Below are positions 1 to 64,000 of a stretch of 64,000 nt of DNA, in pieces; the stretch's first letter is position 1; every line of letters begins with the position of its first letter. Source of the DNA: Macrostomum lignano (Eukaryota). A program made the position numbers and the translations under genes. The notes under the pieces were generated by a model that was not told where the DNA came from, ran no database searches, and worked only from the letters and a program-made list of their open reading frames with translations. Where the stretch lies: contig NIVC01000374.1 of the NCBI GenBank assembly GCA_002269645.1, forward strand, positions 372,001-436,000, read 5' to 3'.

Positions 1-1054
1 AGCTCTGAATTCGCTAGCGACGATAACGGCAAAAAACGTTCATCCGACAAGATTACACATCAACCATCGACAAGGTCACAGCAATGATAACGAAGACAGT
101 CGCCTAACGGACAATTTCGCAGATAATTGCACAGACAAATATGCAGCTGCAACTGAATTGAGCGCCGAAAAAAACCTCTTGTCTGCTCCATTTTCGGAGA
201 TATGATATCAGACAGCCCTCTCCTGTAATCAGCGATAATTTTCGAGTAAATTAGCACGCAACAGCGACTCTTGACAGATGATTCTAATCCATTCATTCTA
301 GACCCCTCGGAATTGGATGAAAGAACTAATAAAGGCCAAAGTTAACTGGATTCGTGACTCTTCTTTTAAAGACCGTCCTTAGGTCCACTTTTTTATTGAC
401 GAGCATCTTTAAAATATGACTGCCTGTGTATCTTTGGTTGGGAAACAGACCCGATGGGAAGTTTGTTTTTCGGCAAGAGGCGCAAATACAGTCTGCAGCT
501 GTCGAATAGTTCTCGATAGTTTTTTTTCTCTATGCATCTACTCCATTAGCGGCTGCTCCGGCTTCACCTGCTGTGAGATTGAATCGGAGAGCTTTAGTTT
601 GAGCAGCTTTGACAGCTGCTGCGCCGTATCGTGATTTAGCTAGCTCTATTCGCTATCAACTGTCGGATAGGGGATAGATTATGCGACGGAGATGCTGTAT
701 TTTCCTGATCATCTCCGGCTCTGTCATGCAGTTATCTTTAATCTGTGAATTTGGAAAAGAGAACCTGTAGCTAATTTTAGTGCAAAAAAAGAACTACAGA
801 AACTTTTTTGATACGAGTGGGTCGTACACTGCAGGAATGCAAGAATCTGCCAAGGGTTACTTGCCAAGGGCATTTTATAGATTTTGCTTGTTGAATAAGT
901 CTATATTTAGATAGCGGAAATATCTTTCATTCATAAATGTAGAATGAGGTTCTATACGTCCAGAACGTGTCTTCGATACGTGCTATCCAATGTAGGTGCT
1001 ATATCTCAGATCTCTATCGATTGAAGATTGAAAATTGAAGGACCACGTACTGTA

Positions 1055-1300
1055 CACCTTTTCACGTTTAATTTTGATCAAGGTCCAGTTCTAAAAAAAC
1101 TAGTGGAAATTCAATTCAGGCGATTCAGACTGGGGACAATTTTGTCTATGGCTAAATCTTGCTTCGGTGGCAGAATGTTTTGAACAGGGGTTTGTTTCTA
1201 TTGATTTTCCATAAGCGTTGCCCCAGTTTTAATTGTCTGAATTGAATTTCCGCTAGTTTTTTAGAACTGGACTTTGATCAAAATTGAACGCGAAAAGGTG
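1055..1300. mobile_element. Non-autonomous DNA transposon (MITE) with long imperfect TIRs, TA-flanked (Tc1/mariner-like)
   Basis: Left arm CACCTTTTCACGTTTAATTTTGATCAAGGTCCAGTTCTAAAAAAACTAGTGGAAATTCAATTCAG mirrors the right arm CTGAATTGAATTTCCGCTAGTTTTTTAGAACTGGACTTTGATCAAAATTGAACGCGAAAAGGTG. TA lies on both sides and there is no ORF. Confidence 0.75.
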
Positions 1301-1304
1301 TAGT

Positions 1305-1570
1305 ACAACAGGACGTAAAACTCAATGATTGTGAATTTTTGAAGGCCAATTTCCTGGGAAAAAACACACTGCGGAGATAGGAAAAATTCTTTATTCATCA
1401 CAAAATCAATGATTGCATTTGATCTGGGGGGTCAATACCATTCCTTTAAATTTAGAACGTTGTAAATAAGCTGTAAATACTCACAAGAAAAATATTTGTT
1501 TAGTTCATTCTTCTATAAAGTATATCTGTAATAAAATTGTCGCGTGCAGGTACACTCTTAAGCCATTATT
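1305..1570 (+). repeat. Dispersed repeat copy, homologous to the termini of the 21612-22415 element
   Basis: TTTCCTGG..AAAA..ACACTGCGGAGATAGG..TTCATCACAAAATCAATGATTGCATTTGATCTGGG recurs at about 21655 (+) and about 22280-22375 (-). Confidence 0.6.
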
Positions 1571-4165
1571 GAAGGTGTTTACCAATATCATTTTTCATAT
1601 TTTGCTGACCTAATGTCTAGAAAGCTATCAACTCGCAAACAGTACACTTTGGCAGTACTTTACTGCCAGTACTAGGATGGTCATTCAACTGAATGTAGCC
1701 CAGAATTATCTTTTGCCAAATTTGTATGGCAAAAATTTTGTTTTTTTTCTTCACAAAAGGAGACAATGCAGGGAGTAAAAAGTTTTAGACAAGCCCTTAT
1801 TATCTAAATTAGGGAAGGGAAGAAATGATTACAGATGTTCCAGAGCAGCGGCAGGGTCCTATTTAGAAGGATAATTGCAGTTCTTTTTACTTCAACACCT
1901 GCGCTGCGCAGGGCTACAAATATTTCATGAAAATGGCTCTCGCCTGCCTACTATGGAAATCCTTATTAAGAAAAAGCTACTTCTGTCAGGAAAATACCTG
2001 CTTCCATAACTAAATAATTACTGGGGGGGGGGGGTATTGAAAACTTTTCTGAAGAATCTGCAGATTGAATAGCTAAAAGTCTCGCGACTGAATAAAAATG
2101 AGAGGGTGTCTCATTTTGATGCCTAGAAATTCCATGCACGAGAATTGGGAAAATTCCTTAACAGAAGGGTCAAGTTGTAAATCATTTCAAATAGAAGCCT
2201 GGACTTGACTGGGAGAGCGCGGTAATGAGGCTTGCAGCCCTTATGGATTATTTATAAGTAGTCCGACCACACTTTGGAGAAGTAAGAGCCATTATAATTT
2301 ATTATAATGCCCGAAATTTTGGCGTATTTATTATTCGTTTCAATTCAATGCAGGGAAAACCTGTATATTTCTTATTAAATTTTCAATACCAAAGCGCAGA
2401 CACGTATGCAGAAAGTCGACTGCTAAAAGTTTGAAGGTGGAGTGTAGGGACGAAGCCAAAGGTTAGAAAAATAGCAAAATATAGACTTTCATGATTCAGC
2501 AGTAACAGAGTGTATTAACAAAATCAGCAGCATATTCTCTAGACGAAGCCACGAACTGAGCAGAACGAGTGCAACAAAACAATTGAATGATCTGCAAGAG
2601 AACAGAGTCGAAAATACAAATGTTTCTCTTGTCTTTGTCTTGTTTAAAAAACGTATTCAATCATCTTTCTGCATCCGCTTAAAATTCGATACGTTAGATG
2701 CTACTCGTCAATTCGTCAGAGTAGTAGTGTGTCTGCAACTATTGAGACAACCTGTTCAAATATAGAGCAGAACTACCACATTCTACATAGCTCAACGGAA
2801 AGTCCATCGAAAGTTTCAACAAATAACAAAAATGTTTCGGCGGCACAAAATTTAAAGTTTGAAAATCATTCCTTTACAGGAATTATACCATATCCGAAAG
2901 CAAAAAATACCGAAGAAAGCAAAGCAGAGAGACAATATTCTGTTGATATTTGATGCAGGCTACTATATGTTATTTTTTATCCAGCATTTACTAATAAATA
3001 AATATCACGAAGCCTTTCGCTACCACTAAACTCTATCAATACATGTTCCAGTGCACGGCGAAACCGGACGGAAAGATATGCGGGTCTAAATTCAGTCAGA
3101 GTAAAAATGGAGAAAACAAGGAAAACAGTTTAGCTTACTTAGTTACAATCTAAATCTCCTAGTCTTAATTCAACGATAGATTTAAAAGTACACACACACA
3201 TACCATGTCATGAAAAACTTTTACTATGTTTTGTTTATCAGGGCACAAAAATTAGATAGCGTATGTTATCTAAATCAAGCGGCCAGCTATGGTATGGGGC
3301 AGAGGAGTGAGTTTGAGCAAAAAATCGATAACCTACAACCACTCCAAATACGAGCTTCGGCGCCGATAAACCAGGAGGGTAGGGTAGGGTATGGATGAGG
3401 GGTGTGGGCAGAGCCGCAAGGGCACACAGAAAATCGATAACACGCGGCGTCAATACCTGGGGGTAGAAAGCGGGGATAAGGGAGCGACTGGGGCCAGTCA
3501 AAAAATCGATAAGCCTGGCTACGCTTCACAGAAGAGAGCCGAAGGGCTTGGATCGGATGTAAACAGTGGTTAAAGCAAGGTCACATGACCGTGCTAAAAG
3601 TTCTGTGACACCCAGATAGCAAGAAAGTGGGTTGAACAGTGATTAGGTGTTCCATTGTTGGACGGCTAAAGTTGTGCGATTTAGAGTTTTATTTCAGCGA
3701 TCCCCAACCCAACTAGCTACTCGTACTTTTCAACAAGCGTGTGTTTTCAAACTTTATTTGGTCGTATTAATTTAAAGGTTGCTGGTCAAAATGGCTTAAT
3801 ATTCGGACCATAAGGGCATGACAGTTGGTATTGGTATAAATATTTAGCAGCAGGTTAAAAGTGGCCACTGGTTGCTGTAAGAAATTTTAATTTAAATTTA
3901 CATTAACCAGATGAGTAGCCACAGTTAACGGACGCTAAATATTAAATACAGCTGATTATTTTAACTGAATATTTTTAGGTACGTTGTCGCAGTAAGTAAT
4001 TGATCAAAGTCGTCAACATGTTTTATCAAAATTTTGGTGGTCCAGGTAAATAAAATATTGTCAGCCGTCTTCTAGACATATATGCGGTAGAGAAAATGTT
4101 TTTTAAATCTAGTCACGTGATCTAGCCAGACTGACGAATTTATCGCAGTCAAGCGACCTTGGCAA

Positions 4166-4430
4166 TCACGTGAGGTAGCGGCTGCCAGGCACGTAGTAGC
4201 TCTCGCACCAGACGTTAGTTTCGCCGCTGTTATTCAACCGCCTTTTACATTGCTTGCAGCGCCTGTGGTTGTCGCACTGCTCGTGAATTAGGCCGCCTGG
4301 CGATGAGGCGCGCATCTTCTCTGCTAGCTCCCTGTCGCGCTTGATCTGCGCAGCCTGGCTCCAGTCGTCCTCCAGACCCTTCCGGTTGCGCTGCATCCGA
4401 TCGAATCGCCAGGCTCGATCGCGCACGAGA
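4166..4430 (-). CDS. CCDC81: CCDC81 terminal exon (11)
   Basis: Acceptor catcgcag|. Encodes LVRDRAWRFDRMQ...HEQCDNHRRCKQCKRRLNNSGETNVWCESYYVPGSRYLT*, matching the recalled CCDC81 C-terminus (RRCKQCQRR..N.GESN.W....PGSR). Confidence 0.88.
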
Positions 4431-4807
4431 CTGCGATGGTGATATTTTTGGGATGGAATGACAGCCTTTGGTTTCTTTGATAAATTAATATGATGGTGTA
4501 ATGGAAATTGGACACTTGAGCACGTCGCAAATTTCACACCCACGAGGGCCAACCCCGTGTGAGTGCATGCGTGCCATCTATATGCCTACTCATTCAGGGA
4601 TCAGCAGAATGAGCATACGCATAAAAACTATATAAGACTTATGTACTACTAAATCGTCACCGGCTACGAGTCGACTGCCACCTTGGTTTGCGTCATCGCC
4701 CACCAAAACCTGCTGCCGCTGACTGACTGTCTTGGCATAGCTGCGCAGGGGGGGGGGGCTGAGGTATGAGCTGCTAAACCAAGCAGATAATACTAATGAG
4801 CACTTAC

Positions 4808-5034
4808 TCTTCTCGAGTCCTACGCAGCACCTCCTCCTCGTATTTCTGCTCCTGCAGCCGGCGTAGCAATTCTTCCCGGTTCTTAGCGTTGACGTCGTCA
4901 AGCTGGGAGACTGCCACCTCCTTGGCGCGTCGTCGGCGCTCCAGCAGCTTCTCCTCGGTGACGTCGTTGCGACCGAACACCGGCTCGGACGAGTCGGGCT
5001 CGCGTGGCGGCAGCGGCACCGGCTTGTAGCGCAG
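4808..5034 (-). CDS. CCDC81: CCDC81 exon 10 (coiled coil)
   Basis: cacttcag|CTG acceptor and GA|gtaagt donor. LRYKPVPLPPREPD...EEVLRRTREE stays in frame with both neighbours. Confidence 0.85.
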
Positions 5035-5200
5035 CTGAAGTGTTCGATTCAAGGGATTTCACTGATTTTCAACAGCTTTATTTTTCGAAACACTTTTACT
5101 GGCGAATCGTTGTCTCAAGCTGCAGACAAATTCAAAGACAACCTCAAAACTTGCAAAAATTTACCTTAAATCGGACAGATCAACGTCACTGACAGAAGAC

Positions 5201-5673
5201 TAGGGATATGCCAAGGATTCCGGGATCCCGAAATCCCTGGATTGGGCTCAAATCCCGGGATCGGGAGTGCCGAATCCCGGGACAAATTTTTTTTATTATT
5301 TTACAAAAGTGTTGTAATATGAAAATAATTGGGCCCACAACTAGTTTATTATACTGCGCTAATTTCCGTTAATTGCCTCACGTCGCGTGGCGCCTTTTTA
5401 AACCCCGCATCACGGATTTAAATGTGAAATTTATTCCAATGTGAATTTTGATATTTGATTTGCTTACTTATTAGTACTTTTTACTACTGACTTAAATACG
5501 TCACAAGAAAATTATTTTTTCATCTACAAATAGATCATTAGCTCCATAACAATCAAAAATGGAAGCAAAAAAGGTTTAGCGCATATTTTGCCTAAAAATT
5601 TTAACCCAGAAGCTTTAAAATCTGTATTTTTCTGATCCCGGGATCGCAAAAAACCGGGATTTTGCAATCCCTA
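5201..5673. mobile_element. hAT-superfamily MITE in a CCDC81 intron
   Basis: Termini TAGGGAT...ATCCCTA, perfect 8-bp TSD CAGAAGAC (5193-5200 and 5674-5681), and subterminal ATCCCGGGAT repeats at both ends. Confidence 0.88.
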
Positions 5674-5867
5674 CAGAAGACAGAACCAACCTCAAACAAC
5701 ACTGGCAAAACCAACAACCTTAACAACGATCAAAGCTATTACAAAAACCAGAGAGACCAAATAAACTCCAAAGTGACGGAAACTATCCAAACTACAAAAG
5801 TTCTCAACAACTCGTTACTGTACTCGTAAATACGAGCTCGTATCAGTCCATGCAGAAAAATTCTTAC

Positions 5868-6224
5868 CTGAGCAGACAAAGCCCTCTTGTACATCTCTTT
5901 CTGCTCCTCGCGATCCTTCAAGAACTGTTCCCTCTGGGCGGCAAGGTCCTCAGCCAGCTGCACCTGCTCCAGCCGCTCAAGGAATGCTTCATCAGCCCTC
6001 ACTCGATCGTGCGTCGACTTCTTGTCCGTCACCTGACGCTCCAACTCGGCGTTTAGCGCCATCTGTTTAATCCGACGCGGAGGAGTCAGTGGCCTGGCCT
6101 GAAATATGTACGACGGCCGGTTGTCGGGATCGCGCTGACCGCGGCTGTCCTTCTGCGCCTCGGCGATGCCCAAGTTGAAGGCCGACACTTTCTGGGCGTC
6201 GTGTCGTTTGGCCAAGAGCGACTC
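5868..6224 (-). CDS. CCDC81: CCDC81 exon 9
   Basis: ttccaccag|GAG acceptor and CAG|gtaaga donor, phase 0/0. ESLLAKRHDAQKVSAFNLGIAEA...YKRALSAQ is coiled-coil-like. Confidence 0.85.
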
Positions 6225-6442
6225 CTGGTGGAAAAGACGTGAAAAGAAATCAGGTTGCACGTTAATTTGGGTATTTTGAAGGAATCCTTAGGGAATATGA
6301 AAGCATCAGTTGAAGTTTGGGAAATAAATTAGGAATCATCCGTAGAGAATGACTTGTTGGAAAGAGTGTAGGGTGATTTGTAAGAAATCAGGGAGAGACG
6401 TAAAAGTACAAGGAGGTGGGAAAAGTGCAGATAGTTGCTGAC

Positions 6443-6557
6443 CTGCTCTTTGAGAATTCGCTCCTTGTCACGCATCTCATTATAAGCGTGCAGCAGCTGG
6501 TCTTCTTCCTTCTCGCGTCGTTTCAATTCCTCGGCAAACGAGACGGGGATATTGCGC
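6443..6557 (-). CDS. CCDC81: CCDC81 exon 8
   Basis: ccgttgcag|G acceptor and CAG|gtcagc donor. RNIPVSFAEELKRREKEEDQLL follows the CYVCHQRAR motif, as in the CCDC81 CYLC.QRA.RN segment. Confidence 0.85.
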
Positions 6558-6779
6558 CTGCAACGGGAAAGAAAGAGTTTCACATTTGCTTGTCATGGAC
6601 ACGAAATTCAAAGCGACGTACAGTCTCTGTGTGCCTCTGGGGTTGGGCCTCATGAGGGTGTGAATCCCCCCAGACCTGGGAGTGGTGGCCTGATCTGATA
6701 ACGTTTTGAACTTTGAACTGATTCAAACGAGGCAATGGTAAGCATGCCCTAAGATCCCTTAGACTGTAAGTTCTCTTAC

Positions 6780-7287
6780 CTGGCTCGTTGGTGGCACACA
6801 TAGCAGAGCTCCTGACCAGCTCCTGCGTGACCGCACGATGAAGCAGTGCTCGGCGGCCTCTGAGACTGCTGCAGCAGCTCCTGCTGCTGCTGCAGGCGGG
6901 TTGTGGATGGCGGCCTTGGCGGCGGTAGCTGCCTCTGCGGAGGTGTCGGCGGCGGCAACGACGAACCGGGTGGTTCGGGCCTCTTGAAGTCGGCCTCTTC
7001 GACTTCGAATTCCCTACCGCCGTTTTTGTTCTCCTTGTCGGCTTCGGCGTCCGCGTCAGCGACAGCCGCTGCGGCGGCGGCAGCGTCGGCAGCTTCGGCC
7101 TCGACCTCGGCGTCGCCGTATCGAAGGTCCAGACGGTCGGCAGTCCGTCTGGCTGTTACTGTCACCGGGTCGTAGGTAAAATCGGTTACCATGGCGACTG
7201 GCAGAGCCGATTGGCGTCCGGTTGATAGGCGCTCGGTTCGAGGTCGCTGATCCGCCTCAGGGGCCGAGTCATCGAAGCCGAGGGACT
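6780..7287 (-). CDS. CCDC81: CCDC81 exon 7 (Ala/Pro/Gln-rich, ends SCGHAGAGQELCYVCHQRA)
   Basis: AG|gtaaga donor at 6780. Acceptor caaacag|AG chosen for phase 1. Long open frame with GC-ending codons. Confidence 0.75.
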
Positions 7288-7469
7288 CTGTTTGATTGGT
7301 TGGGTTGATTGACTGATGCACCGATTTATGATCAAAACTAAACATGAAAGTGGATTAATTTAATTTTTGATTTGATCAATGAGCTCTTTATTGGTTGCTC
7401 GATGATAGCAATATTGAGGAATGACCGTTTCTCCCCTCGTCTCTTCTCCCAGAGTCTGTCTTATCTCAC

Positions 7470-7919
7470 CGGCCAAAGCTCTTTTCTGCAACGCCGTTTC
7501 CAATCGACTTGGCAATTTAGGCAGCAACGATTGTTTCAATTTCTGCTTCTGCTGCAGCTGCTGCTTCTGCTTCATCAGCGGCAGCTTTCGACGCTCAGCT
7601 GGTCGTTGAAGCGATGCAATCGACGAGCGACCCGCAGAAGCAGCCGCCGCCGCTTCCAAGCTGACTTCGTCGCAACATTTCGCCACTTTAGGCGTTGACA
7701 ATCGAAGAAGCTGCGGCTGCTGCTGCTGCATCGGTTGCTCCCGGTGTTGCTCACAGAATATTCTGTGGTGTTGCTTTTGCTGTGCCTGCGGTTGCCGATG
7801 CAGTAACTCCGCGGGCACGTGAAACTGGCGCCCGTTGTGGTCGCGAATCATTGCGAATCCTATCGGCCGCACTGATCTCTCCGCTGCTATTTGGCCAACA
7901 CCACGGCTGGCGGAATTTG
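7470..7919 (-). CDS. CCDC81: CCDC81 probable exon 6 (Gln-rich; acceptor uncertain)
   Basis: Strong donor GCC G|gtgaga at 7470 and the open frame of ORF 7360-7962. Several phase-1 AGs are possible, so 7919 is one option. Confidence 0.5.
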
Positions 7920-8278
7920 CTAATGGTAGCATTCTTTTCCTCTGTGGAATCGGCCTTATCACTTTTGTCTATCGCAGAACTATCGTCTAGTAAGGAATTC
8001 TTCACTATTATATAGTCCCATACTGTAAATGAATGAACCAGCAAGCCAGCGTTTCGTTGCTGAAATCTGGTTGCCAATAGCAACGCACTCGCCGCGCCCG
8101 CGCGCGCGCACGGCGGTATCCAAATTTTAATAAATAATTCAACGTGAAAGTAGCCACAGACTTACGCCAAGGAGGCCAATGATTCGGGAGAACGGACTCT
8201 TAAGAAAAGTTGAATGAATTGGCTGAGAGCGGAAAAGTCAGCGAAGGATCGGATCTCTTGGAGCCTATATGTACTCAC

Positions 8279-8426
8279 CGGGATCCAAGCCGTCCCGCCT
8301 GTCAGTATGGACTCCCGCACACTCGCCTGGCACGCATTCGTCCTCATTGATTGGGGCCAGGCCGTTGGGACCGCGGCTTGGCAGCCTGCGGGCGGGGGCA
8401 GTGGTGAGTACTCCGTCTGTCTTAGT

Positions 8427-8436
<10 letters not shown>
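8279..8436 (-). CDS. CCDC81: CCDC81 probable exon 5 (acceptor inside a GACA microsatellite)
   Basis: Donor CCC G|gtgagt at 8279. The frame [33 protein letters not shown] has C/G-ending codon bias and needs a phase-2 AG, found at cacacag|A (8436). Confidence 0.55.
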
Positions 8437-8914
<478 letters not shown>

Positions 8915-9428
8915 TTCACATAACATAAGCATAGCAGCAGATGTACTGCAGTGACGCACTAGTGAGACAATAACATGGCAAACCACAAGCAATACTGGTA
9001 ATGGATAGTATTGTATAAATAAGAAACTCTCAATATCATCACAGAAATTCCGATCAAAGTGAAGCAAAAATTTTATACAAGTCATGGGTTCGGATTGATT
9101 GTGCGATAGCTTTGAAAGCCGAATAAACGCAAAGATAAGTGCCTGACACAGTTGTGAATTTGCCATAACAGTATTATCTATAAGCCGCTCCTTGAGTCAA
9201 CTCACGAATCGAGGCAGCCATTGAAAATCTAAGCTCGCATCCAAAATGCTAGCCTTTTTTCTCTGAAGAACAGAGGACTGAGAAAATTTCGACGTAAAAT
9301 TAAATATTAAGATACATTTTTTCGCAGAGACTACTGATTAGTAACACACTTAGGAAACTACTCTTAATATGTATAAATTATCAATTATGAAAGGATTGAT
9401 TTTGAGTAATCAATCAACTAATACTCAC

Positions 9429-9499
9429 TTTGGCAGGGCGACGCTGAAGGCCCTGGAGGCTGGTCGATCGGACATGACGGAGTCCGCCGTGCCGGGTCT
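9429..9499 (-). CDS. CCDC81: CCDC81 exon 4
   Basis: cttttcag|AGA acceptor and AA|gtgagt donor. RPGTADSVMSDRPAS matches the recalled CCDC81 RPGTVDSV. Confidence 0.85.
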
Positions 9500-9639
9500 C
9501 TGAAAAGATCAGATTCAAATGGTTATGCCATTCAATTTATTCAAGGCTTGTGTGGAACTAAAATAACCGCTGCGATGAAGGGGCATATATCAGACGGCGC
9601 CAGAACCAGCAGCAAAGCTGTTGTTAGGAGGGCACAAAA

Positions 9640-10870
9640 GCTACGTTGAGGGGTCGCGCCAAAGCTACCGTGAGGAGGCGCCAAAGCTACCTTGAGGGGC
9701 ACCAAAGCTGCCTTGAGGAGGCGCCAAAGCTATCTTGAGGGGGCGCCAAAGCTAGCTTGAGGAGGCGCCAAAGCTACTGTGAGGAGGCGCCAAAGCTACC
9801 TTGAGGAGGCGCCAAAGCTACCTTGAGGGGGCGCCAAATCTACCGTGAGGAGGCGCCAAAGCTACCTTGAGGGGCACCAAAGCTGCCTTGAGGAGGCGCC
9901 AAAGCTATCTTGAGGGGGCGCCAAAGCTAGCTTGAGGAGGCGCCAAAGCTACTGTGAGGAGGCGCCAAAGCTACCTTGAGGAGGCGCCAAAGCTACCTTG
10001 AGGGGGCGCCAAATCTACCGTGAGGAGGCGCCAAAGCTACCTTGAGGGGGCGCCAAAGCTACCTTGAGGGGGCGCCAAATCTACCGTGAGGAGGCGCCAA
10101 AGCTACCTTGAGGGGGCGCCAAAGCTATCTTGAGGGGGCGCCAAAGCTACCTTGAGGGGGCGCCAAATCTACCGTGAGGAAGCGCCAAAGCTGCCTTGAG
10201 GAGGCGCCAAAGCTATCTTGAGGGGGCGCCAAAGCTAGCTTGAGGAGGCGCCAAAGCTACTGTGAGGAGGCGCCAAAGCTACTGTGAGGAGGCGCCAAAG
10301 CTACCTTGAGGAGGCGCCAAAGCTACCTTGAGGGGGCGCCAAATCTACCGTGAGGAGGCGCCAAATCTACCTTGAGGAGGCGCCAAAGCTACCTTGAGGG
10401 GGCGCCAAATCTACCGTGAGGAGGCGCCAAAGCTACCGTGAGGAGGCGCCAAAGCTACCTTGAGGGGGCGCCAAAGCTACCTTGAGGGGGCGCCAAATCT
10501 ACCGTGAGGAGGCGCCAAAGCTACCTTGAGGGGGCGCCAAAGCTACTGTGAGGAGGCGCCAAAGCTACTGTGAGGAGGCGCCAAAGCTACCGTGAGGGGG
10601 CGCCAAAGCTACCTTGAGGGGGCGCCAAAGCTACTGTGAGGAGGCGCCAAAGCTACTGTGAGGAGGCGCCAAAGCTACCTTGAGGGGGCGCCAAAGCTAC
10701 CTTGAGGGGGCGCCAAAGCTACCGTGAGGGGGTGCCAAAGCTACCTTGAGGGGGCGCCAAAGCTACCGTGAGGGGGCGCCAAAGCTACCTTGAGGGGGCG
10801 CCAAAGCTACCGTGAGGGGGCGCCAAAGCTAGCTTGAGGGGGCGCCAAAGTTACCGTAAGGAGGCACGGA
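9640..10870. repeat. 22-bp minisatellite (GAGGRGGCGCCAAAGCTACCTT), about 55 copies
   Basis: Direct tandem copies with a few variant units, filling CCDC81 intron 3. Confidence 0.96.
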
Positions 10871-10926
10871 AGCTACCGTGATTTTAAGCTATTAATTCAA
10901 CTTGGGTATAAAAATGTGTTTCGCAC

Positions 10927-11346
10927 CTGCTGCAGCGCCCGAACAACAGTGCCGCTTCGATCCAAGCTATTAACAAAGTCTTTATAGAATTTGAATTTCA
11001 CTCCGCCGCAACGGATCTGCAGGCGGCCAACTCCGCAGAAGACCAGCTCAACGTTGCGCTGCATAGCGATGGACCTGTTCAGAGCGCCGAGAGTCTCGCG
11101 AACGCAAGTCTCAATTTTGTCGCGATCGAAATGTCCAGAAGATTCAACGGACAGAGCGGCATAGTTGAGCTGCACCACGGGCACCGAACCGGTCACGTGA
11201 TACTTAGTCTGGGCGAGGCCGTGCGTCTGACAGATGCGCTCGAATAGCTGAAACACTGGCCGCTGGATGAGCAGGTACTTGGCATTGCCAACGTCCAGCT
11301 TCTTTTGGACGAACGAGAATGTACCGAAGTTGGGAATGTGTACACC
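10927..11346 (-). CDS. CCDC81: CCDC81 exon 3 (HU-like domains)
   Basis: tcttccag|GGT acceptor and CAG|gtgcga donor, 140 codons. GVHIPNFGTFSF..LIQRPVF..FDRDKIETCVRETL..QRNVELVFCGVGRLQIR..KFYKDF matches the CCDC81 N-terminal HU domains. Confidence 0.92.
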
Positions 11347-11430
11347 CTGGAAGATTGACGGAACATGGGCAGATAAGCTAAGCTGTTGTTCGAATAGAAG
11401 AACTAGATTAGAATGACACAAATAACTCAC

Positions 11431-11492
11431 CTTTTGATTTTGCAAATTCTTCTCGATAAATCTGGAGACCGCCTCCCAGATGTGAAATAGAT
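11431..11492 (-). CDS. CCDC81: CCDC81 exon 2
   Basis: tattttag|AT acceptor and AAG|gtgagt donor. Encodes DLFHIWEAVSRFIEKNLQNQK (cf. IW.SVSRFIEKQL). Confidence 0.88.
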
Positions 11493-12376
11493 CTAAAATA
11501 GTAGCAACAAATATCATTTTGCTTTTTTTCGTTCTCTTTTTAAATATATATACAAAAAGTAATTTTTGTACGAGTAAACGATACTTTGTTGTTTATTAAA
11601 AATGAAATAAGTTATAATCATATTTTGCATAAAAAGTCTCTAACTCTATTACTATAAATATTAGCTTAAAGGATAGTTTTACATAATTTTCAGAATCCCA
11701 GTATTTTTATAACAAAAGAACGATGTGGATTGAGAAAGTGACTGCATCCAATTTTCATTTATATATGATATTCGGCATCGGCATAATATGTTTAATTTTA
11801 GTTCGTTTGCATTTTATTACCTGCATAGTTTACCTGTAAAGAATAGGAAAATACTTATATGAAAATAAAATTATACTAGAAATTTTTAGTTAAAAAAGTT
11901 GAAAACTAAATAAAGTATACGACCCTAATTTTTGATGGATACAATGGTGGTCTATTAGTACTAAAATGTCTTTATAAGTCTTTGAAAACTAAAGTGGAAC
12001 AGAAAGTTCTGTTGGGCTTGTGAAAACATTTAAACATATTAAATTTGTCTATCGTTTCGATAAATTAAAATACTCTTTCTATGTGTCATATTTAATTAAC
12101 TTTATTTAAGTCCAAGATTTCTCGCCACTGTATTAATAACCATACACTATAAATCTAAAGAATAATACAGAATCTTTAATGTTTTTTATATTTCCCTAAT
12201 TATAACTCAACTCAACATTATAACAACTACAAATCATTTATAGTCTTTAATTTTACATAACTTATCGGCTTTTAGTGCCTTTAATATATTCCATTTCAAC
12301 GTAATTATGTATCAGATGCAACGAAATCATCCAGCTTCAAGATACGTAAACCTGAAAAAACGCTGGATCGACCTAC

Positions 12377-12458
12377 CTTCCTCTGATACTGAGGTAGCAG
12401 AAAGATCAAGCCTGCTGCTCAGTTGATTTCGCGATGTTTGTTGGTTTCCATCTGCCAT
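12377..12458 (-). CDS. CCDC81: CCDC81 exon 1 (start codon)
   Basis: ATG at 12458, MADGNQQTSRNQLSSRLDLSATSVSEE, then G|gtaggt. The phase-1 end matches exon 2. Confidence 0.75.
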
Positions 12459-12566
12459 CTTTGCTGTAATGCAGCTTTTCAGCGCATAATGTACAGTAAT
12501 GCAAAAAAATCGGATATCAATAAAATGACAAATCTGTTTAAAAATTAAACAGTGGTACCCGGCACG

Positions 12567-12580
12567 GTTACCTAGGTCTC
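12567..12580. promoter_or_regulatory. Candidate RFX X-box (one strong half-site) about 110 bp upstream of the CCDC81 ATG
   Basis: GTTACCTAGGTCTC; position upstream of a centrosome/cilium-associated gene. Confidence 0.4.
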
Positions 12581-13699
12581 AAACTTTTGTATATAAAGGT
12601 TTTAAGCAAAAATTGTTTTTGCTTAAAATTATTTTTTTTTAAAAATAATACATTTTTACATAACGTTGTACATACCTAAAGAGTCTTTTTAACACAATTT
12701 GTTATAATAGTAATACAAAATTACGACTCTTGTTAACCCGTCAAGGGTTAACTGGGATTTATATGCATTTCAATGTGGGCGTCCTGCAAATGACAAATAA
12801 TCCATACAAATAAAGACTTTCCGTGACAATATTTGCGTTCTCCGGGATTTTATTTGGTAATATTCAATAATATCCCGTAAGTCTTTATGTCTATGGTTTA
12901 CACATGCCTTTTTCGGGAGTTATTTTCATAAATCCCTCGGGTCTGTCGGTGCGGCTGCCGCTCCGGCGGCTGAGGCCGGCCCTGGCTGTCATCGGCGGCT
13001 GCTGCGTGGCGCCGCAGAGTCTGGGCGGCGGCCCTCGTGATTTATACAAATAACTCCCTCAAAAGGCATGTTTAATCTGATACTTAAACCTCTCAATCAA
13101 CTGATCCGTATTACCCGACGTTTCCAATTAAGTAGACCTTACTTATATTTATTAGTCTTTTATGCGTTCTCACTGGGCGTCGCATATACCCATCGTCCTA
13201 AAATACTTTAATTATACGTACTGATCGATGATGTTGTTACAGTGTACATGTAGATGTCATAGCTGTTCACATAGAGCTCTATTCTTCAGATAAAAATACA
13301 AGTGTCCGAGTCCTTCGTTCAATATCGCAGCAAAAACACGTGTCTTTGTGGTAGTATTTACCCTATGTTGTACATGTACATGTAGATGGTACAGACGTAT
13401 ACATGTACGTACATGTTGTAGAGTCTAATGTACATGTACAGTAGCTAGTACATTTTTTTTTCTAGACTAAAAGCAACGAAAGTTGTCACGGTATGCCTTT
13501 ATTTTATCAACAACTAATGAATGTACGGACTGTCACAAAATCAATACTACACAATTATTGGCCGTTTAATTATTGCATGTACAGTACCGCGTGTACAACC
13601 TGTACATGTAAAATTCACAACACGTCATGCATGCAATACCTACGTATAAGTACGTACTAGTCGCTGCTAGTAGTATGCATGTATATATAAATTTCACGT

Positions 13700-14070
13700 A
13701 CATTAATGCTTATAAATTAACCACAATTCTGTAACCAGAATCGGCCACATTCGTGTTGCAACTTGTAAATCCTTGCTCCGTCCAAAAATAGATGAAGCTT
13801 TATTGCACCATGCATTGGCAATGTACAATGGGAGAAAATAAAATTTAATCCGTGTACAACGCCGAAGTGATAGTAATTGCCAGGCTCCACGCTTTCTAAC
13901 GACAATTGATCACGAGGTGTCTGCATCAGACTTCGATAGTCAGCAGGAAGCTCGGGATGAATTTCTAGCATTCGCCTCAGAAGCTAGGTCATTAACTGAG
14001 GTCACTGATGGGTTATTAGCAATTGCACCCAATCAAACAAAACACTACGCATTCCATTGGAGTGCTGCCG
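13700..14070 (-). pseudogene. Decayed DNA transposase fragment, CMC (EnSpm/Mirage/Chapaev)-like
   Basis: LPADYRSLMQTPR..EPGNYYHFGV..IKLHLFLDGARIYK, then WPILV after a frameshift. This follows the LP.D.RTLL.TP / G.Y.HFG / IDG.P.FKSS..WPIL pattern of such transposases. Frameshifts and stops are present. Confidence 0.65.
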
Positions 14071-16634
14071 GTCAAACTCATAAATTTCTTCCTTAGCAGA
14101 GTCAGAGCCTGACAAAATGGAAAAAGTTAGTTGCAATTTATTAATGACATGATGATACGCTCGAGAGGGCTAAAAGTAATCAATTCGATGATTCGACCAC
14201 GGAAAATTTTCTTATGTGGTTCCCAAACTGCACTAGCTAACTGAAACTATAACTGATTGAAACTCGTTTGGACTAAAATGCGTGTACCGTTTAACTTTGA
14301 GCTACCGCTAGAACTGTCACTAAAATGTCCGCTATCTGATGCATGTACTGTAAATGCTTATAGCACAGCTTCAGTTATAGACTACAGTGATTCAGTGAAA
14401 ATTTATAATCAGCAAATTAACAACTTAATTACACAACAGAATTGAATTAACAAATGCAAAGAGGCCATAAAACCCACGTACGCAGCTACATGTATCTGTC
14501 CACAGGAAGCGGGGATCGAACCGTGGCCCAATCCGCTAACCCAATCCTGATCAACCTTCATCCAATAGCAAATTAGCCGCTCAGATGAGCTCCTCATATC
14601 TTCTTTGTATTGTTGTTTCAGTCAAAAAAGCAAAGAACAATTGCTGAATGAACTTCAGCATATATTGAGCACGGCATGCCATCAATTAGTCTCTTGATAT
14701 AAACTTCTAATGAATCAGTTTTTGACGCTACATGTATACGCGACTGAATATGGTGGACTTCGCTTAGAATGCATTTATTCTACAACAAATTGAGTAATCG
14801 GGTGTGATTTTCCAGTGGGTTATATTGATGCTTTCAAACGAATACTCTTTAGGACCTTACTGTCAGTAGTAGCTAACTAACGGGCAACCATATTATACAT
14901 GTATGAAGACGTTTTTCACCCGACCATCAAAATCAAAATCAAAATATAAAGTTATTCTCGGCGCCTTCAGCAAACTGGAAATTTAATAAGCTCATTAATT
15001 AATTGTACGTGTAATGTAGCTTATAGCAGAAATATCTGATTAATTGTAATTGCCATCAGCTCAGCTATAGCTGCATGTACACTCGTACATGTAGCAGAAA
15101 AACAGTTTCAGCTTCCGTATCGTCGTCCAGCGAATTTATTTTTTCATCTTATCTTCGAGCTCCATGTACGAAAAGCTTTGCATAATTAATACAAGCGGGA
15201 ACAGATTAGTTTACCCGATTAACAGAACAGAGTTTTTCAAAAAATCTCCGACAAATTTGTCTATTTTGTACAGGTATACAAACATGCATATGATGCTACT
15301 AAAAGTAAATGTGCCGCAAATGTGCGGTATTTTCCTTCGTTGAATGTCCCACATTGTTCCAACGTTTTTTCAACAGCCCATACGACTATTCACTTTGCCC
15401 AAATATCCTTTTCGTTGGACGAACGTTTTTTGGCAGCCCGGGCATGTAACTACTACTATTGTGTGGTTTACATGGTAAATAGGCATTCAGCTTTAGGCAG
15501 AACAAATTGTCTTTGCAAATTAATTGCTACACTCTATGTTCAGGTATTCTAACGAGCTAATTCAATACATGCTTATCTTTTTGTCAGCAACCCGGCCCCG
15601 GGCCCAGCAGTTGTAGTAGTATAACCACCTCATGCAGCTTGGCTGCAACTGTTATTTGTGTGTGACGAGTCAAAAAAAGATAAAAATTAGCTTTGTGTTA
15701 TATAACGGGCATAAATTCTCTTTTTACTTATCAAGCTATTACGCTCGTAATTGTATCAAATACACAATATGTAAGTAATTTGTTTTCTGCTTATTAGCCA
15801 TGAAAATAAGCACCACGATTATGTTCTTTTGACATGCAAACACGCTGCAAAAGCAGATCAAGTTCGAAGCCACACAGTGCTCAGCATGATCAGTGTCAGT
15901 TTCCTCCTTAGCTAGATGTTTTGCGTCACCGAGAGTTCATCGCTACAGTCAAAAACTTCTCTTTTATTTTCTGTAGAACTGAGCTGAACTTTCTGGTGTT
16001 GACAGAAATTGTAACGAAATAACTATGATGCTGTAGACGAAGAAGCAGCCGAATCTGCGCGTGCCTGTTATTACCAAAGCGAGGAAACCGCCCACATTTG
16101 CAGTAAACAAACATGCAAGCGTGTCATTTGGGAATCAATTAAAGGCGGGGGTATAAAAAACTTTTAACGAAAAAAACATTAATTGGGGACTGGTGTCCTT
16201 ATTTTTCGCTGCATTTGAAAACTTGTTTCGATTCAAAATTGCAGTAATGAGCTTTCATTGAGTAGAACATTCGGTTTTGTTTTCGAAAGTTTTGTGTAGA
16301 ATACGCAGAAACTACAATTAGCTAATTTCTAAAGATGATGTCTTGTGATAGCTACTTTATACAGAAAATTAGAGGTTTTCACACAGTTAGGACGTCAGTC
16401 TGGTAAATTTATACGATACGATCGTAATTATGCAGCGTCAAATTGTTATGTACTTTTGCAGTTGAGGAATTTCACACTTATAAAATATTCGATGTTGTCT
16501 TTCACTCTTTTCTACTGTCTGTTTCACTGGAATATTTTGAAGGAAAATTTCAAAAATACATGTCAGGTTCAATTTTTTAAAAGTCTACAAAGACAGGAAG
16601 AATGTTACTACTATTTTACACGGGCAGTACACTG

Positions 16635-17045
16635 TAGTATATCCATTGGAGTCAATGTACACTCAGGGAGGGAAGAAAGGAATGAGCTAAAGGAGGGCAG
16701 GGCCATGGACTGATTAAGTGGGGTTTATAATTGTATCGATTGGAGTCAATGTACACTGACTGCAGGGGAGGGAAAGAAAGAAAGAGCTAAATGAGGGCAG
16801 GGATGGACTTATTAAGTGGAGTTTATAATTGTATCCATTGGAATCAATGTACACAGCAGGGGAGGGAAGGAAAGAAAGAGCTAAATGAGGGCAGGGATGG
16901 ACTTATTAAGTGGGGTTTATAATTGTATCGATTGGAGTCAATGTACACTGCAGGGGAGGGAAGGAAAGAAGGAGCTAAATGAGGGCAGGGATGGACTTAT
17001 TAAGTGGGGTTTATTGTATCGATTGGAGTCAATGTACACTGCTGG
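16635..17045. repeat. About 95-bp tandem repeat, 4-5 copies
   Basis: TTGGAGTCAATGTACAC...GAGCTAAATGAGGGCAGGGATGGACTTATTAAGTGG recurs every 91-98 bp. Confidence 0.9.
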
Positions 17046-17924
17046 GCAAGGAAGGAGAATTAAAGAACTAATGAGGCTGGTTAGTTAATAAAACTGAACT
17101 CGCTCGACAGAACAATTAAAGCCAAAAGTGCATACAGATGGAAGAATTTTTTCAGGATTGATTTTGCTTTACGAGTATAGCATTAACTAGTTCTTTTATC
17201 TGCTTGCTGACAATAATTTCTCCCAGCAACAAATTAGCTGAATTAGCTAGTGCAATTGCTCGCAAGTTTTCTGATTTGTTTACCGAAGAAGCGTCTGAGA
17301 TTCTTTTAAATTTGACAAGACGAGCTCTGATGAACATTTAGTAACGAATGCACTTCAAATCACAATACGCTCGTAGAAATTATATTATAAATCTTTATTT
17401 TCTGTTCCATTTATGTGTCTTTAAGCTGCTGTAAGCTCGATCTTAATCTTTTTTGACGCATCTTTTAATCCTTCCTTTCGAGAAAAATTCCGCTGGTATA
17501 ATTGTCACCTCTGGCAAGGATTATACTGTACGATTTCTTCACGGAGAGCAGAGGTTTATGGGATGACGCTTATTATTTTTCTTGCTCTAAAAAGATGAGT
17601 GCCTGCGCTTTGCGCTTGAAACACTAGGCCTCTGGACTACACATCAAAACACTTCTGGGCAAGCGATCAAAAACCCATGCATGGGCTTAATTACGAGCTT
17701 AAAGGTCACCTTTTGGCCAGCGATTAGGACAAAACATGAAAGCCTGTTTTGGACAAATTTCAGGACGAAGCCAGCTTTAATTTTATTAATTTTTCAAAAT
17801 TTAGTTTGTCATTATTAGTTGGGTGCAAACCTCTACGATTTTTAGGGGCCAAGATTCACTCATAAATTTACAATGTACATTGCTCTAACTCCGAGATAAC
17901 CAGTCAATCCAGCGAATAAACGGA

Positions 17925-18150
17925 CACGAGATTCTAAATGTACATTGCTTCCCCGATCCAACCATGCACTGGCAACCAGTCTATCCCGCGAGCAGACGGG
18001 GACGAGATTCTAAATGTACATCGCTTCCCTGATCCAACCAGTCTATCCGCGAGCAGACAGGGACGAGATTCTAAATGTACATCGTTTCCCTGATCCAACC
18101 AGTCTATCCCGCGAGCAGACGGGAACGAGATTCTAAATGTACATTGCTCT
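17925..18150. repeat. About 60-bp tandem repeat, about 4 copies
   Basis: GACGAGATTCTAAATGTACATCGCTTCCCTGATCCAACCAGTCTATCCCGCGAGCAGAC units. Confidence 0.88.
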
Positions 18151-19039
18151 CCACGTCTAGATTTAAGTGTGCTGGATAAGATGAGATTTTCTACGAAAAG
18201 TTGATAAACGCCAGTTTAGCAACTTTTGCTCCTAATTACGGTTCATTAATCATTCGTGCCGATGTACTAAAAGCGAACGCAGAGCATCGACGTGAAATCT
18301 CCAACACAATCTCAGCAATCATCATCAGCCAATGCTTATTAATCGCGCGTGATTTTTGCGCTTAATGATCATTTCTTTGAAACAGATTTTTTGTCCGTTT
18401 TTTAAATCTAGCAATAAGCCGGAACGCAAAATCATTAAATTCGAGATCGACTTTTTAATTCAGCTTTAAAAACTAAGACACCGTACCAAACCGAGTCTCT
18501 CATTAAGTCAGAATACATTTTTCAGATTCGCAAACTGTCATTCTATCTATCAGGAATTGACTCGATCTTGAGGGGCATCATTTAGAAACACCCGCGAGTC
18601 GGATTGCTCAAATTTCCTTGACGGCTTCTAAATTTGCTTTTTCATCATACTCACGATCAGTATATCCGACCTTCTGGCATTCCTTTCGACATTTAATCTC
18701 ACGACGGATATGAGATTGGCTCTTTCTATCTAAGCCTCACTTTTTAATCTCTTTTCAATATTGTTTCCTCCCAGCTATCACCTTCTGACAGCGAGACAAA
18801 TAAATATCACGAGACCTGGATTGGGACAGAAAAGTTGCGTACATCTAACTCACTCGAATCAATAAACTGTTAGCGAGATTCCCATAGCTCGTGCTAATGC
18901 ATTTCATGGTCGATTTAACGATCAAGTTGATGTAGCTGGAAAGTGCGAACACTAACAAAGAACGGTTGAGGATGTCAAAGATAATTACATGCAATATCGA
19001 ATCCTAATATGAAATGAGCATTATGCATGAGAAAAAATG

Positions 19040-19350
19040 TAGCTGGCGCCCCTCTGTAGCTGGCGCTCCTCTGTAGCTGGCGCCCCTCTGTAGCTGGCCC
19101 CTCTCTGTAGCTGGCGCCTCTCTGTAGCTGGCGCCCCCCCCCCCCTGTAGTTGGCGCCCCCTCTGTAGCTGGCGCCCGGCCCTCTGTAGCTGGCGCCCTC
19201 CTCTGTAGTTGGCGCCCCCTCTGTAGCTGGCGCCCCCCTCTCGCCCTCGGTAGTTGGCTTCGCTCGGTAGTTGACGCCCCATTTGTAGCTGGCGACATCT
19301 GTATCTGGCATCCTTTCTGTAGCTGGCGTCCCTTCTGTAGCTGGCGCCTC
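19040..19350. repeat. 17-19-bp minisatellite (CCTCTGTAGCTGGCGCCC)
   Basis: Direct tandem copies; source of the ORFs at 18975-19409. Confidence 0.9.
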
Positions 19351-19799
19351 TCTCTGGAGGTGCTCCTTGCTGTCACGGCTGTACTATAAACCATTTTCGT
19401 CTGAAACAAGAATTAAAAATTTCCTCAGCGTGGTTACTGGGTGCAAGTTATGTTTCTCAGAGAGAGGATTTGATGGAACAAGAAATCGGACCGCTCGACT
19501 TTCAGTGTTTCAAACAGACTTTTCAATTTTTCGAACAAGGCAATAAGAAGTTTTGCAGCACGTTTCTAAGTATACGAGCCTCGTATATAACTGCAGTTTT
19601 TCAATATTTCGAAAGTGTCCGTTTTTTAGTTAGCTTTGCCCCGTCTGCTGCGGCAGTTCAAAGGCGAGCTCAGTCGACCCGCAGCGACGGAGGAGACAAG
19701 CAGAAATGCTCATTAGCATGCGTATAGCGATCCACTTTAGGTTCTAATCATCATACAGCTTGCTATTGCTCACCCAGGGTGCAACAGGCGGAACTGCAG

Positions 19800-20400
19800 G
19801 ACAGGAAAGAGGAGAAAATGAGAGAGAGAGAGAGAGGGAGAGAGAGAGAGAAAGAGAGAGAGACGTAGAGGAAGATCGGAGGGAAAAGAGAGGGAGGCGA
19901 AAGAAAGGAGAAAAGGAGAGAGAAAGGAGGAGAGGGAGAGGAGGAGAGTGAGAGAAGGAGAGGGAGAGGAGGAGAGTGAGAGGAGGAGAGTGAGAGAAGG
20001 AGAGGGAGAAGAGGAGAGGGAGAGAAGGAGAGGGAGAGAAGGAGAGGGAGAGGAGGAGATGGAGAGAAGGAGAGGGAGAGGAGGAGAGGGAGAGGAGGAG
20101 AGGGAGAGAAGGAGAGGGAGAGGAGGAGAGGGAGAGAAGGAGAGGGAGAGGAGGAGAGGGAGAGAAGGAGAGGGAGAGAAGGAGAGGGAGAGGAGGAGAG
20201 GGAGAGGAGGAGAGGGAGAGAAGGAGAGGGAGAGAAGGAGAGAGAGAGGAGGAGAGGGAGAGGAGGAGAGGGAAAGAAGGATAGTAAGAGGGGAGAGAGG
20301 GAGAAAAGGAGGAGGGAAGGAGAAAAGGGAGAGAAGGAGAGGGGGAGATGGAGAGAAAGATGACTGGGAGAAAGAGAGGGCAAGAAAGCAAGAGGGAGAC
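19800..20400. repeat. Polypurine tract: (GA)n plus 15-bp GGAGAGGGAGAG(A/G)A units
   Basis: About 600 bp of almost pure purine on the + strand. Confidence 0.95.
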
Positions 20401-21029
20401 TGTATTTCCTAAATCTACAGTCGTGTATATGTACAAAATGCTATCTGACGGATGCTAAAGCATGGAAATTATAAATAAATAAGTATTATTACAGTAATTA
20501 TTTTTTGGAAAAAACAAGTTTTATAATCTGCCGCATGCACTGAAGCTGCAGCTCATAATGAGATTTTGATTGTCAGCTTTGCATAAAATCGAGATACCTT
20601 TAGGAGCAGAGGTTTAATGAAAGAGGAATGAAGAGATAGAATTATGGGAGAGAGAACTGAAGCACTGCAATTAGGCATAACTATTTAATGAATGCTTGCC
20701 AAGAATAAAAGCGAAGCGACTTCTATCTGCAAGGGTGAAAGGGTTAAAAATGAAGTGATTTTTCTATTCTTAGAAATGTAGCTATAGTTGGGAAAGAAGA
20801 ATAGACTTCCTTTTTGATTTGCTTCTCAGCTACTAGTGCCCCGTCTTTGGCAGCTTCCCTGCCTGTTTCTTGCCAGCTCAGCCGCTCAGCTCTACCAAAG
20901 TAATTAGCCAGACAGCTTAGAAGCTTGAGATTGCGAATCCGGCTTAATCCGTCAAGTCTAGAGTCCTTCTTTCTGTCTCGTTTAGCAGCTATGTTCGAGC
21001 CAGAATAGGCATGTCTAGACACGCTTATC

Positions 21030-21560
21030 TAGGCGAGCCCCCACCCCTCTCACCCCAATGTACAAACCCTCTAGGCTAGCTCCCGGCCACCCTTCCAACC
21101 CTTAAGGTACACACTATTGAGACTAGCCCCCACCCTTCTCACCCCCAATGTACAAACCCTCTAGGCTAGCTCCCGGCCACCCTTCCAACCCTTAATGTAC
21201 ACACCATTGAGACTAGCCCCCACCCTTCTCACCCCCAATGTACAAACCCTCTAGGCTAGCTCCCGGCCACCCTTCCAACCCTTAATGTACACACCATTGA
21301 GACTAGCCCCCACCCTTTCAAACTTAATGTACCCACCATTGAGACTATAGCCCCCACCCCTCAATGTAAATACCATCTAGGCTAGCTCCAACACCTCTCC
21401 CCCTCAATGTACACACAATTGAGACTAGCCCCCACCCCTCTCACCCTTAATGTACACACCATTGAGACTAGCCCCCACCCCTCTCACCCTTATGTAGACA
21501 TCATTGAGACTAGCCCCCACCCCTCTCACCCTTATGTACACACCATTGCGACTAGCCCCA
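21030..21560. repeat. About 90-bp tandem repeat built from two related subunits of about 45 bp
   Basis: GACTAGCCCCCACCCTTCTCACCCCCAATGTACAAACCCTCTA / GGCTAGCTCCCGGCCACCCTTCCAACCCTTAATGTACACACCATTGA alternate. Confidence 0.9.
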
Positions 21561-21611
21561 ATACTCTCATTTTCAATGCAACAGCTACTTACCAAGGACC
21601 ACTTCTGTAGT

Positions 21612-22415
21612 ATTACAGGATGTAAACCTCAAGGATGCTGTATATTTTAGCTAGAATTTCCTGGAAAAATATGACAGAGATAGGAAATAGTTAATCATTT
21701 CTTTCATCACGAAATCAATGATTGCATTTTATCTGGGCAGTGGAAGATCAACATTCTTTTAATTCAGAATGCACAACATGCTACTCTGCTATATTTTTTA
21801 TAGTTTTTTTTTATTTCATGCCCAAACCAAAGCTGTACATGTATACTCACGGGTGAAATATTTGTTTTGTAATTTCCTGAATCAAGGTATTATTTGTAAT
21901 AAAGTTTTTGCATGCAGGTAGCTACTCTTGGCCTTAAGCAGGGCCTTAACTTAACTTGATAGCTTTCTAAACACTGCGTCAACAACAATATAAAAAATGA
22001 TATTGGTAAACTTTCAATTACATTTAATTACTTAGAAAAGACTACGAATAGCTACTAATATGTATTTAAATTATGGAACTACCTTCAATAATGGCTTAAG
22101 AGTACCTGAATGCAACAATTTTATTACAAATATACTTGATTCAAAAAGGAACCAAACAAAGATTTCATTCGTATGTACAGCTTTGGCTGAGGCTTATGAA
22201 ATAAAAAATCGATATGAAGATATAACTTTCACTACACAACTCGCTCGTGCTAAATTTAAAGGAATGGTGATCTTCACTGCCCCAGATCAAATTCAATCAT
22301 TGATTTTGTGATGAAAAAATGATTATTCCCTATCTCCGCAGTGTATTTTTCCAGGAAATCGACCTAAAATTGAACACGATTTATATCGCGCGAGTTTTAT
22401 GTCGTGTTTGATCCT
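21612..22415. mobile_element. Probable non-autonomous DNA transposon with imperfect TIRs of about 130 bp
   Basis: The left end (TTTCCTGGAAAAAT..GAGATAGG..CATCACGAAATCAATGATTGCATTTTATCTGGG) is inverted at 22280-22415, and a third copy lies at about 1305. No TSD was identified. Confidence 0.55.
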
Positions 22416-22974
22416 TGCTACTTTCATGTAGAGCATTATTCTTCATCTTCGAATTTAAAGTCGACATCAATGTGGCGAAAGTATTTTTTGGCAAGCGTGA
22501 GTGGTTGCTTATATTGTAAATTTAAATGAAACCTATAAAGGCTGAGTTTGCCGATGTCAATACCACAGAAATGGATCTATGCAGATTCTAGAATTACCTC
22601 AAAACTGTACACACCTCTTTTTCGTATCCACTTTCACCCAGCACGTAAACCCACGCGCGCTACACGCAACTGATTCCGGCTTCTTTAGAAGGAAACTTCG
22701 ATTGAACGTATTACATGCGCTGTTTGCGTGACGCTGCATTGAAAGGATAATAGCTACTCACTTCTACCTTGGGAAAATATTAAATCGATACACTCGCAGA
22801 ACCCGATATCCTGTCAATAGCTGCCCTTGGAGTCGATGAGGTCAAAGTGAATCTGGGATTGATCAATCAGACACGATAGATATGAGATTTTTTCAAGCTG
22901 AATAGAAAGTTAAAGACTCAAGAAAAACAGATGGGTTCAACTACATCTATGAAGGGATTTCCTCTATCTAGATC

Positions 22975-23395
22975 GCTGCACCGACTCCCTCTAGATCTCT
23001 GCCCTGATTCCCTCTAGATCTCTGCCCTGATTCCCTCTAGATCTCTGCCCTGATTCCCTCTAGATCTCTGCCGTGATTTCTTTTAGATCTCCGTTCTAAT
23101 TCCCTCTAAATCTCTGTTCTGATTCAATCTAGATCTCTGCACTGATTTCTCCTAGATCTCTGCCCTGATTCCCTCTAGATCTCTGCCGTGATTTCTTTTA
23201 GATCTCTGCACCGATTCACTCTAGATCTCTGCTCTAATTCTCTCTAGATCTCTGCAGTGATTTCTTTTAGATGTCTGCAGTGATTTCTCCTAGATCTCTG
23301 CCCTGATTCCCTCTAGATCTCTGCTGTGATTTCTTTTAGATTTCTGCACTGATTCCCTCTAGATCTCTGTTCTGATTCTCTCTAGATCTCTGCTA
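22975..23395. repeat. 23-bp minisatellite (CTAGATCTCTGCCCTGATTCCCT)
   Basis: About 18 tandem copies, degenerating rightwards. Confidence 0.93.
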
Positions 23396-23921
23396 ATTCC
23401 TACTCAAAAAAGAATTCGCGTAAAAGTGCTGCGGTTAGAAATCCTACAATAGTTTAAGTATTTCACAGATTATTTTCAATTTTAATGTTTTAAGACATCA
23501 GCATTGAGTTAGATTTTCCTTTTCTCAATTCACTATTAGAAGAGGCTATGCAGTTCGTGAAGCCCACTCAACTTACTTCCGTTCTACTCAAGTAAGGCAC
23601 TTGAAAAACGGAGCTTATATGCGATATCGTTCAAGTGCTAGCAAACAGCCATGAAGATATTAGCTTTACAGTGAATGCTTACATTGAAAGCCTGTTAAAC
23701 TTTTAGAATGCATTGACATACACGCAACAAGAAATTGTAGTCATCATCTACATCTCCATTGGCTGACCAATGAAAACAGAACGCAGAATCTTATATTTAA
23801 TGGCGGACAAGCAGTGACGAGCAGAAACTTGCTGCATATTTTGTAAATTAGTTTCAAATCTTATTTAAAAACACCAAAACTAATCAATTACTAAGAGGTC
23901 CAACGTTGTTAAAAGTAGGAA

Positions 23922-23970
23922 ATGATTGGGAAGACTAATTTTCTGGTCGCTTTGATCTGCATAGCTGCAG
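23922..23970 (+). CDS. Secreted prepropeptide (candidate neuropeptide precursor), exon 1: signal peptide
   Basis: ATG, MIGKTNFLVALICIAA, then G|gtaagt (consensus donor, phase 1). Confidence 0.8.
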
Positions 23971-24065
23971 GTAAGTTAGTCTGTTTTGCGGCGATATATT
24001 TTGCTAATTAATTTAATACGCAATTTTTGCCTGCGAGACAATTGATAATCAAGCTACTTTTCCAG

Positions 24066-24496
24066 GAATTGCAATTCTGCCTGGCAGCTTTGGAGCCCCG
24101 GAGGTCGAATGGAGCTCGAGCAAGTTCAGCAACGAAGGAGAGTTCAGGAATGACAAGCGAATCCTCAGGGATCCCATGATTGACAAGAGAATCCTCAGGG
24201 ATCCCATGATTGACAAGAGAATCCTCAGGGATCCCATGATTGACAAGAGAATCCGCAGGGATCCCATGATTGACAAGAGAATCCTCAGGGATCCCATGAT
24301 TGACAAGAGAATCCTCAGGGATCCCATGATTGACAAGAGAATCCTCAGGGATCCCATGATCGACAAGAGAATCCTCAGGGATCCCATGATCGACAAGAGA
24401 ATCCTCAGGGATCCCATGATTGACAAGAGAATCCTCAGGGATCCCATGATCGACAAGAAGAGCTTTACCACGGACAACCAGGAACGCAATGATTAA
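24066..24496 (+). CDS. Secreted prepropeptide (candidate neuropeptide precursor), exon 2: 10 KR-flanked I(L/R)RDPMID copies
   Basis: Acceptor ctacttttccag|GA (phase 1, 95-nt intron). Gives GIAILPGSFG-APEVEWSSSKFSNEGEFRNDKR(ILRDPMIDKR)n...ILRDPMIDKKSFTTDNQERND*, 159 aa in total. Confidence 0.8.
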
Positions 24497-25622
24497 AAGC
24501 CGCATGTAAGCAGCAAGTGATGGAGCACCTGTCCAATGACTCATTCTAAGCGCGGTTAAGCAACAAACTACCCCATGTCCTACAATACGCTTTAGCTGAC
24601 TAATATAATTACTTTGCTAATAAGACTAAAGGTACATCCGTACGAAAAAATACATATTGGCAAATCTTATCAATTATCAGAACAACAAGCAACTAAAACT
24701 ATTGTTGTAGCTGGTTGGACCTGTTTACGATTTTTTCGCCTTCTATAATCTATAGCTATGTAAGAAAATCTGCGCTCAGTTTCAAGAATGCTGTACATGG
24801 AGTTTTTTGTTGACATCATTGATAAAAAGATTGCTTGATTTAAGAAAAGAACCATCAAATTAGGATTAATAATCCCTACTGCATGCTTTATTACGAGTAT
24901 ATAGCGTTTTTCATTTTACTTTTTTTCATTTCATTAGTTAGATTAGAACATATAGTACTTTCTTTGGGAAGTAGCCTCTGGGTCTGTCCGATCAAAGACG
25001 GATCAAGGAAGCGTTGGTGAATTGGGACGGGAGGAGGGCGTCGGCGGTTTCAAAGTTGATCTCGCGAACGAGCTATTCGCGAAGTTGCCAAGTGATCAAA
25101 CACTAGCTTGCTAAATTGGAAAAAATGGTGACAAAAATCGAAGGAAATGCGACAAGCAGGAACGTAAGACTGCAAGGAATCAATAAGGTAGGACGCCTGA
25201 AGAAGTTTATGGCCGTTCATTTGTCGCAGCATGGAACAGGATCGTTCGGTTGTGAATGTCTATTAAATAACGCACGGTTTAATCTTCAAAGACAGGTAAG
25301 GTTGTGCCATGGACTACTAAAAGCTACCGACGTAAAATACGCAATCATGCTATAATAAATTGATAAACTATATTCGTAGACTTCCAAGACGCGAAGGCCG
25401 CAAAGTCAACCCAAAAACGGTCTACTCTCCCGACAAAAACGGTACCTAGGCCAAGAAGTGTCCCAGAGACGTTGCAGGTAAATAGGAAAGAAACGACTCT
25501 AAAACGACTCCGAACGCTTCTATAACAAGTCATTTTAGTGACTCTGGGGGTGTAGATTCGTATCTGAGGCGCGCCAGTCGCTGTAGAATCACTGAGTTGC
25601 GTCTGAAGCGCATCTGCGTCAC

Positions 25623-26134
25623 CAGTGGTGTGATTGGAAAGTTTGCCAAATTTCGAGCCGACTGAAAATTTTCGCGCCATGCCAATAATATTCTACTGAT
25701 AGCCAAATAAGTCAATTGATGACACTTTTGAAGATGCGTCTGGCTACCAATTAGCATGTCTCTTAAGTCACAGCCGTGTCCCCCCTGAACTTCTTGTTGG
25801 CGATGTCTGCAGGCAGACGACTTCTCCTGCTGGTGATTGACGACGTTGACAGCAGATCAGCAGCCTTGCGCTTCAAGACGAGCTCAGCTAGCTTCTCTGC
25901 CTCCTTCTGCTTCTTCTTCTGCACATTCTGCTGCTGACGCCTGAGATTGAACTCAGTTTGTTAGATTAATCTCCTAAGCTATGACATTCTTGTATTTCAT
26001 ACTGTCTGACAAGAGAATAAGTGTAAAAAGCAGAAAATAAGAATGCAATTTTCGCGCCCATGGTTCCACAAAATTTCGCGCCAGACCCCCAGGATTCGCG
26101 CATTCGCGCCATTTTCGCGCCTGAATCACACCAC
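25623..26134 (-). mobile_element. Internally deleted hAT-type transposon carrying an ORF tail
   Basis: Termini CAGTGGTG...CACCACTG, perfect 8-bp TSD TGCGTCAC (25615-25622 and 26135-26142), and subterminal GGCGCGAAAA repeats. An internal minus-strand frame at about 25765-25940 reads RQQQNVQKKKQKEAEKLAELVLKRKAAD...TAVT*. Confidence 0.85.
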
Positions 26135-28672
26135 TGTGCGTCACTTCATGAATAAGAATCGCATTTCGCATTTATAAACACTCTGTTTAGTCTACTTGAG
26201 TTAGTAGAAAGTTAAGCGCTAACACGACTTTTGGACGTAATGTGTTCAGGACTCAAAATTTGCCTTTCCATCGCATTAGTCGTTTGAGTCGGTAAAAAGT
26301 CACAAGAGTCGATGCTAGAGTCACCTGTGAGTTGTCTTCAATAATTCTTTGGCGATTCTTGTCACGGTAACGAATACGGTAACTAACTTCAATATCGATT
26401 GATCAAATTATGAAATTTATTAACAGCCGAGTCGGAAAAAATTAATTTTGACCCTTTTTTACTTTGATGTAATTGTAGGCTTGCTAGTCTGTTAGGGGAG
26501 TTATCTCAGTCGTAGCTAAGGAACAGATGGGCGAGTCAAAGAGCACCTTCTCCCAAAATTAGGCTTGACTTTGGTCTGGTAAAACAGATGATTTCGATTA
26601 TCACTGTTTCATCTTGAAGAATCTCGAAGCTGAATAAATTCTCCACTGCAATTTACTGATGGCTTTCGATTGCAGACAAAATGTCTACAAAGACAATCCG
26701 TCTAGCTACAGATTTACGTACTACTCGTATATTATATATTACTTAAGTTGTATCATATTCTAAGAAAACCACAAGCTAATAGAACATAAAACGCATGGAA
26801 TAGATTAAAATAATACACAAAACGCAATGCAAAGTGCAACAAATTTACTTTCTATACTACTGATAAGTAGCCAGTCACAGACATGCACTTGATGCTACAT
26901 AGAAAAATTTTACCAGAAAATGATTCAGTTGAAATCAGTCACAAGAGTCACAAGAAGATGAAGCACTTCGATATATTCAATAAAAAAGGTGGATTATTAT
27001 ATTTTTCATATTTTCTACTTCTGCATGCCTGTTAGCTGTAGCATACTTCTTTACTTTACGTTTAACTATTAAGCATTTTATTCCAAAAAAATGGCACATT
27101 TTACACTGTGCTACTATTACTTATCAGCAGTCAACGCAGTAGTCAAAAGTCTAATATATAATTAAGGCACTTGTTGTTTTTCGACACGGAAATAGCAGAC
27201 CTTAATCTAACAAAAAGTTACAAATCAAAGTAATTAAAGAAATAATATAAGCATCGAGAAATTGGCAGATTCTAGTTACTAAGGCATTAATATTTATTTC
27301 TGTTGTTCCAGTCTGCTATTACATGCAATTCCCAAAAAATACAGAATAAAAGTGCAAAGCGCGTCCAAGTAATGATAATAATATTCAACTGGAATGCACT
27401 AAGGGCGTGTATATTAATTCTAGCTAAAAATAACACTCCGTCAGAGATACAAATCTGTGAGCAATATGATATGTTAATTGTTCTTTCCAGAAAAATCATC
27501 AAATAAAAATTTACAGACCAAATTATTGATTGCACTTGCGTAAGCTGAGGTGCTTTAAAAAGGTCTAGCTAGCAATAAAATGTGCCTTACAAATTAGAAA
27601 GAAAAACTCTAAAGTAAAAAAAACCATTGCCTTGACGCTTACTTTGTCACAACCACGGATACTAGAATAACTGGATGGGCCAGCCACTCAGCAAATTTGC
27701 GTGTAAGCTAGTTCAGTAGTAAGTTGAAGGGAAGCATTTGAATGGGTATTTTTAAAGCCAAGGCTCATTTAATGACTCTTTCCCCCAGATTAAACCATCC
27801 AATCGCGCCTTTCCACACTACCCCCTCCGCCCGCCCCAATTTTTATTGCCTTTCTCGGACTCCCAGCCTAAAGCTGCCATGTACATTCAGTGGACTGGCC
27901 AATGTACATTATTGCTGAACCAATTAGCAAGTTGTTTTCGCCTGCAAGTATGGAATTCTAAACTTGTCAAAGTCATTTCAGCTGCTTTTATTCTTATAAA
28001 ATAGTTTATATATTCTTATTTGCTACTGAACTGAAAGTAGAAAGCTGTTTTACTAAGTATATCTGAATGAGTGGCCCATTTAGTTATTTTAGTATCTGTG
28101 GTCGCAACTTGGCACTTGAAATGTTTATTCTAATCTTCTCTAACTTTAATAAAGAAGGTTAATTAGCAGGAAATAAAACTACAACACAAGATTGGTTATT
28201 TGAGCAGAGCTAAATGAATCACAACCATGATGTCTTGCAAATTGTGATTGTGATTTAAATACAATACAATAACTGCCTATCTTTAAAGCCTTAAGTACTG
28301 GACTAATAATATACTACTAAAACTAATAACTATGTGTGAAAAATACATGTTTAACTAAGGTACAAATGTGTGCTTTGATCGAGTTCAACAATAGCTATAC
28401 TACTAAAATGGCTTAGTACTGTCTGACATCTGACTACATAAATTATTTAACTTCGAATATATTCTACACAGAATAAGAGTTAAAAAACTGCTTATGAAAT
28501 GTCAGCAAGACTTAAAGAAGCTATAAAAATCTGCGTGGTACTACAGCAGGTGAATCAAAGATTTTTATTATTAGCGAAATAGGCACGTACTGGTATTTAA
28601 GTTGGACACAAAGACAGATTGAAGAAAATACAGTGGGGACAGACAGTCAATCAGTCAGAAAGACGCAAGATG

Positions 28673-28673
<1 letters not shown>

Positions 28674-28740
<67 letters not shown>

Positions 28741-28781
28741 CACAGACAGACAGACAGACAGAGAGACAGACAGACAGACAC

Positions 28782-28818
<37 letters not shown>

Positions 28819-28865
28819 GAGACACACAGACAGACAGACAGACAGAGAGACAGACAGACAGACAC

Positions 28866-28962
<97 letters not shown>

Positions 28963-29010
28963 GAGACAGACAGACAGACAGACACACAGACAGACAGGCA
29001 GACAGAGAGA
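28674..29010. repeat. (GACA)n microsatellite
   Basis: Direct reading. Confidence 0.97.
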
Positions 29011-29217
29011 CAAACAAGCAGGTAGGCACTATAACAGGACCAGACAGGTTCCCAAATACAGGCAAACTGACACTAAGAATGAATGATAAAAAAGACCCGC
29101 AGACAGCACAACAAATACAAGAAGACAAGCGCCAAGACACAGAGACAAGCAGACACTGTTGGACCCACACAGGCGAAACGAAATTAAATGTAACCAGACG
29201 TTTCTAGATTCCTAGAT

Positions 29218-29556
29218 TCACCGAGCTTTCTTAGAACTAGAACCCTGCGAAACGCCCTCAGGACTGGCGCTGGACGCTCCGCCGCCAAGACCGTAGCTGG
29301 ATGACTTGCGGATTTCAGTGACGCCAATGAGCTTTCTGGCACCGTAGGACATGAAAACCAATAGCAGGACAAATAGACAGCAGTTCAGCTTAGACTGGAC
29401 AATGTAAGGCAATACGAAGACTGCAAACACTAGGATGGACCAGGCCAACCAGATCAGATAGGCGGTGATGTCTTTGTTACGGCGAGCCAAATGCATATCG
29501 GTGGCCGCTTGGTCTGGGAACTGGCCGTGCTTGAAGTAGTAATCCAGGGCGTCGTC
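29218..29556 (-). CDS. AGPAT3/4: 1-acylglycerol-3-phosphate O-acyltransferase (AGPAT3/4, LPAAT gamma/delta-like), exon 3
   Basis: gatacttcag|GAC acceptor. Two hydrophobic segments, then RKLIGVTEIRKSSSYG (cf. RRLIGVTEI.KGSSYG) and a C-terminal KKAR* KKxx ER-retrieval signal. Confidence 0.92.
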   Translation of the reverse strand, partial: DDALDYYFKHGQFPDQAATDMHLARRNKDITAYLIWLAWSILVFAVFVLPYIVQSKLNCCLFVLLLVFMSYGARKLIGVTEIRKSSSYGLGGGASSASPEGVSQGSSSKKAR

Positions 29557-29619
29557 CTGAAGTATCACAAATTTAATTATTCATAGAGAGTTAGGTAACT
29601 GGCGGTGAACATCAAAGCT

Positions 29620-30270
29620 TGAATTTGAATACCTGGGTTAGGGGAATGGCGGCAATTGACTTTGAATACCTAGGGTGGAGGAATGGCGGTAATTGACTTT
29701 GAATACCTAGGGTGGAGGAATGGCGGTAATTGACTTTGAATACCTGGGGTGGAGGAATGGCGGTAATTAGCTTTGAATACCTGGGGTGGAGGAATGGCGG
29801 TAATTAGCTTTGAATACCTGGGGTGGAGGAATGGCGGTAATTAGCTTTGAATACCTGGGGTGGAGGAATGGCAGTAATTAGCTTTGAATACCTGGGGTGG
29901 AGGAATGGCGGTAATTAGCTTTGAATACCTGGGGTGGAGGAATGGCAGTAATTAGCTTTGAACACCTGGGGTGGGGGGCATGGCAGTAATTAGCTTTGAA
30001 TACCTGGGGTGGGGCATGGCAGCAATTAGCTTTGAACACCTGGGGTGGAGGAATGGCGGTAATTAGCTTTGAATACCTGGGGTGGAGGAATGGCGGTAAT
30101 TAGCTTTGAATACCTGGGGTGGGGGCATGGCAGCAATTAGCTTTGAACACCTGGGGTGGAGGAATGGCGGTAATTGACTTTGAATACCTGGGGTGGAGGA
30201 ATGGCGGTAATTAGCTTTGAATACCTGGGTGGGGGGAATGGCGGTAATTAGCTTTGAATACCTAGGGTGG
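29620..30270. repeat. 37-bp minisatellite (TTGAATACCTGGGGTGGAGGAATGGCGGTAATTAGCT) in AGPAT intron 2
   Basis: About 17 tandem copies; variants include CG>CA. Confidence 0.95.
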
Positions 30271-30453
30271 GGCATGGGGGCAGTTAGTTTTTTATATAAG
30301 AAAAAACTGCCTACTAGGCCTAGGGGAGTCTCTTCACAACACTGAAATTTTCTAGAGGGATTCTAATTGGGGATTGATACCGGGATGAAGAGATCTCTAA
30401 TTATGGACCAATGTTAGATTAAGTGATTTCTAATCAGGAGACTTTTTACTGAC

Positions 30454-30954
30454 CTTTTTCTTATAGAGATCGAACAGCCATTTCGAGCACTCCGCGTCGT
30501 CGCTGGGCACATCGTCCAGGGGGATTCGCTCGCAAAGGAAGTCAGCCCGACAGGGACGGCCATTCAAGGCAGCCATCATAGTTGGATCCTCGCCTGCTGG
30601 CACGGCCAGGGTCATATCGTAGATGCAGGAGGCGCGGCCTTTCAGAGACTGCAACAGCAGAATGAAGCCGCGAGTGCGCGGCAGCAGAAGGTGCCGCATT
30701 GGAGAGAGGCCTTTGGCGGCGGCGACTTCGTTGCATGCGGCCAGTTTGGCCTCGGTGAACCTGGTGCCCTCGGGGAAGAACAGCACGCTGACCGGGTGCT
30801 CCTTCGGGTAGGAGATCATCTCCTTGGAGTGGTACTCCAGTACTCGACGGTCGTGATCGAGGTTTCTAGATAGGAACATGCACTCGGTGAAGTAGAAGGA
30901 CCAGCCGATGATGGGGATGAACTTTAGCACCTTCTTGCCCACCATCTTGGAGCT
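30454..30954 (-). CDS. AGPAT3/4: AGPAT3/4-like acyltransferase, exon 2
   Basis: cccccgcag|AGC acceptor and AAG|gtcagt donor. Contains the acyltransferase motifs KFIPIIGW, FFPEGTRFT and LLPRTRGF. Confidence 0.95.
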
Positions 30955-31034
30955 CTGCGGGGGAAAAAGGGGAGATCAAATTCAAGTAATTTTTGAGTTG
31001 TTTGGGGTTGCCTGTCGAGCTGGCCAGCAACAGA

Positions 31035-31565
31035 AATTTATGAGGCTGGCTCAGCAACTGGGGATCTGGGAGGCTGGCCCAGCAACTGACACTCTGGGAG
31101 GCTGGCTCAGCAACTGGGGATCTGGGAGGCTGGCCCAGCAACTGACACTCTGGGAGGCTGGCCCAGCAACTGAGAATCTGAAAGGCTGGCCCAGCAACTG
31201 GGGATCTGGGAGGCTGGCCCAGCAACTGAGGATCTGGGAGGCTGGCTCAGCAACTGAGGATCTGGGAGGCTGGCCCAGCAACTGAGAATCTGAAAGGCTG
31301 GCCCAGCAACTGAGGATCTGGGAGGCTGGCTCAGCAACTGAGGATCTGGGAGGCTGGCCCAGCAACTGAGAATCTGAAAGGCTGGCCCAGCAACTGAGGA
31401 TCTGGGAGGCTGGCCCAGCAACTGAGAATCTGAAAGGCTGGCCCAGCAACTGAGGATCTGGGAGGCTGGCTCAGCAACTGAGGATCTGGGAGGCTGGCCC
31501 AGCAACTGAGAATCTGAAAGGCTGGCCCAGCAACTGAGGATCTGGGAGGCTGGCCCAGCAACTGG
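31035..31565. repeat. 28-29-bp minisatellite (GATCTGGGAGGCTGGCCCAGCAACTGAG) in AGPAT intron 1
   Basis: About 18 tandem copies; source of the spurious ORF extensions. Confidence 0.95.
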
Positions 31566-31610
31566 AATTAGAAAGTTTTGGCCACACGCACCAGCACCCA
31601 GTTCGCTCAC

Positions 31611-31955
31611 CCCAAGCATTCCCAGGCGTTCAACAGCGCACCAGCCGAGCATCCAGTCCGTCTCGTAGCGATGATTCATAATCACAATACTGTGCTCGGT
31701 GCCCAGGTGAGGCACCTGCTCAGGCCGCACAAACATACGAATTTTACTGTTAGCATACCATTGCGACAGCATAGTAAACTGGCACCAGATTTGGAAGGCC
31801 AGCCATGAATTGAGCTTTCTATAAAGCCAGCGACTAAATGGCCAAACTAGCAGAGTGAGCAGTTGAAGAAAATTCACAGTCAGGCCAATAACTAGAAAGC
31901 CCCAGATCAACAGGATGTGAACTGGGGGTAGGCGCTTCCACCAACTGCCGGGCAT
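31611..31955 (-). CDS. AGPAT3/4: AGPAT3/4-like acyltransferase, exon 1
   Basis: ATG at 31955, N-terminal TM segment, catalytic NHRYETD (HX4D) motif, and GGG|gtgagc donor. The spliced product is 394 aa. Confidence 0.95.
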
Positions 31956-32564
31956 GTTGATTTGACTTTTAATTTAAAGTATTCCAATTATGGAAAATTG
32001 CAACTTCTTGCATGCAATATAATTATACTACTGTAAAGCCAATGATTGATTGGTATAATAAACAACAAAAATATTTCAAAATAGGATGATGTTCTAATCA
32101 GCTAGTAATAAAAATCACTCTTAAAGTACATTAAAGAAGGCCAATTGTGAAGTTGAAGTTGAACAAACACATTGTCAATCAAGTACATGAAATTCCTAGA
32201 AACCATAATACACAATGAGGCCTAGAATTAATTGCAAATATTGTCTTAACCTATACACACTACAACAGATTCACCATTGCCACTATCAGTCCCACTATGC
32301 TATATGCAATTTGAAAGACCTTGACTAGTCAGAAAAGTCTGAAAAAACTGACAATAATTTGCAAATCATAAAGACAAGTAGACTTTATTAAGGTTTTTAA
32401 ATGTCAAAATTATGAATTTTCACAAATCTAATATAGAAAGCGCTTACCATTATTTTATGATTTCAAAAAAGCCTTAACTTATTAAAATTAGTTTAGGATT
32501 CTTTTAAAATGGATTTATATTTTTAATAATAGCAGTCTAACTTATATGTGGGATAATTAGGCGG

Positions 32565-32830
32565 CTACACTAGAGCAGCAACTGAACTGGACAAGAGCGT
32601 TGGGACCAAAGCCCTGTGCAATTGGGCCAAGCTGCAACACCCATCCACCATCCTGCACTGGCGGCAACTTCAACTGGCAGGCCATGTGATCCAGGCCAAG
32701 AGCTACTTCCCCCAACCTGTTCAGGACGTCCTGCTGCTCAACTTGTAGGGTCCATTCAAGCGGGATCAGGCCCAAACCTGTCAATGTACAGACTGCCTAC
32801 TGTGCGATGCAGGGGCACCTGACACTGCCA
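32565..32830 (+). mobile_element. Decayed 3' fragment of an RTE-clade non-LTR retrotransposon ORF
   Basis: Frame ...KLQHPSTILHWRQLQLAGHVIQAKSYFPQPVQDVLLLNL*GPFKRDQA... resembles the post-RT RRL.LAGH..R...P...LL..G.RG motif of RTE LINEs. In-frame stop present. Confidence 0.65.
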
Positions 32831-33346
32831 ACAGAATAGACTTTGTTTGCTCCCAGGCTCTGTGGCATGTCATCTGACATGTTCTGCTCTAACTATGACA
32901 TTTTGCTTGCAGGGCCATATACTTTTTGTTGTTGTTGTTGTTATGAGATAAATATAAATCAATATATATTTTAATAAAAACAAAGAATTCTTCAACTATA
33001 AGTATGACAATAAAAGCATTTTATTACTTGATTTTTATTTCTATCTAAATATTTGAGACCACCTTAAGTTTATAAGAGCTAGATATATTTAACTTTAGTA
33101 CTACAGTTAGAGCTATTAAGACTGTTTAGGAGAGGGCTTCATTTAGATGTATTTGTATTGATTCACCTACCTGTACTGTTTATCATACCATTATTTTTTG
33201 TATACATGTTTTAGCCCCATCCCCCATTTGTAATATGTTTAGCAGTACCCACCCCATTTATTTAGAAAAATTGATTTGTTGATTTAATTATATAATTATT
33301 GGTCTCTCTAGGAAGAGTGTGCTTTGTTTTGCTTCTTTGGCTAATA

Positions 33347-33390
33347 GCCAAAAATAAAGCCTTATTTGTGAAGACTCAATTCATTGCATG
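33347..33390 (+). other. Degenerate flatworm spliced-leader-like sequence without a downstream splice donor
   Basis: ...CTTATTTGTGAAGACTCAATTCATTGCATG versus the recalled Macrostomum lignano SL end CTTACTGCGAAGACTCAATTTATTGCATG (20 of the last 21 nt match). Followed by AACC, not GT. Confidence 0.6.
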
Positions 33391-34189
33391 AACCTTCAAA
33401 ACAGAGATTGCTCTAGAATAGAGATCCAATAAGACTAATAATAGTGATATTTACCAAGGCAAGTATAACCAATTAGAAATTATGCAGTGCATAAAATGAT
33501 AGTCTAATCTCTAACTAAGTTAGTCTCAATGCTTACATCTTTCCAAGTATTGAAAGAATTTGTGCCTCTGCTCCTTTGGCTAGATTAAACAAAGACTTCT
33601 ATGTCTAACAAGGAGCATACTAAAGATACTAGGAGATCCTACCATTTAGATCTAATGGATCTAATAGCAATAGCACTACAATGAAGTCCTTGAATAAGAA
33701 ACAAAGTTTAGGATAAAACATCTTAATGGGAGACCTGTCTAGAGTTAAATCCATAGGTAAGTAAGTAAAATTTAGTATATAAGGGAATGCAAGGATGAGC
33801 TTAATCTGTTTCAATAATTGAAGCTGCTGTTACTGAGCTTCAAGTAGGTTACAAGCTATTATCTTAACAACTTGTTAATTTCTTAGAAGCAGAAGCAGCA
33901 GAAAAACAAGCCAAAATTATAAAGCTAAACAAATAGCTTTGTTGCCATTTACAAATGTACATTAGGATTCTAAATGTTTTTATAGTATATGGATGCCATG
34001 GTATCCTGACTTTCATTTAGGCATCTTGGATTTAGAACCCAAATGCCAAATTGACATGCTGTTTTTGAGATTGATACCAACTTACTAAATTCTAGTAAGT
34101 TAACTGTGATAAATTAACTTAACTTAGGCCTATCTAATAGATCTTTCTATATCTTCCAAAATCTGCCCTCCATTTTTACTATTAAGAAT

Positions 34190-34385
34190 CAGCCCCCTGG
34201 GTCTTTACCTTCTAGTATCTGCCTTACTGGGTCTTTACCTTCCAGTATTTGCCCCACTTGGTCTTTACCCTCTAGAATCTACCCTCTGGGTCTTCACCCT
34301 CCAGAATCTGCCTTTCCCCTGGTTTTTTACCTTCTAGAATCAGCCCCTTAGGTCTTTACCCTCTAGAATCCACTTTTGGGTCTTT
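34190..34385. repeat. Degenerate tandem repeat of about 30 bp (GGTCTTTACCCTCTAGAATCTGCCCC..)
   Basis: About 6 diverged copies. Confidence 0.8.
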
Positions 34386-37257
34386 ACTAAATTACACATT
34401 TGTACTCCCATTATTGGCCCACCACCACCTCACTTTCCTTTGCTGCCAGTTCTCTTATTTCTATTCTATTCAAAAGTTTGAATTGATGTGCTATCCGTCT
34501 TTTAGAGTTTATAAACTCTAGACTCTTTGTGTACCAGATTATAATAATTAAGGAAGGATTAATTAAGGATTAAGGAAGTTCGCGGGCCGCATAGAAAGTC
34601 TTTGCAGGCTGGAGGTTGCCAACCCCTGTTGTATAGTGTCTCAAGATCAATATTTTTTTGGTTTATTTTGTACATTTGTTACCCATGTGTTATTTTGGCT
34701 AATGATGATAATGCATTTGCTGTCCTATTGCAAAGTTTATTTGTAATAAACAAATATTTAGTATATAAGTCAGTCAACATTTAAAATAGGATCTGGGTTT
34801 TTAAAAATGAGTAGGCCTATGTTATCTTTACTTTAAGTATTTTTAAGATATACAATCCAGATCCAGATATTTCCTTTTAGTATTATACACATGAATACTG
34901 ACGTTGTATTTCATATTTTGTTGGCAGACGAAATAACTGCATTGTTTTGCGAAATAACTGCAACGAAATAACTCCATCAGGAACAACCATTACAGGACTT
35001 TATACCATAAAATATTCTGTGATGATTTCCAAACTTGAATTGTTAGAAGCTAAGTCAACTTTTAAGCATGATATTTTCTGTCTCCAAGAACCTTGATCCT
35101 TGGATAATTGACACAAAAAGTAACGATAAACTTCTCAACAATGTCAACAAATTTTATGACAACTACATAATATTTCAAAAGTCTGCAAACAAAAAAGGAA
35201 GCAACTTTATTGGTAGGGCATCTTGTGAAAAATAAATAAATATTTAAATATATATTATTTATATTATTTATATTGTATACATTATATATTTATAAAAAAT
35301 ATCGCTTGAAATTAATTTGGACAGTCGCGCGTCTATAACGTCTATAACGGCGTCTTCAGAGGAATGAACAAATGCTTCTTGGAAATCACATTTGAAAAGC
35401 AAAATAATTAGATAAAACAAACTAATTAATAAGAAAAGCTATTTAAATGCATTAACTAATACTGTTATAATATTATAATATAATATTGTTGTGTGAAATA
35501 ACTACTTGAAAACTATGCACTGTTTTTTTATTGTCACTGAAACACTTAATCATACAGAAGATGTCTCGAAGTCGAAAATAATCCAATCTAATGATAGCAA
35601 TCATTAAAATATGGTTCCATCAACAGACCATGACTATGGGGGGGGTCACAAGGTCGGAATTTTACAACGTCGAAAGCACCTTCATAACATAAGTTCAAAA
35701 TTTTAGAACATCGAAAACTCAACTGTAGCAGCCATTTCACTGCACAAGGTCGCAACTTCAAGGTCGAAATTTCACACAAGCTCGCGGAATTTGACAAACG
35801 TCGAAAGTTTAAACAAAAATCATGCAGTACGTGAAGTTTTGGCGTTAAGAATTTCGTTATTTGATCGGCCCCATGAAGTCTGGCCCTTGTTTTCGACGTT
35901 GTGAAGGACAGTTGAATTCGACCTTGTAAATTACTGTAAGCACCCGGATTATAGTGTCTCTTAAAGTTCTTTACCCCGGCAGGCAACAGCAGTTTAAAAC
36001 TTATTGACCTCAACTCTTCGTCATAAATGTAACTCCGTATACATGTATACATCTGGCTCAAAGAAATTTCTGGTCCGTGCATTTATACGTTAAATATACG
36101 ATAGTACGTACGGTGGCAGCTTCACTAGTTTAACGTCGACGTTAAATCCTCATGGTCTGATCTGTTGTCTGAAGATCGTGCGAACATATATATGTACATG
36201 TACATGAAGTAAACCTAAACGACAAAACCTACAGACCGCGATCGCCAACGATTTTCTATCCCCCCCCCTGATATTTAAAGGACCCCGTGGCAGACTGAGA
36301 GAGTTGTAGTTGTATCTACTGAATATATAAATGTTTGAACGCAAAGAATTGTGCTGGAGATTTAGGACTGGAGTGCGTGAATTCGAATTCTGCACTTAAT
36401 ATCATGTATATGCACGCTGATCAAATCCCCCTGCAGACCCAATTCCATTGATTCTTTATCTGAAAAACTGTTTAAACAGTAATTACTGTTAACAAATTGA
36501 GAAGCTAAAGAAATCAGCAAAATAAGTACACATATGCGTGTAACATGTAATTATATAGAAGTTAGAAGTTAGAACATGTCTCGCATATTGTACTAGCGTA
36601 TATATCACTTTATTCTCTGGTGCCAAAACCACTTGTGCTAAAATTGTGAAGCTAAAGGCCTTAGTGTCAATTTTTTCGTGATTGTCGGGAGTTTCAGGAT
36701 GTTTCCTCATTTGTCAGGCGTGTCAGGATGTTTCATGCAGGAGTGTCAAGAGGGTCAGAAATACCATCACTATCATACAGGAGCGTCAGGAGTGTCACTT
36801 TTAGGAGTATTGGCGGCTCTTGCAAAGTTCTTCAAAGCAGCAATAAAAAAATCAAAACTTTTAAGTTTGAAAGAAGAAGTCTTAGCTTATAGTTCTACAA
36901 CTTTGAAAAGGTTGCACTGTAACAAAAAAATGAAGGCGAATTTTATAGCTTTTTTGTCTATCAAACTCAAAAGTGCTTTGACGCGAACAATATTTCCAAA
37001 ATTAATCGGTGAAAACTTTTCGCGTTCCAAAAAAGTTCAGTGTGAACTTTACTTAAGCTACGAATTCGTACCCTCATTTTGACAAGAAATGAAAATCAAT
37101 AGCATTAAATAGAAGCGTCAAAAGAAACTACGTACGAGGTGAGTCGTACATAGGAACCGAGATGAGTGTTATGTAACAGCGTTCCTTAAATTTGTTCTTA
37201 AAATAGCCAGTCTTTTTAAAGTACATCTTGTCCCCGTCTAATCTAACAGTGTCCTTT

Positions 37258-37538
37258 TCAGAGCTGCTCCTCTTCAGCGAATGGCCACTCCAGAGGATTA
37301 TCAGATTGGTACACCGTTCGCCTGACAGCTCGGCAGAACTGGCGCTTGCTCAGGGCCATCTCCTCCGCCGCCTGTTGCAGCTCCTTTTGCCGCCGTTGCT
37401 GCTGTGTAGTGGCGGTGGTGCCGTCGGAAGCGGCGGAGGCGGGCTGTTGAAGATCCACCCGGCTAAGTCTAATGAGTCGTAGCTGGATCAGATGCAGTCC
37501 GATGCGGATGTTGTGCAAGTCCGAGCTCACCTTGCTCT
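37258..37538 (-). CDS. Polycystin/TRPP-family channel subunit, terminal exon (cytoplasmic tail)
   Basis: gtacgcag|AG acceptor (phase 1). Encodes ESKVSSDLHNIRIGLHLIQLRL...EWPFAEEEQL*. Confidence 0.75.
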
Positions 37539-37595
37539 CTGCGTACATGTAGTTGTTGTAAATTTTTAAAGTTAGGAGAAATACATGTACATTTA

Positions 37596-37745
37596 GTAAC
37601 TCATCGAACATCGGGCTCTTCTCTTATTGGCTAACAGGGGTAGGAGAAATAATGACTCATCGAACATCGGGCTCTTCTCTCATTGGCTAACAGGGGTAGG
37701 AGAAATAATGACTCATCGAACATAGGGCCCTTCTCTCATTGGCTA
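37596..37745. repeat. 56-bp tandem repeat x3 containing TGACTCA and ATTGG
   Basis: GACTCATCGAACATCGGGCTCTTCTCTCATTGGCTAACAGGGGTAGGAGAAATAAT units. Confidence 0.88.
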
Positions 37746-37834
37746 ACGGGCGTGGGCCAGTTAGTAGGGATTAGAGAAAAAGTGAACCATTGAACGCTAT
37801 GTGTTCTCTTATTGGCTGTAAACTATAAACTGAC

Positions 37835-38158
37835 CTTGGTGACTGTGAATGTAGTCCAGCCTAGACTTGAGTCTCGGATTGGCGATGTTCAGCACCGTTG
37901 CCAGCCATCGCAGCAGCCGCACAGTCGGTGAGCACAAAATCGACTTCAGCAGTCCCGGCGTTTCTTCGTCAGCGACATCGCCAAAATCATTGACATCTCG
38001 ACTTCGACGCTTCGCCGATTCCTTGGCGTAGCACTGAATGACGAGGGCGCTAAGAAACCGTACGACAAGAAGGCCAATTGCCGTCACAAAAACCGCCAAT
38101 AGTAGGATCGCCAACGGCCAGCGGTTAAGATCGCGCCAATGAGCGTGCTTTGCCTCGC
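37835..38158 (-). CDS. Polycystin/TRPP-family subunit, exon 3 (last TM helix)
   Basis: ataccctcag|GC acceptor and CAA G|gtcagt donor (324 nt, phase 1/1). WPLAILLLAVFVTAIGLLVVRFLSALVIQCY resembles the PKD S6 helix (..FLAII.D.Y). Confidence 0.8.
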
Positions 38159-38189
38159 CTGAGGGTATACATTTTTGAAATAAAAACGA

Positions 38190-38390
38190 ATGACTCATCC
38201 AGCGATCGCTGATTGGCTGACGCAGATAAAAGAGAATTTATGACTCATCCAGCAATGCTTATCGCTGATTGGTTGACGCAGATACAAGAGAATTCATGAC
38301 TCATCCAGCAATGCTTATCGCTGATTGGCTGACACAAATAGAAGATAATTAATGATTCATCCAGCAATGTTTATCTCTGATTGGCGGACA
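38190..38390. repeat. Tandem repeat of about 50-55 bp x4 containing TGACTCA and GATTGG
   Basis: TGACTCATCCAGCAATGCTTATCGCTGATTGGCTGACGCAGATA.AAGAGAATT units. Confidence 0.85.
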
Positions 38391-38582
38391 CAGAAGAAAA
38401 TTAGGAAAAAAACTGTTAGTGAGGCTCATCGTGATTGGATACAGCTAAATATGGTTGTAGAATCAACAGTATGATCGAGTACTTTAGCAGCTCTGCAGTA
38501 ATTTAACAATTTCGTATACTTGTTGCTAATTAGCAGCTTAGCATGGTTGAATACCATTGCAGATATTCCAGCTCGGACTTAC

Positions 38583-38844
38583 GAAGTGTAGTAACAATCA
38601 GGCTCTGCATCAGCGTTGCGAAATTGTACCAACGTTCATGTCCAAACTCAGAGGCCAGAGCAGCCAGCAGGTACAGACAGGTGGCGAGGCACAGCAGGCA
38701 GAGGGCCGCAGCCAGCCCAGCAAGTTTGCCAACAACTCTTCCAACCACTGAGTAGAATTTGGCCAGCCTCTGATGCAGCAGCATTGCTTCCAGCAATTGC
38801 AGAGTGCAAAGAAATGCTTGAATGGCTAGTAGGCTGCTGAAGGC
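38583..38844 (-). CDS. Polycystin/TRPP-family subunit, exon 2 (S4-S5-pore region)
   Basis: ccttccttcag|GCC acceptor and CTT C|gtaagt donor. AFSSLLAIQAFLCTLQLLEAM...FGHERWYNFATLMQSLIVT fits the PKD S4/S5/pore layout. Confidence 0.8.
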
Positions 38845-39427
38845 CTGAAGGAAGGATAAATTATTTATGAAATTAAATGTTTGCAAAAGGGCTCTGGGCA
38901 ACCTGGCGCAACGACTTCTGCGACATCGGTCCCACAACATCAGCGCTGACGGCAGTTCCGCACATTCCGCTGATTCGGAGGCACGCGCTCACACAGGGTG
39001 TACTCGTACAGCGGCCCTGACTTTCTAATCGTCAGGCATGTACACACTCTGTGTCTTGGGGGCTGGCCCTCATAGCTGTGACATGACATAACAACCGCAT
39101 GACAACAAAATCATTGTCTCTTTACCAGAATCTGTGGCACTAGCTGCCTTCTAGTGGCGTTCTTCTGGAGAATTTACTATACTGGATTCTGGCAACAGAG
39201 CGAAAATTCCACTAAAGTTACAGGCACTTCCTACCTATTTAATGGATATTTCTTCATGTAAAAAAACTCAGTTGATGCAAATGCATTCTAAAAAAACAAC
39301 CAGATTTTATGGAACACCAACTATTTACCTTTGGCTCTATAGCCTTCTGTAGCTATTTTTTATTAGTGGCAGAAGAGGGACACAACTGGCAAGAGACATT
39401 ATTCACCATTCTGTTACGCAGCCATAT

Positions 39428-39476
<49 letters not shown>
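39428..39476. repeat. (CA)n microsatellite
   Basis: Direct reading. Confidence 0.97.
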
Positions 39477-39480
<4 letters not shown>

Positions 39481-39559
39481 AGTGTACAGCGGCATTTATC
39501 GTTAGGCATGTACACTTCACGGTGTTAATTGCACGAGCAGAGTCAAGCCGGGATTCCCA

Positions 39560-39645
39560 ATTTAGCTCCAACTTAATGCGACTGCACTTGGAATCGAGCC
39601 TTGGGCCGCTCGGATATCAGAGCGACGCGCTGGGCCACACCCAGG
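39560..39645 (-). mobile_element. Possible tRNA-derived SINE head
   Basis: Minus strand TGGCCCAGCG (A-box-like), CGCTC-TGATATCC-GAGCG stem-loop, and GGCTCGATTCC (B-box-like). A related fragment lies at about 6645-6705. Confidence 0.35.
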
Positions 39646-39691
39646 GTCGGCCCTCATGGCTGCTCAAACAGCAAAACAAACCCTTACTGAC

Positions 39692-40744
39692 CTCGCCAAA
39701 CTCCGCCGTCGCCTTGACCGCGGCGAACGCCTCCGCCGCCTGTCCCGCTGCCAGACGTCGCCTCGCGTCCAGCTCGCCGCTGCAGCGCAGCGTCAGCGCC
39801 ACTCCGGACGCCAGGATGGCGCCGAAACACGTGGCCCGATGCCAAAGCCACCCGGCGCCAATCCGACCGTACAAATCGCTGCAGCGACGCGTTACCATGA
39901 CAACAACAATGATGAGCGCGGCGCCCAGTAGCAGGCTGGCCAGTTCGAGAGTGAGAGCCGCCACCGATCTGCCGTCTCCCGGATAGTCTCTCACCGGGTG
40001 CAGCCACAGCCGCAGCCGGGACTGCCCGGTCGTCCCGGCAACCGGCAGCCGCAGCTGCATCTGGCAGGCTGCCAGCAGGCCGCAGCCAGTCTGGTAGAGC
40101 ACAAACTCAACCGACAGACTACGAGTCCTTAACAACGGAGCCCAGTTGGCCGATTCCAATGCGTCAATAGTTGCCATGGCAACCGTTGCATTGTGGCCTA
40201 ATGACTGAATCTCCTTTTCTAAGTTTGCCGACAGAGTGCCGTCGGCGCTGCCTGGCGCCAGGCAAACGGCGCCAGGCGGATCTTGCAGAGCCTGCGGCAG
40301 TCCTGAAGGACACGGGGCGCCAGACGAGGGACTCAGCGCCAGGCTGATTGCCGGTTGTCCCGCTATGCGCAAGGCAACTCGTGACTCGGGCGCGTAGAAG
40401 AGTCCCGGCACAAGGCGCGCGCGCGCCCAGCGCCAAAAACCGGCCACCGTTGAGTTGTAAGGCGCCGCGCCCGGTTCGAACAGTCGGTGGAGATGCCGGC
40501 GCAATAGCAGCTGCTCGACGCCCCGGCGATCGGCGCAAGCGGCGGTCAGAACCAGCGCCAGATGCGCCACAGTTGTCAGAAACAGGGCCAGACGACGTTT
40601 CGCCGCTCGACGCAGAGTTTGACGCCGCTGCCAACTGCTGTAGCCGCTGGCCGCCGGTTCTGTCTCGTCTTTAATTAGTTGCCATGGCAACCTGGCTAGG
40701 ATGGCTGTTTGAAAGCGACCACGCCAGCTGTTGCTGTTCGACAT
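39692..40744 (-). CDS. Polycystin/TRPP-family (PKD channel domain) subunit, exon 1 (S1, TOP domain, S2-S3)
   Basis: FWRWARARLVPGLFY and LESANWAPLLRTRSLSVEFVLYQTGCGLLAACQMQLRLPVAG match the polycystin-domain FW.W...L.P.L and L....W.D..TRAV.VEF.LYN...LF motifs. Donor GAG|gtcagt. Start at M40744 is inferred; spliced length would be about 639 aa. Confidence 0.82.
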
Positions 40745-40789
40745 CGGGGCAGTTGCTATGGCGACAGTTCTGAAAAATGTTTTCGGAGT

Positions 40790-41640
40790 TTTGGAATTCA
40801 ATGAGGTGTTTTGGAATTCCCTGAGGGTGCTTTCGGAATTCAATGAGGTGTTTTGGAATTCAATGAGGTGTTTTGGAATTCAATGAGTTGTTTTGGAATT
40901 CAATGAGGTATTTTGGAATTCAATGAGTTGTTTTGGAATTCAATGAGGTGTTTTGGAATTCCCTGAGGGTGCTTTCGGAATTCAATGAGTTGTTTTGGAA
41001 TTCAATGAGGTATTTTGGAATTCAATGAGGTGTTTTGGAATTCACTGAGGGTGCTTTTGGAATTCAATGAGGTGTTTTGGAATTCAATGAGTTGTTTTGG
41101 AATTCAATGAGGTGTTTTGGAATTCACTGAGGGTGCTTTTGGAATTCACTGAGGGTACTTTTGGAATTCACTGAAATGTTTTGGAATTCACTGAGGTATT
41201 TTGGAATTCACTGAGGTATTTTGGAATTCGATGAGGTGTTTTGGAATTCACAGAGGTATTTTGGAATTCAATGAGGTGTTTTGGAATTCAATGAGGTGTT
41301 TTGGAATTCAATGAGGTGTTTTGGAATTCAATGAGTTGTTTTGGAATTCAATGAGGTGTTTTGGAATTCAATGAGGGTGCTTTTGGAATTCACTGAGGTG
41401 TTTTGGAATTCACTGAGGGTGCTTTTGGAATTCACTGAGGTGTTTTGGAATTCACTGAGGTGTTTTGGAATTCAATGAGGTGTTTTGGAATTCAATGAGG
41501 TGTTTTGGAATTCACTGAGGGTGCTTTTGGAATTCACAGAGGTATTTTGGAATTCACTGAGGTGTTCTTGGAATTCACTGAGGTGTTCTTGGAATTCACT
41601 GAGGTAATTTGAAGTTCAATGAGGTAATCAAAAATTCACT
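40790..41640. repeat. 20-bp minisatellite (TTTTGGAATTCAATGAGGTG)
   Basis: About 40 copies, with 22-bp variants. Confidence 0.95.
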
Positions 41641-42246
41641 GGGGTAATTTGAAATTGCAGGTCTCCAAGTTTTTTGCAACAGTACGTCTATTTATGCTGT
41701 TAAGAACGTCTTACCTGAGTTCGGAATTAATTGGCTTTTAATACGTATATATTTCAGATTGTTTTTGAGACAGGTTTAACAAAGCGTCAATATATCCAAC
41801 CCGAAATTGTGTGAGCAATTCAAGCTTCTGTGAATGAGCCGACTAAGCAGATTTGTGTTTGAGACAATGGGCCTGCTCAACACTGAAATAGTGCTCAACT
41901 CAGCAAACCTCGCCATATGAAGCTCCGTTCGGCTGGAACGGTTCACTGCTGAAAAAAAACTTGGCCTGCTTTGCGATCATTGGATGCTGCGCCACCCGGC
42001 TCTCTGCAGCCTCTGAGTGACTCTCAAAATAGGGAGAAAAAATCTTCAACAATAGATGCTATGGGTTGCGTTGCCATGGAGACCAAAGCGTGCCTGCCAG
42101 AAGCGTTAGATGATTTGTGGGGGGCACCACTTTTTTTTAGATTTTTTCACCTTGGAATCTTCGATGGAAAGCACTGAGTGCTGAGAGTGGGGACGACTGG
42201 GAGGGGTGACTGAGGCGGGAGGGAGCCCGGTCAGACAGCTACGCTG

Positions 42247-42247
42247 G

Positions 42248-42284
<37 letters not shown>

Positions 42285-42287
42285 CTA

Positions 42288-42328
<41 letters not shown>

Positions 42329-42337
42329 CACAGATAA

Positions 42338-42408
<71 letters not shown>

Positions 42409-42419
42409 CTAAGACACTA

Positions 42420-42488
<69 letters not shown>

Positions 42489-42543
42489 CACAGATAAACA
42501 GACAGACAGACACACAGACAGACAGACACTAAGACAGACACTA

Positions 42544-42588
<45 letters not shown>

Positions 42589-42612
42589 GGCAGACAGACA
42601 GACAGACAGACA
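42247..42612. repeat. (GACA)n microsatellite
   Basis: Direct reading. Confidence 0.97.
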
Positions 42613-43437
42613 GCAATGGCAGAGATAATTAAGGGCACCTTAGCTAGACAACTAATTCACTTTCTAACTATCAGGGAGGAGAATTTTATTTTTTTAATTT
42701 TTAATCTCATACTTTCAGCTAACTCCAGGATGTTGGACGGTCATATCCCTTAGAAACAAAGCTAAGCGTGAAAAAAGACCAGTGCGGCGGAAACACCTGT
42801 ATAGTTGTGTTCTCTTATCACCTCTCGCTCACCTGTCCATCTATGAGTATCACTCTTTTACATTGTTCTCGAAAGCTAGAAAAAACATACATTTAGTATA
42901 CGATGAAAATTTTTTAGCCAAGCAAGCGCGTGTGGAGCATGAGCTTCCATTGTTTAAAACTTTTCGGGTTTTTTGAAACGATGCATGCATCAGCGCTGCA
43001 GGGCAGAGGGCGGGGGGCTCTGAACCGGAGTCTGGAGTGACAACTCCGAGAGACAAGCATAGGCTGAAAAGCTTAACTAAAAAAGCTTCAGGTAGCCTAT
43101 ACAGTTGTCAGTTCAAGTCTCTGGTTCCTGGTCTCCTTGACTAAGGTTACCCCCAGACTTTGTCTCCATCTTGCTTGCATTGTTTAGCTGGCAGTATGCT
43201 TGGCAAATTACTTGCAGTTCAACTTTTAGCCTACGAGTAGCTAGTCTAGAGCGTCTTGTCGAGACAATGACTTTCATGGCCTTGCCATTCTTTAACTTTA
43301 AAGGCTGAGAATAGGAAGGAGTTTTTTCACTTCTTCAAAGTTTAACTGAAGGGTTGCTAAGCTACCTACAGCCTGAGCGTGTTGAAGGAAACTTAAAATG
43401 AGGGTGGATTTGGGTATGTAGACAGTCTTGCAAGCAG

Positions 43438-44225
43438 AGATGGCATTGTTAGGAAGAGATGGCACTCTTAGGAGAAGATGGCACTCTTAGGAAGAGATGG
43501 CACTCTTAGGAAGAGATGGCACTCTTAGGAGAAGATGGCACTCTTAGGAAGAGATGGCACTCCTAGGAAGAAATGGCACTCTTAGGAGAAGATGGCACTC
43601 TTAGGAGAGAGATGGCCCTCCTAGGAAGAAATGGCACTCTTAGGAAGAGATGGCACTCTTAGGAAGAGATGGCACTCTTGGGAAGAGATGGCACTCTTAG
43701 GAAGAGATGGCACTCTTAGGAAGAGATGGCACTCCTAGGAAGAAATGGCACTCTTAGGAGAAGATGGCACTCTTAGGAAGAGATGGCCCTCCTAGGAAGA
43801 AATGGCACTCTTAGGAGAAGATGGCACTCTTAGGAAGAGATGGCACTCTTAGGAAGAGATGGCACTCTTAGGAAGAGATGGCCCTCCTAGGAAGAAATGG
43901 CTCTCTTAGGAGAAGATGGCACTCTTAGGAAGAGATGGCCCTCCTAGGAAGAAATGGCACTCTTAGGAGAAGATGGCACTCTTAGGAAGAGATGGCACTC
44001 TTAGGAAGAGATGGCACTCTTAGGAAGAGATGGCCCTCCTAGGAAGAAATGGCTCTCTTAGGAGAAGATGGCACTCTTAGGAAGAGATGGCCCTCCTAGG
44101 AAGAAATGGCACTCTTAGGAAGAGATGGCACTCTTAGGAAGAGATGGCACTCTTGGGAAGAGATGGCACTCTTAGGAAGAGATGGCACTCTTAGGGAGAG
44201 ATGGCACTCTTAGGGAGAGATTGTA
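43438..44225. repeat. 19-bp minisatellite (GATGGCACTCTTAGGAAGA)
   Basis: About 40 tandem copies. Confidence 0.95.
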
Positions 44226-44696
44226 TTCTTAGGTAGAGTTTGAAGGTTGAACACATTTAATTAATGAGTTAATAGTCAAACCGTGTTTACCCTATCGCAC
44301 ATACGTTTAGCATTTATTTCATCCTAATTAGTAGCGTAATGCCACTTGACAATATCCAATCAGCCAGTGACCTGCTAAAGTAGGTTGTCAAGCATTTCTG
44401 CTATTCTGGCTGTGTGCACTCGCATTGCACTGTTTCAGGTTGAATACAGCCTTGCGTGGTGCAGGCCATAATTAAATATGGAGTGTGCTCATCTGACTCC
44501 AATCGTTATATAGTTGATTTCATTAATTATGTTAGACTAAACAATAGGTTCTATGATTATGAGTACCTATTTTCGTTGACTTTCGCGTGATTAAAATTAA
44601 TCTACAGCAGTGGCCAATAGAAAAGTATTTTTGCAGTAAACAACATTTATGTGCTAGTACAGGCAGTAGTAGATTTTCACTGAACACGTTAGAATG

Positions 44697-45040
44697 TCAC
44701 TGAACACGTTAAAATGTCACTGAACACGTTAGAATGTCACTGAACACGTTAGAATGTCACTGAATACGTTAGAATGTCACTGAACACGTTAGAATGTCAC
44801 TGAACACGTTAGAATGTCACTGAACACGTTATAATGTCACTGAATACGTTAGAATGTCACTGAATACGTTAGAATGTCACTGAACACGTTAGAATGTCAC
44901 TGAACACGTTAAAATGTCACTGAACACGTTACAATGTCACTGAACACGTTAAAATGTCACTGAATACGTTAGAATGTCACTGAACACGTTAGAATGTCAT
45001 TGGACACGTTACAATGTCACTGAACACTTTAGAATGTCAC
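44697..45040. repeat. 20-bp minisatellite (CACTGAACACGTTAGAATGT)
   Basis: About 17 tandem copies. Confidence 0.95.
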
Positions 45041-45354
45041 TTAATGCTTTATGACGTCACAAAGTACAGTAGGATGTCACTCAAAAATTGAGAACATTGC
45101 TGAAAGTTCTTCCACTGCCATCGAAGAAATCAGCTGAATAACTGCGAGGTCAATTGGGCATCGGAGAAGACAGAATTTCATCCAACATCTATTATAGTCA
45201 GATGTCAGAAGCAAACAATACTACTGCTAGCTTCAAGTAGTACAATGCAGTTTTTAAACCTTTTAAAGTCCATAAAATCGAAGTCACAGTTTCGTAGTTT
45301 CAAACTCTGCGTTAAAACTTGGCGCATTATTAAATTCTGTTAATTACAGTAACT

Positions 45355-45560
45355 TTGGCGCCACCTGAAATACAATTAATTAACTTTGGTGCCACCTGAA
45401 ATACAATTAAATAATCTTGGCGCCATCTGAAATACAATTAATTAATCTTGGCGCCACCTGAAATACAATTAATTTACTTTGGCGTCACCTGAAATACAAT
45501 TGAATAATCTTGGCGCCACCTGAAATACAATTAATTAACTTTGCCACAAACTGAAATACA
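45355..45560. repeat. Tandem repeat of about 31 bp (GGCGCCACCTGAAATACAATTAATTAACTTT)
   Basis: About 6 copies. Confidence 0.88.
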
Positions 45561-45955
45561 GTCAGCTTCGGTGCCAACTCAAATAGAGTTAATTTGGCGT
45601 CTCCCAGGCCATAAAAATGAGCAGTTCTGAGTCAGTCATCATTTTTAAGGCCCCCACCCAGAGTACGCCGGCACCCCTTTGATTTCACGATGCAATCCGC
45701 GCAGTCCAAGCCAAGTCAGCACTTCGCTTGCGTACAAAACTGATTATTAGCTAGGTCCCCCCATCCTCCACCCCAGACCGCCGCCACCCCTCAGCCGCCA
45801 GCCAATTAGAATCGAGCAAGTCCTCCGATAACATCCAGCCATTGACCATAAGTTAATTAAAATAGGAACGGCTTGTTTTTTAGGGCCTCGGTAAGACGGA
45901 GAGACAACAAACTCATTGTGACAATTAAAAGACTGCAATAACGTATTTTCCCAGA

Positions 45956-46540
45956 ATGCAGCAGCAGCAGCAGCAGACAAACTTAAAACGCACCGTTCGG
46001 GTCAGATTTTATCGCAACGGCGACTCGCACTATTCGGGATTCCAGATGGCCTTGACTGCAGAGCGCTATCGAACATTCGAAGCACTGCTGGACGACCTGA
46101 CCCGAGGCCCGGTGTGCAATCGCAACGTCCTGCCGCAGGGAGTTCGATACCTGTTCGAGGCGCAGACAGGTAGACGAGTTCGAGGTTTGCAAGATTTTAT
46201 CGAAGGCGGCAGCTACGTGTGCGCTTCGTTTGAGCAGCTGAAGAAGCTGAATTATGGAGCTGCTGCTGCTAAAAAGCAGAAGGCTGCCAATGGAAATGGC
46301 CCGCAGCAGCAGCTGCCAGCAGCTCCGTCATCTTCAGCATCCGCATCGGCTGCAACTCGAGGCCGCATCGCCGTGATTCTGCCCGGCGGCGGGGTGCCGA
46401 GGCCACGCCGCCCAGCTCGAGTCCTGCTCAACAGTCGGACGGCGAAATCGTTCGACAGAGTGATGGCCGACATCAGTCAGGCTGCCCGACTGCCCGGCGG
46501 AGCTGTCAGACGGCTGTATAGATTGGATGACAGGAGACTG
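45956..46540 (+). CDS. Doublecortin-domain protein (DCX/DCLK-like, no kinase), exon 1
   Basis: VRFYRNGDSHYSG..RYRTFEALLDDLT..LPQGVRYLF..GGSYVCASFE is DC domain 1. RVLLNSRTAKSFDRVMADIS..GAVRRLYRLD begins DC domain 2. Donor CTG|gtgagt. Confidence 0.92.
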
Positions 46541-47462
46541 GTGAGTGAAACCCCTTGGAGTGAAACCCCTTGGGAGTGAAACCCCTTGGGAGTGAAACCC
46601 CTTGGGAGTGAAACCCCTTGGGAGTGAAACCCCTTGGAGTGAAACCCCTTGGCAGTAAAACCCTTTGGGAGTGAAACCCCTGGGAGTGAAACCCCTGGGA
46701 GTGAAAACCCTGGGAGTGAAACCCCTGGGAGTGAAACCCCTGGGAGTGAAACCCCTGGGAGTGAAACCCTCTGGAATGAAACTCCTTGGGAGTGAAACCC
46801 CTTGAGACTGAAGCCCCTTGGGAGTGAAACCCTCTGGAGTGAAACTCCTTGGGAGTGAAACCCCTGGGAGTGAAACCCTTTGGAGTGAAACCCTTTGGAG
46901 TGAAACCCTTTGGAGTGAAACCCTTTGGAGTGAAACCCTTTGGAGTGAAACCCTTTGGAGTGAAACCCTTTGGAGTGAAACCCTTTGGAGTGAAACCCTT
47001 TGGAGTGAAACCCTTTGGAGTGAAACCCTTTGGAGTGAAACCCTTTGGAGTGAAACCCTTTGGAGTGAAACCCTTTGGAGTGAAACCCTTTGGAGTGAAA
47101 CCCTTTGGAGTGAAACCCTTTGGAGTGAAACCCTTTGGAGTGAAACCCTTTGGAGTGAAACCCTTTGGAGTGAAACCCTTTGGAGTGAAACCCTTTGGAG
47201 TGAAACCCTTTGGAGTGAAACCCTTTGGAGTGAAACCCTTTGGAGTGAAACCCTTTGGAGTGAAACCCTTTGGAGTGAAACCCTTTGGAGTGAAACCCTT
47301 TGGAGTGAAACCCTTTGGAGTGAAACCCTTTGGAGTGAAACCCTTTGGAGTGAAACCCTTTGGAGTGAAACCCTTTGGAGTGAAACCCTTTGGAGTGAAA
47401 CCCTTTGGAGTGAAACCCTTTGGAGTGAAACCCTTTGGAGTGAAACCCTTTGGAGTGAAACT
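46541..47462. repeat. 15-bp minisatellite (GGAGTGAAACCCTTT) starting at the DCX intron-1 donor
   Basis: About 60 copies, highly homogeneous in the right two thirds. Confidence 0.97.
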
Positions 47463-47637
47463 CAGCAGTGACACAGGCACAGCTGGGGTGACAGCTAGAG
47501 TGACGGAGTGTCAGCTGGAGTTACACTGTGAGACCTTAATAGTTAAAGTATTGAGCAGTGGAGAACATGTTATTTTCCCGCTAATCTAAAACTAATTTAA
47601 TTCATAAATTAAAACAAAAATTTTGGATTCTATACAG

Positions 47638-47734
47638 GTGACCTGCCTCGAGGACTTCTTCGCTGACGCCAGCGTGTTTGTTGCCTATGGCAACGAGAAG
47701 CTAAACAATGCTGATTTTGTATTGGACGAGCAGG
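47638..47734 (+). CDS. Doublecortin-domain protein, exon 2
   Basis: ctatacag|GTG acceptor and G|gtaagg donor. VTCLEDFFADASVFVAYGNEK..DFVLDE matches the DCX [23 protein letters not shown].LDE segment. Confidence 0.92.
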
Positions 47735-47782
47735 GTAAGGCAAATTTGATTGATTAGTTCTGGGTGCTTTTTTATATTATTC

Positions 47783-48188
47783 AAGTGGATAGCTAATCTA
47801 GCCAATGATTAGAGTGGATTGCTAATCTAGCCAATGATTAGAGTGGATTGCTAATCTAGCCAATGATTAGAGTGGATTGCTAATCTAGCCAATGATTAGA
47901 GTGAATTGCTAATCTAGCCAATGATTAGAGTGAATTGCTAATCTAGCCAATGATTAGAGTGAATTTCTAATCTAGCCAATGATTAGAGTGGATTGCTAAT
48001 CTAGCCAATGATTAGAGTGAATTGCTAATCTAGCCAATGATTAGAGTGGATTGCTAATCTAGCCAATGATTAGAGTGGATTGCTAATCTAGCCACTGATT
48101 AGAGTGGATTGCTAATCTAGCTACTGATTAGAGTGGATTGCTAATCTAGCCAATGATTAGAGTGGATTGCTAATCTAGCCAATGATTA
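47783..48188. repeat. 29-bp minisatellite (GTGGATTGCTAATCTAGCCAATGATTAGA)
   Basis: About 14 tandem copies. Confidence 0.95.
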
Positions 48189-48789
48189 CAGTGTACTGCG
48201 ATTTAAGATGTTAAGTCTATTTTTAAGGCTACAAATCAATATAATATACAGTCCTATCAAAAAAGCAATACTTTATTCACAATGACTCACGCGGTGCCTC
48301 TTCAACTCTTTGATCATTCATTCTCTTGAGCAGATTCCTACTTAAGACTCTGTGATGTGGCCTAGAATAGTTGACAAAGATGGATAAAGCTCTCAAAACC
48401 AGCTGCCAACCTCCATTCGACCCAATGCTAGTATGACGTCATCGAACAGCCGACCAGGTATAGAAAATTAGCGATGACACATACAAGTAAAGCTAACTAA
48501 CTAAGAGAAAATATGAAGCCGCATTGGAAGGTCGTTGAGGTGTCTCAAGTCTCAAATATTATTGCATAACACTATCGAGAATGGATTTGATCCAACTTCT
48601 GAGATCTCACTTTATGCTGCATTATCAGGTTACGTAATAGGCTCTGCTGAGCGTTATGTTTTGCCGAGAGTGAGTCAGATAGTCAGTCAGAGCAGGTTTA
48701 CTCGGGCGAATATCTGTGTGGAGTCACAGAATCAGACTGTGCAAATGTCTGGGTCAGTTTGATATGAAGAAATTTTCCAGGACTGAGAG

Positions 48790-49500
48790 TCCTTTATCTC
48801 ATCTTATGTAATGTAATGCACCGTGTCTCATCTCTGCTTATCGTGTCTCATCTCTTCTCACCGTGTCTCATCTCTGCTTATTGTGTCTCATCTCTTCTCA
48901 TCGTGTCTCATCTCTTCTCATCGTGTCTCATCTCTTCTCATCGTGTCTCATCTCTGCTTATCGTGTCTCATCTCTTCTCACCGTGTCTCATCTCTGCTTA
49001 TTGTGTCTCATCTCTTCTCATCGTGTCTCATCTCTTCTCATCGTGTCTCATCTCTTCTCATCGTGTCTCATCTCTTCTCATCGTGTCTCATCTCTTCTCA
49101 TCGTGTCTCATCTCTTCTCACCGTGTCTCATCTCTTCTCATCGTGTCTCATCTCTTCTCATCGTGTCTCATCTCTTCTCATCGTGTCTCATCTCTTCTCA
49201 TCGTGTCTCATCTCTTCTCATCGTGTCTGATCTATTCTCATCGTGTCTCATCTCTTCTCATCGTGTCTCATCTCTTCTCATCGTGTCTCATCTCTTCTCA
49301 TCGTGTCTCATCTCTTCTCATCGTGTCTCATCTCTTCTCATCGTGTCTCATCTCTTCTCATCGTGTCTCATCTCTTCTCATCGTGTCTCATCTCTTCTCA
49401 TCGTGTCTCATCTCTTCTCATCGTGTCTGATCTATTCTCATCGTGTCTGATCTATTCTCATCGTGTCTTATCTCTTCTCATCGTGTCTTATCTCACGTCA
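48790..49500. repeat. 20-bp minisatellite (TCGTGTCTCATCTCTTCTCA)
   Basis: About 34 tandem copies. Confidence 0.96.
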
Positions 49501-49681
49501 TCCCATTGTGTCTCATCTCATCTAATCTCATCGCATCTCATCCTAATCGTGTCTCATCTCACCCATACTACATAATCTCGCCTATCATGTTTTGTATCAT
49601 CGCGGAATTCAAACATGCTCGCTCTATAGTCTCGCTTTTTAACTCGCTTTTATTTGTTTATATGAGTGTTTTTAATACTTC

Positions 49682-51903
49682 TGATGTAACCACGCTCTGG
49701 TCGCGGGATAGGGCATGGGAACTTTTTCGAAAGTGCCTCCTATCCCGTGCACCCTCTGCACAGAGCTGTCGAGACTCGGCCAGGTCTCCGACCGGGCCTG
49801 GAGACTCCCGCTCTGCTGCACCCCTCCTGCTGCCTTGGTCCCGTCTCTCCTGCCGCCACACCTGCCTTTCCGGAGCCCCTACCCCTTTCTGTACCTCCCC
49901 CTCTACCCTATCTCTTCTGTTCCCGCCCTATTCTTCCTGTACTTTCTCTACCTCCTCCCTTTTTTTGTCTCCCTCTGCACTCTTTTCCTGCGCTGTCCCC
50001 TCTTTCCCTGTGTCTACTTACAGTACTTTGTGTGCTCACCGTCTCCCCATCCCCTCTCAAACTCCCAAACGGTGACGCAAGTCGTGTGACCCCTTCTCCC
50101 CCTCGGTGACTCATCGATGACTCATCCCCTCTCTTGCGCAACCTTTTCTCACGCTATTGTTCTCCTTCCCAAATTTCTCATGTGACACCCACCCCACCTC
50201 CGCTTCTATTGTTCTCGTTTTTGCTTCTTTTGTTCTCTCGACCCCCACCAATTATCACATTTTCTCCGATTTTCTCTTTCTTTTGTTCTCGTTTTCGCAC
50301 CTAATTATCACCTTTTCTCCAATGTTTACTTTTCCATTGTTCTCAGTTTTCCCCAATTATCCCGATTTCCAATTCCTTTGTTCTCGACCCCAGCCCTATT
50401 GTTCTCAATGTTTGCTTGCGCAACACTTTCGCGACCACCCGCTGCGCCAATTATCCCCCCACCCCACCTCCGGATTGCGCAATTTCCCGATTTCTCATGT
50501 TGCTATGCCGGTCTCATGCTTCTCATCATGACTCATTCTGACGTCATTCTGCCGGCAGCCAATCAGAGAGAGGGAGCCATGGTAACGACCTTGAGGAGGC
50601 GGCTGTGAGGTCTATAAAAGGAAGCGATTTCGGCATGAGAATACTCAACTGAGTTTATCTCTGTTCCTCTCCTCGTCCTTCTTTGGACTTGCTGTCAGAT
50701 TGAGTTCTGACCCATTCGTCTATAAGACGAATCCCTGCCGGTCCGCGGTCTGTTATCGCCAAGTTATCCTTAGCTCCCCAAGTGAGCTCGCCTATCGGCC
50801 AGCGGTCTGATACCGCCCAGCATCATCAGCATCGCCTGATCTACATCAGCGCCTCGTCGCTCCAGCGCATCGCCGCTTCACCGTCTGCCTGACTGCAGCC
50901 TACAGCCGCCCTCGGTCACTCCGTCTCTCTCTCTCTCTCTCTCTGTGCAGCTGCCGGTAAGTTCCTGCTACTAATTTGTGCTCTAATTGCCTTTGCTTAT
51001 CCGGGGTTTGCCTATTTTCCATTGTCTGATTAGAGAGCTGAGCCAATTGTGATACCGTATCTTTTGCTGTATTTTACTCAATAGTGAAGCCGCCTAATTG
51101 CCTGCTTATTTGCCTAAGGGCCTAATTATTAACTATTAACTAACTTCATCATTATTCAATCTTTCACCATCATTTCACTCATGGCTTGCTAAGCCTTTCT
51201 CCCGGGGTGGCAAAGCATAAGGAAGTTTGGGTAAGCTAATGGCCTCTCCCCGTGCAAAGCCCGCCTGTGAGTGCGTGCTGCGGGGCCGCGTGTGCGTGCA
51301 GTAGAGGGATTAGCGAGTCTTGGCACAGAATGGCAGTAGGAAGGTTGCAACCCCATGCTAACGCGTCCCTTCGCCCTGAGCAATCTAAACTGTAGACAGT
51401 ACATGTTCGCCTCATACTACTCTAAGTAATCAAAGTCGCAAGTCAGCCTCGCTCACAGCCACAAAGGATCCCCTGCTGAGAAATCCTCCAGGATTGAGCC
51501 CAGAGTTCCCGATCATGCCCCAAGCAGAGTCCCTGTACTCGGCTGCATGCGTCTCCCCTGTTAGCCTAAATCCCCTGGTAACCAATCCAGGCGGGGCTCT
51601 AGCCTCGAGAGGTCTGGTAGAAAGATCCAGGTGCGCCAGGTCACATAGAGTGGTGGCAGCCACTCGGTCATACTATGACCGAGTGACCAACTATTGCACC
51701 TTGGCTACAGGTGGGGTCCATGTGGGTCCTTGGCCCTCTGGTCACGAAGCGCTACCAAAGCTACTAATCATGTGGGCGGGACAGTCTGGTGCTGGAGGTC
51801 CGTCAGGTCATTGCCCGGTCATAGGCAGCCTACGGTCATTGCCCCCTCTAGCCATGCGTTCGTCTCTCTACGGAGCGGACAGGCGACAAGGGCGGTTACA
51901 TCA
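49682..51903 (+). mobile_element. Long solo LTR (2222 bp), probably Ty3/gypsy-type, in DCX intron 2
   Basis: 10-bp terminal inverted repeat TGATGTAACC...GGTTACATCA (TG..CA) and 4-bp TSD CTTC (49678-49681 and 51904-51907). Internal promoter motifs are present; no gag/pol ORF. Confidence 0.82.
50529..50619 (+). promoter_or_regulatory. Pol II promoter cluster within the LTR
   Basis: TGACTCA (50529), TGACGTCA (50539), CCAAT (50559), CCATGGTAAC half X-box (about 50577) and TATAAAA (50613) in canonical order and spacing. Confidence 0.65.
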
Positions 51904-51941
51904 CTTCTAATTTTTTCCTAAATGGTTTTTTTAACCCGCAG

Positions 51942-52007
51942 ACAACAAGTTCATCAACGCCAACGTCAGGTCCCAGCATAACAACCGCACTCGAGCCAAT
52001 TCAACAG
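51942..52007 (+). CDS. Doublecortin-domain protein, exon 3
   Basis: ttaacccgcag|AC acceptor and G|gtgaga donor; 66 nt, phase 1/1. Encodes DNKFINANVRSQHNNRTRANST. Confidence 0.75.
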
Positions 52008-52094
52008 GTGAGAAATCGAGACTGGAGAATTACTTTCTAGTTTCCATGCGTTATACCTGCAACATCGTGTATCTATCTATCTCATCCTATCGCT

Positions 52095-52270
52095 AAAGTC
52101 ATATCTGCCATTCTTGGCGCTAAATTGGCGCTGAAGTCATGCCTACCATCTTGGCGCTAAATTGGCGCTGAAGTCATACCTGCCATTTTGACGCTAAATT
52201 GGCGCTGAAGTCATACCTGCCATTTTGGCGCTAAATTGGCGCTGAAGTCATTCCTGCCATTTCGGCGCTA
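52095..52270. repeat. 37-bp tandem repeat (CATTTTGGCGCTAAATTGGCGCTGAAGTCATACCTGC)
   Basis: About 4.5 copies. Confidence 0.9.
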
Positions 52271-52416
52271 ACATCCTCTTTTTAGTGACTGGAAACTAGG
52301 ACTCTTTTGCCCTACCTTGGGGACAAAGCTTTTTTTCCGAGGCACCTGCTTATTGCTATTGATTTTTCCTATGGAAACAAGCGCGCGTTGAACTCGACGA
52401 AATTTTCGCATTTCAG

Positions 52417-52460
52417 GCCCAGACACTCCGGCTGTCTCTCTGAAGCCGCCATCGATAAAG
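52417..52460 (+). CDS. Doublecortin-domain protein, exon 4 (micro-exon)
   Basis: ttcgcatttcag|GC acceptor and AAG|gtaaga donor. Encodes GPDTPAVSLKPPSIK; the phase fits exon 3. Confidence 0.65.
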
Positions 52461-53091
52461 GTAAGAAAAAATTTGAAGTAGCATTTGCTATCGTCATATT
52501 TAAGTTTAACAAAAAACTGGGCCGTTTTTGAACAAGGGGCCACAGGGGTCATACAGCAACTACGATCCAATTTTATAATGAATTGAACTAAACTATAAAC
52601 CTTGTTTAAATCTGTTTAAATTTGTTAAAATCTGTTTAAATCATGAATTTTTTCATGAGCTCCGTCGAGACCAGCCGATTGGGCATTTCTTAGAAACTCG
52701 CAGGGTTTTAAATTGAGGCTGAAGTTCCAGTTTTTTTGGTTTCTTGGCTCGCCACTCAACGCCCCAGAAGTTTTTTCTTTTTTTCAATTAAGAAATTTCC
52801 CTACAAAATAAGAAGAAACGGCAAATCGAAGGGTGTCGAGCACGAGCATAATGCGACTAGAAAGAAACTGTTGCGCTTTTCAAGCTACTTGAGCGCACTG
52901 CGGTGCAGGAAATTCTGTACCTGGGAAACGGTTTCAGCTACACCTTGCGGCGCTGCAGAGGTAACCTTATTAAGGAGAAATTGCTACTTAAAGGTAGAAT
53001 TTGCGCAGGAGAAGTGAAGTCTGCTTTTCGGTATAAAATAATATTTAATTGGCCGGAATTTTGTATGAATGTAGCTCTCTGTAGGCTACAG

Positions 53092-53478
53092 GCGGCTGAT
53101 CCTATTGAACCTGTCTGCAAACTGTTTGTTTCCAAGGCGCAGCAGAGGCGGATGCACAGCTCTTCGCCGTTGCTTGAAGAGAAACAAACCGGAACTGCGC
53201 CAGATGAGGAAGTCAGCGAGCCGGAAGTGCAGCAGCCGGGAACACCGTCTGCTTCTTCAACGATATCCTCCACTGTTGCGGCTAATCGGCCGCTTAGCAA
53301 CGGGAAGCTGAGCGCTTCATCGCGCTGCTCTAATAGAGAATTTAGCGATGCTGTCGCCCAGGCGGAGCAGTCCTTTGACCGGCTGACCGACCAGATCTCT
53401 GCGGAGTTGGCTTCGTCTGCCAGCCTCAATGGCAGCTGCGGCGGCAGACAGGAGTTGATGAAGCCGACAACTGGCTGA
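53092..53478 (+). CDS. Doublecortin-domain protein, terminal exon (Ser/Pro-rich tail)
   Basis: Phase-0 acceptor ctacag|GCG. Encodes AADPIEPVCKLF...GRQELMKPTTG*. The nearby tgtag| acceptor would give an early stop (ATGG*). Confidence 0.65.
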   Translation, partial: AADPIEPVCKLFVSKAQQRRMHSSSPLLEEKQTGTAPDEEVSEPEVQQPGTPSASSTISSTVAANRPLSNGKLSASSRCSNREFSDAVAQAEQSFDRLTDQISAELASSASLNGSCGGRQELMKPTTG

Positions 53479-53494
53479 TCGGCGAAATGGCTCA

Positions 53495-53970
53495 GATGGA
53501 TTGCTAGTCTAGCCTATGAGCGAAGGAATGATGGATTGCTAGTCTAGCCTATGAGCGAAGGAATAATGGATTGCTAGTATAGCCTATGAGCGAAGGAATG
53601 ATGGATTGCTAGTCTAGCCTATGAGCGAAGGAATGATGGATTGCTAGTCTAGCCTATGAGCGAAGGAATGATGGATTGCTAGTCTAGCCTATGAGCGAGG
53701 GAATAATGGATTGCTAGTCTAGCCTATGAGCGAGGGAATAATGGATTGCTATAGTCTAGCCTATGAGCGAGGGAATAATGGATTGCTAGTCTAGCCTATG
53801 AGCGAGGGAATAATGGATTGCTAGTCTAGCCTATGAGCGAGGGAATAATGGATTGCTATAGTCTAGCCTATGAGCGAGGGAATAATGGATTGCTAGTCTA
53901 GCCTATGAGCGAGGGAATAATGGATTGCTATATGAGCGAGTCTATATGAGCGAAGGATTTATGGATTGCC
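53495..53970. repeat. Minisatellite of about 35 bp (GATGGATTGCTAGTCTAGCCTATGAGCGAAGGAAT) just after the DCX stop codon
   Basis: About 13 tandem copies. Confidence 0.94.
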
Positions 53971-55370
53971 AGCTAGTTTAGCCTAAATAAAAATGCGTTT
54001 TTACTACTCATCTGGCATGCCTAATGTTACACTAAAATTACTGTATTAAATTGCACGAATCATCGCCAAAAACAGAGCATTGTTGTCCGTTTTTTTCATT
54101 AAACTCGCAACTTTTTCTAATGATCCGGTCCCCATGATCCAAATATGTTCAAAACGAGCGCAAAACAAATTTTAATTTGTTTAAATTGTTTATCTGCAAT
54201 CGATCCGGTCGCCAAACATTGGCACTCAATGGCGCACCGAAGCTCTGCCAACCGAATTACCTCAAATTGTAAACTAGCTAGCTACTTTAAGTAGAGAATA
54301 TCGCATCCAGCTGTTTGATGAAACCTAATAAAAAGATGTTTGAGTAAATGCTGTCGATCGTTCTTACATGTACGTATTAGAAATCAATTTTTAAAAAACC
54401 TGCCTGTTTTAATTTACCATTTATAATTTTCTTTTTCATTTGTAACGCAGTTTAAAATACACGCAATAACTGCAATTATTACTTAATTTGGTTAATTAAA
54501 TAAAACTGCGTTGGCAACGCAAGTTCTGGCAATAAAAATTTTTACTTAATCGGACTCGTCGCGAAAAAAATTGCACTAAAATTATTTAAATTTTTAATTT
54601 AACGTTTTATTAAATTATTTTTTTGTTTAAATGGCTTGCCACGTATTATCAGTAGACTATAGTTAATTAATATAAAGTTGTAAGAAATATATTTTTATAA
54701 AGAAATAGGCTATAGGATAATTAGATAGTTTGGTAATTATCGATTGATAAAGAGCCGTTGTAACAATTGCATGAAAAATGTTTCCCTATTGCTCATTTTT
54801 CGATTGATAATAAAATAAGTAAATATTGTGCTTTCTATTTGTTTCATTAGTATACTAAATATCAGTTAGTCAGGAGTCTCCGAACAAAAGCAGAAATGAT
54901 TGTAAATTTTTCATTATAATTTATTTTTAACAATTGGCAGAAAGGCAAAGTCTCCAATCTAGCTATGCTACTGCAAGCAGTGCAACACACATTTACAATA
55001 CGCGTATATATATATTTAAAAGCGAAAAATCAGACATCGCTTACTTGGCAAATGTTACATGGAGAATGAGCTCTATTTTGTAAACAGAAAATCACAGCAG
55101 CAAAAAATGTTTTTTATGCACCCGTTGTTATTAGCTACAGATAGCCAGCTAATTCAGTGCCGCATAGATTGTGCAACTATATTGCATGTAGCTAACGCAA
55201 AATTAACTTTTTAACTTTTTTGAAGTCATTCGATAATAGTGGGTTGGTCATTGAACACAAGGGCCGAACATCTCGGGGGAACATCCCGAATGTCCACGCG
55301 GCAAGTTTCGACAAAAACAAATCTGATTAAAATTGTGCAGCAATGTATAAAAAAACATTGTTCCACTTAA

Positions 55371-55669
55371 TTAGGTGTGCAAGTTTAGCCCGCTCGCAGC
55401 AGCTTGAAACAATTGCCAGAGAGTTGCTTCCTCGGTGCCTGCGCTGCTGGCAGCTGGCCGCTCCGCCTGCTGGTGCTGCTTCGCGTGGCTCAGGTGCTGC
55501 CTGGCGCACGCCGTGGAGTGTCCGCACAGCTCGCAGACGTGCAGCTTCTCTCGGCGCTCCTTGTGCCCGAAGCCCAGCGCCCGGCCGTGCAGCTTGCGAG
55601 CGTGCGACTCCAGGGAGCAGCGCTGGGTAAAGGCTTTGCCGCAGTCGGTGCACTTGTAGGGCCGGACGC
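55371..55669 (-). CDS. ovo: Ovo/shavenbaby-like C2H2 zinc-finger transcription factor, terminal exon (ZF3-4)
   Basis: tatccgcag|GC acceptor. GVRPYKCTDCGKAFTQRCSLESHARKLH..KERREKLHVCELCGHST matches the Ovo signature FTQRCSLESH..KERR.K.YVCEECG. TAA at 55371. Confidence 0.93.
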
Positions 55670-56029
55670 CTGCGGATAGAGTGGATCGGAGGAGTTGGGT
55701 TTGCAGTGTTGTCTGAGTCTGATCTCAGCTCGTTTCAACTATTCTCAATCTCAATTGAACTGTTAAGTTTTGATGTCGACGGGAAAGATAATTTTCGCGG
55801 TTTTCTTTCCTTTCAAAAAGGTGATCTTTTGCCCATGAAGCTGAAGTTTATAAAAGAAGCTGCACAGCTCAAGTACGCTTTTTTATTTTGCTCAAACTAT
55901 GTTTGCACAGCTCTGGTTCAATCTTGATCGATATCTGCTTTTACTGTCCCTCTCATGCAGGTTTCTACTCTTGACTGCAGCATTGCTCTATCCCTTCTCT
56001 CCCCTTACACTTCTCTACCATTGCACCCC

Positions 56030-56578
56030 TCTCCTTTTACACCCCTCTCCTTTAACACCCCTCTCCCTTTACACCCCTCTCCCTTTACACCCCTCTCCCT
56101 TTTACACCCCTCTCCCTTTACACCCCTCTCCCTTTACACCCCTCTCCTTTAACACCCCTCTCCCTTTACACCCCTCTCCTTTTACACCCCTCTCCCTTTT
56201 ACACCCCTCTCCCTTTACACCCCTCTCCTTTTACACCCCTCTCCTTTTACACCCCTCTCCCTTTTACACCCCTCTCCCTTTACACCCCTCTCCTTTTACA
56301 CCCCTCTCCCCTTACACCCCTCTCCCTTTACACCCCTCTCCCTTTGCACCTCTCCCTTTACACCCCTCTCCCTTTGCACCCTCTCCCTTTGCACCCCTCT
56401 CCCTTTGCACCCTCTCCATTTGCACCCTCTCCTTTTGCACCCCTCTCCCTTTACACCCCTCTCCCTTTACACCTCTCTCCCTTTACACCCCTCTCCCCTT
56501 ACACCCCTCTCCCCTTACACCCTCTCCCTTTACACCCCTGTCCCCTACACCCCTCTCCCTTTACACCCCTCTCCCCTT
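56030..56578. repeat. 16-bp pyrimidine-rich minisatellite (TTTACACCCCTCTCCC)
   Basis: About 33 copies. Confidence 0.95.
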
Positions 56579-59224
56579 ATTTGATGACCCATTATCTTCT
56601 CCTCATATCCTTCGGCATTATCTATCTTCACTTTAGAAAAGATCTCATGTTGGAATTAAAATATTCAACTGTTGCAGCTAAAAACTGGCATTTTAGCTGC
56701 TAACTTTCTCTAGAGAAATCGTATTCGTTTCCATTTTACTGAGCACGTCTGCACTCAATCATAAAACGCTATAAGTTTGTCAAACTATTCTGTTTATTTT
56801 TCCGCTTGGATAGGCGGGCGGGACAACTGCCTTGTCCCATAGCTATTATAGTTTGCTAACATTATAGCCTGAGTTAGCTTTAATTTGTCATTTTTGCCCC
56901 ACCACAATGCACTGCAGTAAGCCGTGTCTCTAACTGAACTAACACAAGAGTAACTGGTTTCTCCTTTTTCGTCTTGCTTGATAACTTTTGTTATGCTCTG
57001 CAAAAGGCTCACCGAAGCGAAACGATGATACGCAGTCACCGTGAGAGCTCTCTTTCTCTCTCCATCTCTGTCCTAGCAGTGAGCAGTAAAGCGAGTGAAG
57101 ATTTATCAATTGTACAGCAGTAGCAGCTTAGAATTATCTTTTTGGAATTCAGAGTCTGCTTTGAGAGGTATTTTCTGTTTTCTCTGTAGCGTCGAGTCAG
57201 CGGATGGGTATAGTAAAGCATTCGAGAGAAGGGGGGGGGTTTATGATACCTGTCTAATTGCGACCGCTTCGTTGATTTCACCGCGTGAGCCTCGCGAAAC
57301 TTACCTTTCTCTTTCTCTCTCGCTTCTCAACTTCCATGATAAGAAATAAAGAGCGCGAACTTTTGCTTACCTGGGTGAGCAATTAAAATTTAAAAAATTA
57401 GATAGACATCTAGTCGGCGTCTTTGTGGCTTCTTAATGCAATAAAACTGCAGAGTTTTTATAGCTTATCATAATTTTTATGATTGCACAAATACGCAATC
57501 AGGAATAGCAAGACAAAATGTTAATTTGCTTTCTTGAAACTTTTTTTATGGTGACTCCAACAATGATGGGGGTTCTACGTGCACTGAAGTTTATTTATTC
57601 CAACATTACCCAAGAGTTTTAAATCTATGTAGCTGGAATTTGAAAGCTCATACGATGAGATATCGGGCAATAATTCAATTTAGATGGACAGAAAAAGTGC
57701 CGCAAGACTTCAGTGTTCTTAAATCTCTTTGTATGAATACATAAAATTTCATAATCCATATTATAGATCTAGAACCCCATGGACAATTGGAAAAGTGTCA
57801 CAATCCAGATGTTACATCTGGAACTCCATGGATAGTTAATAAAGGGGTGTCACAGTCCAGATTTTATTAGAACTAGGACTCCTCTCAGATATCAGATCTA
57901 GAGCTCCATGGGTGGCTAAGGCGTTGGCAATTTCCAATTTTGAAAGCTCGAAAAGTGAAGTCCCATCCCAGACTCAACAATTTAGTACTCCATGGCTAAA
58001 TAGCAATTCACAAGAGCCCTCTCAATTTGTGAGTCACACACGCACACTTGCAAATTGCAACGGTAAACAACTATACAGGTAAGATTTTTAATTAGGACTT
58101 GACAGAACCGGCACAACTCTCAGGATAAGGGACAGCCGCAGGCATGCTCAATCCAAAATAATGACGATTGTGTTCTCAGAACACGCGAGTAGCGTGGAGT
58201 AAATTTTTTTTTGGGGGGGGGGCTACTCAAGTAGCTCTTGAGCACTGTATACTACATAAGTGTAGTAGACCTCTAAGTAGCGTCTGGGCCCGCTTATTTC
58301 AAGAGACATGTAAGTTCTCAGTGCTATACAAGGATAGCAATAGCACACTGAGCCAGTTTGGCCCCACCTGCGTTGGTGGTCTGAGTCGGGGACTCTAGCT
58401 GGTGCCATCTAATTAAGAGAATCAAGGTGCAGCATCTGCTTGAACCGCAAGCCCACTAATTGCTATAATTGCTCGGCCATCTACCGCCGCGTGCAGAAAT
58501 TCAGATTAGCGGACCAGAATAGCCTGCTCTGAGAGACTGAGCGAGCAGCAGTGCTTTGCCCCCCACGAGCAACATGTTGCACGCAGAGATAATGGAGCAC
58601 TGTTCGCATCTTACATGCGCTCTGGGAGTTCGGCTTAATAAGGGCATGCCCAGCTAGAGAATTTCTTTTCTTTCAGCAAAGTTTCCGGGGCTTTTAGTGC
58701 AGTAAAAGTAAGCGATGAAAGATTTGTGTTCATATCGAACAAGTGTGTGCTCAAATTTCGGACATATATTCTCAAATTTCGGACAAATATGCTTAAATTA
58801 AGGATGGTTGTGCTAAAATATCATTACAAAATTCTCCACACAAAAGGCACAGCGGCTTGAAATAAAATGTGACTAATATGTTTACCGCATATTAAGGTTC
58901 GAGCAAGCCAGCTCGTACATAAGTTCGTCAACAAGTTCAGTCAGCCCAGTTGGCTGCCTTCGAGCTGCAGCCCAGCACACAAAGCCATATAAAAGCCATT
59001 AAGGCGCAGCTGTTTCCCACGATTTCGCGCTTGCGTATTGGCTCAAATTTAGACAATAAATAAAAGAATCAGAGCGCCAAGCTTGATGTCACAATGCAGT
59101 GAGCGGCCCCCAAAATGATAAAAACGGTTTATTAGCTGGACGGAATATTCACCTTATAACAGTTTTTGTGTGTTTAAGTGTAGTGAAATTCGCGTCTCTC
59201 GGAGGCTTTTAAAGCTTTCTTTTA

Positions 59225-61612
<2,388 letters not shown>

Positions 61613-61815
61613 CTTCTCTAACGCTGCTAACTTTGCATCTATAGGCACTCAGGCAATCCCTCTAACTCATCTAATGGCGCCCCCTCTGGCGCCTCTGCTT
61701 CTGTCACCTTAACAGACACCAACGGCTACCATCCTACCAATAAAAATTCTTTAAATCCATCCCTAACCTCAGCCTGCACGAAAGTTATATTCGATCATGA
61801 ACCATGTTTGCTCAC

Positions 61816-61975
61816 CTAGTCCGCCTCTCTGTGCACCACTGGCGCGTCGACACTCGGCCTCAGCCAGGGGGTTTTTTACGCCATTGCCGTTGTTGACAAA
61901 TTGAATTTGCAGCTGCTGCGGCTGCGGCTGCTGTTGCGATGTGCCAGGGATGTACGGATACGGGGTTGCTTCGCA
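61816..61975 (-). CDS. ovo: Ovo-like transcription factor, exon with the conserved pre-ZF motif
   Basis: caattttcag|TGC acceptor and CTA G|gtgagc donor. QIQFVNNGNGVKNPLA resembles the Ovo/Svb (L/I)EF.NGGHGIKNPL motif. Phases 0/1 fit both neighbours. Confidence 0.88.
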
Positions 61976-62029
61976 CTGAAAATTGTGGAGATTTGGAGAT
62001 TGAACTCAATACTTTGAATACTTTGGGTT

Positions 62030-62615
62030 GAGACAAATAGATACTCGAGGGTTGAGACTAATAGATACTCGAGGGTTAAGACTAATGGGAACTCAGGGGT
62101 GAGACAAATAGATACTCGAGGGTTGAGACAAATAGATACTCGAGGGTTGAGACTAATAGATACTCGAGGGTTAAGACTAATGGGAACTCAGGGGTGAGAC
62201 AAATAGATACTCGAGGGTTGAGACTAATAGATACTCGAGGGTTAAGACTAATGGGAACTCAGGGGTGAGACAAATAGATACTCGAGGGTTGAGACTAATA
62301 GATACTCGAGGGTTAAGACTAATGGGAACTCAGGGGTGAGACAAATAGATACTCGAGGGTTGAGACTAATAGATACTCGAGGGTTAAGACTAATGGGAAC
62401 TCAGGGTTGAGACTAATAGATACTCGAGGGTTAAGACTAATGGGAACTCAGGGGTGAGACAAATAGATACTCGAAGGTTGAGACTAATAGATACTCGAGG
62501 GTTGAGACAAATAGATACTCGAGGGTTGAGACTAATAGATACTCGAGGGTGAGACTAATAGATACTCGAGGGTGAGACTAAAAGATACTCAGGGGAGAGA
62601 CTAAAGATACTCGTG
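62030..62615. repeat. 24-25-bp minisatellite (GAGACTAATAGATACTCGAGGGTT) with alternating variants
   Basis: About 24 copies in an ovo intron. Confidence 0.95.
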
Positions 62616-62646
62616 GGGTGAGATTTGAGTGCAGAATCGGACTCAC

Positions 62647-62942
62647 AGCGCCAGTGGGCTGCAGAGCATTCCAGTAGCTGTACATCATCAGCATTTGCTG
62701 CTGCTGCTCACGATGCTGCCTCTCGTAATGCTTCCAAGCCAGCTCAACAGCAGTCGCGTTGGCACTGGTTGTCATGGCAACGCTGGCGTTGGGCGGCGAA
62801 AACGACGAAACAGTCGAGCTGTTTTTGTCGCTATGGTGAGAAGCGTTCGAACCCAGGATGTTGCTGATGCCGAATTTCAACTGATTGCGCTGTTGCTGAT
62901 GGAGGGTGGCGGCGTCTTCAAAGGCTGGTGACGTCCTGGAGG
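62647..62942 (-). CDS. ovo: Ovo-like transcription factor, upstream exon (eh1-like motif); first exon not found in the window
   Basis: accgctgcag|CC acceptor (phase 1) and GCT|gtgagt donor (phase 0). Encodes SRTSPAFEDAATLHQQQRNQLKFGISNILG...WNALQPTGA. Confidence 0.75.
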
Positions 62943-63769
62943 CTGCAGCGGTGTGTTAGAAAACTTGGGATTAGAAACATAGGAAGTAGCACTAGATCAT
63001 TGTCAGTGAGATTAGATCTTTGTCAAGGGAGACTAGATCCACTTTAAGGGAGATTAGCTCCCTGTCGAGTGAGATTAGATCATTTTCAGGTGAGATTAGA
63101 TCCCTGTCAAGGAAGATTAGTTTCTTATCGAATGAGATGAAATTGCAGTCTTACGAATGGTTGAGCTACCAAGGCTGTTGGGCGATGAGCACTGACTCAT
63201 GGTCCTTCTGTTTGCTTATGTCAGCTTAAAAATTGGAAGTTTTAATTTAAAAAGAAGAGTTTTCTTTTTTTAACGGTAATTTCTTGTTTTAAAAAGAGAA
63301 TCATTGCTAACCTATTTATGGTAACCTGAGCATCATCTCGAATTGGCATTGTTCATAGGAGCGCAGAAATGACACAACCACCCCTCATTAAAGAAGCTCG
63401 ATTGGATGGCACAGACAATGCGCATTGTGATGCGGTGGGAGCTGCTAAAAGCAGTTGTTGGGCTCTGTGCCACCTGCAATAATGGTGAGATGCTTTCGAG
63501 CTCGACATTTTATTGAGCTGCACTGGCCTTAACTTTATGGCATGATGCTCAATATAGATGCATTTACGATTGTACCGATTTTGTTGGTGGATGGAGGAGG
63601 GCAGATTTTATTGGGACTCGGGGGCCACCGGGGGTCACCGGGGGTCAACGGGGGTCACCGGGGGTCACCGTTGACTCTAAGACTTTTATTTGGTAGTTTG
63701 AATTACGCGGATTTTGCTGACTTTGCCAAAGCTGCCGTTTCTGCTCTCAATTGGAACCCTGAGGCCCAG

Positions 63770-63965
<196 letters not shown>

Positions 63966-64000
63966 AGTCTATCTACTATTCTACCACACATTGCTACGCC

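What the first reader, a model, noticed from the sequence alone, without database searches (positions are those of the whole stretch)
23922..24496. Hidden two-exon neuropeptide-type precursor releasing ten copies of ILRDPMID
Seen: what looks like another 30-bp minisatellite is in frame with an upstream micro-exon (ATG 23922, G|gtaagt, 95-nt intron, ttttccag|). The 159-aa product has a signal peptide (MIGKTNFLVALICIAAGIAILPGSFG|AP; small residues at -3/-1), a spacer, nine ILRDPMID and one IRRDPMID each bounded by KR (the last by KK), and an acidic tail. Variation between copies is mostly silent (ATT/ATC, CGA/AGA) and all dibasic sites are kept. Knowledge: signal peptide plus tandem KR-flanked copies is the classic prohormone-convertase substrate layout; no Gly precedes KR, so the peptides would be non-amidated. 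Inference: a secreted signalling peptide family I do not recognise; the D-P-hydrophobic core loosely recalls flatworm xDPM/xDPI secreted peptides and pedal-peptide/orcokinin-type peptides. The ORF track misses the signal exon.
Basis: partly seen in the sequence, partly recalled or inferred. Interest (0 to 1): 0.86.

Follow-up and report, generated by a model that had tools for sequence, protein, structure and literature searches.

The report
Flatworm secreted ten-copy peptide precursor gene
This is a real but uncharacterised two-exon gene of the flatworm Macrostomum lignano, already in GenBank as a "hypothetical protein"; it encodes a secreted precursor built to release about ten copies of the short peptide ILRDPMID, probably a signalling peptide, with no expression or peptide evidence yet.

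Summary
ATG 23922, a 49-nt exon, a 95-nt GTAAGT...TTTTCCAG intron and exon 24066-24496 give a 159-aa product. It has a signal-peptide-like N-terminus, a spacer, nine ILRDPMID and one IRRDPMID copies each preceded by KR, then KK and a tail.

The window is Macrostomum lignano contig NIVC01000374.1. The gene is not hidden. GenBank holds it as BOX15_Mlig021643g1 (PAA84435.1, hypothetical protein), from an RNA-seq-derived annotation. That model has the same start, exon-1 junction and stop, but only 3 repeat copies, which looks like collapse of the transcript assembly.

Two further syntenic loci carry 12 and 11 copies. Of the 33 units, 30 encode the identical peptide.

No homologue was found outside M. 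lignano; a HMMER scan of 1.84 billion proteins returned only repeat noise.

The closest known layout is trematode npp-26 (planarian spp-15). Those precursors hold KR-flanked, non-amidated xYFDPIxF octapeptides that are confirmed by mass spectrometry and expressed in neurons. The peptide resemblance (a D-P-[I/M] core) is not statistically secure, and the defining aromatic residues are absent.

Verdict: a new member of a known kind (convertase-type multi-copy peptide precursor). Neuronal versus glandular expression and the actual products (ILRDPMID or DPMID) are untested. Interest is moderate.

The parts
23757..23871 (+). Possible core promoter: inverted CCAAT pair (CCATTGG 23757-23763, CCAAT 23767-23771) and TATA-like runs (TATATTTAA 23792-23800; TTATTTAAAAA 23861-23871, 51-61 nt before the ATG)
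   Evidence: Read directly from the sequence. This is inference only; no transcription-start data were available. The last 130 nt before the ATG differ at only 2 positions between the window locus and L002/L003.
23922..23970 (+). Exon 1 (coding part): ATG plus the first 16 1/3 codons (MIGKTNFLVALICIAA-G), covering the n-region and most of the hydrophobic core of the signal peptide
   Evidence: The start is identical to GenBank protein PAA84435.1 / P0001. The exon is conserved at L002/L003 with one replacement, G3W.
23971..24065 (+). Intron, 95 nt, phase 1, GTAAGT...TTTTCCAG
   Evidence: The annotated protein reads CIAAGIAILPG across this junction. The intron has the same length at all three loci, with 1 substitution. 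GT-AG polarity fixes the + strand.
24066..24094 (+). End of the signal peptide (GIAILPGSFG); predicted signal-peptidase site after G26 (SFG|AP)
   Evidence: Hydropathy and the -3/-1 rule. SignalP was not run.
24095..24154 (+). Spacer propeptide APEVEWSSSKFSNEGEFRND (20 aa, acidic)
   Evidence: It is identical at all three loci.
24155..24454 (+). Ten 30-nt units, each encoding KR + octapeptide (9 x ILRDPMID; unit 4, at 24245-24274, encodes IRRDPMID)
   Evidence: The same array has 12 and 11 units at L002/L003.
24455..24496 (+). Final KK site, C-terminal tail SFTTDNQERND and TAA stop
   Evidence: The stop is the same as in the GenBank model. There is one replacement (F>Y) at L002/L003.
24497..24625 (+). 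Probable 3' UTR with only variant poly(A)-like hexamers (AATATA 24602, AATAAG 24619); the end of the UTR is not determined
   Evidence: No canonical AATAAA lies within 800 nt. This is inference only.

Best explanation
An expressed, lineage-restricted Macrostomum lignano gene (BOX15_Mlig021643g1) encodes a 159-aa secretory multi-copy peptide precursor.

Proposed mechanism:
1. The spliced mRNA is translated into the ER, and the 26-residue signal peptide is removed (inferred).
2. In the regulated secretory pathway, a dibasic-specific subtilisin-like convertase (PC2/PC1-type) cuts after each Lys-Arg and after the final Lys-Lys. The sites lack the P4 Arg that furin prefers (inferred).
3. A carboxypeptidase E-like enzyme trims the basic residues (inferred).
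4. The products are about ten copies of the free-acid octapeptide ILRDPMID (monoisotopic 971.51 Da, net charge -1), one spacer peptide and one tail peptide.

A second cut at R-I-L-R|D (an R-x-x-R motif) could instead give DPMID.

The released peptide most likely acts as an extracellular signal, either a neuropeptide or a peptide hormone. This is by analogy with the identically laid-out flatworm npp-26/spp-15 precursors.

Shown: gene structure, transcript-derived model, layout, and conservation in three loci.
Inferred: secretion, cleavage, the identity of the products, cell type and function.
For: Gene and transcript:
- The sequence anatomy is confirmed.
- The GenBank model PAA84435.1 has the same ATG, exon-1 junction and stop. 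That annotation was built only from RNA-seq and transcript assemblies plus TransDecoder (PMC5730564).
- The window is contig NIVC01000374.1, positions 372001-436000.

Conservation:
- Three syntenic loci, each with an AGPAT-like acyltransferase downstream, keep the exon, the 95-nt intron, the frame, all KR sites and the tail. They carry 10, 12 and 11 units.
- 30 of the 33 units encode the identical octapeptide. The two silent variants occupy 13 units; the two replacement variants occupy 3.
- This is the only array in the window with a dibasic pair in every unit of an open frame.

Processing machinery and precedent:
- M. lignano has an essential PC2 homologue expressed in the nervous system (PMC4490696).
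- Trematode npp-26 precursors (P0152-P0154) have the same plan: a signal exon, then a second exon with a spacer and KR-flanked 8-aa non-amidated peptides at a 10-aa period.
- The npp-26 peptides were seen by LC-MS/MS as free acids (PMC9495596), and the gene marks a neuron cluster (PMC11349301).
Against: - No expression pattern, junction-read count or peptide detection could be retrieved. The supplements of seven M. lignano papers do not mention Mlig021643 or Mlig009070.
- No homologue was found outside M. lignano, so there is no deep conservation to argue for function.
- Comparison of the loci gives no signal of purifying selection. The unique CDS has 2 substitutions in 180 nt, both replacements, against 1.2-2.3% in the flanks.
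- There are only four variable sites in the repeats.
- KR is always followed by Ile. From my own knowledge (Veenstra 2000, insect precursors), KR followed by an aliphatic residue is an ambiguous cleavage site. Aplysia ELH is, as I recall, a KR|I counter-example.
- The genome is full of minisatellites (65 TRF rows in 64 kb), and the array itself behaves like one. L002 and L003 have identical flanks but different arrays.
Confidence: 0.6

Rival explanations
1. The precursor and its processing are the same, but it is made by non-neuronal gland cells (for example prostate/seminal-fluid, pharyngeal, rhabdite or other epidermal glands). The peptide would then be released to the outside or into the partner as a pheromone, an allohormone or a defensive or ejaculate peptide, rather than acting as a neuropeptide.
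For: - The layout only shows that the protein is secreted and cut at dibasic sites; it does not identify the cell type.
- The gene is lineage-restricted, and its copy number varies quickly. Both are typical of fast-evolving reproductive or exocrine products.
- The peptide is acidic and non-amidated.
Against: - The gene is absent from the supplements held for the tail-specific/seminal-fluid screen and for the lists of reproduction-related genes. This is weak evidence, because the files are partial and use other identifiers.
- The sites are purely dibasic, without a furin-type P4 Arg. That points to regulated-pathway convertases, which are best known from neuroendocrine cells.
- The nearest analogue, npp-26, is neuronal.
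Confidence: 0.2
2. A young or non-functional ORF: a transcribed minisatellite that happens to lie in frame behind a leader exon. It would be translated little or not at all, with no selected peptide function.
For: - The genome is extremely rich in minisatellites.
- Three of the six frames are open across the array, as in other arrays.
- No homologues were found anywhere.
- There is no measurable purifying selection between the loci.
- Array length changes while the flanks stay identical.
Against: - A consensus signal peptide, consensus splice sites, a Kozak A at -3, a KR in every one of 33 units and a clean KK plus tail ending are an improbable coincidence.
- Replacement variants are confined to 3 of 33 units, while silent variants have spread to 13.
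- The structure is retained at all three loci, across about 1-2% divergence.
Confidence: 0.1
3. A secreted repetitive protein that is not cleaved: a ~14 kDa charged, intrinsically disordered secretory product, such as a matrix, mucus or adhesive component.
For: - KR followed by Ile is a sub-optimal or ambiguous convertase site (my own knowledge).
- Pfam gives only a sub-threshold, repeat-driven match to Extensin_1 (24 bits against a cut-off of 105).
Against: - A strict KR every 10 residues, plus a terminal KK, is the hallmark of processing.
- The equivalent npp-26 sites are cleaved in vivo.
- The protein has no Cys, Gly/Pro-rich or glycosylation-rich features typical of structural secretions.
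Confidence: 0.07
4. The real product is one of the minus-strand ORFs across the array: 24008-24544, 178 aa, ...(N/D)HGIPEDSLV repeats; or 24049-24489, 146 aa, LSIMGSLRIL repeats.
For: Both minus-strand frames are open, and the 178-aa ORF starts with an ATG followed by a hydrophobic stretch.
Against: - The annotated intron is GT-AG only on the + strand, and the transcript-derived CDS is on the + strand.
- The minus-strand ORFs run into the intron sequence.
- They have no processing sites, and the ATT/ATC variant is a replacement (N/D) in the 178-aa frame.
Confidence: 0.02

Closest known systems
Trematode npp-26 (Sm-npp-26 = Smp_071050; Sj and Paragonimus orthologues) and planarian spp-15 (FDPIMF/FDPIQF-amide)
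   Same: - Same phylum.
- A precursor of about 135-160 aa.
- A two-exon gene with a signal-peptide exon; the spacer and all peptide copies lie in exon 2.
- Tandem KR-flanked peptides at a 10-residue period.
- Octapeptides with D-P at positions 4-5 followed by I/M and an aliphatic residue.
- In trematodes there is no Gly before KR, and the peptides are free acids confirmed by LC-MS/MS.

   Different: - The aromatic residues that define the family (F3 and F/Y8 of xYFDPIxF) are R and D here, which reverses the charge.
- There is no similarity outside the repeats.
- The intron is phase 1 inside the hydrophobic core here, but phase 0 at the signal-cleavage site in Schistosoma.
- There are 10-12 near-identical copies here, against 5-6 diverged copies.
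- The unit-level similarity has p about 0.008 (random octapeptide) or 0.03 (permutation) before correction for the many families that could have been compared. The BLASTP E-values of about 1e-8 are inflated by the periodicity.
Generic metazoan multi-copy neuropeptide prohormones (for example FMRFamide-related, orcokinin/pedal-peptide or myomodulin precursors)
   Same: A signal peptide, then a spacer, then tandem dibasic-flanked copies. Processing by PC2/PC1 and carboxypeptidase E is implied.
   Different: - There is no amidation signal.
- The peptide is much shorter than pedal/orcokinin peptides and, from my own knowledge, lacks their FD...GF-type motifs.
- No Pfam neuropeptide family matches.
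Fungal Kex2-processed repeat proteins and yeast alpha-factor precursors
   Same: This is how the precursor would work: a secreted precursor with many KR-bounded copies of one short peptide, whose copy number varies between loci or alleles.
   Different: This is an animal genome (M. lignano), with no fungal ancestry and no EA/DA spacer dipeptides. The resemblance is an analogy only.
MERC marine metatranscriptome protein P0090 (ERR1712130_690379)
   Same: KR-flanked octapeptides Y[LV]RDDTIE at a 10-residue period, 47% identical to the ILRDPMID array in register.
   Different: - The organism is unknown.
- The sequence is a fragment without a signal peptide and has a long unrelated C-terminus.
- The similarity (p about 3e-4 to 1e-3 per unit) is not significant for the best pick out of 1.84 billion proteins.
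- A follow-up profile search found nothing.

Membership tests
Convertase-processed multi-copy secretory peptide precursor (prohormone layout) | N-terminal cleavable signal peptide | tested here: met
   Judged from anatomy only: K4 in the n-region, a hydrophobic core at residues 6-21 (mean Kyte-Doolittle hydropathy up to 3.3), a P-G break, and S(-3)/G(-1) before A27. SignalP was not available.
Convertase-processed multi-copy secretory peptide precursor (prohormone layout) | Several peptide copies, each bounded by dibasic sites | tested here: met
   Ten KR sites plus a terminal KK in the window. KR is retained in all 33 units across the three loci.
Convertase-processed multi-copy secretory peptide precursor (prohormone layout) | Transcribed and spliced as predicted | tested here: met
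   The evidence is indirect. The GenBank models PAA84435.1 and PAA77719.1/PAA79507.1 carry the junction ...CIAAG|IAILPG..., and they come from an annotation based only on RNA-seq and transcripts. Junction reads themselves could not be inspected.
Convertase-processed multi-copy secretory peptide precursor (prohormone layout) | Processing enzymes present in the organism | tested here: met
   From the literature: a PC2 homologue (RNA815_2403.2) is expressed in the nervous system and is essential (PMC4490696).
Convertase-processed multi-copy secretory peptide precursor (prohormone layout) | Mature peptides detectable; expression in neurons or secretory cells | not testable with these tools
   No peptidomic or in situ data for this gene were found. 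Full-text searches for ILRDPMID, Mlig021643 and Mlig009070 gave nothing, and neither did seven supplement searches.
Flatworm npp-26 / spp-15 (FDPIxF/Y peptides) | Peptide motif F-D-P-I-x-[F/Y], with aromatic residues before D-P and at the C-terminus | tested here: not met
   ILRDPMID shares only the D-P-[I/M]-aliphatic core. The positions equivalent to F3 and F/Y8 are R and D.
Flatworm npp-26 / spp-15 (FDPIxF/Y peptides) | Precursor layout: signal peptide, spacer, and KR-flanked ~8-aa peptides at a 10-aa period; non-amidated in trematodes | tested here: met
   P0152 and P0153 compared with the 159-aa product.
Flatworm npp-26 / spp-15 (FDPIxF/Y peptides) | Sequence similarity beyond chance, or outside the repeats | tested here: inconclusive
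   - Unit score 6.3: p = 0.008 against random octapeptides and 0.028 against permutations, both uncorrected.
- No convincing alignment of the N-terminal region.
- npp-26 is not among the top 150 HMMER hits.
Flatworm npp-26 / spp-15 (FDPIxF/Y peptides) | Shared intron position | tested here: inconclusive
   Both are two-exon genes with a signal-peptide exon. The intron is phase 1, ten residues before the cleavage site, in M. lignano. It is phase 0, at the cleavage site, in Schistosoma.
Pedal peptide / orcokinin-type precursors | Longer (about 12-20 aa) peptides with conserved N-terminal xFD and C-terminal hydrophobic/aromatic motifs | not tested
   This was judged only by inspection, from my own knowledge of the motifs: an 8-aa peptide with no FD or GF motif. 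No Pfam neuropeptide family matched. I do not file the gene here.

The most novel reading that the evidence does not exclude
ILRDPMID would be the founding member of a Macrostomum-restricted signalling-peptide family. It could have arisen recently, or it could be the highly diverged macrostomid version of the flatworm 'D-P core' npp-26/spp-15 family. Its peptide dose would be set by minisatellite-type expansion and contraction of the coding array: 10, 11 and 12 copies at the three loci of this neopolyploid, with two loci differing in their arrays while their flanks are identical. That would make it a tractable case of peptide-gene evolution by tandem-repeat dynamics in a transgenic model flatworm.
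Probability: 0.2. Interest if true: 0.55.

Novelty: new member of a known kind. Interest (0 to 1): 0.4.

Why it matters
M. lignano is the one flatworm with routine transgenesis. I found no catalogue of its non-amidated peptides in the papers I could search. A well-defined orphan precursor with a single, easily synthesised peptide is a practical entry point for peptidomics, receptor deorphanisation and RNAi.

The case also shows a practical annotation problem. Short-read transcript assemblies collapse coding minisatellites, so the public protein records (89 and 99 aa, 3-4 copies) under-report the genomic precursors (159-179 aa, 10-12 copies).

If the link to npp-26/spp-15 were confirmed, that family would reach back to the base of the Rhabditophora. 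Otherwise this is one more lineage-specific prohormone-like gene, of moderate interest.

Tried and rejected
- Word-indexed homology search with the full precursor found only the M. lignano cluster itself.
- A full HMMER scan of 1.84 billion representative proteins gave 623 hits. Those I read (the sub-400-aa hits plus matched stretches of about 20 hits, including the best-scoring) were decamer-repeat noise (EEPVV-type and similar), and in the table only one hit besides P0001 itself extends into the first 23 residues of the query (P0100, an EEPV-type repeat protein).
- The best look-alike, P0090, was followed up and judged not significant.
- Pfam gave only sub-threshold, repeat-driven matches.
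- Rfam and tRNA scans of the window found nothing.
- Literature searches for the peptide and both gene identifiers found nothing.
- Supplement searches in seven M. lignano papers found no occurrence.
- McVeigh 2009 (PMC2749192) is not held. Koziol 2016 is known to me only through a citation and I did not try to fetch it, so I cannot exclude that either lists this gene.
- The test for selection between loci has too little divergence to say anything.
- An intron inside the array, which would explain the 3-copy annotated protein, is rejected. The 30-nt unit contains no GT, so no canonical intron is possible. Collapse of the transcript assembly, or a mapping gap, is the likely cause.
- Tandem paralogues in the window or in the flanks of the other loci: none.
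- A fungal Kex2-repeat or RiPP precursor was considered from the layout and rejected once the organism was identified as a flatworm.

Full report
**What is in the sequence**

An ATG at 23922 has A at -3 and follows in-frame TAA and TAG stops. It opens a 49-nt exon ending CAG|GTAAGT. A 95-nt intron ends TTTTCCAG|G at 24065. Exon 2 runs from 24066 to the TAA at 24494-24496.

The spliced CDS is 480 nt and encodes 159 aa:
- MIGKTNFLVALICIAAGIAILPGSFG|APEVEWSSSKFSNEGEFRND
- ten 30-nt units encoding KR plus an octapeptide (nine ILRDPMID; unit 4 is IRRDPMID)
- KK-SFTTDNQERND

TRF reports the array at 24151-24458 with period 30, 10.3 copies and 97% matches.

The N-terminus has the anatomy of a cleavable signal peptide: a basic n-region, a hydrophobic core of about 16 residues, a Pro-Gly break, and Ser at -3 and Gly at -1. 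SignalP could not be run.

**Is it more than chance?**

The window holds 65 TRF rows, so a 30-nt array is unremarkable in itself. An open frame is also not evidence. Three of the six frames are open across this array, and other arrays whose period is a multiple of three have open frames too.

The combination is what is improbable:
- It is the only array with a dibasic pair in every unit of an open frame.
- It is joined by consensus splice sites to an ATG-initiated hydrophobic leader.
- It ends cleanly in KK plus a short tail.

**Where it comes from, and whether it is hidden**

The precursor matches one protein cluster in 5.8 billion sequences: Macrostomum lignano hypothetical proteins. The window is identical to GenBank contig NIVC01000374.1 of assembly Mlig_3_7, with window position 1 equal to contig position 372001.

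Interval 23922-24496 is exactly the annotated gene BOX15_Mlig021643g1. Its product PAA84435.1 (89 aa) has the same start, the same sequence across the exon-1 junction and the same tail, but only three ILRDPMID copies.

That annotation was built only from RNA-seq (StringTie/TACO), a de novo transcriptome and TransDecoder (PMC5730564). The model is therefore indirect transcript evidence for the + strand and for the 23970/24066 junction.

The missing 210 nt (seven units) cannot be a real intron, because the unit contains no GT. The likely cause is a short-read transcript assembly that collapsed the repeat.

So the gene is not hidden, but its public protein record is truncated and unnamed.

**Paralogous loci**

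The cluster's second member (99 aa; BOX15_Mlig009070g1/g2) led to two further loci, L002 and L003.
- Both are syntenic with the window; an AGPAT-like acyltransferase lies about 4.3-4.7 kb downstream on the opposite strand.
- Both keep exon 1, the 95-nt intron, the frame and the tail.
- They carry 12 and 11 units.

Across the 33 units there are four variable sites:
- two silent (AGA/CGA in each first unit; ATT/ATC in 10 units)
- two replacements (L>R in one unit; P>L in one unit shared by L002 and L003)

As a result, 30 of 33 predicted peptides are identical. This fits constraint on the peptide, but four events carry no statistical weight.

Between the window locus and L002, the unique CDS has 2 substitutions in 180 nt, both replacements (G3W, F150Y). 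The flanks differ by 1.2-2.3%, so selection cannot be tested at this divergence.

L002 and L003 have identical flanks but different arrays. Either the array evolves like a minisatellite, or the assemblies differ in the repeat.

**Search for relatives**

A full HMMER scan of 1.84 billion representative proteins returned 623 hits. Those I read were unrelated decamer-repeat proteins, and in the table only one hit besides the M. lignano protein itself reaches into the first 23 residues of the query, an EEPV-type repeat protein.

The most similar unit is KR-Y[LV]RDDTIE, in a Tara/MERC metatranscriptome fragment of unknown origin. Its per-unit p-value is about 3e-4 to 1e-3. That is not significant for the best pick from such a library, and a profile search with both arrays found nothing.

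Pfam gave nothing meaningful. No paper in the searchable library contains ILRDPMID or either gene identifier.

Other Macrostomum species are probably not represented in these databases. Absence therefore shows only that no described family matches, not that the gene is species-specific.

**Closest known system**

Planarian spp-15 gives FDPIMF/FDPIQF-amide, and schistosome npp-26 gives xYFDPIxF peptides (PMC2953531). I retrieved the trematode precursors P0152-P0154.

They share the following with the M. lignano product:
- a length of 133-139 aa
- a signal peptide and a spacer
- five or six KR-flanked, non-amidated peptides, mostly octapeptides, at a 10-residue period
- D-P at positions 4-5, followed by Ile and an aliphatic residue

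They are also two-exon genes with a signal-peptide exon. The Sm-npp-26 peptides were detected by LC-MS/MS as free acids (PMC9495596). The gene marks a specific neuron cluster in miracidia (PMC11349301). This shows that this exact layout is processed and neuronal in flatworms.

Membership, however, is not established:
- The defining aromatic residues (F3, F/Y8) are R and D here.
- Nothing outside the repeats aligns convincingly.
- The intron phase and position differ (phase 1 inside the hydrophobic core, against phase 0 at the cleavage site).
- The BLASTP E-values of about 1e-8 are inflated by periodicity.
- At unit level, p is 0.008 against random octapeptides and 0.03 against permutations, before correction for the dozens of families one could compare.

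**Mechanism and its uncertainties**

The most likely course is as follows:
1. Co-translational entry into the ER and removal of the signal peptide.
2. Cleavage after each KR, and after the final KK, by a dibasic-specific convertase. M. lignano has an essential, nervous-system-expressed PC2 homologue (PMC4490696).
3. Trimming of the basic residues by a carboxypeptidase.
4. Release of about ten ILRDPMID free acids (971.51 Da).

From established knowledge of the furin consensus (R-x-[K/R]-R), the KR sites lack a P4 Arg. This points to regulated-pathway convertases rather than constitutive furin.

Two caveats apply:
- KR is always followed by Ile. In insect precursors that is an ambiguous context (Veenstra 2000, my own knowledge), although Aplysia ELH is, as I recall, cut at KR|I.
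- Each unit also contains R-I-L-R|D, an R-x-x-R motif (R-I-R-R in unit 4). The end product could therefore be DPMID.

Cell type and function are wholly inferred. The supplements of seven M. lignano papers were searched without finding the gene.

**Rivals**

- The same precursor made by gland cells, as a pheromone, ejaculate or defensive peptide: 0.2.
- A transcribed minisatellite ORF without a selected function: 0.1.
- An uncleaved secreted repeat protein: 0.07.
- A minus-strand ORF: 0.02. This is contradicted by the GT-AG polarity and by the annotated strand.

**Verdict**

This is a new, lineage-restricted member of a well-known kind of gene, the convertase-type multi-copy peptide precursor. 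It is already present in GenBank as an unnamed and truncated model. It is worth a peptidomics and in situ test, but it is not a surprising finding. Interest 0.4.

Noticed in passing
window 23922-24496; L002 10001-10635; L003 10001-10605: The public protein records for all three loci (89 aa and 99 aa, with 3-4 peptide copies) under-report the genomic arrays (10, 12 and 11 copies). The 99-aa model even has an artificial junction (..NEGE|SMIDKR..). Coding minisatellites seem to be collapsed in this transcript-based annotation.
   Followed up: yes
L002 vs L003 (10001-10635 / 10001-10605 and 1.5 kb flanks): The two loci have no substitutions in about 2.7 kb of flanks. Their arrays still differ by one unit and in which units carry ATC rather than ATT. 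This is either very fast array turnover or assembly uncertainty in the repeat.
   Followed up: partly
window 59222-61648 (-): A minus-strand ORF with C2H2 zinc fingers (Pfam zf-C2H2, E = 5.6e-9) begins inside the 2.1-kb 12/36-nt minisatellite (59526-61611). It reads the repeat in frame as (MPLE/ILLE)n, so this may be another case of a minisatellite inside coding sequence.
   Followed up: partly
window 45956-47461 (+): A doublecortin-domain ORF (Pfam DCX, E = 5e-28) runs straight into a 15-nt minisatellite of about 60 copies (46543-47461). All three minus-strand frames of that array are open.
   Followed up: partly
window 29184-31955 (-): The AGPAT-like acyltransferase gene (Pfam Acyltransferase plus Acyltransf_C) encloses a 28-nt minisatellite (31042-31564). 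It also lies next to a 37-nt minisatellite (29624-30291). An ORF continues from the N-terminal exon into the 28-nt array. The same gene lies downstream of the peptide gene at all three loci.
   Followed up: partly
window 8428-8915, 28673-29016, 42248-42613, 63778-63974: Four long tetranucleotide arrays of the same family ((TCTG)n / (GACA)n / (AGAC)n, 50-118 copies) recur about every 15-20 kb. The window as a whole has 65 TRF rows in 64 kb.
   Followed up: no
window 10897-11517 (-): An ORF with CCDC81 HU domains (Pfam HU-CCDC81_euk_1 and _2, E = 1e-22) lies directly beside a 22-nt minisatellite of 57 copies (9637-10881).
   Followed up: no
P0090 (MERC ERR1712130_690379), residues 1-80: A marine metatranscriptome fragment from an unknown eukaryote has KR-flanked Y[LV]RDDTIE octapeptides at a 10-residue period. 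This is the same layout as the M. lignano array and 47% identical to it, but the similarity is not significant after multiple testing.
   Followed up: yes
window 23757-23771; 37599-37747; 38205-38394: ATTGGCT / CCAAT-type motifs occur as an inverted pair about 150 nt upstream of the peptide gene's ATG. They also occur inside two 56-nt minisatellite units (..CATTGGCTAAC.., ..GATTGGCTGAC..). Whether they have promoter function is unknown.
   Followed up: no
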